DNA of 64,000 nucleotides from the human T2T-CHM13v2.0 reference genome, Homo sapiens. The position numbers and the translations under genes were made by a program. The notes beneath the pieces were generated by a model, which had not been told where the DNA came from, searched no databases, and saw only the letters and a program-made list of their open reading frames with translations. The stretch lies in NCBI RefSeq assembly GCF_009914755.1, contig NC_060934.1; one strand, 5' to 3'. This document shows positions 1-64,000 of the stretch, piece after piece (position 1 is the stretch's first letter; each line of letters starts with the position of its first letter).

Positions 1-279
1 AATCCCTCAATCCTCAACACTATACATTTACTTTGTTTTCCCCTTCAGAGCCCAGAAGAAGGGCCATTCAGAGCAGGCACCACCTCTGATCCCCTGATAT
101 AATCTGGCCCAGGGTCTTCTGTCATACTCCCTTGCCATCTTTTAATGAATGACTTTTGTCCTCTGTTTAAAGTGAGCATCATCACCATGTCTGTTTTCCA
201 AGGGGTGAGAGGCCAGAGGAGGGCAAGCAGCTTTGTTGTAGGAAATAGACTCAGAATAGTATAGGGCTATGAGTCATTG

Positions 280-1755
280 ATATAAGGATAAGACCCCAAA
301 TCATATAGGGATATGACCCATTGTTATAGGGACATGACACATTGTTACAAGGAAATGACACATTGTTACAAGGATATGACACATCGTTATAAGGATATGA
401 CCCATGGTTATAGGGATGCAACACGTTGTTACAGGGATAGGATACATTGTTACAGAGATATGACCCATTGTTACAGGTATGCACATTGTTATAAGTATAT
501 GACCAATGGTTATAGGGATGCAACACGTTGTTACAGGAATAGGATACATTGTTATAGAGATATGACCCACTGTTACAGGTATGCACATTGTTATAGGGAT
601 ACGACCCATGGTTATAGAGATGCAACGTGCTGTTACAGGGATAGGATACATTGTTATGGAGATATGACCCATTGTTACAGGTATACACATTGTTATAATG
701 ATATGACACATGGTTATAGGGAGGCAACACGTTGTTACAGGAATAGGATACATTGTTTTAGAGATATGACCCATTGTTACAGGTATACACATTGTTAAAA
801 GGATATGACCCATGGTTATAGGGATGCAACATGTTGTTACAGTGATAGGATACATTGTTACAGAGATATGACCCATTGTTACAGGTATGAACATTGTTAT
901 AGGGATGTGGCCCATTCTTATAGGGATATAAACCATTGTTATAGGGATATAACCCAGAATTATATAGTGATACAGCCCATTGTTATGGGGATATGATCCA
1001 TAATTATGTAGGGACATCACCCATTTTTATAGGGACAACCCATTGTTATTGGGATATGACCATGAATTATATAGGCATGTGAACATTTATTACAGTGATA
1101 GTACCCATTATTATAAGGCTGTTACCCAGAATTACATAGAGATATGACTGATTGTTTTAGAGATATGACCCAGAATCGTATAGAGATACGAACCATTGTT
1201 ATAGGAATATGGCCTAGAATAACATAAGGATATGGCCCATTGTTATATGGGCATATACCCCTTTATTATAGTGATATTACCCATTGTTATAGGGATATGC
1301 CCCATTATTAGAAGGTTATTACCCAGAATTACATAGGAATATGACTGATTGTTTTAGGGATAAGACCTATTTTTGTAGGGATATGACCCAGAATCATATA
1401 GGAATATGACCCATTCGTGTAGGGTTATGACCTAGAATCATATAGGGATGTGACTCTTTCTTATAGAGATATGACCCAGAATCATATAGGGATATGACCC
1501 ATTGTTATAGGGATATGACTCAGAATCATATAGGGATATAGCCCATTGCTATAGGGATATGACTCAGAATCATACAGGGATATAGCCCATTGTTATAGGG
1601 ATATGACTCAGAATCATATAGGGATATAGCCCATTGCTATAGGGATATGACTCAGAATCATATGGGGATATGACCCATTGTTATAGGGCTATGACAGAAT
1701 CATATAGGGATATGACTCAGAATCATATAGGGATCTGACCCATTGTTATAGGAAT
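280..1755. repeat. Degenerate minisatellite, ~21-bp monomer (GGGATATGACCCATTGTTATA) with higher-order units
   Basis: The monomer recurs throughout. A 102-bp higher-order period is visible (TAGGGATGCAAC-type unit at 411, 513, 615, 717, 819), and a 44-bp dimer period distally (1510, 1554, 1598). Confidence 0.95.
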
Positions 1756-1989
1756 GTGATCCTTTCATTTAGTTATTCATCCCAGAAATCACACACATCA
1801 CTTCTGTTCATAACTTATCAACCAGGACCTAACTGCAAGGAAACCCAGATGTGTAGACTCCATGCGTAGGGAAGTTCCAGAAGTGTTAATATAATATGAA
1901 ATAAAGGAGGGAACTGAGTAGATTTGTCAAAGTAACACTGCAGATCAGCAGGTAAAATATCATGCCGTAAATATTTGGTACAATTTGGT

Positions 1990-2720
1990 GGCTAAAGGCA
2001 AAATTAAGTAAAATTTTACATTTCTGACTTATACTTTATACCAAAATAAATTCAAAGATGATCATTACATTTCTGACTTATACTTTATACCAAAATAAAT
2101 TCAAAGATGATCAAAGGTGTAAAAAAAAAAGGCCCGATACATTTAGTGGAAGTAAAAAGAGGAATAATCCTTTTCATAATATTAATGTAACAAAAAAAAA
2201 TCTATAAATGGTAAGGCAGTTAAATTTGCCTGCACGCAAATTTGGAATTTCAACATAGAAACACACATATATGCACATAGAGAGGGAAAAACAAGTGACA
2301 CCTTATAGAGAAACATTTGTAATATTCTTCAGAGATAGAAGATTCATTTCCTTAACAGATAGAAGGTTCTTCCATGGCAATATATTCAACTGTGCGCATA
2401 ACTCAACTCACTACAGAGGAATGAATGAGAAGCTTAAAAATCTTAAAGAAGAAAAAAAGAAAATGTCTCTAAAACACATAAACTGAAAATATTGCCTGTT
2501 TTTACAATCCAGTTTGCCAAGATCAAAACATTTTATTTTGTATCGTGTTTTCCACAGGTGGGGACACAGGCGTTCTCTTCCATCATTAGTGGGGTTATAA
2601 ATGGTGCCCTCTTTATAGGACATTTTGGCAGGTACCCTAATAACACACACTCTTGATTGAAAAAATTTAGTATAGTAAGTTATCCCACTGACATATTTAC
2701 ATATGTTAAAAAAAAGTAAA
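1990..2720 (+). mobile_element. Ancient L1 (L1M/L1ME-type) ORF2 3' fragment
   Basis: Degenerate matches to L1 ORF2 end motifs (CTTATACTTTATACCAAAATAAATTCAAAGATGATCAAAG; GTGGGGTTATAAATGGTGCCC...TTTTGGCAG). Boundaries approximate. Confidence 0.6.
2016..2113. repeat. Perfect 49-bp tandem duplication
   Basis: TTACATTTCTGACTTATACTTTATACCAAAATAAATTCAAAGATGATCA at 2016-2064 and 2065-2113. Confidence 0.95.
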
Positions 2721-2869
2721 TTACCCAAAGCCTGTGCGCCATATCAAAATATTAGGAACTATGTACATTCTAGGATACTACACACTTCTCGTTTATCTCT
2801 CCTTCATCTCGGGTTTCTCCTTTCAATCTGATTTATTAATTCCTCGTCATCCTCTCAATGGTAAACTGT

Positions 2870-3130
2870 GCCAAAATCCAGCCCCAAGACTCCTTGTCTT
2901 CTTTCTTTCCTCCCATTCTTTTGAGGAGTCACCTACTATCATAAATAGTGTGTAATGCTGATAAGTCTCCAAATTATATGTTCATCCTGGATTCTTCCCT
3001 GTACTCAAGGTTCATATATCCAACTGATTTCTCTTAATTTCCTGACGGGTCCCTCCATGATAGTTAGTCCTAAGTGAATTGCTGATATTTCCAACTCTGC
3101 CTCCTAACAGTGAAATATTTTTCAGTCTCA
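2870..3130 (+). mobile_element. L2 LINE fragment (RT region)
   Basis: TGCTGATAAGTCTCCAAATTATATG...TCATATATCCAACTG resembles the L2 YADDSQIYIS...HISNC region. Confidence 0.6.
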
Positions 3131-3149
3131 GAAAAATAGAACAATCTGG

Positions 3150-3440
3150 TCATGTACTTCAACATGAATGGAAATTGTGCTGAGTGCAATAAAGCCAGCC
3201 ACAAAAGAGCAAATAGCATATGGTCCCACTCTACGAACCACCTAAAGTCAAAATCATAGAAATGGAAAGCAGTGAGGTGGTTGCCAAGGCCTGGGGGAAG
3301 TAGGGGGAATTATGGTTTACTGCAAGCCAAGTTTTGCTTGTGCAGGATGAAAAGGATCTGAAGCTCTGCTGTGCAGAGAGGGGAATGTACTGCACGCTGC
3401 TGATCGGTGCACTTAAAAACGGTTAAGATGGTATAAAGTG
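3150..3440 (+). mobile_element. L1MB-type 3' UTR fragment
   Basis: GCTGAGTGCAATAAAGCCAGCCACAAAAGAGCAAATA...GTGGTTGCCAAGGCCTGGGG...GCACTTAAAAACGGTTAAGATGGTA is a typical L1MB 3' end. Confidence 0.8.
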
Positions 3441-6400
3441 TGTCGTGCCTCTGCTCGATTTTAGTGATACAAAGATCACAAGGAATACATGCTCCCTTTT
3501 TATACGGCGTCCATAGAAAGATGGAGTAGGAGATAAATTGAACAAAGAAAAGTTAAGTGATTGCAATTCAGATAAGAACTATGGAGATGCAGAGAGTGTT
3601 ATGAAAATTATCAACAGGGCACTTGACTTTGTGGCAAGTAGTCTGTATACACAATTACTTTATAAAGGCTTAAATGTATGAATTATTTATAAATGTCCAA
3701 TATAGCTTTCTACTGTAATTGTTCAACAATATACTACATCATTCCCTGCGCAGTTTGTATCAGATTGTGCTGCCATAAGAATTTGGTGAGGAAAGACATA
3801 CAGAAAGACAATCGCAGTGCCTGACATGGGCTAGATCAGTAAAGAGTAGCTGTGATGTCTGGTACTATTGGTGGTTGCAGCCAGATGGTAGCAGCATATA
3901 TTAAAATTATAATTTGTCTGGATGTTGAGAGCTGCAAAAACAACTATAACTCTTTTCCTAATCATGAACTATTTAATGAATTTTTCCCTGTGAAGAGCTT
4001 GGAACAGTGGCTGGCACATGACAACTATTACACTTATTACCCATGCTATTAACATTGTTACAATTATTATTACTATTGTTACAGGCATTCTTTAGGGAGA
4101 GACGTGTTTCTTGCCATTTCCAAACAACCAATAATTGCTTGTGGCTCTTTTTTAAGCAGTTTATCACAGGAAAATTCTGCATGTGCTTCTGGTTTGCCCT
4201 GGCCGCGTCTCCATCTGTTACTCAGTTTCTCTCATGGATTCGCAACCCACATTCAACTGCCTTTTCAACTTGCAAAAGGGTCTTGTTTTTTGCATGACTC
4301 TTTATTTTTAATCATAAAAAGTAACCATTTTGTGTGCTCGTTTTTCTTTGTCCTACAAGGATATAGCGTACTAACCTTTATTCAGTGCTGAGTCATTTGA
4401 CATTTGATTATTTTATTTATGGAACATCTCTCTTTTCGGGCACGGGACCACCAGCTGCTTAAAATCTTTGATATTGTCTTTGCCTCTGTCACCCTCACTA
4501 GAGGTTGAGTTCTTTGTGCCATTTTCTTTTACACAGACAGCAGGATGTTGTTTATCCAGTAGGCGTAAATATGCATGTGACATGGCCTGGGGTGGCGGGG
4601 GTCTCACCAGAATGCAGACCCTGGATGGTGAGTGAGGTTGGTTAACCACCAAAGAACGTATGCATTCAGACATCAACATAATTGTCCCTCCTATACCTGT
4701 GGTTTCTTGAGAATAGTCAAATTTGGAGATATGAATTTTTGAATCCCACGTACTTGTTTACTACTAAAGTACAGTAATGTTTATTCTAAATACTCAGCAA
4801 AATATGGCTTCCTTTTAACGCACATTTTGAGTTTCTGGGTCAAATCTCAGAAACCATTGATGTATTAGAGTTTAAGTTAGAAAATGCCACAACAAACAAT
4901 AAATCAACTAATTAGAAATCACAGTCATGGCAAGAATGGCCAGAACATAGACAGGATGTTGCTATTTATCCAACTGGGACAGAACATCTTGTTCGTCATC
5001 TTCCAACCTTTATGTCAGTTGGAAAATATTGATTTATGTTTCATCACTTTGTTTAATGATGTAAAAATAGAAAATATTTTAGATAAAAGATTATTTATGC
5101 ATTATTTTTAGATTTTCTTCTTTCCCAAACATTAGAACATGTGATCGCTGAGGAACCCCATCCCCTAGAGAAAGCTTTGCCATGCATGAGATGAGATATA
5201 TGCATTCAATAAGCAAATGAGCAAATGGCTAATTATCATTCATGGATCTATTTATCTCCATCAGAAAGTTGGGCCCTAAGAAACAGGTAGGATTGGTCGA
5301 CAGGATGGTGGAGCTATGCCAGGTGGCAGAAAGAAGACGGTGTATGGCAGGGTGAGAAAGGTGTGTGCGTTTCTGGGAGAGAAGAGAAGAAGACAAGGTA
5401 TCCCTGGATGATCAGAGTGAGGGAGCTGGCGGAATAGAGCATTTCCAAAAGCCTTTTCATTGCTTTTTTCTCACTATATGCAACATTTTACAACTTTTTA
5501 GGTGGCTTATGTTTATGGCCCAAATTGAAATGAACATGAGTAATAGCAAAATCCAACAAGAATTTCAAATTTAGTAATGTAGGAGGCAGAATAATTTTAT
5601 TAGAAATTAAACACACACCAAAATAAAATATCTTGGCATGCGACAATGTTACTATGCATCACCAACATTAAAATCTGCCTTCTGCATTGTTGCTCTGAAG
5701 GTCTATATGACTCTTGAAAAATAGTTTATGCTTAATTCTGTGTTAATCTGAGAGAACGCCATTGCATTGATTTGCGACACCATCCATAAGGAACATAGAT
5801 GTTTGCCTGACTCCAGCTTCCCAGAAGAATGGATTTGAGTACGACAGTCACATTTCTGAACAAAAATGATCTGTTGGGCTACATACATCATGACAAATAG
5901 TTCCTATACACCAGGTTGCAGATTTAAAATAAATTGACTGCTCGGTGATAAATTCCTGGAGTAGGAGAAGAGGTCAGTGCACATGAAAACACTGGCATAA
6001 CCTCACCTACAGAGATACGGATGGTTCTCTACAGCTACAATTATTTCATAATGGGCAGGAGGGTTTATCAGGCTAAACAGACCATATGGTGAAATGAATC
6101 CTTAAATTGAAAACAGAAAGACATTTTTAAATTGTCAAAGAGGAGGTAAAGTCATCGACACATTTCTATAAAGCACAAGAGCAAAAAAATCTGAAAAGCT
6201 AAAATATGGCAAGGTAAAAAGCACACACGCACACACAGTTCAGGACCCTGCTGATGATAAAGTTTGAAATTTAAAAAAGTACTTAACTTTTGACCTCCGT
6301 GGATTTAGCGCATGAGAAAATTAGAGAAATATGATTTCTGTGATGTTTTAAACCACGGTTCTGTCTAATTATGCATAGTGTTTTGGTCATGTTTTGATCG

Positions 6401-7383
6401 CCCCAAAGAAGAAAAAAAAATAGCTCGCTTGATTGGCAGACAGCACAAATAGATAAGAAAACTCGGTCGTTGCCACTAGACAAGGTTTGTTGCCAACGTG
6501 GGCGCCCCTCTGTAAGGACAATGGACTTTAAAAGACCATGTAAAAGTCGCATTAGGCTGTTGGTGAAGTTCAATCTAAAAGGGGATAAACATTCTAAATT
6601 CCTCGATTTTCTTTTTACTCTTAACTTCTTTTACTCTTAACTTAGAATACGAAGAGGAGAGCTCACTTGTTCATGATGTTGCCTTTACTCCTCTAATAAA
6701 CACCTTACCTGCTGAGGGAAAGGACAGGTGTTTGTCAATCTTTTGTTTATTAGGAAATAAAAGACCCACGAGCCCCAACTGCAAGAAAAATAGGGAACTG
6801 GCTTGAATATGGCATCTGCTCTCCTCTAATGTAATTTCTCCAGCTTAATTGCTTTCCGACAGCAATCTCTGGATTTTTCAGAAGCCTTCTGTCCAATATT
6901 TAGCCACAGAAGATTCTCCTAGACCTCTTTCTTGGTGACAAAAACAGAACATTTAAATTATATGGCTATACATAACATTTTTTATTTAAGCATTTACTAT
7001 TTTATATGTGTGTGTCTCTGTCGACTTTAGGTATATTAATCATAACAGGCTGATGGTGGAAGGCCCAGAAATATCTTTGAATGTGCATCAGAAGTGAATC
7101 CCATTATCTTATCTAGAGCTTCATTAAATATACAAACCCATACAAAAGCAAACAACTCTGCTATTCCATCTCGATTTATGGAATTTGAAGTTTTTCTCTA
7201 GTACAAAGACTGCTTCCCATTAGAGTTTAGAAACTCAGAGAAATTGCAGAGAAAATTATAGTCATTTGGAGCCAAAACACGTGCCCATGTAATTAATTTG
7301 ATGAAGAAATATATAGGGACTTTACTTCTATTTTTTTTTCTGTGAAGAGAGTAAAAAATATTAGATTAGAAAATAGCACTTCT

Positions 7384-7592
7384 TTTTCTTTAAAAAAAAG
7401 ATTATACTTTAAGTTCTGAGGTACATGTGCAGAACGTGTAGGTATGTTACATAGGTATACATGTGCCATGGTGGCTTGCTGCACCCATGAACACGTCACC
7501 CACATTAGGTATTTCTCCTAATGTTATCCCTCCCGTAGCCCCCCACCCCCCGACAGGCCCCGGTGTGTGATGTTTCCTTCCTTACGTCCATG
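7384..7592 (-). mobile_element. L1PA (about PA5-PA8) 3' UTR fragment; inverted part of a composite insertion
   Basis: ATTATACTTTAAGTTCTGAGGTACATGTGCAGAACGTG...CCCCGACAGGCCCCGGTGTGTGATG is the reverse complement of the L1PA 3' terminus. Confidence 0.92.
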
Positions 7593-7680
7593 AAAAATTA
7601 TACTTAGATCACATATGAAAATGGTACTATTTTTGACATGCTAGGTAAATAAAATATATTATTTGAAAAAAAAGAAAGAA
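7593..7680 (+). other. Non-L1 segment (MER3/MER33-like) with AATAAA and A-tail; candidate 3' transduction
   Basis: AATAAA at 7648-7653, A-rich tail from 7666, followed by a repeat of the flanking AGCACTTCT. Confidence 0.55.
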
Positions 7681-8089
7681 CAGCACTTCTGTGGGCACAG
7701 AAGAATTTAGATTAAAATCACATCTGCTTTTAGAAGGAGCTGGGCTCTTCTCAGAATTTAAATCTCTGTAAACAATCAAATCACTGTAGAGTTTTATCTT
7801 AGTCCTTTTTATTCTGTCCCAGATTTTATTTTTGAGTCAACTCAGCTGTATGCTGGATCATGCCTGTCCATTTCAGAATGTCGGAGAACAAAAAATCCGT
7901 GTTCCGAATTCCCTCTGATTTCAGGAACATTTGTACCCAATTATATTGGTTAGTTGACATTCTGTTTAATATTTTGATTTCAGGGAAAATCTCTCTCTTT
8001 GATAGTGTAGAACCAGTGATGTGGTAATTCATTTAGTCTCTTATAGTATCATCTCATATGATATGGGTAAAAATACTATCAAGAGTGAT

Positions 8090-8270
8090 ATTTTTTGGGC
8101 TAAATTATATTCCATTGTTTGTGTGTGTGTGTGTGCTATGCAAACATATGTGTGTATATGTATATATATCACAATTCATTTATCCATTCCTCTGCCAACA
8201 GACACTTTGGTAAGCACAACGTCTTGCCTATTACGAATAATGCTGCAATGAAAATGAAGGCGCAGATATA
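8090..8270 (-). mobile_element. L1MA-type fragment (inverted 5' part)
   Basis: ATATTCCATTG...TTTATCCATTC...GAATAATGCTGCAATGAAAATG is antisense to the L1 ORF2 end/3' UTR. Confidence 0.75.
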
Positions 8271-8339
8271 TTTATTATTATTGTTATATTATTATTATAT
8301 CTTATTATCAAGGTAGTGATTTTTGGGTAGACCAAAGGA

Positions 8340-8718
8340 AGGCAGTATTCTAAATAAAAAAAGCAACACAGAAGGAAAAGTACTGCATGATTTTACTTAC
8401 GTGTGAAATCTAAAACAAAAGATAAAACTTAGGTATGTAGAAACAGGGAGTAGAATGGTGCTTACCAGATGCTGGGGCTGGGATATGAGCACAGATATAT
8501 CAAAGCATAGAAAATGTAAACTATGTAGGATGAATATGTTTTAGGAACATAACGTACAGTGTGAGGACTACAGTTAATAATATTGTAGTCTGGACATTTG
8601 CTGAGAGTAGATTTTAGGTGTTTTTATGACACGTGTAAAAGGTAACTGTAGCAATCATTTCACAATGTACCTGTGTATCAAAGCAGCGTGATATGCACCT
8701 TAAAGAGATACAATATAA
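8340..8718 (+). mobile_element. L1MA (MA8/9-like) 3' UTR
   Basis: TACTGCATGATTTTACTTACGTGTGAAATCTAAAA...GACTACAGTTAATAATATTGTA...TTTGCTGAGAGTAGATTTTAGGTG...ATCATTTCACAATGTA. Confidence 0.82.
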
Positions 8719-9008
8719 ACTAGTGATAATTGCACCTTTGTACTGCTGGGAAACACACAAATACCCTCATAATCATAAAACTTGGAAACGTTGAAATAGA
8801 AGAATTTGTGGCTTTGTACGTGATAAAATGTCTTAAATGAACCGTTGATGACTTCCATTGATTTATCTTGGTAATCTGGATGGTTCTTCCCAACACCTTC
8901 AGCTTAAATTTCTCTACCTCTAAACAGAGAGTTGATTGGTTTGAGCTTATGGTCAGGCATGGTTATACAATTGTGCTGTCATCTTACTTTTGCAATTACT
9001 ATTACATT

Positions 9009-9480
9009 TGTGGTGGTTAATGCTGAGTGTCAACTTGATTGGATTGAATGATGCAAAGTATTGACGGTGGGTGTGTCTGTGAGGGTGTGTCCAAAGGAGA
9101 TTAACATTTGAGTCAGTGGACTGGGAGAGGCAGACCCACCTCAATCTGGGTGGGTATCATCTAACTGCCAGTGCAGCTAGAATAAAGCAGGCAGGAGAAG
9201 ATGGAAGAGCAGACTTGCTGAGTCTTCTGGCGTTCATCTTTCTCCCGTGCTGGATGCTTCCTGCTATAGAACATCATGCTCCAAGTTCTTCGGCTTTTGG
9301 ACTCTCGGACTCACGCTAGTGATTTGCCAGGGGCTCTCGGGCCTTCGGCCACAGACAAGGCTGCACTGTTGGCTTCCCTAATTTTGGGGTTTTGGGACTT
9401 GGACTGATCCACCTACTGGCCTCCTTGCTCCTCAGCTTGCACACAGACTGTTTTGGGTCTTCACCCTGTGACCCTGTGAG
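9009..9480 (+). mobile_element. MLT2A (HERVL LTR), 3'-truncated
   Basis: Starts TGTGGTGGTTAATGCTGAGTGTCAACTTGATTGGATTGAATGATGCAAAGTATTG, the MLT2A 5' end. Similarity stops at ...ACCCTGTGAG. Confidence 0.9.
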
Positions 9481-9604
9481 CTTTTTTGTGAGTGCCTAGG
9501 GAAAGCCCCACACACTTTAGGCAGAGGGTGCAGCTGCCTAATGTGTGAGCCGCAGGAACTGGAACGCTATCGACTTATGAATCTCTATAGTTTAAACTTA
9601 AATG

Positions 9605-9745
9605 TCAAGAGCAAGAACTGTGGAGTCAAACAATCCCAGGGTTAGATACCATCTCTGTTCTTTGCTATATATATATTCTCAAACCATTTCCTCCTCTTCT
9701 CCAATCTTCCCTCTCATTATCTTAAAATGGGCTAACATCCATTGC
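9605..9745 (+). mobile_element. MIR fragment
   Basis: AAGAGCAAGAACTGTGGAGTCAAAC...CTCATTATCTTAAAATGGG resembles the MIR 5'/core region. Confidence 0.5.
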
Positions 9746-11989
9746 GCAGGGAAGATGCACAGACTCCAGCAGTGAACGTGGTGCAGGGAGCCCCTGGGGT
9801 GTCAGCAGAGCAGAGCTAGGGTGTCAGCAGAGGCAGTTATGCAGGTGCTGAGGGTAGCTGCAGAGCAGAACAGGAGGTTCCACCTACGTTTTCCCCTCAG
9901 TTGCATTTGGTCATTGATTTCCTGCACTGCCTCACAGTGGAAAGAGGAAACACTTTTGTTTGAAGAATATGTGTGCCTTTATCTTAAAGGACTGTAGTGG
10001 AGAGGTCTTAGACAATTCTATTCATCTATATGGCCTTGTTTTCTTATCTGCAGAAACTATTACTAGTATCTGTACCTCATGGAGTCTATTGGTATCAAGA
10101 GACTGTATTGAAAACTGCATAAACTAACGTAAGTGAAAATGAATTACAAAATCCTGAAGACCTTCAATTATTTATTTTGTTCAAATGTTTAATTAGATTC
10201 TGGACTTGTGATTAAATGAAGCAAGTAATCACCACCTGAGAAGTTGTTAATATGTAGATTTTTTTTACTCCTTGATCCAAAAGGTAGCTTTGGAGAAGAA
10301 ATTTTATGGTAAATATACCTTCACCTTTTAAAACACCCCAAATCACGTCACGTTGGTGATCAGAGGACCGCATTTTGGAAATATATAAACTAGATAAGAA
10401 CCCGAAGCCATGTAGGAAAACAAAAAAGTGCTGCAGGGATGGAGCGGAGAGAGGTCTAAGATTGGCAGGAGACCATGAGCTTAAATTATGGTAAATAGTA
10501 GTTAATCTCAAGCAGTTATTTCTGTCCTACACGGTTGATTTTTTTCTATAGGAATAAAGTTGATTTATTGTGTAACTTAAAATATACCCAATGGATAAAC
10601 TCATTCCAGACCAAAATAAACAAATAAATTAATAGCAGCAATAAATAAACAAATATCAGCCAAAATAAACAAACAAATAAAAGTTACAAATAACACATAG
10701 ATGTGAGGTCCCAACTATAAGTTGAAGCACTTATATTAGAAGACCTCAGAATCTCCCAAACAGTTTAAAATCCATCAGGTAAGAAGCCAAAATCAAGTTA
10801 GAATTTAAACTTTCACATCTAAACCATTGGTTTTACTTTTCTTTCCCCCTGTAGGATTGAAGCTTCAAGTCCTAGTAAATTAAGAGTAGTTTGGTTCAGG
10901 ATGAGTTGCACCTAATTGACACCATTGCTGAAAAAAAATTTGTCAACTATATTTAACATCTAATTATTTAAAAGACTGTTTATTAAGTAATATAATTAGT
11001 ATTTCAAGCAGACTCCTTAACATTTATTTTCAAGAACAGGAATATTTTACTGTAAAGTTTGGCCACTTGTACCATCCATAACAGCACTTGGATTCCCGAT
11101 GATAACTTTCTGAAAAACAGGAGGTTAAATATTATAAACATGCCCGTAATATTTTAGATAAAATGATCTAACTTGTTTTTTAAAGCTACTGTAAAGCATG
11201 ACCTATAAAAACAGATACACGTACATACCATGAGATTATTGCCCCCGTTCCTTCCATTTTATAGTCCTCATTCGTCACACTGAGTTCAGAAGACCCAGAG
11301 AGAGACCCTCTTAAGCTGAGAAAGGAGAGGATGTGGAGGATGTCAACAGGCTCCGTGTGGTTGCAAATCACAGCAGCACCAGGAATCCAGTGGTCCTGCG
11401 GTAGCTCTAACACTCAGAAAACAGGACGCAGGGCAGAGCTTACGCAGGGTGATTGACAGAGCTGCACCAGTGAGAAACCAGGTTTGAAAACCAGGATAAA
11501 CTATGGCCTTAGAACAAAAGCAGAGAGGGTAGGGAAGGGATTTCAATCAAAGAGAGGGGCAGTAAGAGGAAAGAAACAGAGACAGGTCCTGCCCTGAATT
11601 CCTCCACTTTAACGACAAACATTGACAGCTCTCAGGCTGCTCATGGCTGAACTGCCCTTACGGAATTACAGCAGCAGACTCTGCAGCATAATATCTCAAC
11701 ATAAAAAGGAAAATTTCAGGAGAAATGAACCTATCAAGAAATCGAAAATCCAAAGCATTGAATAAGTCATTCATGCAAATGATAAAGGAATCAACATTTG
11801 AGATGTGAAATTGGAGTTAGGGAAAACTGAATGTATGTTAGTCTAATCCCTAGGGAAAATGACAGGTATCAGTAAAGAGAAGAAAACATCAAAGAAAGAA
11901 TAAACAAGGCGGTGTGAAATAGTCCAAATGTATTTACCACTGAATATTTTCTTAAGCAGCATCTCTAGGGACCAGAGATTTAAGAAATA

Positions 11990-12420
11990 ATGTTTGGAAA
12001 GTACTGCGCTAGAAGCATTTCCATTACAATCAGGAAATATAATTTTTCAAAATGTTTTCTATAGTACAAATTTTAACTTTGATTTGAAAATACTGGACAA
12101 TGCAAATGGGAGACAAAATAAAATAAAGTAGTAAATATTGGTAGGGTTGAAGTACTGTCATTATTATATGTAGACAAATTGATTTTCTAATGTATAAACT
12201 CAATAGATTTTATAACATTTCCCCTTGTTTTTTTTATTGTATGGATGGTATATGTCAAAACACAAAAGGATTAATGATGATGTTGAAGGTCAAAACACTT
12301 TACATAATAATAAAAGACAATTTTAATTTTTATACATATGCTAAATACTAGGCCAGTAAGAAAGTATAAAATAAAACTCTAGTCACATTGATCATAGTTA
12401 AATTAATTATATATTAAGAA
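11990..12420 (+). mobile_element. Ancient L1 ORF2 (RT) fragment
   Basis: CTAGAAGCATTTCCATTACAATCAGGAA...TACTGGACAATGCAA...CTGTCATTATTATATGTAGAC is a degenerate match to the L1 RT region upstream of the FADD motif. Confidence 0.55.
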
Positions 12421-12424
12421 CAAA

Positions 12425-12723
12425 GGCTGGATGTGGTGGCTCATGCCTGCAATTCCAGCACTTTGGGAGGCCGAGGCAGGCAGATTGCCTGAGCTCAGGA
12501 ATTCAAGACCACCCTGGGCAACATGGTGAAACCCCGTCTCCACTAAAATACAAAACATTAGCCAGGCATGGTGGTGGGTGCCTGTAGTACCAGCTACGTG
12601 GGAGGCTGAGGCACAAGAATCACTTGAGCCTCGAAGATGGAGGTCACAGTGGAGCTAAGATCATGCCACTGCACTCCAGCTTGGGCCACAGAGTGAGACT
12701 CTGTCTCAAAAAAAGAAAAAAAA
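12425..12723 (+). mobile_element. Alu, full length (old AluS/J-like)
   Basis: GGCTGGATGTGGTGGCTCATGCC start, dimeric structure, A-tail. Confidence 0.97.
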
Positions 12724-13489
12724 GCAATAAAACAAATAATACTCTGATTTTATTTTAATAACAGTATTTTTAGAAAGCTTTATATATAAGAAAAATACAG
12801 AGACTTAGAAATGACAGATAAGAAATACTTAAAATAATAAGAAAAGGATCTGACACAAGAACTTAGATAATGTTCTTCTTTGAAAAAATGTACAATTTTC
12901 TGGAAATCAATTTTGAAATATAGAAAAATATAAATAAATATTAATAGTAATGTAGTGGGGGATACAACCACAAATTTTAAAATTCAAACTGGAAGAGGCA
13001 CCTATGAACAAATCACATTAGTATATTGGAAAATCTAAATAAAATGAACACCATTTTTTCAAAACTTTTCCATATTACTTCACATATAATTATAAATGTT
13101 GGATAAATCAAAAATTATCAAAATATTTGAAAAGTATTAAAACCTTGTAACCCAAATTGACCCTTAATTGAGATTATTTTATGTAGAAATTGTACTCAAT
13201 TTCAAGGAAAAATAATCTTAAATTATTTATACCTGTGCAGAATATGCAGAGAGGGAAACATTGCAGGTTTTTAAAAGTGGTTTATCAAGCTCTAATACCC
13301 ATATTGGATGCTGTGCCCCCAGATGTGAATAAATGTGTGCATGTGTGTGTGTGTGGTGTGTGTGGATGTGTAACGTTCTAATAAAACATGGAGTATCCAA
13401 AGTAAAATAATAGCCAAATGAATCACCATACACATAACAACATGTGCCAGGAAGGGAAAAATGGGTCAACATTTGGAAACCTAATAATA

Positions 13490-13765
13490 AAATAAATTCT
13501 AATCCTTAGTAAGCTAAGAGAAGAACTACATTAACTTGATTATATGAAACAGAGCCATGAAAATATTATTAAGTATAAAATAATTGAGATAGTCCATTAA
13601 AGTCAGGGCAAGGCAAATATATGCACCCTTTTTTTATAAATATTGTGGAGGAAGTCCTTGCCAAAAAATCTCTGAATAATAATAATAATAATAATAATTA
13701 TATGCATGCCTATTTTAGATAAGAGATTATTTTTATTTTATTATTAAAGAACAATTGATTTTCTG
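13490..13765 (+). repeat. Left arm of inverted duplication (ancient L1-derived)
   Basis: About 85% identical by eye to the reverse complement of 14825-15075. Confidence 0.85.
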
Positions 13766-14339
13766 CTTACAATATCCAAGTACATCAATTGAAAAAATAC
13801 TAGATTTAATATTAATATTGAATAATTATTAATTTGCAAAGTAAAAAAGCAATAAAAGTTTTAGAAATTTCACAAATACTCAATTCAAAATTGTTAGGCG
13901 AAATGTAGCTTTCATAGCAGTAGAAGGAATAATTCAAACAGAAACATATTAGGCATTTTATATTGCTGTTCCTCAAGGAAGAAATGTTTTAACTGAGAAA
14001 ATCAATTTAGGTAATTGAACACATGGGTATTGGGGATTGAAAAGACAAAACTAAAACACTGTGCTAAAACAGAGACAGTGACTTCAGAGAGGAGTCCGAG
14101 GGGAATGAAAGGAAAGCGGAAAAGCTGGGATGATTAGAATGTAGAAAGTCTAAGGTGTTTCCCCGAGACTGGGACCAGACACCTGCAAAGGGCCAGTGGG
14201 CATCTTACGGGGTCAGATGAGGACTTCACAGGGACGGGCCTCGGACTTCTGAAGAGGAGGCACCATGCAGCTGGTGCTATTTGGGGATAATTCTAGCAAA
14301 TTTAAGATTCACAAAGTTATTTTGCATTGCAGGAATTTA

Positions 14340-14857
<518 letters not shown>

Positions 14858-15236
14858 TAATCTCTCCTTTAAAATAGGCACACATACAATTATCATTATG
14901 TGATTTTTTGGCTAGGACTTCTTCCACAATATTTTAAAAAGAGTGCATATCCTTGCCTTGTTCTGACTTTGATGGACTATCTCAATTATATTATAATTTA
15001 TTATATTCTCACAGCACTGTTACATACAATTAAGGTAATGTAGTTTTTCTCTTAGCTTACTAAGAACTATAATATTAATAATACAATATAAATTTTGTAA
15101 TTTTCAATCTTCATATTGTGCGTATATACTACACTAGTAGAGAAATGGGGAGAGAGAGAAAGAGAGAGAGAGGGAGAACGAAGATATGTAGTAAAACTGT
15201 TGAAAAGCAAATAAAAAATAAAACAACTTTAGGTGA

Positions 15237-17521
15237 TTTATTAGTCCATTTTCATGCTGCTGATAAAGACATACCTGAGGAGACTGGACAATTTACAAGA
15301 GAAAGTGGTTTAATGGACTTACAGTTCCACGTGGCTGGGGAGGCCTCACAATCATGGTGGAAGGCAAGGAGGAGCAAGTCACATCTTACGTGGATGGCAG
15401 AAGGAAAACAGAGGGCTTGTGCAGAGAAACTTTCCCTTACAGTACCATCAGATCTCATGAGACTTATTCACTATCATTAGAACAGCACAGGAAAGACCTG
15501 CCACCATGATTCAATTACCTCCCACTGGGTCCCTCCCAGAACACATTGGAATTCAAGATGAGATTTGGATGGGGACACAGCCAAACCATATTATTCCATG
15601 CTTGCCCCTCCCAAATCTCATGTCCTCACATTTCAAAACAAATCATGCCTTCCGAACAGTCCCCTAAAGTCTTAACTCTTTTCAGCATTAACTCAAAAGT
15701 CCACAGTCCAAAGTGCAAAGTCTCATCCAAGACGAGGTAAGTCCCTTCTGCCTATAAGCCTGTAAAATCAAGAGCAAGTTAGTTACTTCCTAGATAAAAT
15801 AGGAGTACAGGCCAATGCCTGTAAATACAGCTGTTCCAAATGGGAGAAATTGGCCAAAACAAAGGGGCTACAGGCACCATGCAAGTCTGAAATGCAGTGG
15901 AGCAGTCAAATCTTATAGCTCCAAAATGATCTCCTTTGACTGCGTGTCTCATATTCGGGTCATGCTGAGGCAAGAGGTGGGCTCCCATGGCCTTGGGCAG
16001 CTCTGCCCCTGTGGGTATGCAGGGTTTTCAGGGAGGGGGTTTGCACCCCCTCTGGCTGCTTTTACAGGCAGGCTTTGAGTGTCTGTGGCTTTTCCAGATG
16101 CATGGAGCAAGCTGTCAGTGGATCTATCATTCTGGGTTCTGGAGGATGGTGGCCCTCTTCTCACAGATCCAGTAGGCAGTGCCCCAGTAGGGACCCTGTT
16201 TGGGGGCTCCAACCACACATTTCCCTTCTGCACTGCCCTAGCAATTGTTCCCCATGAGGCCTCCACCCCTGCAGCAAACTTCCATACATCATCTGAAATC
16301 TAGGTGAATGTTCCCAAACCTCAATTCTTGACTTCTGTGAACCTGAAGGCTCAACACATTGTAGAAGCTGCCAAGGTTTGGGGCTTCCACCCTCTGAAGC
16401 AACATCATAAGCTGTATTTTGGCCCCTTTTAGTCACAGCTAGAGCAGCTGGGCGGCAGGATATCATCTCGTCCCTAGACTGCGCATGGCAGAGGGACTCC
16501 CTGGCCCACAAAACCATTTTTTCTTCGTAAACCTCCAGGCCTGTAATGGAAGGGGCTGTCCCAAAGGTCTCTGACATACCCTGGAGACATTTCCCCATTG
16601 TCTTGGGGATTAACATTTGGCTCCTAGTTACTTATGCAAATTTCTGCAATTGGCTTTAATTTCTCCTCAGAAAATTGGATTTCCTTTTTTATTGCATTGT
16701 CAGACTGTAAAGTTTCCAAACTTTTATGTTCTGTTTCTCTTTTAAAACTGCACACCTTTACCAGCACCCAAGTCACCTCTTGAATGCTTTGCTGCTTAGA
16801 AATTTCTTCCACCATATACCCTAAATCATTCCTCTTACTTCAAAGTTCCACAAATCCCTAGGGCAAGGGCAAAACACTGCCAGTCTCTGCTAAAACATAA
16901 TAAGAGTCACCTTTGCTCCAGTTCCCAACAAGTTCCTCATTCTCCATCTGAGATCACCTCAGCCTGGATTTCATTGTCCACATCATTATCAGCATTTTGG
17001 TCAAAGCATTCAACTTGTCTCTAGGGAGTTCCAAACTTTCCCACATTTTCCTGTCTTCTTCTGAACCCCCCAAACTGTTCCAAACTCTGCCTGTTACACA
17101 GTTCCAAATTTGCCTTCACATTTTCAGGTATCTTTTCAGCAGCACCCCACTCTACTGGTACCAATTTACTGTATTAGTTCATTTTCAGACTGCTGATAAA
17201 GACATACCTGAGATTGGGCAATTTACACAATAAAGAGGTTTAATGGACTTACAGTTCCATGTGGCTAGGGAGGCCTCACAATCATGGTGGAAGACAAGGA
17301 GGAGCAAGTCACGTCTTACATGGATGGCAGCAGGCAAAGAGAGCTTGTGTAGGCAAACTCCCCCTTACAATACCATCAGATCTCATGAGACTTATTCACT
17401 ATCACAAGAACAGCATGGGAAAGACCTGCCCACATGATTCATTTACCTCGCACTGGTTCTTTCCCACAACACATAGGAATTTAAGATGAGATTTGGGTGG
17501 GGACAGAGCCAAACCAAATCA
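15237..17521 (-). mobile_element. Full-length THE1 (THE1A/B) MaLR provirus: LTR 15237-15593, internal 15594-17169, LTR 17170-17521
   Basis: Two ~355-bp direct LTRs (TATTAGTCCATTTTCATGCTGCTGATAAAGACATACC...CCAAACCATATCA-type ends), a ~1.58-kb THE1-int, and a 5-bp TSD GGTGA/GGTAA. Confidence 0.95.
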
Positions 17522-17580
17522 GGTAACCAGAGAAAAGATACATTACATTTTCAAAGCAGTGTAATAAGATTGATAGATTA

Positions 17581-17874
<294 letters not shown>

Positions 17875-18482
17875 CTATATGGAGCTAAAAGAAAATAGCT
17901 GCTAAGTAGGTACGTTTTTCAAACTGAAGACTAAAGTACAACATCCTCAAGCAAGCAAGCAAGCAAGTAAAATAGAAAAAATTGTTACTCAATTTATTAA
18001 TTACTCAAAACGAAACACATTAATGCATTATTCCAAGAGCTCTAAAATGTTCTTGGATAGCAAGAAGAGGATGCATGAATATATGGAAAAATATAAAAAA
18101 TCTGTGAAAAAGAAAATGTGTGAATTAATGGAATTGGATATTTACCTATTGACCACTTAAAACAACAATATAATGTTTTGTGGGTTATAAACATATATAG
18201 TAAAATACATGAACACCATAGTTCAAAAACCAGGAAGAGAATAAATGGAGTTGAAATGTACTGTGGTCACTGAATTATTCTGGTATCAGCAAGAATACTA
18301 CTTTTTTCATTAGATTTTACTGAAGCAAGAATACGTATTGTAATAACCAAGGTAACCACTAAAAAAAAAACGTCAAAATATACCAAATAAGCCAATAGAG
18401 AGAAGAAAATTAAAATTAATACAACAATTAATCCAAAAATGGAAGGAATAAAAGAAAAGGAAATACTGACAATATGATGTCA

Positions 18483-18836
<354 letters not shown>

Positions 18837-19695
18837 CTAGCATGATAGATTTAAACTCAGTAATTATATATTATCAGAACGAATCCAAGAGGAATATTGT
18901 ATGGTCTTTATATTGAGTGAAAGGAAGGGAAAGGATACACTATATGTGTCTGATAATTTTGTTGCCCTTCTGGCTTCCCTATCTACCTTTGCGTTTGACA
19001 GCTGACCTGTACAAACCCATATAAACTGTTTCTATCTTTTGTTAGATTGATACCTAGATATTTTATTTTTGTGTGATTGTAACTGCAGTGTGTTTTTAAA
19101 TTCAGTTCCCACGTGCTCATTGCTAGTAGTATATAGAAATGCAATACTCCATTTAGTTGGATGTAATTTTTAGAAATAAAGTTTAGAGTGTTTTTTCTTC
19201 AATAAGTCTATTTATCTCATTTACATTTATTGTAATACTAAAAATATCTGGCTATAATTTGTAAACTTATTTCATATTTTAATATCTTCCTATTTTGCTT
19301 ATTTTTTACCTGACATATTGTCTTTCTTTGTACTATTGTTTTCCTCCAGTCATTTTGCAAGTGTAATATCTCAGCATTTAAATATCATAGATATCTGTTA
19401 ACATTTATATGGCTGTAATTTTCGATGTAAGAAATAAAATTGCAGTTGTTTTCTAAAAATTATTAATAGACTTTCATATTAATACTTCCTAATATCTACT
19501 GCCTGCAGATATGTGATTTCCCTTCATTGCTTTAGTGTGAAATTGATAGTGATATTATGCATGTAAATTTAAAATTTTTTTAAAAGCATGCATATGGTCA
19601 TATTGAGTTGGTTTGAAGAGTAAATGAGTTAATCTTCATCAAATGCTTTCAATCACAATTTGATCACAGCAGATCCTCAAAAGAGGTTGATGATA

Positions 19696-19698
19696 ATT

Positions 19699-19733
<35 letters not shown>

Positions 19734-20019
19734 TTTTGAGACGGAGTCTCACTCTGTCTCCCAGGCTGGAGTGCAGTGGCGTGATCTAGGCTCACTACAA
19801 CCTCCGCCTCCCAGGTTCACGCCATTCTCCTGCCTCAGCCTCCTGAGTAGCTTGGGACTACAGGCACCCGCCACCACACCCGACTAATTTTTTGTATTTT
19901 TAGTAGAGGCAGGGTTTCACCGTGTTAGCCAGGACGGTCTCGATCTCCTGACCTCATGACCTGCCCACCTCATCCTCCCAAAGTGCTGGGATTACAGGCG
20001 TCAGCAACGGAGCCCAGCC
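19696..20019 (-). mobile_element. AluY/AluSc-like with (TTTA)n tail
   Basis: TTCACGCCATTCTCC and CGTGTTAGCCAGGACGGTCTCGATCTCC diagnostics. Confidence 0.96.
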
Positions 20020-20271
20020 AACAAGAATTATTATTAAACTTACATAGAAATTTCTCACAGTGTTCACCACCAATAATTTAATATAATAATGCCACTGAAA
20101 ATCAACTAATCAACTCACAAAGAAACGTTAAGAACAACAATAGTCTTCCAATTTATACCTCGTGTAGCTAGAGTATAACTTCAGATTAAATGGTCAGAGT
20201 GAGTCTAGGCTTAGCACACATGTGAAGCCCTAGAATATCTGAATTAATGTTATTTTTACTGGACTGCTTCT

Positions 20272-20365
20272 GTTTTTTATATATATAATACATATTTATG
20301 AGGTACATGGGTATTCTGTTACATGCATAGAATATGTACGGATTAAGTCAGGGTATTTTGGGTAT
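20272..20365 (-). mobile_element. Short L1MA/L1PB 3'-end fragment
   Basis: TACATATTTATGAGGTACATG...TGTTACATGCATAGAATATGTA...AAGTCAGGGTATTT; ATGTTATTTT is repeated on both sides. Confidence 0.7.
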
Positions 20366-23243
20366 GACGTTATGTTATTTTAAATCAGGCTATGAGCTAT
20401 GTCGTTGCTCATATGTAGTTGCTTATATAATTTAGGGGTCAAAATTATTTTCCTTGTAATTCTGCAGATCTTATTCTGTATCTTGTCATGCAATAATGTA
20501 GAAAATCTTTAAGCCAAACTGTGCCCCCACCCCCACACAATTTTAGAGATTTGATAATTATCTCAAAGTCTTTAATTAGTAGAGGTAAAGAAAAGGTATC
20601 TCTTTTGGTTTGGTAATACAGGCTTTTACTGGAGACAGTAAAATTTCATAATATGGACTGAATATATTGTCGTCTGTCACTTAATTAGGGAATGAGATTT
20701 GTATCATGTGAACTGCTATTAGTAAAACTGCAATTGAAATCAGTAATTAATACTCCCATCTGGAACTAGCCCCAATTAGCATGGAACAAAAGCTGCAGCA
20801 TGCTGGACAGCTGCTAGGTTTGAGTGGATTTGTGCTGTGTCCTAATAAAGGGTGCAACATTTTTAAAGAAAATATTAAAAAGCACCGTTTTGGTGATCGG
20901 GTAGTGAGGAGAATCGAGGAGGTGCAACGTGAGCTAAGCCTTGCTGTGTGGAAAGACAGAGCTTCTGCAGTAATGCCAAGGTTATTAGCTCCAAATCATT
21001 TTTAGTAGAAATTCTTGCAGTGCAAAATAACTTTGTGAATCTTAAATTTGCTAGAATTAACCCCAATTTTACCAATGAAACCATCATTTTTACAGAACAA
21101 TTTTTTTGGTTGAAAACTTCTTTATAAAACATAATCTTCATAATTTAATGGAGTGTTTGTGTGTGTGTCCACACATTCTTCTTCCTCGTTTATTTTGCCT
21201 TGGGGAGAGGCCAACTTTCCTATGAATGCAGTCTCCACCATTCAGAAGGAGGTCTGTTTTTTAGGGTTTTTTGCTTTATAGAGTCAGGCTGTTTTCCAGT
21301 TCAAGAAAGTTTTCTTTCATTATGTACGTTTTATTTCTAAAATTCCTTCTTTGCTTCATTCTAGTAAAAGAAAAAAGTTATGACTGTCATTATTCACATC
21401 ACACTGATATGAGCTTCTGCAGTAGGGATTAATCTCCTTTCAGTTTCTATTGTCATTTTGATTTATGCTATATCGTTTTTTCCTCATTCTTTTCTTAACA
21501 CAATCAACTTTCTTTTCATCTCTGCCTGTTTCTTGTAGCTACCTTATCCTTTCCTATTTAAAAAAGCCCACAATACCTTTCTTACTTCTGAGAGTGTAAA
21601 GAGATGTGGTCAAAATGTTCTCAGGGTAAACACGGAGCAACAGATTTGGTGTATTTCATGATGCTGTTTTTGGTGTATTATCTCGTAATACTTTATACTT
21701 AATAGTTTTGGAATTCTCTTTATTATGGCTGTCTTCTCTCATTCTTGAATTGAGAAAAGTTTAACAAGCATTGACGTTTGTCTCAAAATGATACTGGTGA
21801 ATTCTTATTTCTCATATTTCCTTAGATGCTGTTAAAACTTTCTTAGATTTTATGCTTTATTCTGGTTTACATAAAGGTACACATTTCACAAAGGATATGG
21901 TTTGAAAAGAAGTATGGGCTTAGTTTCTTTCTGGAGAATTTTTTTGTCTCTGTCTATATATTAATATATATATGTATATGGTATATGTGTCTTAATAAAT
22001 ATATATATTCTTTATTGAGAATATTAATAAATAGGAGAAAGTAGTCACAGAAATAATGGCTGTGCACTTCCAAACTTTGGTGATAAACATTAATCCACAC
22101 ATCCAAGAAGCTTGCTAGTCTCCAAGTGGGATAAGCACAAAGATACCCCACTCAGAGGCAGATCTTGGAACGTGTTCTGACCTCAGGAAAGCCCTGCTCA
22201 GCCCCTTACCGTGTTCTCCTTGCGAATTAGCTGGCCTGAAGGTGACACTGCTGCTGTCACAGAGTTCTCTGTGCCCTCCTAATTGCTCGCCACCACCATC
22301 TCCATTGTGATGGGGAATGCTGCCCGGCCTGAATGTTCCAACTGTCTGTTCTAAATACAGTCAGCTCTCCCAGAGAGTTCTGGAGCCTCGGTTCTTACTG
22401 CCTGCCTCTCCCTGGGCAAAATCTGAACCACTGACTTGGATCTGGGATGGGGTGAAGACAAGGGGGACTGTCTCTCAGGGGTGCCCTGCCTCAAAAGCTG
22501 GGTGCCTGGTGTCAAAGCCATCTCTGGTCTTCTGGGTTTGCTGCTATCAGTGTGAAACCCACCAGCAAGCTGGGTCAGGGCCACCTGCCTAGGAAGCTCA
22601 GCCCTCAGCCTGGGAGGAGCTTCTGCCCTACAAAGCGGGGCTGGCTGAGGGAAAGAGCTGCATCCTGCGATGGAAGTCGCCTGGGACTTAGCTCAGGGAC
22701 ATCCAGCCAGGGGGAGTAAGGAAGCTGGTGCCCTGCTCCTCCCAGAAAATCACCAGGACCCGAAAGACCATGAGGAGAGGGAGCCTCCTCCTGACCCTGC
22801 GGCCGCCCAGAGTGGAGCTGTGTCCTGCTGAGCAGGGCTGGGAGGGCCACACGCCCTTCTTAGCTCTACAGAGACCTGGTAGACTTTCTTGAGGAGACAC
22901 TTTTCAGTTGCTATATACCTGTAGGATGTTTCCAAAGACTTTAAAGCACACTTTTTAAAAATTCCTTTTACGAGTCATGGTTTGTTTCTCTGGGAAGTGG
23001 GTTCACTGCCCTCAAATCACTTTTCCTGATATGACCGCTGTTGATTGTTAGGAAGAGTGGAGGGCTGTGCATTTTTATTACGATTTTCAGAGAAGTTCCC
23101 AGATACTATTTTTTTAAATCAACCCTCCTTTTAAGTCTTGGAAACTTTCTAGATATAGAAGATACTAGAGGAAGTTTGAATGTGAAGAATCACATGGTTA
23201 TGGCTCTGTGGGCAGGGGGTTGTTTTCTTATTTTCGTAATTGC

Positions 23244-23551
23244 TTTTTTTTTTTTTTTTTTTTTTTTTTGAGATGGAGTCTCGCTCTGTCGCCCACGCTG
23301 GAGTGCAGTGGCGCGATCTCGGTTCACTGAAAGCTCCGCCTCCCGGGTTCATGCCATTCTCCTGCCTCAGCTTCCTGAGTAGCTGGGACTACAGGCACCC
23401 GCCACCATGCCCGGCTAATTTTTTTGTATTTTTAGTAGAGACGGGGTTTCACCATGTTAGCCAGGATGGTCTCGATCTCCTGACCTCTTGATGCGCCCAC
23501 CTCAGCCTCCCAAAGCCCTGGGATTACAGATATGAGCCGCTGCACCTGGCC
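23244..23551 (-). mobile_element. AluY
   Basis: T25 tail, AAGCTCCGCCTCCCGGGTTCATGCCATTC, TTAGCCAGGATGGTCTCGATCTCC; TSD-like GTAATTGCTT/ATAATTACTT. Confidence 0.97.
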
Positions 23552-24878
23552 ATAATTACTTCTTTAAATAAAATTGGATTCTAAATGAAAATTGAAAGCC
23601 GTGGGCTGTGTCTTTCCCTTTCAGTCCTCAGGCTGATTTCCTCACCCCCGGGAGCAATCCCTTAAATGGTGATTGTTTTCATCATTGTTACACAACCGTG
23701 ATTGTTTAGTCAGCTGTGACTAGAAGATCAATGTATCATTTTTTCTCTGTCTTACTTTCTCTTTCCCAAATGTTTTTGTTATTTTCTTATTTTTAGTTTT
23801 ATCTTTGTTACCTCTTTAATCATAAATGCTCTTTCATAATCAACTTTTTAATTTCCCTCTCTATGCTTCGTGTTAGACTTAATCACATCATTGCTTTTGT
23901 TACCCAAAATGGCGGCATACAGGCAAGTTCCAACCATTCAATGTATGTGTATGATGATTCTAAACACGAAAATTGAATAAGCAATATTAACAGTATTATA
24001 GTTATCTGAATGTTATTTGTCACATACGTAACAAATTCTCGTGACACTAAAATGAAAGAAAATTTCTTGTCAAAGTTAAAAATATTTGTGTTCATTACAC
24101 TCTTTTATTGGATCCAATTGCCCACGTTTAATCTCTCACTTTTGTGCCATGTTTTTATTTTATAGATGTGGTTTTCACCTGCACTTGTAACTGGCGTTTG
24201 AGTATTGTTGGCACACTCACCGGAAGAATGTTCCCGTCCCCTGCCCCAAACCTCACATCTTCATCCTGATTAGATTGAGTTTCAGTTCTGCCAAGGACCA
24301 CCCTGAATTTATTTTTTCTTGAAAGATGGTTAGAAAGACACTTTTTCTTTGTCTGAAACTGTGTTTATTATTGAGCAATAATTTGGTTTGATATGGGATT
24401 TGATCTTAAAAAGTACCTTCCTTTGAAATTGATATGACACTCCATTGCCTTTAAGAACGAAAGTGGTCAAGGCTGGTCTACTTCTGAGGCTTTTGAAGGG
24501 AACCCGCTCTTCATTTCTTCCTGGGCAGCTCTTGAGAGCATCCTTCTATCACTGCGTTCCATGGTAGCTCATCCATTCTGGTTGTGTTGCTCCGTGTACC
24601 CTTCTGCATGAAAAGTCATCCTTCTTCAGCTTGTAACAGTGCAGCTTTTATTTGAAATAAAAGTTTATCCTCCGTGGCATGGTCTCCACTCTTTCTTTCT
24701 GCCCCTCCTATAAAGTGTACATTACCAGTCTTGAATCATTGGCTTTGCCTGAATGAATTGTCTTGCTCACCTGTTTTCTAGATTTGTTGTTGTATTCTAA
24801 TTCTCTGAGTGTTTTTAGATTTGTACTATAAATATCCTATTGGTTTTTTTACATTGTAATAATTATATTTCAAATGAC

Positions 24879-25050
24879 TTGTTTTGTTTTGTTTTTTTGA
24901 GATGGAGCTTCGCTCTGTCACCCAGGCTGGAGTGCAGTGTCGTGATCTTGGCTCACTGCAACCTCCGCCCCCCAGGTTCAAGCGATTCTACTGCTTCAGC
25001 CTCCTGATTAGCTGGGACTACAAGCGTGTGCCACCACGCCTGGCTAATTT
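24879..25050 (-). mobile_element. AluS right monomer (5'-truncated insertion)
   Basis: Right arm only. 17-bp TSD ATTATA(T/C)TTCAAATGAC at 24862-24878 and 25054-25070. Confidence 0.93.
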
Positions 25051-26320
25051 ATGATTATACTTCAAATGACAAGACTAATTTTTAAAATCTCTGCATAGTT
25101 CCTTTATTAGAACAGCCTATTCTTGTATTGTAATTGGCTTCCCTCAAGTTTTCTATAAGGTGTTTAATGAAAATTAAATGTGCTAATTTTGTATATTTTG
25201 TGCTCTTCAGTTCTCCACTGTCTGTACTGATGGCCAGCAGCTTCTGTTGTGATTGCTCCTATTCATGACTTTCTTTCATAGTGCTTCACATGTATGTTCA
25301 TTGATGTGTATTTGTACGTCAAAATCACATTTTTTTGGTTAATATAAAATGGTGATGTATTTATTTTCCTTTTCTACCCACAGTCTGGTAAATCAGACGT
25401 TTATAATCTATAGGGCAGCGTTGGGGAAGCGCTTTGCAGATGGGCTGGGAAGTGAATAGCTAAGCTTCAGTTCAACGTGGCTGCACAGTGGGCTGTTGAA
25501 TTGGTTGAGACTCCCTCAGGTGCCACACTCAGCTGCATTCCCCCCTGGAAACATCGCCCAGCACAGCAGATCAACTGGAAGATTTGGGATATCATTTGTC
25601 TTTGTGCAGGAACTTGGGCTTGAACTTGAGGAAAGAAATTGCATGAGGACCTTACAGGTCATCTGCAAATAGCCATTAATTAATTAATTAATTAACCACC
25701 TTGACTCCATACCCACATCTGCCCTCTCTAAATGCCAAACAATAAATTGGGAGCTTTGCCAGGATATCTTCCTCTCACTTTGAATTTGTGTTTGAGACGA
25801 GTCCTTTCTTCTGTGATGTATCTATTAGATAAACCTTATCTATTTTCTATCTTATACAAATTTGCCAAAATAGCTCGTCTACCAGAGCCCATATTCCTAC
25901 TCTTAAAACCACAATCATTGCATCCCTTTGGTGTTCTTTATGTTTATTCCAGTCAAATTTGGGAAACAATAGAATTAAATACATATGGTAAATTGTTGTT
26001 TTTGACCTGTTGTGTGTTTACTGCCTAAGGCCAGTAGGGACTGTGAAAAAAACAAACAAACAAACAAACAAACAAAACTTATCATGGCAACAACAATCCA
26101 ATCCTGTATTCTGAACTTGGGTTTCCTGTATCAGGTATCCTATATCCTGAATCTTAATGAATGTTTTCTGTTTATGTTGTCCTTGCTCACATTTCAAAGC
26201 TAAGCCTAACCTTGGTCAGTGTGTCCATCGCCTAATATTTTCCCTTTATTTCACTGACAAAGACAATTTAGTAAGACTTATGTCACTAAGCAAATTTCCA
26301 TTTGTAGACACTGAATTGTT

Positions 26321-26524
26321 TTTTTTTTTTGTCTTTTTTTAATATACTTTAAGTTTTAGGGTACATGTGCACATTGTGCAGGTTAGTTACATATGTATAC
26401 ATGTGCCATGCTGGTGTGCTGCACCCACTAACTCATCATCTAGCATTAGGTATATCTCCCATTGCTATCCATCCCCCCTCCCTCCACCCCACAACAGTCC
26501 CCAGAGTGTGATATTCCCCTTCCT
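26321..26524 (-). mobile_element. Young 5'-truncated L1PA2/PA3-type 3' end
   Basis: CATGTGCACATTGTGCAGGTTAGTTACATATGTATAC...ACTAACTCATCATCTAGC (GAG-type, not the L1HS-Ta ACA). Perfect 14-bp TSD GACACTGAATTGTT at 26307-26320 and 26525-26538. Confidence 0.95.
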
Positions 26525-26582
26525 GACACTGAATTGTTATACAGAAATAACTTATCAAGGAAGATATATGCAGCTTGCATAA

Positions 26583-26748
<166 letters not shown>

Positions 26749-26950
26749 ATTGGGTGTCTTTAATTTCAGAGGGTTAGAATTATTCAAATCATAATGATCA
26801 TACATACCATGGAGATACCCAAACTTTCACAGTTCCTAACCTCTTATCTTCACAGCCTCTCTGGCAATACCCTGAGATAGATAGAAACTGTACCTCTTTC
26901 TGTTGTATAAAAGTGGGCACCACCAGCTCTGGGAGTTACATTCCTGCAAC

Positions 26951-27112
26951 TGAGCAGAATCGCCCATCCAGCTCCATTGAGCAGAATCGCCCATCCAGCT
27001 CCATTGAGCAGAATTGCCCATCCAGCTCCATTGAGCAGAATTGCCCATCCAGCTCCATTGAGCAGAATTGCCCATCCAGCTCCATTGAGCAGAACCGCCC
27101 ATCCAGCTCCAT
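26951..27112. repeat. 27-bp minisatellite, 6 copies
   Basis: TGAGCAGAAT(C/T)GCCCATCCAGCTCCAT at 26951, 26978, 27005, 27032, 27059, 27086. Confidence 0.97.
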
Positions 27113-30100
27113 CCTGCCACCTGGACACAGTGCAACCTGAGTGTGATATCGCAAACTAACAGCTCTGCACTGGGGCAGTAGGGTCAGCAGTGTGAATTTT
27201 ATTTAAACTCACAAGATGTAAATATCATACCACGTTCAGAATGGAGCTTTTTGGATGCCTATTCTTCTGTCTCATTTCATAAATTCCCGAAGACAGTGAA
27301 AGGCAATGCAGATGGGCTTAATTATTATCTTCTTCTGCCTGAGCATGCTGTGAGAAAAGATTAACGGGAGGGAGAGAAAGAAGAGATAAAATATCCATGA
27401 CACAAATTAGTATTTAGCATACATTTTGAAATCATGCTGTTTCTGCCAGCTTCATGCGTCTTGCCTCATGCTTCTCAACATACAGCAGACCACGACTCCT
27501 AATTTCTAGCTTGATCATATTACTATCTATGTTTCAAGCACATTTTCTCCTAGGTTTCTGATATCTCCAAATGTCTTGCACTATATAATTCTGCAGAGAA
27601 AGTATGAAAGTTGATCAGGATAAAACATAGAGAATCCTGCTTTAAAGGAGGGCAAACAGACCCTTGGTACCATTCTCGCCATTGTTCTTGAAGCTTGAGA
27701 AATTCTAGGTTGTGTGCTGAGCAGTTACAGGAGCTGTGGTATTAACGAACTGCCACATTAAATAAAAATAGGTTCGTACATTATGCACAATGAGTTGCCA
27801 TGTTTAGCGTCTATTTCAATACTCATGGAAATAAGTTGAAGCACCTTGTTTAGTGCTATAATTTAAGAACTACTCTATGTAATGCAAGCCAAAGATGAAA
27901 TATGTTCATTTCAGCAGCAGCAAGCATATCTGAATGGAACCATCCTCTCGTTAGTAAGTGACTTCCAGGCAGCAGCTAAGGTGCAGTGTGATGAGGAGCA
28001 GTAGCAAAGCCCATCCCTGCACCAGCCCCCACCCTGCACCCCCAATTCCTGCCGCTGAACTTCTTCCTTGAAATTACCCAAGGGGAACGTTTTCCTCTGT
28101 GCCCTGCCGAAATTGTGCCCAGTCCTGTGCATCTCCCTAGTGGGTCCAGGACTCAGGACTCTGAACGGGCTGACAAGGGCACCTGGCCTCGGGCCTTGAA
28201 GGCAACCCCAGGAGTTCGAGTTTAGAACTCGGGAAGCAGGAACAGCTAAGGGCTACTTTGGAGGGGGCTTGTGTGTCTATGACCCGGCCTGAAGAAACAA
28301 TGATCAGTGAAAACGTTCTTGGCTCATGACAATCCGTGCTTCCGGCTTTGTCAAGGATGTTCAAATGGAGAAGATGAATCATTGGAAAATTGTGAAGAGG
28401 AAGAAATGAGTGTTCCTTTTGCACCTTCTTTATTGCTTCTGTCCTCCACCAAATATCCCCCAAAACCCTCCACTCAGGGCTCCTTGCACTAATGAGAGAG
28501 AACACAGTCTGCGGAAAACATTGTGCAGGGAAAACCCTCGGCATCCAGTATGAGGGACAGACTTCTAGGATGTCCAGCTCCATGTGCCAGGCCCCAGGGC
28601 ACCCCAGCAATGACATAGGACTTCCACCTTCCCAGGTGCCCGGAGCTTTGGAGATGGTGTTGTCAAGAGCAGTGAGACGCATAGCACAGTCTCCACTGCC
28701 CCCATTGTCCCGGAATGAAAACGACACCCGCAACAGTCTGAGCAGCAGGGACACCCTGATCTTCCCGGGACTCGGCTTGCTTTGCAGCCTGGGCCACTGT
28801 CTTCTGTACCGCAGTCACTGCATAGCCAGCCCCGCAGGTGCCCCCACTGTATTTCCTAGAGAGAGCTGACTTCAGTCACTTGCCATATCAAGGAGAAAAT
28901 GGTGAACATAGTGGCCGTCTATTTCATCAAAAGAGCAGGGCTACAGGTTCGTTTATTACTCATCCAACCCAAAGAAGAATCCTCTCTTCCTGGTTATGAT
29001 CGCAGGCCAACCTCTGCCCAAGTGCCCCTCAAGTGAGGGACACACACAGTTGAATGGGCCCGCACCTGCTCATGGCACAGACTCAGCTGCTGTGTCTCTG
29101 TTGTGAGTCCCGGCACATGGGAAAAGCCAGTGGATGTTTAAGTCAATGAAGATCTAGAGAGAGAGAGATCAAACGATTTTGTCTCCTCCACTGACATGAA
29201 CCATAAAGAAGAACCTTGAATGCATATTTTCCATTGCATAAAAAGGATTGGTACCGTTAAAACTATAAGAAGCTATTTTGAAAAAATGGAGAACTCTGAA
29301 ACATGAATAACTGGAAACAAAGACGACAGTAACTATATCAAGTCTCTGAATACTGTGACTCACACAGGACCCTAGTGAGACTTTATGCGGTGACTCAGGA
29401 GTTTGTGCTGGGAAACTAGTCTATGACATAGAGAAAATTTTTTAATAAAATGAATATTATGAGAGAAAACCTACGAGCCATGAAAGAAAATAGAACCAGC
29501 ACTTGTCAACTCTCCATAGGAAGTCCAGATGAGAAAGGAATAATAAAGAGGGAGTGATCAAAGACGTCACAAAAGAACATTCTCCTGAAATAAAAATACA
29601 CTCAGTTTTCCATCTCGAAAGGGATCACTGAGTCTAGGGGAGATTCAAAAAGTAAAAAGATACACACGTGCTAGTAAAGATCTTAAGTTAAAAAATGAAG
29701 AATTCAATAAGTTTCCAAATAGAGAAAATAAATTGTCTGCCAGGAAATGACCACATTAGCATCAGACACACTAACTTTGATAACAACAACATCAACCCCA
29801 CAGTCTTGTGAAGGTTGAATCAGTGTAAAGATTTTAGTTCAATGACTTGTAAACATAAGGTCCTATATACATTTTGTGTTTATTATTATTGAACATAGTT
29901 ATTGCTACGGGGAGTAAACTCATTTTTGTACCACTATGAGATTGCAGAATTCTACTCTTAGAATTTTAGAATAGGTTAAAGTGTTCTTCATAGTTTTCAC
30001 AGGACAAAGGACATTTTCAAACAAGTGTGGAATAAGAAACACTTTCAGAAGAGTAGATACTTGTGAAATAAGCGTCTGAAATCTGTCAAATTAAAATCTG

Positions 30101-30874
30101 AATCGGGAATATAAGTGGAAGAGTGGGGCTAAAGTGACAGGATAAAGAATGTCCATGCGAATGATAAGAGTATCTTCTGGTGCCAGATTTAGAAAAGATT
30201 GAAAATGATAATTTAAATCTAAAGAAAGTATTAAGAATGTAGTCCTACATTTTGTAACAAATATTTTATTACAAATTAGCAATGACTTAGAGCTAAAAGT
30301 CTGCATAAGTTTAATAGAGTCATGGGTATAGGAGAATAAAAGCTAAAATTTTGTTGAAAGTCTCGTGATGGGTTAGGATGCTGGTCTGAATTATTACATA
30401 CTTCTTGAATCATGTTTAATTATGTTTTTCTCATAAATGAAAACAGCCAGTAGAAACACTGAAAAAGTAGAAAACATTTATGGAGAAATTTTACAACTCA
30501 GAGCAAGGGAAAGAATAATGAAAACACAAAAGAAATGATTAAAAGAAAAATATAGAACACGTTGTGAACAAGACTTAATCTAAAAATGATATGAGTGAAA
30601 AATTTGAAAATAAAGGAATAGGAAGATTTATAACATAAGAAAGCATATTATATAAGGATGTGATTATTTCATAATGTGTGTTTCAAAGGCAAAAATGTAA
30701 AATTTATAAATATGTTTTTATATCACTAGTTTTCGATACAAAATAAAATGCATTTTATTTCTATATTATTGAAGTCCAATTGAAGCCATTATACTATACA
30801 TATTTAAACTGTGTAATTTAATCAGCATCAGATATTTCTATAAAATCAACAACACAGCTGAGATTACAAAGTCT

Positions 30875-31010
30875 ATTATTTATTTATTTATTTAGTACAG
30901 ACAGGGTCTTGCTGTGTTGCCCAGGCTGGTCTGAAACTCCTGGCCTCGAGCAGTCCTCCTGCCTTGGCCTCCCAAAGTGCTGGGATTACATGCATGAGCC
31001 ACCATGCCCA
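30875..31010 (-). mobile_element. FLAM_C / left Alu monomer
   Basis: ACAGGGTCTTGCTGTGTTGCCCAGGCTGGTCTGAAACTCCTGGCCTCGAGCAGTCCTCC...; (TTTA)n tail. Confidence 0.9.
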
Positions 31011-31152
31011 TACTATTTTATTTTAACATGTAAACTGTTCACACATGTAACTTATTTACATATTTTAATATGTAAATATGCTTAATACTTTAGCCATAAA
31101 TTTTCTCTGACAAGCTATATATTCTGTCTTCATGTTTCTTAAGCATCATGGG

Positions 31153-31535
31153 TGTATTAGTTTTCTAGGGTTGCTGTATGAGCCTACCATAAGCCTTCAA
31201 CAACAGAAATGTGTGTCCTCACAGCTCTGGAGGCTGGACGTCCAGGGTCGAGGTTCGGGCACAGTCGGTTCCTCCTGAGGCCTCTCTCCATGGCTTACGC
31301 ATGGCCCCCTTCCTTCTGTGTCTTCATGAGGTCTTTCCTCTGTGTGTGTCTGTGTCCTAATCTCATTTTATTGCAAGAATACAAGTCCTATTGGATTAGG
31401 GCCCACCCATATGACCTCATTTTAACATAATTATTTTTTTAAATAAAGACCCTACCTCCAAATACAGGCCCATTATGAAGTACAGGGGTTAAGACTTCAA
31501 GATGAATTTTTGTAGTTCACAGTTCAGTCCATAAT
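31153..31535 (-). mobile_element. MLT1A/B MaLR solo LTR
   Basis: TGTATTAGTTTTCTAGGGTTGCTGTA...CTCACAGCTCTGGAGGCTGG...GGATTAGGGCCCACCCATATGACCTCATTTTAAC...CAGTTCAGTCCATAA. Confidence 0.88.
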
Positions 31536-32059
31536 CAGAGTTACTCCAGGTCCCCAAATTCATCTGGTGATCATCCATTTCCACCAGCTGTCAGTCAGCA
31601 TACCTCATTCATTAACAATTAACTACCGCTAGTACCTAATCACTCACTCATTTCTACCATGTGCTTACTGCTTCAGAAAACGTACTGTTTCACCAAAGGC
31701 TATTGAATGTTTGTGAACAACGAAAACACAACAGAGAGAGGTCTATAGTTAGAGGGAACATCTGGAGTCCTGAACACCCTGACTGCAAAGTCAAAGCTGC
31801 TTTGTTGCAAAGGCAGGAGGGGGAGGAGGTGGACACGGCTCACCTGGGACACTGTGGCATTTCTTGGTGATTGATTACCTGAAGTCAGAGTCCAAAGTCT
31901 CAAGCTCTTTGAAGCTCACAAGTAAAACATGACCTTTAATATCAGCTGTTCCCAGCCCAGAGGGACAGAGTCACAAAGCCCAACTCCTACACTTGTGAGA
32001 CAACATGGATGTTTATTGTTTATGCTAGTGAGGGCTTGTGGCTCATGACCTTAGTAAAG

Positions 32060-33860
32060 GGATACAGAGGTTGGGTCTAAAGAACCTAGATCTGACATAA
32101 CAAGACCCTTTTCTGTGTAGCACTGGCCTTTGGACTGGAGATGGGGATGTGAGAAAATTGTGCACAAATCATTGAAAATTGTTGAGGAAAAATACTGAGA
32201 AAATTGTCCCTGGAGGCCAAAAAAATGTGAACCACGTGAGGTGACTGAGAAATGATCACAATTCTCTCACCTGCAAAATACCTGATGAACTTTCAGATGT
32301 GACCAACGGGATCTCCAGCCAAAATATTGAAAGTGCCAGCTACCTGATCTCGGCTGTTTATTGGAAGCTTTCAAAAGTAAAAAAGATGAGTGAAATAAAA
32401 CATTGCCCAGTCTGTACAAGAATTTAGAAGGGATAGAGAGAGCCTGGTCTTGTGGGAATGGAAAATAAAGCCATTTCTGATCTTTCATCTCTTTCCAGCC
32501 AGCAAAAGACTCTCAAAATAATCTATAGCCTGGGGGCACGGACAAAATCAGTGGTGTGGCAGCATGACCCTTGGTGAGGGGCTCTGTCAGGTTTGAGGCT
32601 GTGCCTAATAGACACTTTCAGCTACACACAAAAAATCTTCAAACAGAAGTCCCCAGAAGCCTGACATAGCCAAAGGAGCACAGATAAGACTAGAGAGAGA
32701 AGTCTGTCTAGAAATTAATTATGAGTTTGTCTTTTTTCAGGTGGATTGAAATGGAATCAAATACAAAGAAGTCTGCAGGATTTTCATGGGAGTTGCACAG
32801 GCTCTAGGGACAACAGCATGGACTAAAAGGCACTGAAATTACCCCAAACACAAAGAGATCTGCAGGCTTCCAGATTATCTTGGGGTAGGGGCAGACTGGG
32901 AAATCTACCCAGCCACTGAAATGGCTCCTTTCTTCAGAAATCCAGATGCCACATAAGGTGATGGAGAAGAAAGGACATCTCAGAGTGTGAACCCAGGAGC
33001 CATGCAGACCAGTGGACTGAGGAATGACTCTGGGGGTCAATGAGGCCCAAATCAAAGTGCAATGCTCTCTCCTGGAGGTGCCAGCATTTGCCCTGTGGAT
33101 TTCAGAATTACTAAAGACCAGTGACTGCTCTGTGCTTCTGTGCTCCATCCTTGCAAGTGTTTCTTTCTGTGGAGGTCCTTATTGTGGTTATTCTCTCTCA
33201 CCATTGTACGTTCAAGGTGACTACAACACAGAGATCACCCACTGCTAAGATCAGCTTGTTCTGTCCCCCAGAGAGGTGGCTGATGGTGATGGTAGGATCT
33301 TGAAGCTTCATCATGATATGGTAATTAAATGGGACTTTTGAAGGTCTTGGAAGCATATGATTACAACACAGAAACTGAATAGTTAAAGCCAGAGGTGGGT
33401 GACAGTGGATCAATCGCATTGACAGCCATAATCGATGAACCCTTTTCAATGGGAGCATCTCCTCCAGTCCCAAGGGGGATTCTATTTTCTCACCTGTGAA
33501 TCAGGCTTGAACTTGCTTTGACAGCAGAATGGTTGAGTGTCTCTGTGTCACTTCCCCGCCTGGCCCCTGGAGGTCGTTCTCTTCTGCTTGCTGTCTTGCA
33601 GGTTTCATTTGCTGTCTTGTGGGCCTTGCTTCTGCTGATAACCCTTCCTTCTGGTTAGTTGGCCGCAGGAGGAGAGACCACAGGCAGCCCAGCTGGATCA
33701 GCTCAGAGCAGGTCATCCTAGAACACTCATGCAGATGACAGGCAGCTGGACAAGGGTGTATGCCTGAGCCTGGCCTGGGGAACAGAGCAAAATAGCTGAT
33801 GCAGAGACCTAAATATTCATAGAACAAAAAGTGAAAATTATTTGAATGCTGCATTAGTCA
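32060..33860 (+). mobile_element. Old MLT1 (E-H type) internal segment followed by LTR (~33405-33860)
   Basis: MaLR-int-like motifs, a polypurine-like GCCAGAGGTGGGTGACAGTGG, then ACTTGCTTTGACAGCAGAATGG...GTGTCACTTCC typical of old MLT1 LTRs. Boundaries approximate. Confidence 0.55.
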
Positions 33861-33955
33861 ATTCATAACAGGAAAATTGCAAGTGCATTATAATTTTTCT
33901 ATTTTGAAACACAGGAACTTTTTGCGGGGATTTACAAGTGGTTTCATAAGCCATC

Positions 33956-33986
<31 letters not shown>

Positions 33987-35618
33987 GCACAATGAGTAAA
34001 TAACATCAGTTTTTATGTATTTGTAAATGTTAGTTAATTAGTGAATTAAACCTTTTTAAAACCCACCCGTACAATTTGTATGTAGCAAATAAAAGGAGAG
34101 AAATATAAAACACAATTTATAAATTTATATACAAAGTATAATTTGAGCAAGTTGTGTAAAGATTATGAAATATGAAGATTTTGTTCTTCATAGTTATGAA
34201 ATTAATGATTTCATACTATCTTTAGAGTAATTTAAGAATGTGTAAAAAATGGCTCCATTATGGAATTTTGTATATTTATTTAATCTATTTCTTGTCCCAA
34301 TGTGAAATTTTACATTCTAAAATGTGTGTTAAGTTGGTGTCATTATGACAATAACATTTTCTTATTTTTAGTTTTAAATTTGAGTCATGAAACAAACAAC
34401 TATTTATATTAAAAAGTTCAATTCAAGTTCTGCCACATGGAATCGTTATTTTAATAAATGGAGTATTGCTATTACTATTATAAATAACATTAGTATCAGT
34501 ATTCTGCTAACACTACCCTTCATTACCTGAGCAAGAAAACAACTTTATTGCATCCACTAGAAATTCTTCCTATGTACAATAGAAAGCACCATATATTTAA
34601 ATTTCATTTTTTCAGAGAGAATGTTCTTAATGTTGTGTTTAAGTTCAGAAGTTTCAGGATAACATAGTAGCCAGGTTTTTATTTTTTTTCATTTACCTCA
34701 TGATTTTCTTTGAGTAAGTTATGGAAAATCCACAAGGCTTATTTTTATTTGGTAAATCGAAATAATAATAATAATATCTATAAAATATGATCATTGTGAG
34801 GAATAAGTGGTATGTATAAACAGGATAGAATATAGTAGTTTATTTGCTTCCCAGAATGGAGTTGAAATAAAGGTACAAAACAGACGTTTTCTCCAAAACT
34901 CACTAATGAAATTAAGACTGGTCCAAACCAAAGAAAAAATAAAAGCCCATGTAGTCCCTAGATAGTAAAAATAATCTGAGAATTTATGTAGATGGACCCA
35001 AATCTGAGAAGAAGACTCAAGCGTCCTGCCTTCCTCTCTCCGGATGAGTTGAGTTGTAGGGGAAACAGTGACCGAGGGAGATGGACCCAGAGGGTGAGGA
35101 CCCGTGGGAGTGGCGCTCTGTGGCTGAACTGAAGAGTCCACGGCTTCCGACTAAACCGGACAAATGGCTCAAGCCAAGGGCAACCCACTTCAATCCCTTG
35201 GGAACTTTAGACAGCGTTGCCTACGTGAAACGAGTCCTGAAGCAGGAGGGTGAAGAACGGTCTGAACAGAGCTGCCCAAGCTTGGAAATATGAAAATTGT
35301 CTTTTGACAATTACATAAGCGCACTGTAAGAAAAGAATCAAAGACAGTCAAAGAAAAAAATGAAAGCAGGCAAAATAAAATTAATTCATTACATAAAATA
35401 GAAAAAATAAAACAAGAATTTGAATGAAATCCACAAGGACAGTTCATGGTAGATAAAAATGTAAGCGTAGTATGGAGTTAGGTAACGAAGAGATTTTTTA
35501 AATGACATGATGAAACAACGTAGAGATTCACATGCACGACCTAAAGATCACCATGGCAGATCTGATCAACACAATAGCAAAGAATGGGAGATGCTGCCAG
35601 CAAGGAGAAAGACAGACA

Positions 35619-35803
35619 CCCTGGGCGCACGGGTGCCTGGCCGTGGAGGAATCCGTCCTGGGCGCGCAGGTGCCTGGGAGTGGAGGAATCCGCCCTGGGC
35701 GCGCAGGTGCCTGGGTGTGGAGGAATCTGCCCTGGGAGTTCAGGTGCCTGGATGTGGAGGAATGTGCCCTGGGCGAGCAGGTGTCTGGGTGTGGAGGACT
35801 CTG
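35619..35803. repeat. 37-bp GC-rich minisatellite, 5 copies
   Basis: CCCTGGGCGCGCAGGTGCCTGGGTGTGGAGGAATCCG-type unit at 35619, 35656, 35693, 35730, 35767. Confidence 0.95.
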
Positions 35804-35931
35804 CTGTAAGCTCCAACTACATGCTGCAGTAGATGGATCAGACAAGGCTCGGCCCAGACAAACTCATCGCACAAGACGTCCTTCTCCGCTGGCTAAATTC
35901 AGGACCCTTTGGAAATTGCATGCGCTGCTTG

Positions 35932-36522
35932 GTACAGGTGGAACTGTGTCCCCCCCCACCCCAACGTGTATATGTTGAAGCTCTAACCTCTAGCATCTCA
36001 GAATGTGACTGCATTCAAAAACTGTGTGCAGAGCTAATGTCTTGAAAGAGGAAGTAAAGTAAAATGAGGCTGTCGGGGTGGCCTAATCCAAGGTGACTGG
36101 TGTCCTTATAAAAAACAGGAGATTAGGACACAGACAAATGCGGAAGGGTGACCCTGTGAGGATACAGGGACAAGATGCCATCTGGAAGCCAAGGAGAGAC
36201 CCTGGGAGGAGCCAGTCCTGGCCACCCCTTGATCTTAGACTTCCAGCCTCCAGGACTGTGAGACAATATATTTCTGCTGTTTAAGCTGCTGAGACTGTCT
36301 TCTTCTTCTCCTTCTCCTTCTTCTTCTTCTTCTTCTTCTTCTTCTTCTTCTTCTTCTTCTTCTTCTTCTTCTTCTTCTTCTTCTTCTTCTTCTTCTCCTT
36401 CTCCTTCTCCTTCTCCTTCTCCTTCTCCTTCTCCTTCTCCTTCTTCTTCTTCTTCTTCTTCTTCTTCTTCTTCTTCTTCTTCTTTCTTCTTCTTTTTTTT
36501 TTTGGCTAACCTAGTAAATGAT
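35932..36522 (+). mobile_element. MLT1B solo LTR interrupted near its 3' end by a (TTC)n expansion
   Basis: GAACTGTGTCCCC...ATATGTTGAAGCTCTAACC...CAGAATGTGACT...GACTTCCAGCCTCCAGGACTGTGAGACAATA...GTTTAAGC. A terminal-like GGCTAACCTAGTAAA follows the repeat. Confidence 0.85.
36298..36503. repeat. Compound (TTC)n/(TCCTTC)n/(T)n microsatellite
   Basis: About 206 nt of uninterrupted pyrimidines. The longest pure run is ~26 TTC (36318-36395). Confidence 0.98.
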
Positions 36523-37089
36523 TGAATGGTCTAAGTTTCCGTTGAGCTGTGGTGTTGGCATGTGAGAGGGCGGGTTGGTTTAGGTACGACGTTTCCCAGC
36601 AGCAGTCCATGCCAGAAGACACGATCAGCCCCCATGTAATTCTGAGGAATAAACATGACTGTGCAGGGATATTGCATCCAGCTGGGTTTTCATCCAGGTT
36701 CAAAGTTTCAGCAAAGCAGGCAGCCCCTCTCAACCACAAAGAATCACAGGAAAAGGCACACTGATTCCATCAGAAGCTCCAACCCAATGACAAACCCCAG
36801 CCAATTAAACGCAGTGAAAAACTCAAGTTCAGATTAGAGAAACTGTGATAAAGAGATGAATACTGAGCACGTAAACATAAAGCTGTCCTGGATAATTAAG
36901 GGCATTTTGGTCACAGAAATAACAGAGATATCATACATGTCGGCAGTGGAAAAAAAATAATAGAACCAAGAATTCAGGAATTACAGAGAAGGGGAGAAAG
37001 ATTTAGGGGTTCAATGTCCTGAATTTCCCTTACAACAATCACATATGTAGAGAAACCGATAACTACAATGTATATAATTCACACTTCTT

Positions 37090-37398
<309 letters not shown>

Positions 37399-39439
37399 AT
37401 AATCTTTATGTTTTTCCTCACACTTCCTTCTATCTTGAGATTGGTAACTTAGGAAATATCTTGTTAGAAAGAAACATTTCCTTAAAGTTCAATTATGCTT
37501 TCGGTTTAAGTTAATTTTTGTCATAATACAGAATTCGAGTAAGATTAAAATCAAATATTAAAATACCATGTAGACTCCAATTCCTTTTATTATTGAAGAA
37601 TGGCTCTTCCTTTGTCTCTCACATCATTTATCTACCTGACTTTAAATTTTGATTTACACAAACTCAAGCACGCAAACACACACACACACACAGACACACA
37701 CACACACAGTGATATTTTCTTGATTAATAATTACCTAATAAAAATTACTTAATACAAATTCTGGTGTTAAAATTGGGGATAATGTATCGTGTCTTGCTTG
37801 TGTTATTTGTCTTGCTTGAATATCTACAGTGGGTTTATGCCATTTAAAAAATAAAATAAAATTACTATTCTACTAAAAATTAGGTAGCAGTTGTTAAGTT
37901 ACAGACATAAAGTTAGGTTGTTTCAGGATAAATTTTTCTCTCTCCTTGCATCATCTGTGTGCCATGGTCTTCCTTTTCTTCTCTTCTTCTATTTTATGTT
38001 GTTTGTTCTTCCTCCTGTGACAGCATCTGTGTGGGAGGATGGTGCCGCTATCGGGAGGTGCAGGAAATATGCGTGGTGAAATGAAGATGGCTGTGTTAGT
38101 GACCTGCACCCTTTCTAGCCTAATCATTCTACCATTTTCAAGAGGAGTTTCCAACTCTTTCTTTTCTTAAGTTCTGTTTCTATGGCAACATCTCCTCCTA
38201 GCTTGCCATCTATACACATTTATTATCCTATCACTGGCATTTACTTATTACCTCTTATTTTTTAACATGAGTCCATTACATCCTCTTATGTTCTGTCTTG
38301 CCTGCATTCTGGTTTCGGGGCTTGCAGAATTTGGCTCCCATACACACACCTGTAGCTCTGGCGTCAGTATTTATGCTTACAGGACACACACTCAACCTCC
38401 TTTCCATTCTTTTCCACTTTCTCCCCCAAGATCTTCATTAACAAAAAAATGCATTATATCCTTTCAATCTCACTCAAGTGAATCTAACTTGCTTCTAGCT
38501 CACTTTATTCTTAGTGGTTTTCGAAAGAGTACCTGTATTGACACATAACACCAGCACAACCTTCCTAGTCACTGTTACTAAGAAACAGAACTCTGGAAGT
38601 CACAGGTTCAGTTTTTGACTCTTAGAGAAATTATTTTCTGCTGAGCACTCTTCTCTTTTCTAGGACTCAAATTTTTCAAAATTGTTTTTCCTCTAAGAGT
38701 TTGAAAAAAACCAGCTCTTCATCTCTGACATTTTCCTCTTTCCCAGTGGAGGCATGGGATGCCATCAGTTTATTGCTAATTAACCTCCCACAGTCTGCAT
38801 CTGAGTAAATGACTTAGTGAGACTCGTAGTCTTGAACATTTACAGGGTTAGATTGTCTTAAACCATAACCACATATTCTAAAGATAGTTAAGCGGTTTTG
38901 CACAGCCATTGCAGATTCAAATAAAAACAGTTTTTATACTCTTATCAGATAGTAAATGGAGGCTTTGAACATGAACGAGAACCTGGTTCTGAAAGACCTG
39001 GACAGGACACACAGTGGTGCTTGTGGGACATATAGGCTTGCAGAGGGCGTGGTGAGCACAGCAATGATGGGGCAGCTGTGGCCACAGAGCCTTCCAGAAT
39101 AGGAGTGACAAAAATGAGGGTGATGCCAAAATCAGCTCCCCAAATAAATGGATTACAGAATCCAATCAATAGCAAGAAATATTTACAGGCGGTCCCTGAA
39201 ATAATCTTTTAGGGCTAAGTAACTGGATGTTTTTTCTTTTCAGATTCAGATCTCACAATCACAGCTGGAGAAAACAGTAAAGGATGCACTCAGTAAACCT
39301 TGCCCTCAGGACAGACTTGGGTAAGGAGAGGGCATCTGCATCCAGGACACTGTCTATTCTATTACAAATGATTTCAGTTTTTCTATTTACATTCTAACTT
39401 TTATATTTTGGCTTTTAAAAGTGGTCTTCTTTGTAGCTT

Positions 39440-39545
39440 GAAAGGGAAGGAGGAAATGGAGAAGGAGAGAAGGAAGGGAGGGGAGAGGAATGGAGGAGAG
39501 CAGGGGAGGGAAGAGGAAGGGAGGAGGATAGGGGAAGGGAGAGCC
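39440..39545. repeat. Purine-rich (GGA/GGGA) low-complexity tract
   Basis: About 105 nt that are almost entirely A/G. Confidence 0.85.
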
Positions 39546-39599
39546 CTCTGCAGTTGACTTAGAAACCAATGTTGGCATCTCTTACTTGTTTGGGCTGCT

Positions 39600-39935
39600 G
39601 ACAACTTTACGTCTACTCTGCCACCTCTGAATTTGGGTGCAGCCATGTGACTTGCTTTGCCAATTAAATGTGAGCAAGCATAAGAGATGTTTTTTCCAAA
39701 GGGTCACTTTAAGTGCTAGGGAAGATCTTCCATATTTCTTTTTTTCTCCTGCTGGACAATGGAAAACATGCCTTGAGATGGTCCCCAGCCAGGGTCCCTA
39801 AGTGTCCTTAGTGAGCTAAACGTCTCCATCAATCCACATGGACAAGCACCAAAACAGGGAAATACACCTCTGTCATGAGTCCACTGAGACGTGGGGATTT
39901 TTGTCACTGTAGCTGACGTCCCTCTTCTTGACTAA
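39600..39935 (+). mobile_element. Old MLT1 (I/J-type) LTR
   Basis: GCCATGTGACTTGCTTTGCCAATTAAATGTGAGCA...CAGCCAGGGTCCCTAAGTG...GTCCACTGAGACGTGGGGATTTTTGTCACTGTAGC. Confidence 0.75.
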
Positions 39936-40376
39936 GCCATCCCATTAGTTCCTTCAGGAACAGATGGTGCCTTTTGTTAATGTTTATGTCCCAAACCTAG
40001 GGATTTGATGATCCTCTTGCATTGAATGAATGTTCTGCACAAAATATGATAAAAGGAGACTTGGAATTCAACTCATCAAACATACAATTTCTGTCTCACA
40101 AATTCTCATCTTACATAGGACATGCACCATCTTGACAGACTTTCTCAGTCTTTGACAAGGATATTAACTGTGCCCTAAAGACATTTTTTCCCATTCTGAA
40201 AATGTTGAAATGGGCAAGTGTGTTAGGATAGGAGACTGTGGAGCCCTCCCAAGGTGCTTGTGTTCTATGGTCTGTTCCTTTGATGACAATTTCCTTAGGT
40301 GTACCAGTGCATTGCTGAAGCAATGAAATTTGGAGTGTTTTCATTCTATGTTCCCAGGAGAATATTTATGGCGGGG

Positions 40377-40772
40377 TGAATTAGTCTGTTTTCACATTGC
40401 TATAAAGAACTACCTGAGACTTGGTAATTTATGAAGAAATGAGGTTTAATTGACTCACAGTTCCACAGACCATACAGAAGCCATGGCAGGAAAGGCCTCA
40501 GGAAACTTACGATCATGGCGGACTGCAAAAGGGAAACAAACACATCTTCACATGGCCAGCAGGAGAGAGAGAGCAAAGGGGAACGTGACACATATTTTAA
40601 ACAACCAGATCTCATGACAAATTGTGAGAAAGAGATAGCACTAGGAGGATGGTGCTAAACCATTAGAAACCACCCCTGTGAGCCAATCACCTCCCACCAA
40701 TTCCCACCTCTAACACTGGGGATTACAATTCAACATGAGATTTGGATGGAGACACAGATCCAAACCATATCA
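40377..40772 (-). mobile_element. MSTA/THE1D-type MaLR solo LTR
   Basis: ATTAGTCTGTTTTCACATTGCTATAAAGAACTACCTGAGAC...GGATGGTGCTAAACC...CCAAACCATATCA; 5-bp TSD CGGGG/CAGGG. Confidence 0.92.
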
Positions 40773-41929
40773 CAGGGCATAGGGTTTCCTGTTCTAAGAC
40801 TGAATGTGTTGTCAGCATTTCTACCGTCCTCCCCATATTGAGATTACACACCCTTGGTTTGATGGCTCATAGTGTTTTTCTGGCATTCTTACACACAGTG
40901 ATTTTTTAAAAATTTCATTGATTGCAGTTTGGGGAAATAGAGGGAAAGAGAAAATACAAGATATACTTGCAATTATTCGAGTGAGTGAAATTATTTTATT
41001 ATTTAAAATCTGTGTGTCCTTTTGAAATTCATACATAGATGAGCAAACTACAAAATTAAAGGTTGAACTGTTAATACAGATACATTATCTATGATATTTC
41101 ATTTGGTTGGACATATGTGGTCTGTAACTCAATTTTAGGAGGTGCAGTTTATAAAGTATACAATCCTCTACTATTTGGGAAAACTTTATCAGGTGACTAT
41201 TAATGTCATTTGCTCTGTAATGACACCTTCAGATCTGGTGCAACATAGCTTTTCTGTGTGTATGAACAGTAATGAGGAATAGGCGTGATCGTGGTGCTAC
41301 ATTAGGGATGATAAAATGCCCCACTGGGCTTTAGAAAGCCTCGTTTTACAAATGTGACATTTGCTTAACTATAGGGGCATGGATAGTAAGGCTACAATTA
41401 TGTGAAGAGCTGGAGCAGTATTATTAAAATCTTTTTAAACAACCAATCTCCCCACCCTTTGAATGCTTGTTTTGTCCTTGTAGAAATTGTTTCTGTTTTA
41501 GAGTTGTAATCTTTGGCTGTAGCAGCCAATCCCAGGCCAGGTGCTATTAGGAAAATGATAGAATCTGGGGATGGTTGGCTGGAATCTGGTGCATTTGGCC
41601 CAAATCATTTCCCATGGGAAAAATAAAGCTCCCTCGAATTATGTGTTCACTAACCATACATCTCTGTGACTTGTTATGCAGCGTTCCTACCTGGTCTGCA
41701 GCTAGGATTTGTGGGGTTTTTTTTTTCTGTTATGTTTTCTTTTATTTCTGTTTGGTTTTGCTTTGGGAATGTCTTTTGTTTGCTTTTTGTATCAGCCACA
41801 AGCAATTTTATAACACAGAAGATAAGCAAGGGTTTGCTCTTATTTTGAAAATGGCATTTAATGGAGACTGGACAAATGGTGAATGTCTTCTCCTGAAGTG
41901 TCACCAAAATGATCAAAAGATATAAGCCA

Positions 41930-42255
<326 letters not shown>

Positions 42256-43041
42256 CTATTGCTAGAAATTATTATCTTTTTTGAGAATTTTTCAGTAAGT
42301 GAATATTGGAAACAATAAGTCTTGGAGTGTATAGCCTTTATGTATACCTACAATGCAAGAACTCCAAACTCTTTAAATTAAAATGTATAATCATTGGTCG
42401 AAACAAATTTTTTAATTACTATGGAGGTTTAGTTTTGTATTTTGCTTTTACTGAGGATTAGGTTCATTTTGAAATAAGGTTCTTCTCATAGTTCTGTCTT
42501 ATTTGGTCCATTTAAGCAATTATACTTTGTGTTTGCATCAGTGAGATTTCAGGATAATTTATTTTTTATAGCAACACTGAGAAAAAAGTCACTAGTACTG
42601 TACATTTTCTTGGCCTTCTACACTGATAGGAAGAAAATTTACAACATTAAATTGATATAATTAGTTTTAGATGTAAAGAAGAAACAATAGAATACACACA
42701 TACATGCATATAGCTTATATATGTATTTTTTTAATTGCAATTTACTCAAGAAGTACATATTCTGGGGTAATGTTTTGTTAACTCTAAAATTTTCTTAAAG
42801 TAAATAACGATTTACAATCATCATTGTAAACCTTAATAATGAAAAACATAAAACATCATAGGAAATAAATATATGAACATTGCCCTAAGCCATTTCTAGA
42901 CATTAAAAATTTTATATCTCATATTAATATCATTAATAAAGTGTTTCATTAAACTGTAATAGTAAGAGTAACTCCAATCATTTTAACTTTTTGAAAAGAA
43001 TTTTGTCCTTAATATTTTATGTATGGTCTGTGAGACACTTA

Positions 43042-43389
<348 letters not shown>

Positions 43390-44214
43390 CTAAAAATTAT
43401 AAATGTATGTGACATTTCCTGTCATTTACAGTTACTACTAACTGGTGGTAATTTCAGCATCTTAAAGTATGACATATTAAAGTAATCTATTTTCTACTCA
43501 TCAGTTTCTTCTTTTATTTTCACAAGGAACAGATAGCATTAAGGTTTTGAAATTTAGCAAAGCAACTAGTTAAATGCATTTTAACCCCTGACTTTTTAAA
43601 GCTAATGCTTCATTTACATATGAGATTCTCTTTCTGATCTCTGAGTAGCTCTCGAATAGGAAAGGGAGCTATGAGTAGGTCTTCATCAGCTGGGAGAAGC
43701 CACACAGCTCACTTGGGGAAGTGTTTATTGACCGCTCACTGTGAAAAAGCATTTTGCTAAACATGCAACTTTATAAAAGAAATGAAGTACTTTATCTTTT
43801 TCCTTGAGAAGCAAGATTTATTTCCATAAAGCCACATATGGAAATTGTTTTGGAGTAGGGTTCATTCTGCATGAGAGACTGTAAGAGGCGGTAGTAGGGC
43901 AAGCAGAATATAGAGCTGGCATGCCCTCCTGGGTCTTTCTTCAGATCTCCTTTCATGGTTTTGTTAATTTAGCTAAAATGTCATAAGTTCATAAGCTGTC
44001 ATAATCTGAAACCCAGATAAGTTAGCGAACAATAATTATGATCTCATTACTAGAACTGTACCATGCATGTGTGTACACACTTTATATGCACACACTTTTT
44101 ATATATGGAAACATTTAGATGTTTAAAGAGTCCGAAAATGCACACACTGTCTTTCACTAGCTCTGTTATAAGAGGACTTTCTTTTCACAATGTCTTGATG
44201 AGTCTTGAGTTAGT

Positions 44215-44445
44215 GATCTCCATAACTCTAAATAATAGACAGACAGGTAGGATCACCCTATATCCCCGTTACCGATCTCCATAACCCTAAATAATAGACG
44301 GACAGGCGGGATCACCTTATATCTCTGTTACTGATCTCCATAACCCTAAATAATAGATAGACACATGGGATAACTCTATGTCCTTGTTGCCGATCTCCAT
44401 AATCCTAAAAAATGAATGGCTATGTAGGATAACCATACATCCTTA
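44215..44445. repeat. 59-bp minisatellite, ~4 copies
   Basis: GATCTCCATAAC(T/C)CTAAATAATAGA... at 44215, 44274, 44333, with a more degenerate copy at 44392. Confidence 0.9.
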
Positions 44446-44748
44446 TTTCTGCCTATTGCCTTACATCTTTTCTGGTTTGGGATTTGCTCCATTTTTAAAT
44501 TATTATTAATTTTAACCAAGTGGTGTTTTAAATAAGGCAGGATAGAGGCAGTAGATTTCCACTTGCTGGTTCCAGTTTCCCCTGAGAAGAGAGGTGCCAC
44601 TCTCATACCTGCCTGCATCTGGAAAATCGGCGTTAGTAGTTCTTCCCTCCCTTCCCCAGTGTAACCAACCCCACACCTCCAGGAGCAGCAACTCACTATT
44701 CAGTAACGGGAGAAAGAGCAAGCGACACTGGGTGTGTCAGGTCCCTGG

Positions 44749-45112
44749 TGATCTGGTTGGGCTGTGTCCCCACCCAAATCTCATCTTGAACTGTAGCTCC
44801 CATAATCCCCACGTGTTGTGGGAGGAACCCAGTCAAAGGTAATTGAATCATGGAGGCGGGTCTTTCCCATGCTGTTCTCGTGATAGTGAATAAGTCTCAT
44901 GAGATCTGATGGTTTTAAAAAGGGGAGTTCCCCTGCACATATTGTCTTGCCTGCTACCTTGTAAGGGGTAACTTTGCCCCTCATTCACCTTCTGCCATGA
45001 CTGTGAGACCTTCCCAGCCACATGGAACTGTGACTCCATTAAACCTCTTTCCTTTATAATTTACCCAGTCTTGCATATGTCTTTATTAGCAGTGTGAGAA
45101 CAGACTAATACA
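44749..45112 (+). mobile_element. THE1C-like solo LTR
   Basis: TGATCTGGTTGGGCTGTGTCCCCACCCAAATCTCATC...GAGAACAGACTAATACA; perfect 5-bp TSD CCTGG. Confidence 0.95.
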
Positions 45113-46034
45113 CCTGGTGTCGGACACTGCCTGCCTACAGTGACTGTTGGAGCTGCTGCTGGTCACACGTATGCTTGGTCCATATGAAGCCTGTGAAATG
45201 CATCCAGCAAGTTGCAGGAAACCAGGAAATTATAGGTGTGCTGTATTTAAAAGACAGGTGAGAAGAAGCTCAGCTCCTCTTGCCATCAAGAGTTTATGGA
45301 GTCATTGATATTCCCAACCAGCAGTGCTGCTGTTTGTCACATGGTTTAAATCTACAATGATTTCCTTAATAAGCCCTTTGGGAAGCAATGAACTAAAAAT
45401 TAAAGCATATGTTTGTTGAAAAATTAAGCATTAAATTTCCTCTGCTCAAAAGAAAAAAAAAACAATAAATATCTACCCTGCACAAAGTGTTTGTTGAGAA
45501 CTGCCATCTATTGCTGTGTGCAATGACCACAGGGAGCTCAAAAGCCACGTTTCTGCTGAAGGTGACTGGGGTTGCCTTCAGAAGTCAGCCATCCTTTTAA
45601 GAACTCTGCATCTAGGATGGATGACACTGTGGCCTACCCAGCCCAGTGACCTCTCACCATGAAGCCCTACTCCCTTCATTGGTGACCATTCTTCAGCCAG
45701 CGAGTAAACCTTCTGATATGGCCCTAGGTTGCTGACTACTAACATTTCTTCCGCCTTTCTCCATTGTTCTTGAGCAGGATCAGGGACCCCCCCACTGAAG
45801 ATCTTTCAAAACAGATTTGGAGCGATCTGCTCCTCTCCTCCTGAATCTCATCCTCCACTGAGTCCCAGCCACCACCTGATGCCAGAACTGAATTTCCACT
45901 TTATTTCTCCTTATATTATAAAGGTGCCCCTTTATTTTCCATGCATTTATTTCCACAGGATTCTGTGTACATTGTGGGAATAGTCTTTGGGTTTATTCAA
46001 TTTCTGTATTATGAATTAGAATCCTATGTATATT

Positions 46035-46290
46035 TTTAAAATTTAAAATGATTGAGTATAACATACACACAGAAAGCTGCAAAAATATTCATTGTAGAGC
46101 TCAATGAATTGTGCCCCACGAGTCTGCTCAAGCAGCCACCATCCGGATCATGATACAGGTTGCTTCAGAGCCCTGGGGCGCTCCTGCATGGCCCCTCGCA
46201 TCGGTTAATAACCCCCAGAGGTAAGGACTCTCGTGACTTACTGTAGGAGCAAGGGAGTGGAAGTGATTTTCTATTAAGTTCCATCTGTCA
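46035..46290 (-). mobile_element. Ancient L1 (L1ME-type) 3' end fragment
   Basis: ATTGAGTATAACATACACACAGAAAGCTGCA...GTAGAGCTCAATGAATT...AGCCACCATCCGGATCATGATACAG. Confidence 0.65.
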
Positions 46291-47452
46291 TTTGTGAGGG
46301 CTGCATCTTGGGGCTGTAGCTCTCTGGGACTTTTGGCAGGCCAAGGATTTCCTGCAGCCAGAGATATCCCTCCGGCAGGACTGCAGGTCCCAGTGCAGAG
46401 GGTAGAAGCCAATAGGTGCACAGAGCAATGAGGTCTGCAGGTGGAGAGGCTCTTGCCCTACATTATATTCAATCTGTCTTGCTACTGATTGTTTAAAGAG
46501 GCAGAAAGTTACAATTACTTTAGCTAAAAAGGCAATGAAAGAGGCTGATTCACAGAATAAAAATGATCCTTCCCACGGCCCTGGCCCTGGCTCCATACTT
46601 GCAATTCACTTTCATCCTCAGTCCCATCTGCTGCTCCAGGTCCCTCAACCCCAGCAGCAGGTTCATTGGTCTTTATTGTTTGCCAGGGGGGTCAGTAAGA
46701 TCAGCATATCTCAGGAGGAGTGAGGCTCTGGTTACGGTGCCTGGGTCAGACAGCAGCCATTGCAATCCCCTGTTGACAGGGGTCATTGTGAGTGAAGCAG
46801 CCAATGCAAAGATCCTAGAGGACCCCTTGAGTTTCAGACACAGAATTTCCTTCCTGTCCCCACAAAGTAGCAAGAAACCAATTTCTGCATGATGATCAGT
46901 CTTCATCACCCTTCCTGACATAGCAACGCTTTTCTGCCCATAAGGGTGTTCATAATTTTGGGAACTCTGTGGTCTCTGAATTGCAATCAAGTGGAAGTAA
47001 GAACAAGAGGCCACAAGTAACCCCTGCCCTGTTATCCTGAGGACTAAAGAGAGATGTCCTTAAAACACTGTGTGTGTTCTCCTTCCTGAGCCCAGTGGCT
47101 TCCTGCAGCTAGAGGAAGCCTCTGGCAGAAGCACAGCAATGGCTGCCACTGGCATTTTGGGATAACGGCTCTGGAAGAGAGGTTGGGGGACGGCAAGGTC
47201 AGGCTGTCCACATGGGAAATTCAACCAGAAGAATGACTTTCAGCCATAGTGTTATGCTTTCAGAATTTCTGATAAAGATGTGAAAACAGATAAAGTAGAT
47301 GAAAGAGAAGCATGCTTTCCATAGCATGCAATAATTCCTTTTCTATATTAATATTATTTCCTCAGTGTGATAGTTTACCCAGAAATACATATATGCTTTA
47401 AAAATCAAAATATAAAAAGGTAAGAATTTAGAAGTCATATTTTCATCTCCAC

Positions 47453-48180
<728 letters not shown>

Positions 48181-48999
48181 ACTCCTCTGTTAGTTTCTTA
48201 CACACACTTTCCAAGTTTCCTCAAGCAGCTCCAGAAGAGTACAACAGCGTAAGTGGACACGTTTCTTCCCAAACAGCACATTTGTCCTGGGTTGGGCATT
48301 TCTTTTTTTCACTGAAAAATATACCCACATCTGCACACAGAGAGCTCCCCAATCCTTTTAAACCATTCCATGATGTCTTATATGGGTTCTCAGGGAAGCA
48401 AAGTTGGAGACAAGACTGGATGCCCAGGCTGTATCTGGGAGGAATCTGAGAGAAGGGCAGGAAGGGGTAAGTCACTAAAACTCCGCAGTATGAGCCAATT
48501 GCCAGCATAGACCCTAGAAAGCAGCCCCAGGTGTCCCGCTGCAAACCCAGCAGCACGAACCTCAGCTATGGCCCCAAAGGGCAGGAGCTGGACCCTGTTT
48601 CCCAGAGTCCTGTTCCCTCTTGATGGAAGGCTATCCTTCAGAAAGGGGATACGTGTCCCCCACCTCTCCATGTGCCTGTGCCTGGGCGGAGCTGCCTTCC
48701 AAGGTTCAGGAGAAAGCCCCAGCAGGTGCTTGTGCTGGGAGCCTCCAGCCTCCTCCAACCCCTCCAGCACAGCACAGCCAGCCAGACAGAAGCACAGGGA
48801 GGCAGCAGTACCTGCTGGACCCCAGGGCCTCTGCTGCACAGGCTGGGCCACCGGGCTTGCCAGGGGCTGACTATACAGACCCCTGCTGATGGCATTCGGT
48901 TATTTCTAATAGAATCCAGCAATATGCAATCCTGTACATCTGCCGTTTAATGTGTGTTAATTTGTATTTCTCTGAGAAACAGAACCAAAATAATGCACA

Positions 49000-49137
49000 T
49001 GAATAGATAGAGGATAGATAGATGACAGGTAGAGAGATGTAGATGATAGATGGTGGATGATCGGTAGATAGACAGATGACAGGTGGATAGATGACAGGAA
49101 GATAGAAAGCTAAATGATAGACCGATAGTAGATAGAG

Positions 49138-49181
<44 letters not shown>

Positions 49182-49870
49182 ATTGATGGATAATCAAAGG
49201 ATGATAGAGATAGATGGCAGGTGTATAGATGATAGGTAGATAGAAAGCTAAATAATAGCGAGTAGATAGACGATAGATGGATAGACAGATAGATATATGT
49301 TTGATGGATGATAGAGATAGATGACAGGTGGATAGATGATAGGTAGATAGAAAGCTAAATGATAGGTAGTAGATAGATGATAGATAGATAGATAGAAGGA
49401 TAGAAAATAGATGGATAATCAATGGATGATAGAGACAGATAGCAGGCGGATAGACGATAGGTAGATAGAAAGGTAAGTAATATACAGGTAGTAGAGAGAT
49501 AGATGATAGATAGATAGATAGATAATTGATGGATGATAGAGATGGATGACAGGAGGGTAGATGATAGGTAGATAGAAAGCTAAATGATACACAGGTGGTA
49601 GATAGGTAGATGACAGATGGATAGATACATAATCATTGGATGACAGAGATGGATGGCGGGTGGATAGATGGTAGGTAGATAGAAAGCTAAATGGTAGACA
49701 GGTAGTAGATAGATAGATAGATAGATAGACAGATAGATAGATAGATGATGGATAATCAATGGATGATAGGGTGGGTGACAGGTGGATAGATGGTGGGTAG
49801 ATAGAAAGCTAAGTAATAGACAGGTAGTAGATAGGTAGATGATAGGTAGATAGATAGGTGACAGAGATGA
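49000..49870. repeat. Complex (GATA)n/(GATG)n array with higher-order blocks
   Basis: GATAGAAAG(C/G)TAA anchors at about 49101, 49239, 49346, 49464, 49571, 49678, 49800, separated by variable GATA runs. Confidence 0.95.
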
Positions 49871-50101
49871 CAAGGAATTGGCTCATGTGATTGTGGAACC
49901 TGGGGAGTTGGCAATATCCAGCTTGGGCTGCAGGGGAGCCTGGGCTGCGGTGTCCTCTGAGTGCCTTCTGCTGGGGAAGTTTTCTTGCTCCGGGGATGTC
50001 AGTCTTCGTTCTATTCAAGATTTTAACTGATAGGATGAGGCCCACCCCCATTAGTGGAGCAATCTGCTGACTCAGCGTTCACTGATTTAAACGTTCATCT
50101 C

Positions 50102-50187
50102 GGGTTGGCTTCAGCAGCATATGCAGTAAGGTCAAAAGAACACAAAGAACATTAACATGGCCCCTGCACAAGGACGACACGCAAATT
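50102..50187 (+). pseudogene. RNU6: U6 snRNA pseudogene, nt 1-86 (5' moiety of chimeric retrocopy)
   Basis: Ungapped alignment to U6 (GTGCTCGCTTCGGCAGCA...ATTAGCATGGCCCCTGCGCAAGGATGACACGCAAATT), about 65/86 identities by hand, starting exactly at U6 +1. Confidence 0.9.
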
Positions 50188-50491
50188 TGCCATGAGCCTG
50201 TATCTCTCCATCACACACAGGGGAGGATTGCACGTAGGAGCTCTTTGACTTCCTGGATGCAAGGGACGATTGTGCGGCCCCAAAGCTCTTTAACAACTTG
50301 AAATAAAATGTTCAGACGTACTCACCCCAGCCTTCATCGCTTGGGCATGAGGATATCCTCTTACAGCTTTGAATATGGCATTTGATTCTTATTTGTATGA
50401 ACCTCATTGATTTTGGCTTTGGCTAGTAGCTTCTATGTAATTAGTAGTGATCTGCAAAAATAAAATAAAATAAATAAATAAATAAATAAAT
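50188..50491 (+). pseudogene. UQCRH: Processed pseudogene fragment of UQCRH (complex III hinge protein): 3' CDS, 3' UTR and poly(A)
   Basis: Translation [32 protein letters not shown] matches the UQCRH C-terminus ([33 protein letters not shown]). Premature TAG at 50235-50237, native TAA at 50304-50306, A-rich tail at 50456-50491. Confidence 0.9.
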
Positions 50492-51349
50492 AAATGCTAA
50501 TCCCATTCAAAAATAGCCTTCAAGTTGACGCCTAAAAAGAACTGTCACAGTGCAGGTGCAAGAATTTCTACATGATAAATTCCCTTAAATGGGAATTACT
50601 ACATCATGCTTTTTCTCCTGTCTGCTTCTCTTATTTCATTAAATAATGATAATACTGGAAATGTCTGTTTTGTCTATGATTTTAGAAGAAATGTTTTAAA
50701 TTTTAATTCATAAAGCTTGATGATATTATTTGGGGGCAAAACAAATGTATTTAATTCCATTTCTATTATATCCACAGCCTTCTATGTTGAGCACTTTCTC
50801 TAAGTATAGTCATGAATTGTTATTAATTGCATGATAAGCATCATGCTGTATTTCTTCTTAGTTCTATTAATATGAGGAATGTATTAACATCACATTATCT
50901 TTCCACTGCTGGACTAAATCTCACATGGTTGTGATGTATTGTTACTTTAATGCTGGGTCCTGTTTGCTCATATTTTATATAGGATTTAAGTAGTGATATT
51001 TATTATTAAAATCATTATAATTTTACATTATTGTACAGTATTTGTTGTGTTTCGTGTGATTGCATTGTTACTGCATGAGAATAATTATTTTCAGAATAAG
51101 AAATACGTGAACTAACTCATCTTAAAAAATCTCTCTTTACCTCTTCTCCCAATTTTTGTTGCCTAATTGCACCGCTGGAAAATACAATGAAATGGTCGTA
51201 ATTCCACTCATTTTCTCCTTTGCTTTTGTTTGAGGCTGACCTTAGGCCTATTTAGTGCTCATTGGCAGTATTTTATTTTCTTAAAAACTCCTGTCCTCAC
51301 TTGGTGGTTTCAGTTCTTTCTCTAGCAATTTTCTCAAAAAGGCTTGTGT

Positions 51350-51645
51350 GAGCAATGCTCGATAGTCCTGGGAGCAACGTTCGGTACTCCTGGGAGCAAA
51401 CTTTGGTATTCCTGGGAGCAATATTCGGTATTCCTGGGAGCAACGTTCGGTATTCCTGGGAGCAACGTTCCGTATTCCTGGGAGCAATGCTCGGTATTCC
51501 TGGGAGCAACGTTTTGTATTCTTGTTTGCAACGCTTGTTATTCCTATGAGCAAAGTTCGGTATCCCTGCGAGCAAAGTTCGGTATTCCTACGAGCAATGT
51601 TTGGTATTCCCGAGCAATGCTTGGTATTCCTGAGAACAATGTTCA
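51350..51645. repeat. 22-bp CpG-containing minisatellite, ~13 copies
   Basis: GAGCAACGTTCGGTATTCCTGG-type unit at 51350, 51372, 51394, 51416 and onward. Confidence 0.96.
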
Positions 51646-52505
51646 ATTTCCTGTTTGATGATCACTCTATGGGCGTAGCCTTTAGAGCTGAAAGGTACTT
51701 ACCTGTGTATGAGATCCTCACTGCAACCTCTTTTCCACAAGCACCTGTGCAGTTGTCATCAAAGGTGGTTGTCAACACTTGACGAAAGATGTATTTTCCC
51801 TCCCTCAAATTCTATGTGAGCTTTTTGTCTGCTCCTCAAAAGTCTTTTTCTTAATTGTCACATAGTTTTTCTACTTTGTACATCCATAAGCTCAATGGTC
51901 ATATTTATTTTGCTCAGTTCTCAGTAGACCACGGTGTGCTCTTTCAGGAAGCAGATTTAAGCCTTCTATCTTAAGAATATATTTTGAATTTTACATTAAA
52001 TCGTTATTCTGTTTCCCTGCACTGGTTGTCTTTTTGAATAACTTAAATTAGTTGTCCATTGCACCAGCTTGCTTTCTTGTATATCTGTTGTCTGGGATCC
52101 CTACTGTTTGGGTCCATCCACCGTTCCCATCCCAGCCCCCAGGACTTACTGTGAGGCTGAGGTTGGTAGTGGTGGTGACGGTTCACCCCCTCCCTGAGCT
52201 TCTCAGGTCCAGCCTTCATTCCTGAAATGATGTTGCCTTTATCCACACTTTTTCTAAGACCATCAGCCCTTATTTCACCTTTCCACATTGTGCAGACATC
52301 AAATCCTGTTGTCAAACTGTCCTTTCTTAGATCTTACATTTCTACATTGTGCTGTATTTGTCTGACTTTTACTGTGTTATAATAACGTTTTTCTCAATTC
52401 ACGTTGGAGTGTTGGATTGTAATTTTATTTTCTCTGTGGATTTTTTTTGCATGTTTCTAATATATAAAGGAGCATTACTCCTCTTTCTTACAGAATGTCC
52501 TAACC

Positions 52506-52721
52506 CAGACGTGTCCAATCTTTTGGCTTCCCTAGGCTGCACCAGAAGAAGAAGAATCGTCTTGGGCCACACATAAAATATATTAACACCAACAATAGCT
52601 GATGAGCTAATAAAAAATCACAGTAAAATCTCATAATGTTTTCAGAAAGTTTATGAATTTGTGTTGGGCCACATTTAAAGTCGTCCTGGGCTGCATGTGG
52701 CCTGCAGATTGAACAAGCCTG
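52506..52721 (+). mobile_element. MER30 (hAT-Charlie non-autonomous DNA transposon)
   Basis: CAGACGTGTCCAATCTTTTGGCTTCCCT...GAAGAAGAATCGTCTTGGGCCACACATAAAATA...TTGAACAAGCCTG; 8-bp TSD-like TCCTAACC/TCCTAGAC. Confidence 0.9.
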
Positions 52722-53215
52722 TCCTAGACCACGTTTGTAGAAGTTACGTTTATTTATTTTTAAAATTCACACATAAATAAGTTTCATTTTCCTAAACTTG
52801 CTCTGAGAAGCACAGTCATGGAGAGACAGTGATGGAAAGAACTTCCAGATTTCTCAGCTCATCAGCTTCCTTAGATATTTACTCCTGTTGCAAAAACTCA
52901 TTTATGTAACCGGGGGCTTCTCTGTCCGGGGGCTTCTGTTTCCAGAGACACTGTTTCTCGTAGCCACACCCGATTCATGAGGGTTTCTGCATCCGGCCCT
53001 AGTATCTCCTCCAAGGTGGCTGCTGCCCTCCAGTCATGTTCTGGAGAGAAGGTTGCTGTGCCTGAGGGTCTCCCTCTAGCCTCCTTGATTCTGGAAATAT
53101 CCATTCTCTAATCAGCCTCCTTTCTCTAATCAGCATATCCGCAGTGTACCACAATACCCAGCAGTTCCTCCAGGAAGTGGGATCCTTGCCTCTGGGAATG
53201 AACACTTCCTGATGC

Positions 53216-53680
53216 TGAGATATGAGGCAGGACCAACTCCAGAGGTGGGGTTCGGACACAGGACCAAACTGAGGACCATCTAACACAGGGCTGAGACAAA
53301 AACAGCTTTCCAACAGCACGTCCACCAGCGCACCCTGTCAGTTCACCATCACCAGGGCAATACTCGGGATGACCCAGGGACCCCAAAAGGACTACCCCTT
53401 CCCTAGAGATTTCTGCCTAAACCAGCCCCGATCTGCACGTTATCGAAAGTGGGTATAAATAGGACTGTGGCCCTGCCCTGAGCTGCTGCTCTCTGTCCGT
53501 GGGGTAGCCTTGCAGGAGCAGTCACTAGCTGTACTGTCATCAGAGCTGTAACGCTGCCTCTTTAAGAAAGCTGTACTCTACCTTTCACTCTACCACCAGT
53601 TTGCCCCTGCATTCTTTCCTGAAGGAAGCCCAGAACCCTCCCAGGCTCTGCCCACTTTGGGGCTCCCCTGCCCTATACCA
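53216..53680 (+). mobile_element. ERV1-class solo LTR (MER50-like)
   Basis: ACTCCAGAGGTGGGGTTCGGACACAGGACCAAACTGAGGAC; TATA-like GGGTATAAATA near 53451; ends CCACTTTGGGGCTCCCCTGCCCTATACCA. Confidence 0.8.
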
Positions 53681-54471
53681 GAACTGTGTAGGATTGGGCA
53701 CCACTGCCCCGTCCCAGGTCTCGTTCCCCTCCAGGCGTCCCTCTCCGTTACTGCATGTGTCCTGCCAGCTTTGCTCTTTGGGAAACAATTACACACACAC
53801 AGAGGTTTGAGCTTCCTCCCTCTCTCACTCAGTTGAATACACAGGTTTGTTTTGCTGTCACTGTTATTCTCATTTGTATGTGTACTTTCCAGGAGAAAAA
53901 TTAAAATGATTTGTAAAAAAGCTACCCTGTTTATGTCAGGATATGCAATTGTATTCTTATGATTTGATAATCATTCATTCGTAGGAACTCAGATAATTAA
54001 TTTGCAGTTTGAAATGATTTTTTGTTATTGTTTTCTGAGGACACGAAAAACATTCCTTCCAGGTGTCATTCCATTTTGTGGTCTTTCTAATACAAATGTT
54101 GTGTGTCTAATTACAATTGAATTATTTACTGATACCAATGCCATTGACAAATAGGAAAAGTTTATTGTAAATTATTAAGCACATTTTCTTCTGATTTATC
54201 TGTTCATTAATTATTATTAAAATAAGATGTGATACAGCCAGCATGGAACACAAATCTTCAGAGTACAGACAAATCCATTTTTATGTGCACACTCATGTAC
54301 ACCATGCAGAGCAATATACATTCAATTTCTAGCACCCCCGAGAGCTTCAGGGCACCCTTGACACAATGAACTCCACCTTAGAGAAAGACTCTATTTTAAA
54401 TGCTATTTCATAGGGCACTTTGCCAAAAAGAATAACATGTTTTGTTTAATAAACAAATAAGAAAAAGGTAT

Positions 54472-54510
54472 CTTGGCCTCCCAAAGTGCTGGGATGACAG
54501 GCCTGAGCCA
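54472..54510 (-). mobile_element. Alu 5'-arm fragment (~40 bp)
   Basis: CTTGGCCTCCCAAAGTGCTGGGATGACAGGCCTGAGCCA. Confidence 0.85.
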
Positions 54511-55064
54511 AATCTGAGAATGGCCTATGACACAGCCCACAGGAGATCCTGAGAAGATGTCCCCAAAGTGATCAGGGTACAGCCTCATTTTATTTTAGAC
54601 ATTTTGGGAGACATGAGATATCAGTCAAATACTTGGAAGATGTACATTGGTTCCATCTGGAAGGGTAGAACAACTTGAAGTGGGGGAACTTCCAGGTCAT
54701 GATTGGATTTTAAAATTTTCTGATTGACAATTGCTTGGAAGAGTTATTATCAGTAGAAAGGAATGTCTGGGTTATAAGGGGTTGTGGAGACCCAGGTTTT
54801 ATCAGGCAGACAGATGAAGCCTCCAGGTAGCAGGCTTCAGAGAGAATAGGTTGTAAATGTTTCTTACCAGACTTAATATCCGTATTGATGTTAATGCTGG
54901 TCAGCTTTTCCTGGATTTCAAAAGGGAGTATAATGAGGCATGTCTGACCCTCTCTTCCTTCATGGCTAAACTATTTTTTCAGATTAACTTTGGAATGCCC
55001 TTGGCCAAGCGGAGGGGTCCACTCAGATGGTTAGGGGGCCTTAGAATTTTATTTTTGGTTTTCA
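54503..55064 (-). mobile_element. MER4-group (ERV1) LTR, lacking its 3' terminus
   Basis: The right end, CTTTGGAATGCCCTTGGCCAAGCGGAGGGGTCCACTCAGATGGTTAGGGGGCCTTAGAATTTTATTTTTGGTTTTCA, is the reverse complement of the MER4 5' end. Confidence 0.88.
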
Positions 55065-55799
55065 TACTAGATGCGGAAAGAAACAGTTAACAGGGAAAGA
55101 CTTAAAAATAACTATGATTAAAATTTTGAGAAGAAACAATTGATAAAAAGATAAAAAGTTGGTATATTTCAATACGAATGCATTTACTTCATTGGAATTC
55201 CTCATATTATATTCAAATTCAGTAATTTCTCTTTTGATGTCATTTATTGAGTTAATGTTGTTTTCCATCTATACTTTCTAGTTTCCAGATTTATAAAAGA
55301 CTACTTTTCATGCTCTTCTGCATTTATGTCTGCCCTTTTGTTCTGTGTGATTATTTCCTGTTTGTGTAGTTTAAAGTGTTTTACCTATTTTAGTATGCTA
55401 AGCACTTTTTAAAGTAATTTTGAATTTATTCAATATTATTTGTTGATTTTTGTAACCACAGTGGCATTATTTCTCTTCTAAGTCTTGTCCCCTTGCTTCA
55501 ACTTCCTTTGCTTTATCTTTTGTGTTTCTTCTTTCCCTAGCAGTTTGTTTGTGTTTAAATCTCTCACTCAGCCCTCTCATGTTCAAGCTCAAAACCTGGT
55601 CTTAGAAATGCACTTCACAGTCTGTGGAGGTTTGAGGGATATTCCAAATCCAGCTCCCAGATCCTGACAAAGTCTCTGCCCACTTTCTTTCACCTCTCAA
55701 AGTATAATGCTTCTTTAAGACAAGTTTATTTTAATGTCAACGTGTAATGTTTGTTTGGAACAGGCAGTGACCTTGCTTATGGACCTACAATGACATTTC

Positions 55800-58145
55800 A
55801 ACTGGAAGTTACAGAAATTTTTTTAAGTTAAAAACAAAAATAGAGAACAGGTACAAAATGCTGTAATTTTCAGAAAAAATAGAGTCTGTAAAACTAAAGG
55901 TGAAAAGTACACAGAATAAGCGTACTCTAGTTGATAATGTTGTGCGACATGAGATTGCTCATCACAGCGGGTTTAACTGGAACTGAGGAATTCAATGATG
56001 GGACGGTGGGTGGGGAAGGCAGGTTTCTCACTGCAGGAATGAGGATGAGGCAGGAGAGCAATCCATGGGGTGATGGAGCAGAGCTGGAGACACCAGGATG
56101 GACCTACCTGTGCTTAATATAGACACTCACAGGTACAGAGAGAAATGTTCACTCGTTTGTGTGTGACTTATAATATGATCAATGTACATACATGAACCTT
56201 TGCTCTGTTGGCTGAGAAGGCCTAGAAGCAAAGACACTCAAGGGAGACAAGCACACCCAGTGCCCAGATCTTGGTTTCTAATACCAATCCCCAGTAAAGT
56301 AGGCAGGAAGTTTTAGGGTAATGGCTGATTCTAGAACCAGGACAAGAAATATGCAGGCTTATCCTAGAGCATCTTGTAGTGCCAGAAGGAAAGATAGGGC
56401 TGAACACATACACACACACACATAATCAGACACACTTAGACACACACACATGCATACACATGCGTAACACATACATGCACATGCACACATACACAAACAC
56501 ACAGAAATACATGCTCATCCACAGGCATGCACACATGTGCACATATATGCATGTGCACACACACACACACACACTGATGGGGATGTCAAAGGATAAAGAG
56601 TCAGCTAGAAGAGCTCCTGATGGCCAAAGCTGAGCCACTTTGAGCAACAGGATGAGGTAGTATTGGTTTATAACCCAAAGTATAAAATAGTGTTTATATG
56701 TTCACACTGATATAATTGAATAAATAAATAAATAGGGGACAAGAGATATAGCCCCCATGCATAAGAAAATCCAAGTTATTTCCGCAGAGGCTCTGTCCTC
56801 CAGAAGGGCAATCGTAACCCGGCTCCCGAGCATGGGCCCTTCACAGTGACTTTCTTCCCGGGGCACAGGGCAGCCGGAGGCGGGAGGGGAGGAACAGCCT
56901 TGGGTGAGAGCCTGAGAGTTGCTGCTCGTCCGGGCGATGGAGGTCAGCAAAAACAGTGATGAACACGTGAGCACGTGGCCTCTGCTATGTGAGGAGAATG
57001 GCCCCTTTTCTATGTGCTGTTCCTACAGTGCCCCATAACCCAAGTCAAATCATGAAGAAAACATAAATTCCATTTCAGCAAAGAGGCATCGGACAAAATA
57101 TACAACCAGTCCCGCTCAAAACTGTCAAGATTACCAAAATCAAGTCAAGTCTGAGAAACTGTCACAGCCAAGAGCAGCCTAAGGGGACATGACAACTAAA
57201 TGTCATGTGGGATCCTGAATGGGACCCTGGAGCCGCAAAAGTGTTCCGGATGGTGAATCCTCACGAGTCTGCAGCAACCTCAATTCTTGCCTCCTCAGAA
57301 GAAAGAATTCGACTGGGGGCATAAGGCAGAAGGAGAGACCAAGGCAAGTTTTAGAGCAGGAGTGAGAGTCTATTTAAAAGCTTTAGAGCAGGAACGAAGG
57401 GAAGAAAAGTACATTTGGAAGAGGCCCAAATAGGTGGCTTGAAGGACAAGTGCGCGGTTTGACCTCTGACTTGGGGTTTTATACGTTGGGATATTTCCAG
57501 GGTCTTGCGTCCCTTCTCCCCTGATTCTTCCGTTGGGGTGGGCTGTCCACATGCGCAGAGGCTGCCAGCACCACAGAGCAGCGCATGTGCAGTGTGTTTA
57601 CTTGAGTCATGCACATGTGCATTTGAGGCGTTCTTCCCTCAGCACCCAAATGCCCCTGGAAGGTCATCCTCCGCCACGTTGCCTCTTAATGCACACGCTT
57701 GAGCCCACTGGCTGCACTCCTGAGATGTTATCTGGCAGCTGCTGATCACCAGTTTCAGGTGTTTCCTGTCCATAGGGAGACCACCATTCTCTGACACTGG
57801 CTGTGACCTATTATTATGTTAAAGGGGCAGTGTGACAACCACCTGACCGTCACCTGATGGTCACCTGACTTTCCTGGTGGGCTGTCTGGACCCTCCTTCT
57901 GCCCCGTTCGTGTCTGATTAGCTACAAACGCTTAACAAAAGGACAGTAGGGGAAATTCACATACCTGTGAATAAAGTGTAGACTTTGGTCAACATTAATG
58001 TCTCAATATTGGTTCATTGAGACGAATGCACCTCACTCATGAGAGATGCGGGTCATGGGAGAGCCTAGGTGCAGGGAACCGGGAGCTCTGGTCCCACTTT
58101 CTCAATTTCTCTGTAAATCTAAAACTGTTATAAAAATGAATTAGA
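55800..58145 (+). mobile_element. L1MC/L1MD-type 3' UTR, interrupted by an LTR
   Basis: GCACACCCAGTGCCCAGATCTTGGTTTCTAATACCA...AATGGCTGATTCTAG...GCATCTTGTAGTGCCAGAA; CTGAGAAACTGTCACAGCCAAGAG; ends CTGTAAATCTAAAACTGTTATAAAA. Contains a CA-rich expansion at 56405-56575. Confidence 0.8.
57242..57937 (-). mobile_element. ERV1-class solo LTR (LTR9-like)
   Basis: TG...CA termini; CTGCAGCAACCTCAATTCTTGCCTCCTCAGAAGAAAGAATTCGACTG; 4-bp TSD AAAG; the host L1 reads through once it is removed. Confidence 0.85.
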
Positions 58146-59693
58146 TTAACATAAATAAAAATGAACAAACTCACTCTCAGACTTTACAAATAATTTTATA
58201 ATTCTGAACCAGATATTTCTGTCCTCTATCCTCTACCACCAATATCTAGGAAATTGAGAATGTAATAACTGCACTTTTTGAGCAACATGGTTTTTTTATT
58301 TGTAAATAATTTGTATAGAATTCATTTATTTAACTTACATTTAAAAATTATAGAATAATACTGTTTCATAAAATTTTATTTTGCCTGAAATAATTAAATT
58401 GTTTGTTTCTGAGAAGCTGTATTTAGCTGATCCAACTAACAATCACGTTTGTTTTTAGTAACATTGAAAAAAAATACTCCATTTCAAAGCGGGGTTAAAC
58501 ATTTGATACTCAATTTCACTGCTAAACAGGTCTCTTTGTTATATCTCTTATTATACACAATGGCTAAATGGGTCAAGTTTGAAATCCATAAAATGGAGTT
58601 GTTAACATTGCATTTTTATTCCTTTTTTCTGAGGAATTTTTTTCCTACACAAAGTGATTTGCTTTTACTTCCATACAATGTAAAGCTTTGCTTTTCTTCA
58701 AAAAGCACATTGTCAGACCCCTCAGTAGTAAAAGCGTTTATTTCTCTGCCTTTGGCAGCTCATGAAGGATGTCAGCTTGAGTGACTTAGAAAGTTGTGCT
58801 CCTGAGAATTCAAAGAAAGTGCCCAGAGGTGCAGACAGAAGAACAAAATGTCAAGGGAATAAGAACGCTCCTCAAGGAATAAATTAATTCCAGGCCCTTT
58901 GTTGACAAGTAGCTACAAGCCTACATAGGGTGGTGTTATGAGATACACCTCTCAGTTAATGACAAATGTGGGCCATTGCTACATTTGCATTTTCTTTTTT
59001 GGAAGAGCATCGCTTTGCTTTAAACTATTAATGAAGGAGAAAACACAAATCCGCCATTGAATTGGGAAAATGATAGAAATAAACACATGGATGAGGATTC
59101 AGCCTGTCATGAGTGAATCTTCATTCTGCTGTTAATTAGGTCTGTCCCCTTGAACCAGTTTATTCTAAGCCAAAGTTTTCATATTTGCACAGTAGAGATG
59201 ATAGCATGGGGGTTAAAAGTTAAAGAAAACAGAAATTTCATCTCCCCTTCTGAGCAGAGATGTCTGACCAAACTTGGCCAATCCTATGTGTTTCAGGGAG
59301 AATTCCAGGCATGGACCAAGTGATGTGGCATCAGCAGGTCCCCATCAGAGCTGTGGAGGTGGCTTCTGTCTCACGACGGTTCTTGTCTTCTTTGCTCACA
59401 AACCCCGGAATGCTCTTGATCTCTGCGTCTTCCACTCCTGTTCCTCAGGTTTCATCAAAGTGTGAGTCCCCAGGTGTCCAATAAAAGCATTTTCCCATCT
59501 AATTAGTTAAAGTGAGTCTGGATTATTGTGTGGTCTTGGGTAACCTCTCTGTGACTTGAAATTTTGATATGTACAATTGGAATCATAATAACACAGATTT
59601 GTAGGCTTTTGATAATTTATGTAAAGCATTCATAAGTTAGAGAATATGGTTATTAGTCAACATTATTACAACTGATTATTTATATGATGATAT

Positions 59694-60143
<450 letters not shown>

Positions 60144-62364
60144 TTAAGTCCTTAAATTCTAAATACCCAGCCTGAATCCAATTGCTGTCCAGCAAATGGG
60201 TCTCCCTGAGGCTGTGCCTGCTTGGCATCAGGTACTTTTGCAGTTCTAGGAAACTTGAGTTTAAGAAATACCCAAAATATAAAATGCACCTTCATCCAAT
60301 GCAAGCTGAGACAGTTACAAACAGGGGTGATGAGGCTGGCATGAGACTCCACCGGCTACCTGCTGGGTGCCACGAAGGCTCTGGGATCCTCGAATGCTCA
60401 GGTATGACATGGAAAAAGGCAGATGCTGTGAGCGTCATAACCTTAGATGTCCCTCCTAGGGATAAAAGAAAGCAAAACTTATCCGCCATCTTTGACCCAT
60501 TTTTCTTGTCTTTCCAGCCTGGGAGGCATCCACTTAACACTTCATCCAAAGTGATCTTCAGCCTCCTTGGGAGAAATAACCTCCTGTCAGTGACATCAGC
60601 TTCTCAGAGCATCATATGGAGATGCCTCCAGGGACATAGAAACTCAATTTGAAAGTGACAACAAAAATGTCAGGGTTATTATATTGTAAGAGAAAAAGGA
60701 CAATGTGTTGTCAAATGAATTTTATTAAACCTTTGCTATCAACTTTGTAAAAACATATGCAGGCAGCTCTGAAAATGTATTTAGAGTGAATACCTACTAT
60801 TGCCGTCCAAATACAATCTTATAGTGTTCTTCAATATAATTACACAGCTTTCAAACAAGGAATCTTGTCTAATATTTATAATTCGATATAAGGAAACTAA
60901 GGATGATGCCTACATATAAATTAGCTTACTTTTTAAAGTCATCTTCGTGAAGAACTAGTAACTCTGTACAAGACTCCACACATACAAAAGAGAAGCCTAA
61001 TTGTAAAATAATTACAAAAGGGATATAATGACAAATTGTTGAGAAGCGTGCAGAAATATCTGAACCATTGGACAAAAGTAACATCGGGAGAAAGGACAGA
61101 CGTTGTGATTCCCCACAAAAGTTATTGTTTGAAGTGGTTCCATAGTCATTGCAGGTTGGACAAAAGCTGTTAAGAAGTAGACATAGTACATCAAAGGAGT
61201 GCTGAAGAATAATTTCAAAGAATAATGGTCTATGATACTGTGTTCCTTGTGCCGCTTTTTCCATTTATCTTTAGGGAGATGCTGTATTCATTCATGGGCC
61301 AAAAGCAAAGTCCAAATTCTCTGAATAGTGCAGGGAACTTCCTTCCACCACAACTTTTTCCTCCGTGGCAATAAAGATACACCTTTATCCAATTATTTTC
61401 TCCACTATTCCCTACTCATACAAAGTTCTTTCCATTATTATTTTAGCTTAATCCTTACAAAAATAAATTTTAATACTCACTTGGACATATTTTTAGGGAT
61501 GTTTATAGAACCATCTGCAATTGGTTTATTGATTAGACTAATAACATTAAGATATTTCCTTGGAGACATCTTTCCATTTATGGGAAGAAACCTCACATAA
61601 TTTTGGTAGAATATTTACATTTAGATTTGCTAAGATATTATGATCTTAAGTGATACTGTATTTTTATTTATTTAAAAATCAGTTTCTTAAATCAGAATTA
61701 TATTTGTTTTTCACAGCAGTTTCAACCTGTGCATTTTAACCTTGGGCAAAACACATATTTTTGCCTTGAAAACTTGCAAATATTTATGTCTCTGATAATA
61801 CTTCTGATTTCTAACTTCCTAATTGGTTATCTAAATAAAATTTTTGTTCTCACCACAATTTTCAACGATTGCATTAATAACTACATGGATATGGCTTTTT
61901 TGATATATGAAATATTGGAAACTGATGAGCTGGGGAAAGCACATGGATATACTTTGAATTTATTAATTCACCTCTAAATATTGCTTTTGCCATATTCCAA
62001 CTTTTCTGTAATGGTCTGACCTTTATTGCTTCTGCCATCTAAAATTTGCAGACGCAAAAGGAAGTCTCAAATGTACTGACTTTTTTAGTATATTATCTGA
62101 CTACATTGCCTGTCTTTTAAGCAATTCTTCCTTATTCAAGAAATAGTCTGTGGAATTAGTTGCCAATTGTGATAGTTATCTTAAATTTGGAATGAAATTA
62201 CTTTTTATATTTTATCCATGTCTATTTCATTTTGGCCTTCGTTTTTACAATTCAAGTTTTTTTTTGTTAGCCTGCTATTGGGACATTGATAGAGATATTC
62301 AGAAGCATTTGCTGAAGTTACCATAAATAAGACAGATTAGAGCAGTAATTGCAGGCCAGGAGTT

Positions 62365-62578
62365 AGGGTCTGACCTTGGTCGAGATATTAGTATTGCAAA
62401 ACTGTCTTTGACAGCATGGGCAAGTAGTTTAACTCTCTTGCTTCAAATTCTTCATCTGTTAAATGAGGATGTTTATCTCATAGAGTCGTTGGAAAGAATA
62501 AATGAGAGAATAAATATAAAACACTGGGAATAGTGCCTGGTGCAAATAAACAATAAATAAACCCTAGCTATCATTATC
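62365..62578 (+). mobile_element. MIR
   Basis: GGGCAAGTAGTTTAACTCTCT..TTCTTCATCTGTTAAATGAGGAT..CTCATAGAGTCGTTGGAAAGAATAAATGAGA..ATAGTGCCTGG is the MIR core. Confidence 0.85.
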
Positions 62579-63799
62579 TTCCAAGACAATTATTTGAAAT
62601 ATGATTAAGTTTGAAAACAATTAAAGATATAAGACTCAGTTTCTATAAAAAGACTTCAAAACCATATTTTTTTTCCTAGAAAATAAAGCTGCTCTTGCAG
62701 AACTAAAATGTAAAAAGTTCTCAGCATTAGAGGTAAATTAAGGACATATATTGATATTAAAATCTCAAGAAAAAGCCTACAAAAACAAATTATTGGCTTT
62801 TTCCATTACATTCACTGAGTTGGAACTTCTGCTTTCATGAATAAGCTCATTTCCTTACACAGTACTTTTTTTAAAGCCAGAAATTAGAAAAACAAATGAT
62901 TCAGGTTCTTCCAGTTAATCTCATAAGCAAATTTTATAAAGTAACTTCTAAATGAATGCAAATTCCTTGTCCCATAAACATGCAGTTGTGTTTGTAAGAA
63001 GGTGTGCATATTATCAAAGGGGGTATTAGTGTTTTTTTCAGGTGCTTTAAAATGCTTTATTGGATTTTGAGTCAATATTATATAATATTAGTAATGCGAA
63101 CAATAGAATAACTCCTCTTAGCCAGATTTGATTTCTATTGATTTTAAAATTCTAAGCTGAATGCCCTCTTAAAATTATAAAGGAGCAACTCGGAGGTCAT
63201 CTCTGAGTGCTAATCTGCTGACTTCAGGAGCAAATAAGCGTGAAGTATTGATTTCAACATTAGTATTTGACCAAACCACTGAGGAAACCAGAGCTGGGAG
63301 GCAGGAGGATTCCTATCAGCCATGAAGGGACTCCCAGTTCCTAGGCGCTCTGCTCTGTCATCATCTCCTTTGTAAGCTCTATGATAGGGCAGCTTAAATG
63401 TCTGAATTTTGCAATTCAGGATTTTGACTTCTGATCCGAAATTTGTCCTGATGGCCTAACTTAGATAGAACAGCTTCCGGATTGGCTCCTTTAGATATAT
63501 TTGTTACTTTCAAATCCTGACCTCAATAATTCCAACTCCAGGCAACCTGTTCCTTTCTTCTAATTTCTTCTATTGCTTGAAAAGTTACTTAGTAGGCAAT
63601 GTCATAAATATAATTAGCATAGAAATGTCTAGAAACTTTGACAACGTTTAAATTCCTCTGGTCATATTCATAATGTTTTTGATATTTATAGTCAAATAAA
63701 TAAAAGTGAATCTTTAAGATCTGGATAATTCTTATCTTTTATATTTTTGTATAGATGCATTTCTGTTTTATTTATGCACAAACGTGTTAAGTCTGAAAC

Positions 63800-64000
63800 T
63801 GTAGTGGGTCTGAGGTTTTACCTACTTGCAAACTAACAGGCTGCCTATCTCAATTTCCCACATGTATCCTGACAGAAGACAAAAGATCCCTGGGTCAGAG
63901 ACAGAAATTGAACATGACTCACAGCAAAAGCAGCAGCCTGAACAATTATCCGCATTGCTTACCATGCCCCAGTTCCCAAAGGACAGTGTGATGAGGGTGA
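63800..64000 (-). mobile_element. ERVL-class LTR (MER74-like), runs off the window
   Basis: TGTAGTGGGTCTGAGGTTTTACCTACTTGCAAACTAACA...CAGAAGACAAAAGATCCCTGGGTCAGAGACA...ACTCACAGCAAAAGCAGC. Confidence 0.7.

What the first reader, a model, noticed from the sequence alone, without database searches (positions are those of the whole stretch)
50089..50504. Chimeric U6 snRNA-UQCRH mRNA retrocopy inserted as one unit into an MLT2 LTR
Seen in sequence: U6 nt 1-86 (50102-50187) is joined with no spacer to the C-terminal CDS, 3' UTR and A-tail of UQCRH (50188-50491). A single pair of diverged 13-bp direct repeats (AAACGTTCATCTC at 50089-50101 and AAATGCTAATCCC at 50492-50504) brackets both parts at a TT/AAA L1-endonuclease-type site. 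Removing the insert restores a continuous MLT2 LTR. Established knowledge: L1 machinery makes U6/L1 chimeras and, more rarely, U6/mRNA chimeras. Inference: this is a single integration of two different cellular RNAs. Automated annotation would probably label only the U6 part and miss the UQCRH partner, which is absent from the supplied ORF track.
Basis: partly seen in the sequence, partly recalled or inferred. Interest (0 to 1): 0.85.

Follow-up and report, generated by a model that had tools for sequence, protein, structure and literature searches.

The report
U6–UQCRH chimeric retrocopy, truncated U6
An ancient, dead DNA copy of two unrelated cell RNAs, U6 spliceosomal RNA and the tail of the UQCRH messenger RNA, was pasted into human chromosome 10 as one piece; this kind of insert is known, but here the U6 part stops unusually short.

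Summary
Window 50102-50187 is U6 snRNA nt 1-86 (Rfam U6 48.5 bits; ungapped alignment to the genome's canonical U6). It runs with no spacer into UQCRH: exon 3 from about nt 76-81, exon 4, stop codon and 3' UTR, with the roughly 6-kb intron absent, then an (AAAT)n tail.

One 13-bp target-site duplication at a TTT/AAA site brackets the whole unit. In 24 of 29 other copies of the host repeat, both flanks map onto the same 13 bases and the repeat runs uninterrupted. Neither half has its own flanking repeat.

This is a single L1-type integration of a U6/mRNA chimera, a class described in print since 2003. This locus did not turn up in three literature searches.

The unusual detail is that U6 lacks its last 16-21 nt, including the U-tract. 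The joint lies in a 4-nt stretch (GTGA) shared by both parent RNAs. That favours a reverse-transcriptase template switch into the interior of U6 over ligation at the U6 3' end.

I could not test the host repeat's name (MLT2) or the empty site in other species. Interest is modest.

The parts
49866..50101 (+). Left arm of the host interspersed (LTR-like) repeat, including the 5' copy of the duplicated target
   Evidence: 365 candidate copies in the genome, of which 40 were scored at 71-84% identity. The family name MLT2 was not testable.
50089..50101 (+). 5' target-site duplication (AAACGTTCATCTC), preceded by TTT
   Evidence: It maps to the same 13 bases of other copies of the repeat as 50492-50504 does.
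50102..50187 (+). U6 snRNA nt 1-86, sense orientation, 65 of 86 identical to canonical U6
   Evidence: Rfam RF00026 at 48.5 bits; ungapped alignment to L040:1501-1607; mismatch counts.
50188..50192 (+). Joint zone. It could derive from U6 nt 87-91 or from UQCRH exon 3 nt 76-80. Both parents read GTGA at the last four positions; the window now reads GCCA there.
50193..50273 (+). UQCRH exon 3 nt 81-162. It carries a 1-nt deletion between 50203 and 50204 and an in-frame TAG at 50235-50237.
   Evidence: 71 of 82 identical to the parent exon in L007. Translations; Pfam and PDB hits.
50274..50457 (+). UQCRH exon 4, joined directly to exon 3 with the intron absent: last coding codons, stop codon at 50304-50306, then 3' UTR to the mRNA 3' end
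   Evidence: Alignment to L005 from position 1499: 154 matches, 35 mismatches and 22 gap columns. The alignment of the 3' end is ambiguous.
50458..50491 (+). A-rich tail, now an (AAAT)n microsatellite
   Evidence: TRF reports period 4, 9 copies, at 50458-50495.
50492..50504 (+). 3' target-site duplication (AAATGCTAATCCC)
50505..50550 (+). Right arm of the host repeat. Homology to other copies ends near 50550.
   Evidence: The longest right-flank alignments reach query bases 59-69 of 50492-50560.

Best explanation
This is one LINE-1-type target-primed reverse transcription event in an early placental-mammal ancestor. It nicked an older LTR-like repeat at TTT/AAA. It primed on the poly(A) tail of a spliced UQCRH mRNA and copied it back to about nt 77-80 of exon 3. 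The growing cDNA end, complementary to GUGA, then annealed to the identical GUGA at U6 snRNA nt 88-91. The enzyme copied U6 to its first nucleotide, and the product was sealed with a 13-bp target-site duplication.

The result is a dead bipartite retrocopy: U6 nt 1 to about 86-91, then UQCRH exon 3 (from about nt 76-81) and exon 4 with its 3' UTR, then the A tail.

Shown: the two identities, the missing intron, the direct fusion, the single duplication, the target-site motif, the truncated U6 and the shared GTGA.

Inferred: that the enzyme was L1, that the joint arose by template switching rather than by RNA ligation or later deletion, and the age.

I put about 0.85 on 'a single-event U6/UQCRH chimera'. 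The 0.6 below is for the whole statement, including the template-switch step.
For: Identities:
- U6.
- UQCRH.
- Parent exons 6.2 kb apart on C1 but adjacent in the window.

Single unit:
- In 24 of 29 copies of the host repeat, both flanks fall on the same 13 bases.
- At the four positions where the two TSD copies differ, the 24 copies tallied side with the left copy at positions 6 and 12 (22 and 21 of 24) and with the right copy at positions 4 and 8 (19 and 18 of 24). So each copy has drifted from a shared original.
- No direct repeat brackets U6 alone or UQCRH alone.
- There is no A-run or spacer between the halves.
- U6 starts at nt 1 directly after the TSD.

Same age is not rejected: 21 of 86 mismatches in U6 against 46 of 271 in UQCRH, Fisher p = 0.15.

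Template switch:
- Both parents read GTGA at the joint. In UQCRH, the parent gene and 3 of 4 other retrocopies keep it.
- The chance of at least 4 nt of microhomology at a random joint is 0.016.
- The U-tract that the ligation route uses is absent.
- A tailless U6 pseudogene elsewhere (L084) is truncated in the same U6 segment, with its TSD overlapping it. So this segment can anneal to a DNA 3' end and start reverse transcription (model in PMC4476161 section 8).

Uniqueness: 0 of 5 other UQCRH retrocopy loci carry U6, and no second copy of the joint was found.
Against: - The four microhomology bases now read GCCA in the window, so GTGA on both sides is inferred from the present-day parents, not read at the site.
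- A 4-nt overlap arises by chance about 1.6% of the time. That is suggestive, not proof.
- The TSD copies share only 9 of 13 bases, and the repeat finder did not report them on its own.
- Divergence is uneven. U6 nt 1-54 has 19 of 54 mismatches, U6 nt 55-86 has 2 of 32 (post hoc p = 0.0035), and exon 3 has 11 of 82. U6 against exon 3 alone gives p = 0.08.
- No orthologous empty site or other mammal could be examined, so co-arrival of the halves rests on structure alone.
- Doucet et al. [quoted passage not shown] This reading therefore asks for a rare event.
- A later deletion could mimic it.
Confidence: 0.6

Rival explanations
1. The two RNAs were joined before reverse transcription. A cleaved U6 fragment ending near nt 86-91 was ligated, RtcB-style, to a 5'-OH fragment of UQCRH mRNA. 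L1 proteins then retrotransposed the chimeric RNA in trans.
For: Moldovan et al. 2019 (PMC6789731; passages read) show that RtcB joins U6 to L1 and to GFP RNA. They note that 3'-truncated small RNAs could be ligated if an endoribonuclease leaves a 2',3'-cyclic phosphate. The structure here (one TSD, direct fusion) fits equally well.
Against: The documented ligation products end in the natural U6 U-tract of 4-6 T, which is missing here. Ligation does not predict a 4-nt overlap between the parents (chance 0.016). It also needs two extra cleavages.
Confidence: 0.15
2. A canonical chimera (full-length U6 with its U-tract, joined to a somewhat longer UQCRH fragment) was integrated. It later lost at least 16-21 bp by a deletion between the two GTGA repeats.
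For: Microhomology-flanked deletions are common in old neutral DNA. The same insert has at least two other indels relative to the parent: a 16-nt gap in the 3' UTR and a 1-nt gap in exon 3, and perhaps a 26-nt gap between two short repeats near the 3' end. Full-length U6 is the rule in chimeras (92 of 97 sampled U6 copies reach nt 102 or beyond; PMC11838501 discussion).
Against: It needs an extra event placed exactly at the joint. Nothing in the sequence requires it.
Confidence: 0.12
3. Two independent insertions occurred. A 5'-truncated UQCRH processed pseudogene and a 3'-truncated 'tailless' U6 pseudogene landed next to each other.
For: Tailless U6 pseudogenes truncated in this same U6 segment exist (L084; PMC4476161 section 8). 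U6 and exon 3 differ somewhat in divergence (p = 0.08).
Against: The later insertion would need its own TSD, and none is found around either half. U6 nt 1 abuts the outer TSD and the U6 end abuts UQCRH with no intervening base. The second event would therefore have to land to the nucleotide at the boundary and leave no duplication.
Confidence: 0.05
4. U6 and/or UQCRH sequence was picked up by the retrovirus-like element itself, through packaging and recombination during retroviral reverse transcription, and is part of the LTR family.
For: Giles et al. 2004, as cited in PMC4476161 section 6, proposed snRNA pseudogenes formed with LTR elements. The insert lies inside an LTR-like repeat.
Against: None of the 29 other copies examined carries the insert, and 24 run straight through the site. 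The insert has an A-rich tail, a 13-bp duplication of repeat sequence and a TTT/AAA site. These are marks of L1, not of retroviral recombination.
Confidence: 0.01

Closest known systems
U6/mRNA ('U/pseudogene') chimeric retrogenes of mammals (Buzdin et al. 2003 class, as described in PMC4476161 section 6 and the PMC2104539 background)
   Same: A sense U6 copy starting at nt 1 is fused directly to a 5'-truncated, spliced, polyadenylated cellular mRNA copy. One TSD pair flanks the unit, at an L1 endonuclease-type target site.
   Different: The U6 part lacks its last 16-21 nt and the U-tract. The joint lies in a 4-nt microhomology. Buzdin 2003 itself was not held, so I could not check whether its list includes this locus or any truncated U6.
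U6/L1 chimeric pseudogenes
   Same: The same 5' partner, orientation, TSD and target site.
   Different: The 3' partner here is an mRNA, not L1. In U6/L1 chimeras the U6 is full length and ends in 4-6 T (PMC6789731; PMC11838501 discussion). Internal switching into U6 'has never been observed' (PMC4476161 section 6). My sample of 97 U6 copies agrees that truncation here is rare: 3 of 97.
U5/L1 and U3/L1 chimeras with a 3'-truncated small RNA (PMC4476161 section 6)
   Same: The small RNA is truncated at its 3' end and joined to the downstream retro-sequence, which those authors read as internal template switching.
   Different: The small RNA there is U5 or U3, not U6, and the partner is L1.
Tailless 3'-truncated U6 pseudogenes (Group III of PMC4476161), for example L084 at G000:C23:130904799-130904820
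   Same: U6 ends in the same segment (about nt 87-92), with sequence overlap at the 3' joint.
   Different: In those, the TSD follows the truncated U6 at once. Here about 300 bp of UQCRH cDNA and an A tail lie between U6 and the TSD.
Ordinary UQCRH processed pseudogenes (L002, L003, L004, L006)
   Same: Intron-less copies of the same mRNA.
   Different: Those four contain essentially all of exon 3 (nt 1-163, 1-163, 2-162 and 6-162), and none of the 5 loci scanned has U6. The window copy starts in mid-exon 3 behind U6.

Membership tests
L1-mediated U6/mRNA bipartite chimeric retrogene | The 5' part is a sense copy of U6 snRNA beginning at nt 1 | tested here: met
   RF00026 at 48.5 bits, above the cut-off of 44. 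U6 nt 1 aligns to 50102, directly after the TSD.
L1-mediated U6/mRNA bipartite chimeric retrogene | The 3' part is a 5'-truncated copy of a processed (spliced, polyadenylated) cellular mRNA | tested here: met
   UCR_hinge and cytochrome b-c1 subunit 6 hits. Exons 3 and 4 are joined with the 6.2-kb intron absent. A-rich tail present.
L1-mediated U6/mRNA bipartite chimeric retrogene | The two parts are fused directly, with no TSD, A-run or spacer between them | tested here: met
   U6 homology runs to 50187-50192 and UQCRH homology starts at 50188-50193. No internal flanking repeats.
L1-mediated U6/mRNA bipartite chimeric retrogene | One pair of 10-20 bp target-site duplications encloses the whole unit | tested here: met
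   A 13-bp duplication, mapped onto single-copy sequence in 24 of 29 other copies of the host repeat.
L1-mediated U6/mRNA bipartite chimeric retrogene | L1 endonuclease-type target (TT/AAAA-like) | tested here: met
   TTT/AAA at 50086-50091. Most of the other copies printed read the same way at the unoccupied site.
L1-mediated U6/mRNA bipartite chimeric retrogene | The U6 part is full length, ending in the U-tract (the usual form, not strictly defining) | tested here: not met
   U6 nt 92-107 against 50193-50208 gives 4 of 16 identical, while UQCRH exon 3 gives 71 of 82 from 50193 on.
L1-mediated U6/mRNA bipartite chimeric retrogene | Both halves arrived together (the same presence/absence pattern across species) | not testable with these tools
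   No other mammalian genome is held. The only proxy is divergence: 21 of 86 against 46 of 271, p = 0.15, which does not reject one age.
Tailless 3'-truncated U6 pseudogene (Group III, PMC4476161) | The TSD follows the truncated U6 directly | tested here: not met
   UQCRH cDNA and the tail (50193-50491) lie between U6 and the 3' TSD.
MLT2 (ERVL) LTR as the host element | A match to the MLT2 consensus in a repeat library | not testable with these tools
   No Dfam, Repbase or RepeatMasker is available. Shown only: an interspersed repeat with 365 candidate copies, continuous across the site in other copies.

The most novel reading that the evidence does not exclude
This locus is a natural, TSD-flanked genomic record of the L1 reverse transcriptase jumping from an mRNA into the interior of U6 snRNA, guided by 4 nt of cDNA-template complementarity.

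One survey says this joint type has never been seen for U6/L1 chimeras. In cell and test-tube work it was set aside as an RT-PCR artefact. The landing segment (U6 nt about 86-92) is also where tailless U6 pseudogenes start. That would make it a general annealing hot spot on U6.

If so, a ligation-independent route to U6 chimeras operates in vivo alongside the RtcB route.
Probability: 0.5. Interest if true: 0.45.

Novelty: new member of a known kind. Interest (0 to 1): 0.35.

Why it matters
U6 chimeras are the main natural evidence for how the L1 machinery combines RNAs. Two mechanisms are debated: template switching during reverse transcription, and RtcB ligation at the U6 3' end. A chimera whose U6 lacks that 3' end, and whose joint carries microhomology, cannot easily come from the ligation route. 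It adds one natural data point for template switching into U6.

On the practical side, the RefSeq entry RNU6-889P overruns into UQCRH sequence by 16-21 nt, and the UQCRH retrocopy next to it is not in the gene table supplied.

Beyond that, the element is a dead, very old insertion with no sign of function.

Tried and rejected
- Separate TSDs: the repeat finder (seed 6, minimum length 9) on 50030-50570 gave four short internal matches. None brackets U6 or UQCRH alone.
- A diverged U6-derived repeat family as the source: the window's U6 part finds only ordinary U6 copies at 77-81% over comparable lengths. None is closer than canonical U6, and none extends past query base 88. Rejected.
- The same chimera elsewhere: 0 of 5 other UQCRH retrocopy loci have a U6 hit at the gathering score.
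- Splicing or trans-splicing at the joint: the joint is in mid-exon 3, and the parent bases before it are not AG (read). Rejected by inspection.
- U6 secondary structure, to ask whether nt 86-92 is single-stranded: the MFE fold is not distinguishable from shuffles (z = -1.57). Uninformative.
- The SNORD75 hit at 50603-50647 scores 19.3 bits against a cut-off of 50. Chance.
- Survey of U6 3' ends: of 97 copies with at most 1 mismatch in nt 65-86, 92 reach nt 102 or beyond by ungapped extension. By eye, 2 more (L099, L135) are full length with an indel. Three stop at nt 92-95. L084 turned out to be a tailless pseudogene. The sample is biased towards young copies.
- Literature: 'RNU6-889P' gave 0 papers. 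'UQCRH' + 'U6 snRNA' + 'chimer' gave 0 papers. 'UQCRHP' gave 14 papers; the 10 listed are unrelated by title. [quoted passage not shown] None of the four terms searched, UQCRH among them, occurs in the 2 searchable supplement files of PMC4476161; one further file could not be searched.
- Buzdin 2003 (PMC169886) and Garcia-Perez 2007 (PMC1855177) are not held. Their locus lists may include this site.
Full report
**What is at 50089-50504**

I read 49500-51100. A covariance-model scan of 48000-53000 against Rfam gave one significant hit: U6 (RF00026) at 50106-50208 on the + strand, 48.5 bits against a gathering score of 44, E 3.1e-10. These are exactly the limits of RefSeq's RNU6-889P in the hub's table.

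The window's own genome is held. Six top-scoring U6 loci there are identical 107-nt copies. A local alignment of that canonical U6 to 50080-50230 is ungapped and pairs U6 nt 1-88 with 50102-50189.

U6 nt 1-86 against 50102-50187 gives 65 of 86 identical. The ungapped continuation, U6 nt 92-107 against 50193-50208, gives 4 of 16. So the Rfam global alignment, and the RefSeq annotation copied from it, overrun true U6 homology by 16-21 nt.

**The second half is UQCRH**

The three forward frames of 50188-50310 show pieces of a recognisable protein tail, broken by a frameshift and a TAG. Read with X at the TAG, 50208-50303 hits two targets:
- Pfam UCR_hinge: E 1.1e-10, 41.9 bits, cut-off 27.2, profile positions 35-65 of 65.
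- PDB chains named 'Cytochrome b-c1 complex subunit 6, mitochondrial': best E 5.5e-12, residues 61-91 of a 91-residue chain, 25 of 31 identical.

A DNA search of the genome with 50188-50460 found 9 places. Two lie on contig 1, about 6.2 kb apart. C1:46187451-46187532 matches query bases 5-85 at 87%. C1:46193771-46193961 matches query bases 89-264 at 74%.

Reading those loci shows an exon bounded by AG and GTAAGT (L007 1422-1583, exon 3 of the parent by my reading), and a last exon starting after an AG at L005 1499. In the window the two exons are joined base to base at 50273|50274, so the template was a spliced mRNA.

The copy runs through the stop codon (50304-50306) and the 3' UTR. Its last bases before the tail can be aligned in two ways. 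One aligns them to the parent's AATAAA. The other, with a 26-nt gap, aligns them as an exact 11-nt match to the stretch 13-23 nt after AATAAA, where a poly(A) site is expected. Either way the copy reaches the mRNA's 3' end.

An (AAAT)9 array follows at 50458-50495. This is the usual decay product of an A tail.

The copy cannot code. It has no start codon, a 1-nt deletion at exon 3 nt 92, and GAG changed to TAG at 50235-50237.

**The joint**

| Window position | U6 reads | UQCRH reads | Window reads |
|---|---|---|---|
| 50187 | T | C | T (diagnostic for U6) |
| 50188 | C | T | T (could be U6 C after CpG decay, or UQCRH T) |
| 50189-50192 | GTGA (nt 88-91) | GTGA (exon 3 nt 77-80) | GCCA |
| 50193 | A | T | T (diagnostic for UQCRH) |

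The GTGA in UQCRH is kept in the parent and in 3 of 4 other well-aligned retrocopies.

The switch point therefore lies within a 4-nt microhomology. The chance of 4 or more such bases at a random joint is 0.016. No spacer, A-run or foreign base lies between the halves.

**One duplication around both halves**

On their own they are weak. The repeat finder did not report them, and the chance of at least 9 of 13 at a fixed placement is 0.001.

The decisive test used other copies of the host repeat. The left flank (49866-50101) has 365 candidate copies in the genome. Forty were scored, and 29 besides the window itself were returned as loci. I aligned the right flank (50492-50560) to each of the 29 around the projected end of the left-flank match.
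- In 20, right-flank base 1 falls exactly 13 bases before the end of the left-flank match.
- In 4 more (L019, L024, L038, L039), the alignment starts a few bases later but at the same offset.
- That makes 24 of 29, and in 23 of those the alignment runs on past the 13 bases.
- The other 5 are L026 (offset by one) and L027, L030, L032, L035 (no match there, or a match elsewhere).

So the last 13 bases of the left flank and the first 13 of the right flank are two copies of one stretch, and the repeat is continuous once the insert is lifted out.

For 24 copies whose left-flank match reaches query base 234 or beyond (5 of the 29 dropped for ending earlier), I tallied the four positions where the two copies differ. 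The other copies side with the left copy at positions 6 and 12 (22 and 21 of 24) and with the right copy at positions 4 and 8 (19 and 18 of 24). Each copy has thus drifted by about two changes, one of them a CpG-to-TpG change.

The unoccupied site reads ...TTT/AAA..., the L1 endonuclease type. No direct repeat brackets U6 alone or UQCRH alone.

**Age**

| Segment | Mismatches |
|---|---|
| U6 nt 1-86 | 21 of 86 (K2P 0.31; non-CpG JC 0.25) |
| Exon 3 | 11 of 82 |
| Exon 4 (ungapped columns) | 35 of 189 |
| All UQCRH | 46 of 271 |

U6 against all UQCRH gives p = 0.15, so one age is not rejected. U6 against exon 3 alone gives p = 0.08.

From general knowledge of neutral divergence in the human lineage, about 20% points to an insertion around or before the placental radiation. 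I could not test this.

Within U6 the changes are uneven: 19 of 54 in nt 1-54 against 2 of 32 in nt 55-86 (post hoc p = 0.0035). I have no explanation for that.

**Comparison with what is known**

Doucet et al. 2015 (PMC4476161; sections 6 and 8 read in full) describe 'U/L1 or U/pseudogene chimeras'. [quoted passage not shown] They credit Buzdin 2003 and Garcia-Perez 2007. Gogvadze et al. 2007 (PMC2104539; passages) summarise the same class.

What is not typical is the truncated U6:
- Moldovan et al. 2019 (PMC6789731; passages) show RtcB ligating the U6 2',3'-cyclic-phosphate end to 5'-OH RNAs. Genuine products end in 4-6 T. They set aside 3'-truncated U6 joined with 1-3 nt of microhomology as RT-PCR artefacts.
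- Law and Burns 2025 (PMC11838501; discussion read) find U6 in U6/L1 chimeras 'predominantly' full length.

My own sample agrees. Of 97 genomic U6 copies with at most 1 mismatch in nt 65-86, 92 reach nt 102 or beyond, 2 more are full length with an indel, and 3 stop at nt 92-95.

One of those three, L084, is a tailless pseudogene. Its 13-14-nt TSD overlaps U6 nt 87-92. So this U6 segment can pair with a DNA 3' end and start reverse transcription, which is what Doucet et al. propose for tailless copies.

**Mechanism**

The simplest account is one L1-type event. It nicked at TTT/AAA and primed on the UQCRH poly(A) tail. It synthesised cDNA back to exon 3 nt about 77-80, re-annealed the cDNA end on U6 GUGA (nt 88-91), copied U6 to nt 1, and closed with a 13-bp duplication.

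I give the single-event chimera about 0.85, and the template-switch version of it about 0.6. The rivals are:
- Prior RNA ligation of two cleaved fragments (0.15).
- A canonical chimera later shortened by a deletion between the two GTGA repeats (0.12).
- Two separate insertions (0.05).
- Capture by the LTR element itself (0.01, contradicted).

**Is it in print?**

Searches for 'RNU6-889P' (0 papers), for 'UQCRH' + 'U6 snRNA' + 'chimer' (0 papers) and for 'UQCRHP' (14 papers, the 10 listed unrelated by title) found nothing on this locus. UQCRH does not occur in the main text of the two U6 census papers, nor in the two searchable supplement files of Doucet 2015 (one file could not be searched).

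Buzdin 2003 and Garcia-Perez 2007 were not available. Doucet et al. excluded highly diverged copies. So the locus may or may not be listed somewhere I could not see.

**Not settled**

- The host repeat's name (MLT2).
- The empty site in other species.
- Whether GENCODE or retrocopy databases list the UQCRH half.

**Verdict**

It is a new, apparently uncatalogued member of a known class, with an atypical 3'-truncated U6 and a microhomology joint that gives it some mechanistic interest. It is an old, dead insertion with no sign of function.

Noticed in passing
window 50106-50208: RefSeq's RNU6-889P limits equal the Rfam global alignment. The last 16-21 nt (50188/50193-50208) are UQCRH exon 3, not U6: 4 of 16 identical to U6 there, while UQCRH exon 3 is 71 of 82 identical from 50193 to 50274.
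   Followed up: yes
window 50102-50187: Divergence from canonical U6 is very uneven: 19 of 54 mismatches in nt 1-54 against 2 of 32 in nt 55-86 (post hoc Fisher p = 0.0035). Seven of the 21 changes are G-to-A. No explanation was tested.
   Followed up: partly
window 49003-49859: A large (ATAG)n-based tandem array with higher-order periods of about 107, 118-122 and 225 bp lies directly upstream of the host repeat and appears to cut off its 5' part.
   Followed up: no
L084 (G000:C23:130903299-130906320), U6 at reverse-strand positions 1437-1528: A tailless U6 pseudogene truncated at about nt 87-92, with a 13-14-nt TSD that overlaps the U6 end. It is the same U6 segment as the joint in the window. 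Rfam scores this copy as a full-length U6 (109.3 bits).
   Followed up: partly
L153 (G000:C22:50512260-50512521) and L108 (G000:C4:187018709-187018970): Two more U6 copies whose homology stops at nt 95 and nt 93. In L153 the 5' 64 nt are also not U6 (28 of 64 identical). What they are joined to was not resolved.
   Followed up: partly
window 50396|50397 and 50443-50457: Relative to the parent 3' UTR, the retrocopy has a 16-nt gap, and possibly a 26-nt gap between two short direct repeats that would remove the AATAAA signal. The alignment of the 3' end is ambiguous.
   Followed up: partly
L075/L076 (G000:C14:26399672-26400896): Two near-canonical U6 copies lie about 1.1 kb apart in opposite orientation. 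Both end in ...TTTTG.
   Followed up: no
L023 (G000:C1:28640365-28643487): In this copy of the host repeat, homology to the window's right flank stops one base after the 13-mer and an Alu-like sequence follows. This may be an independent insertion at almost the same TTT/AAA site of the repeat. The Alu identification is by eye only.
   Followed up: no
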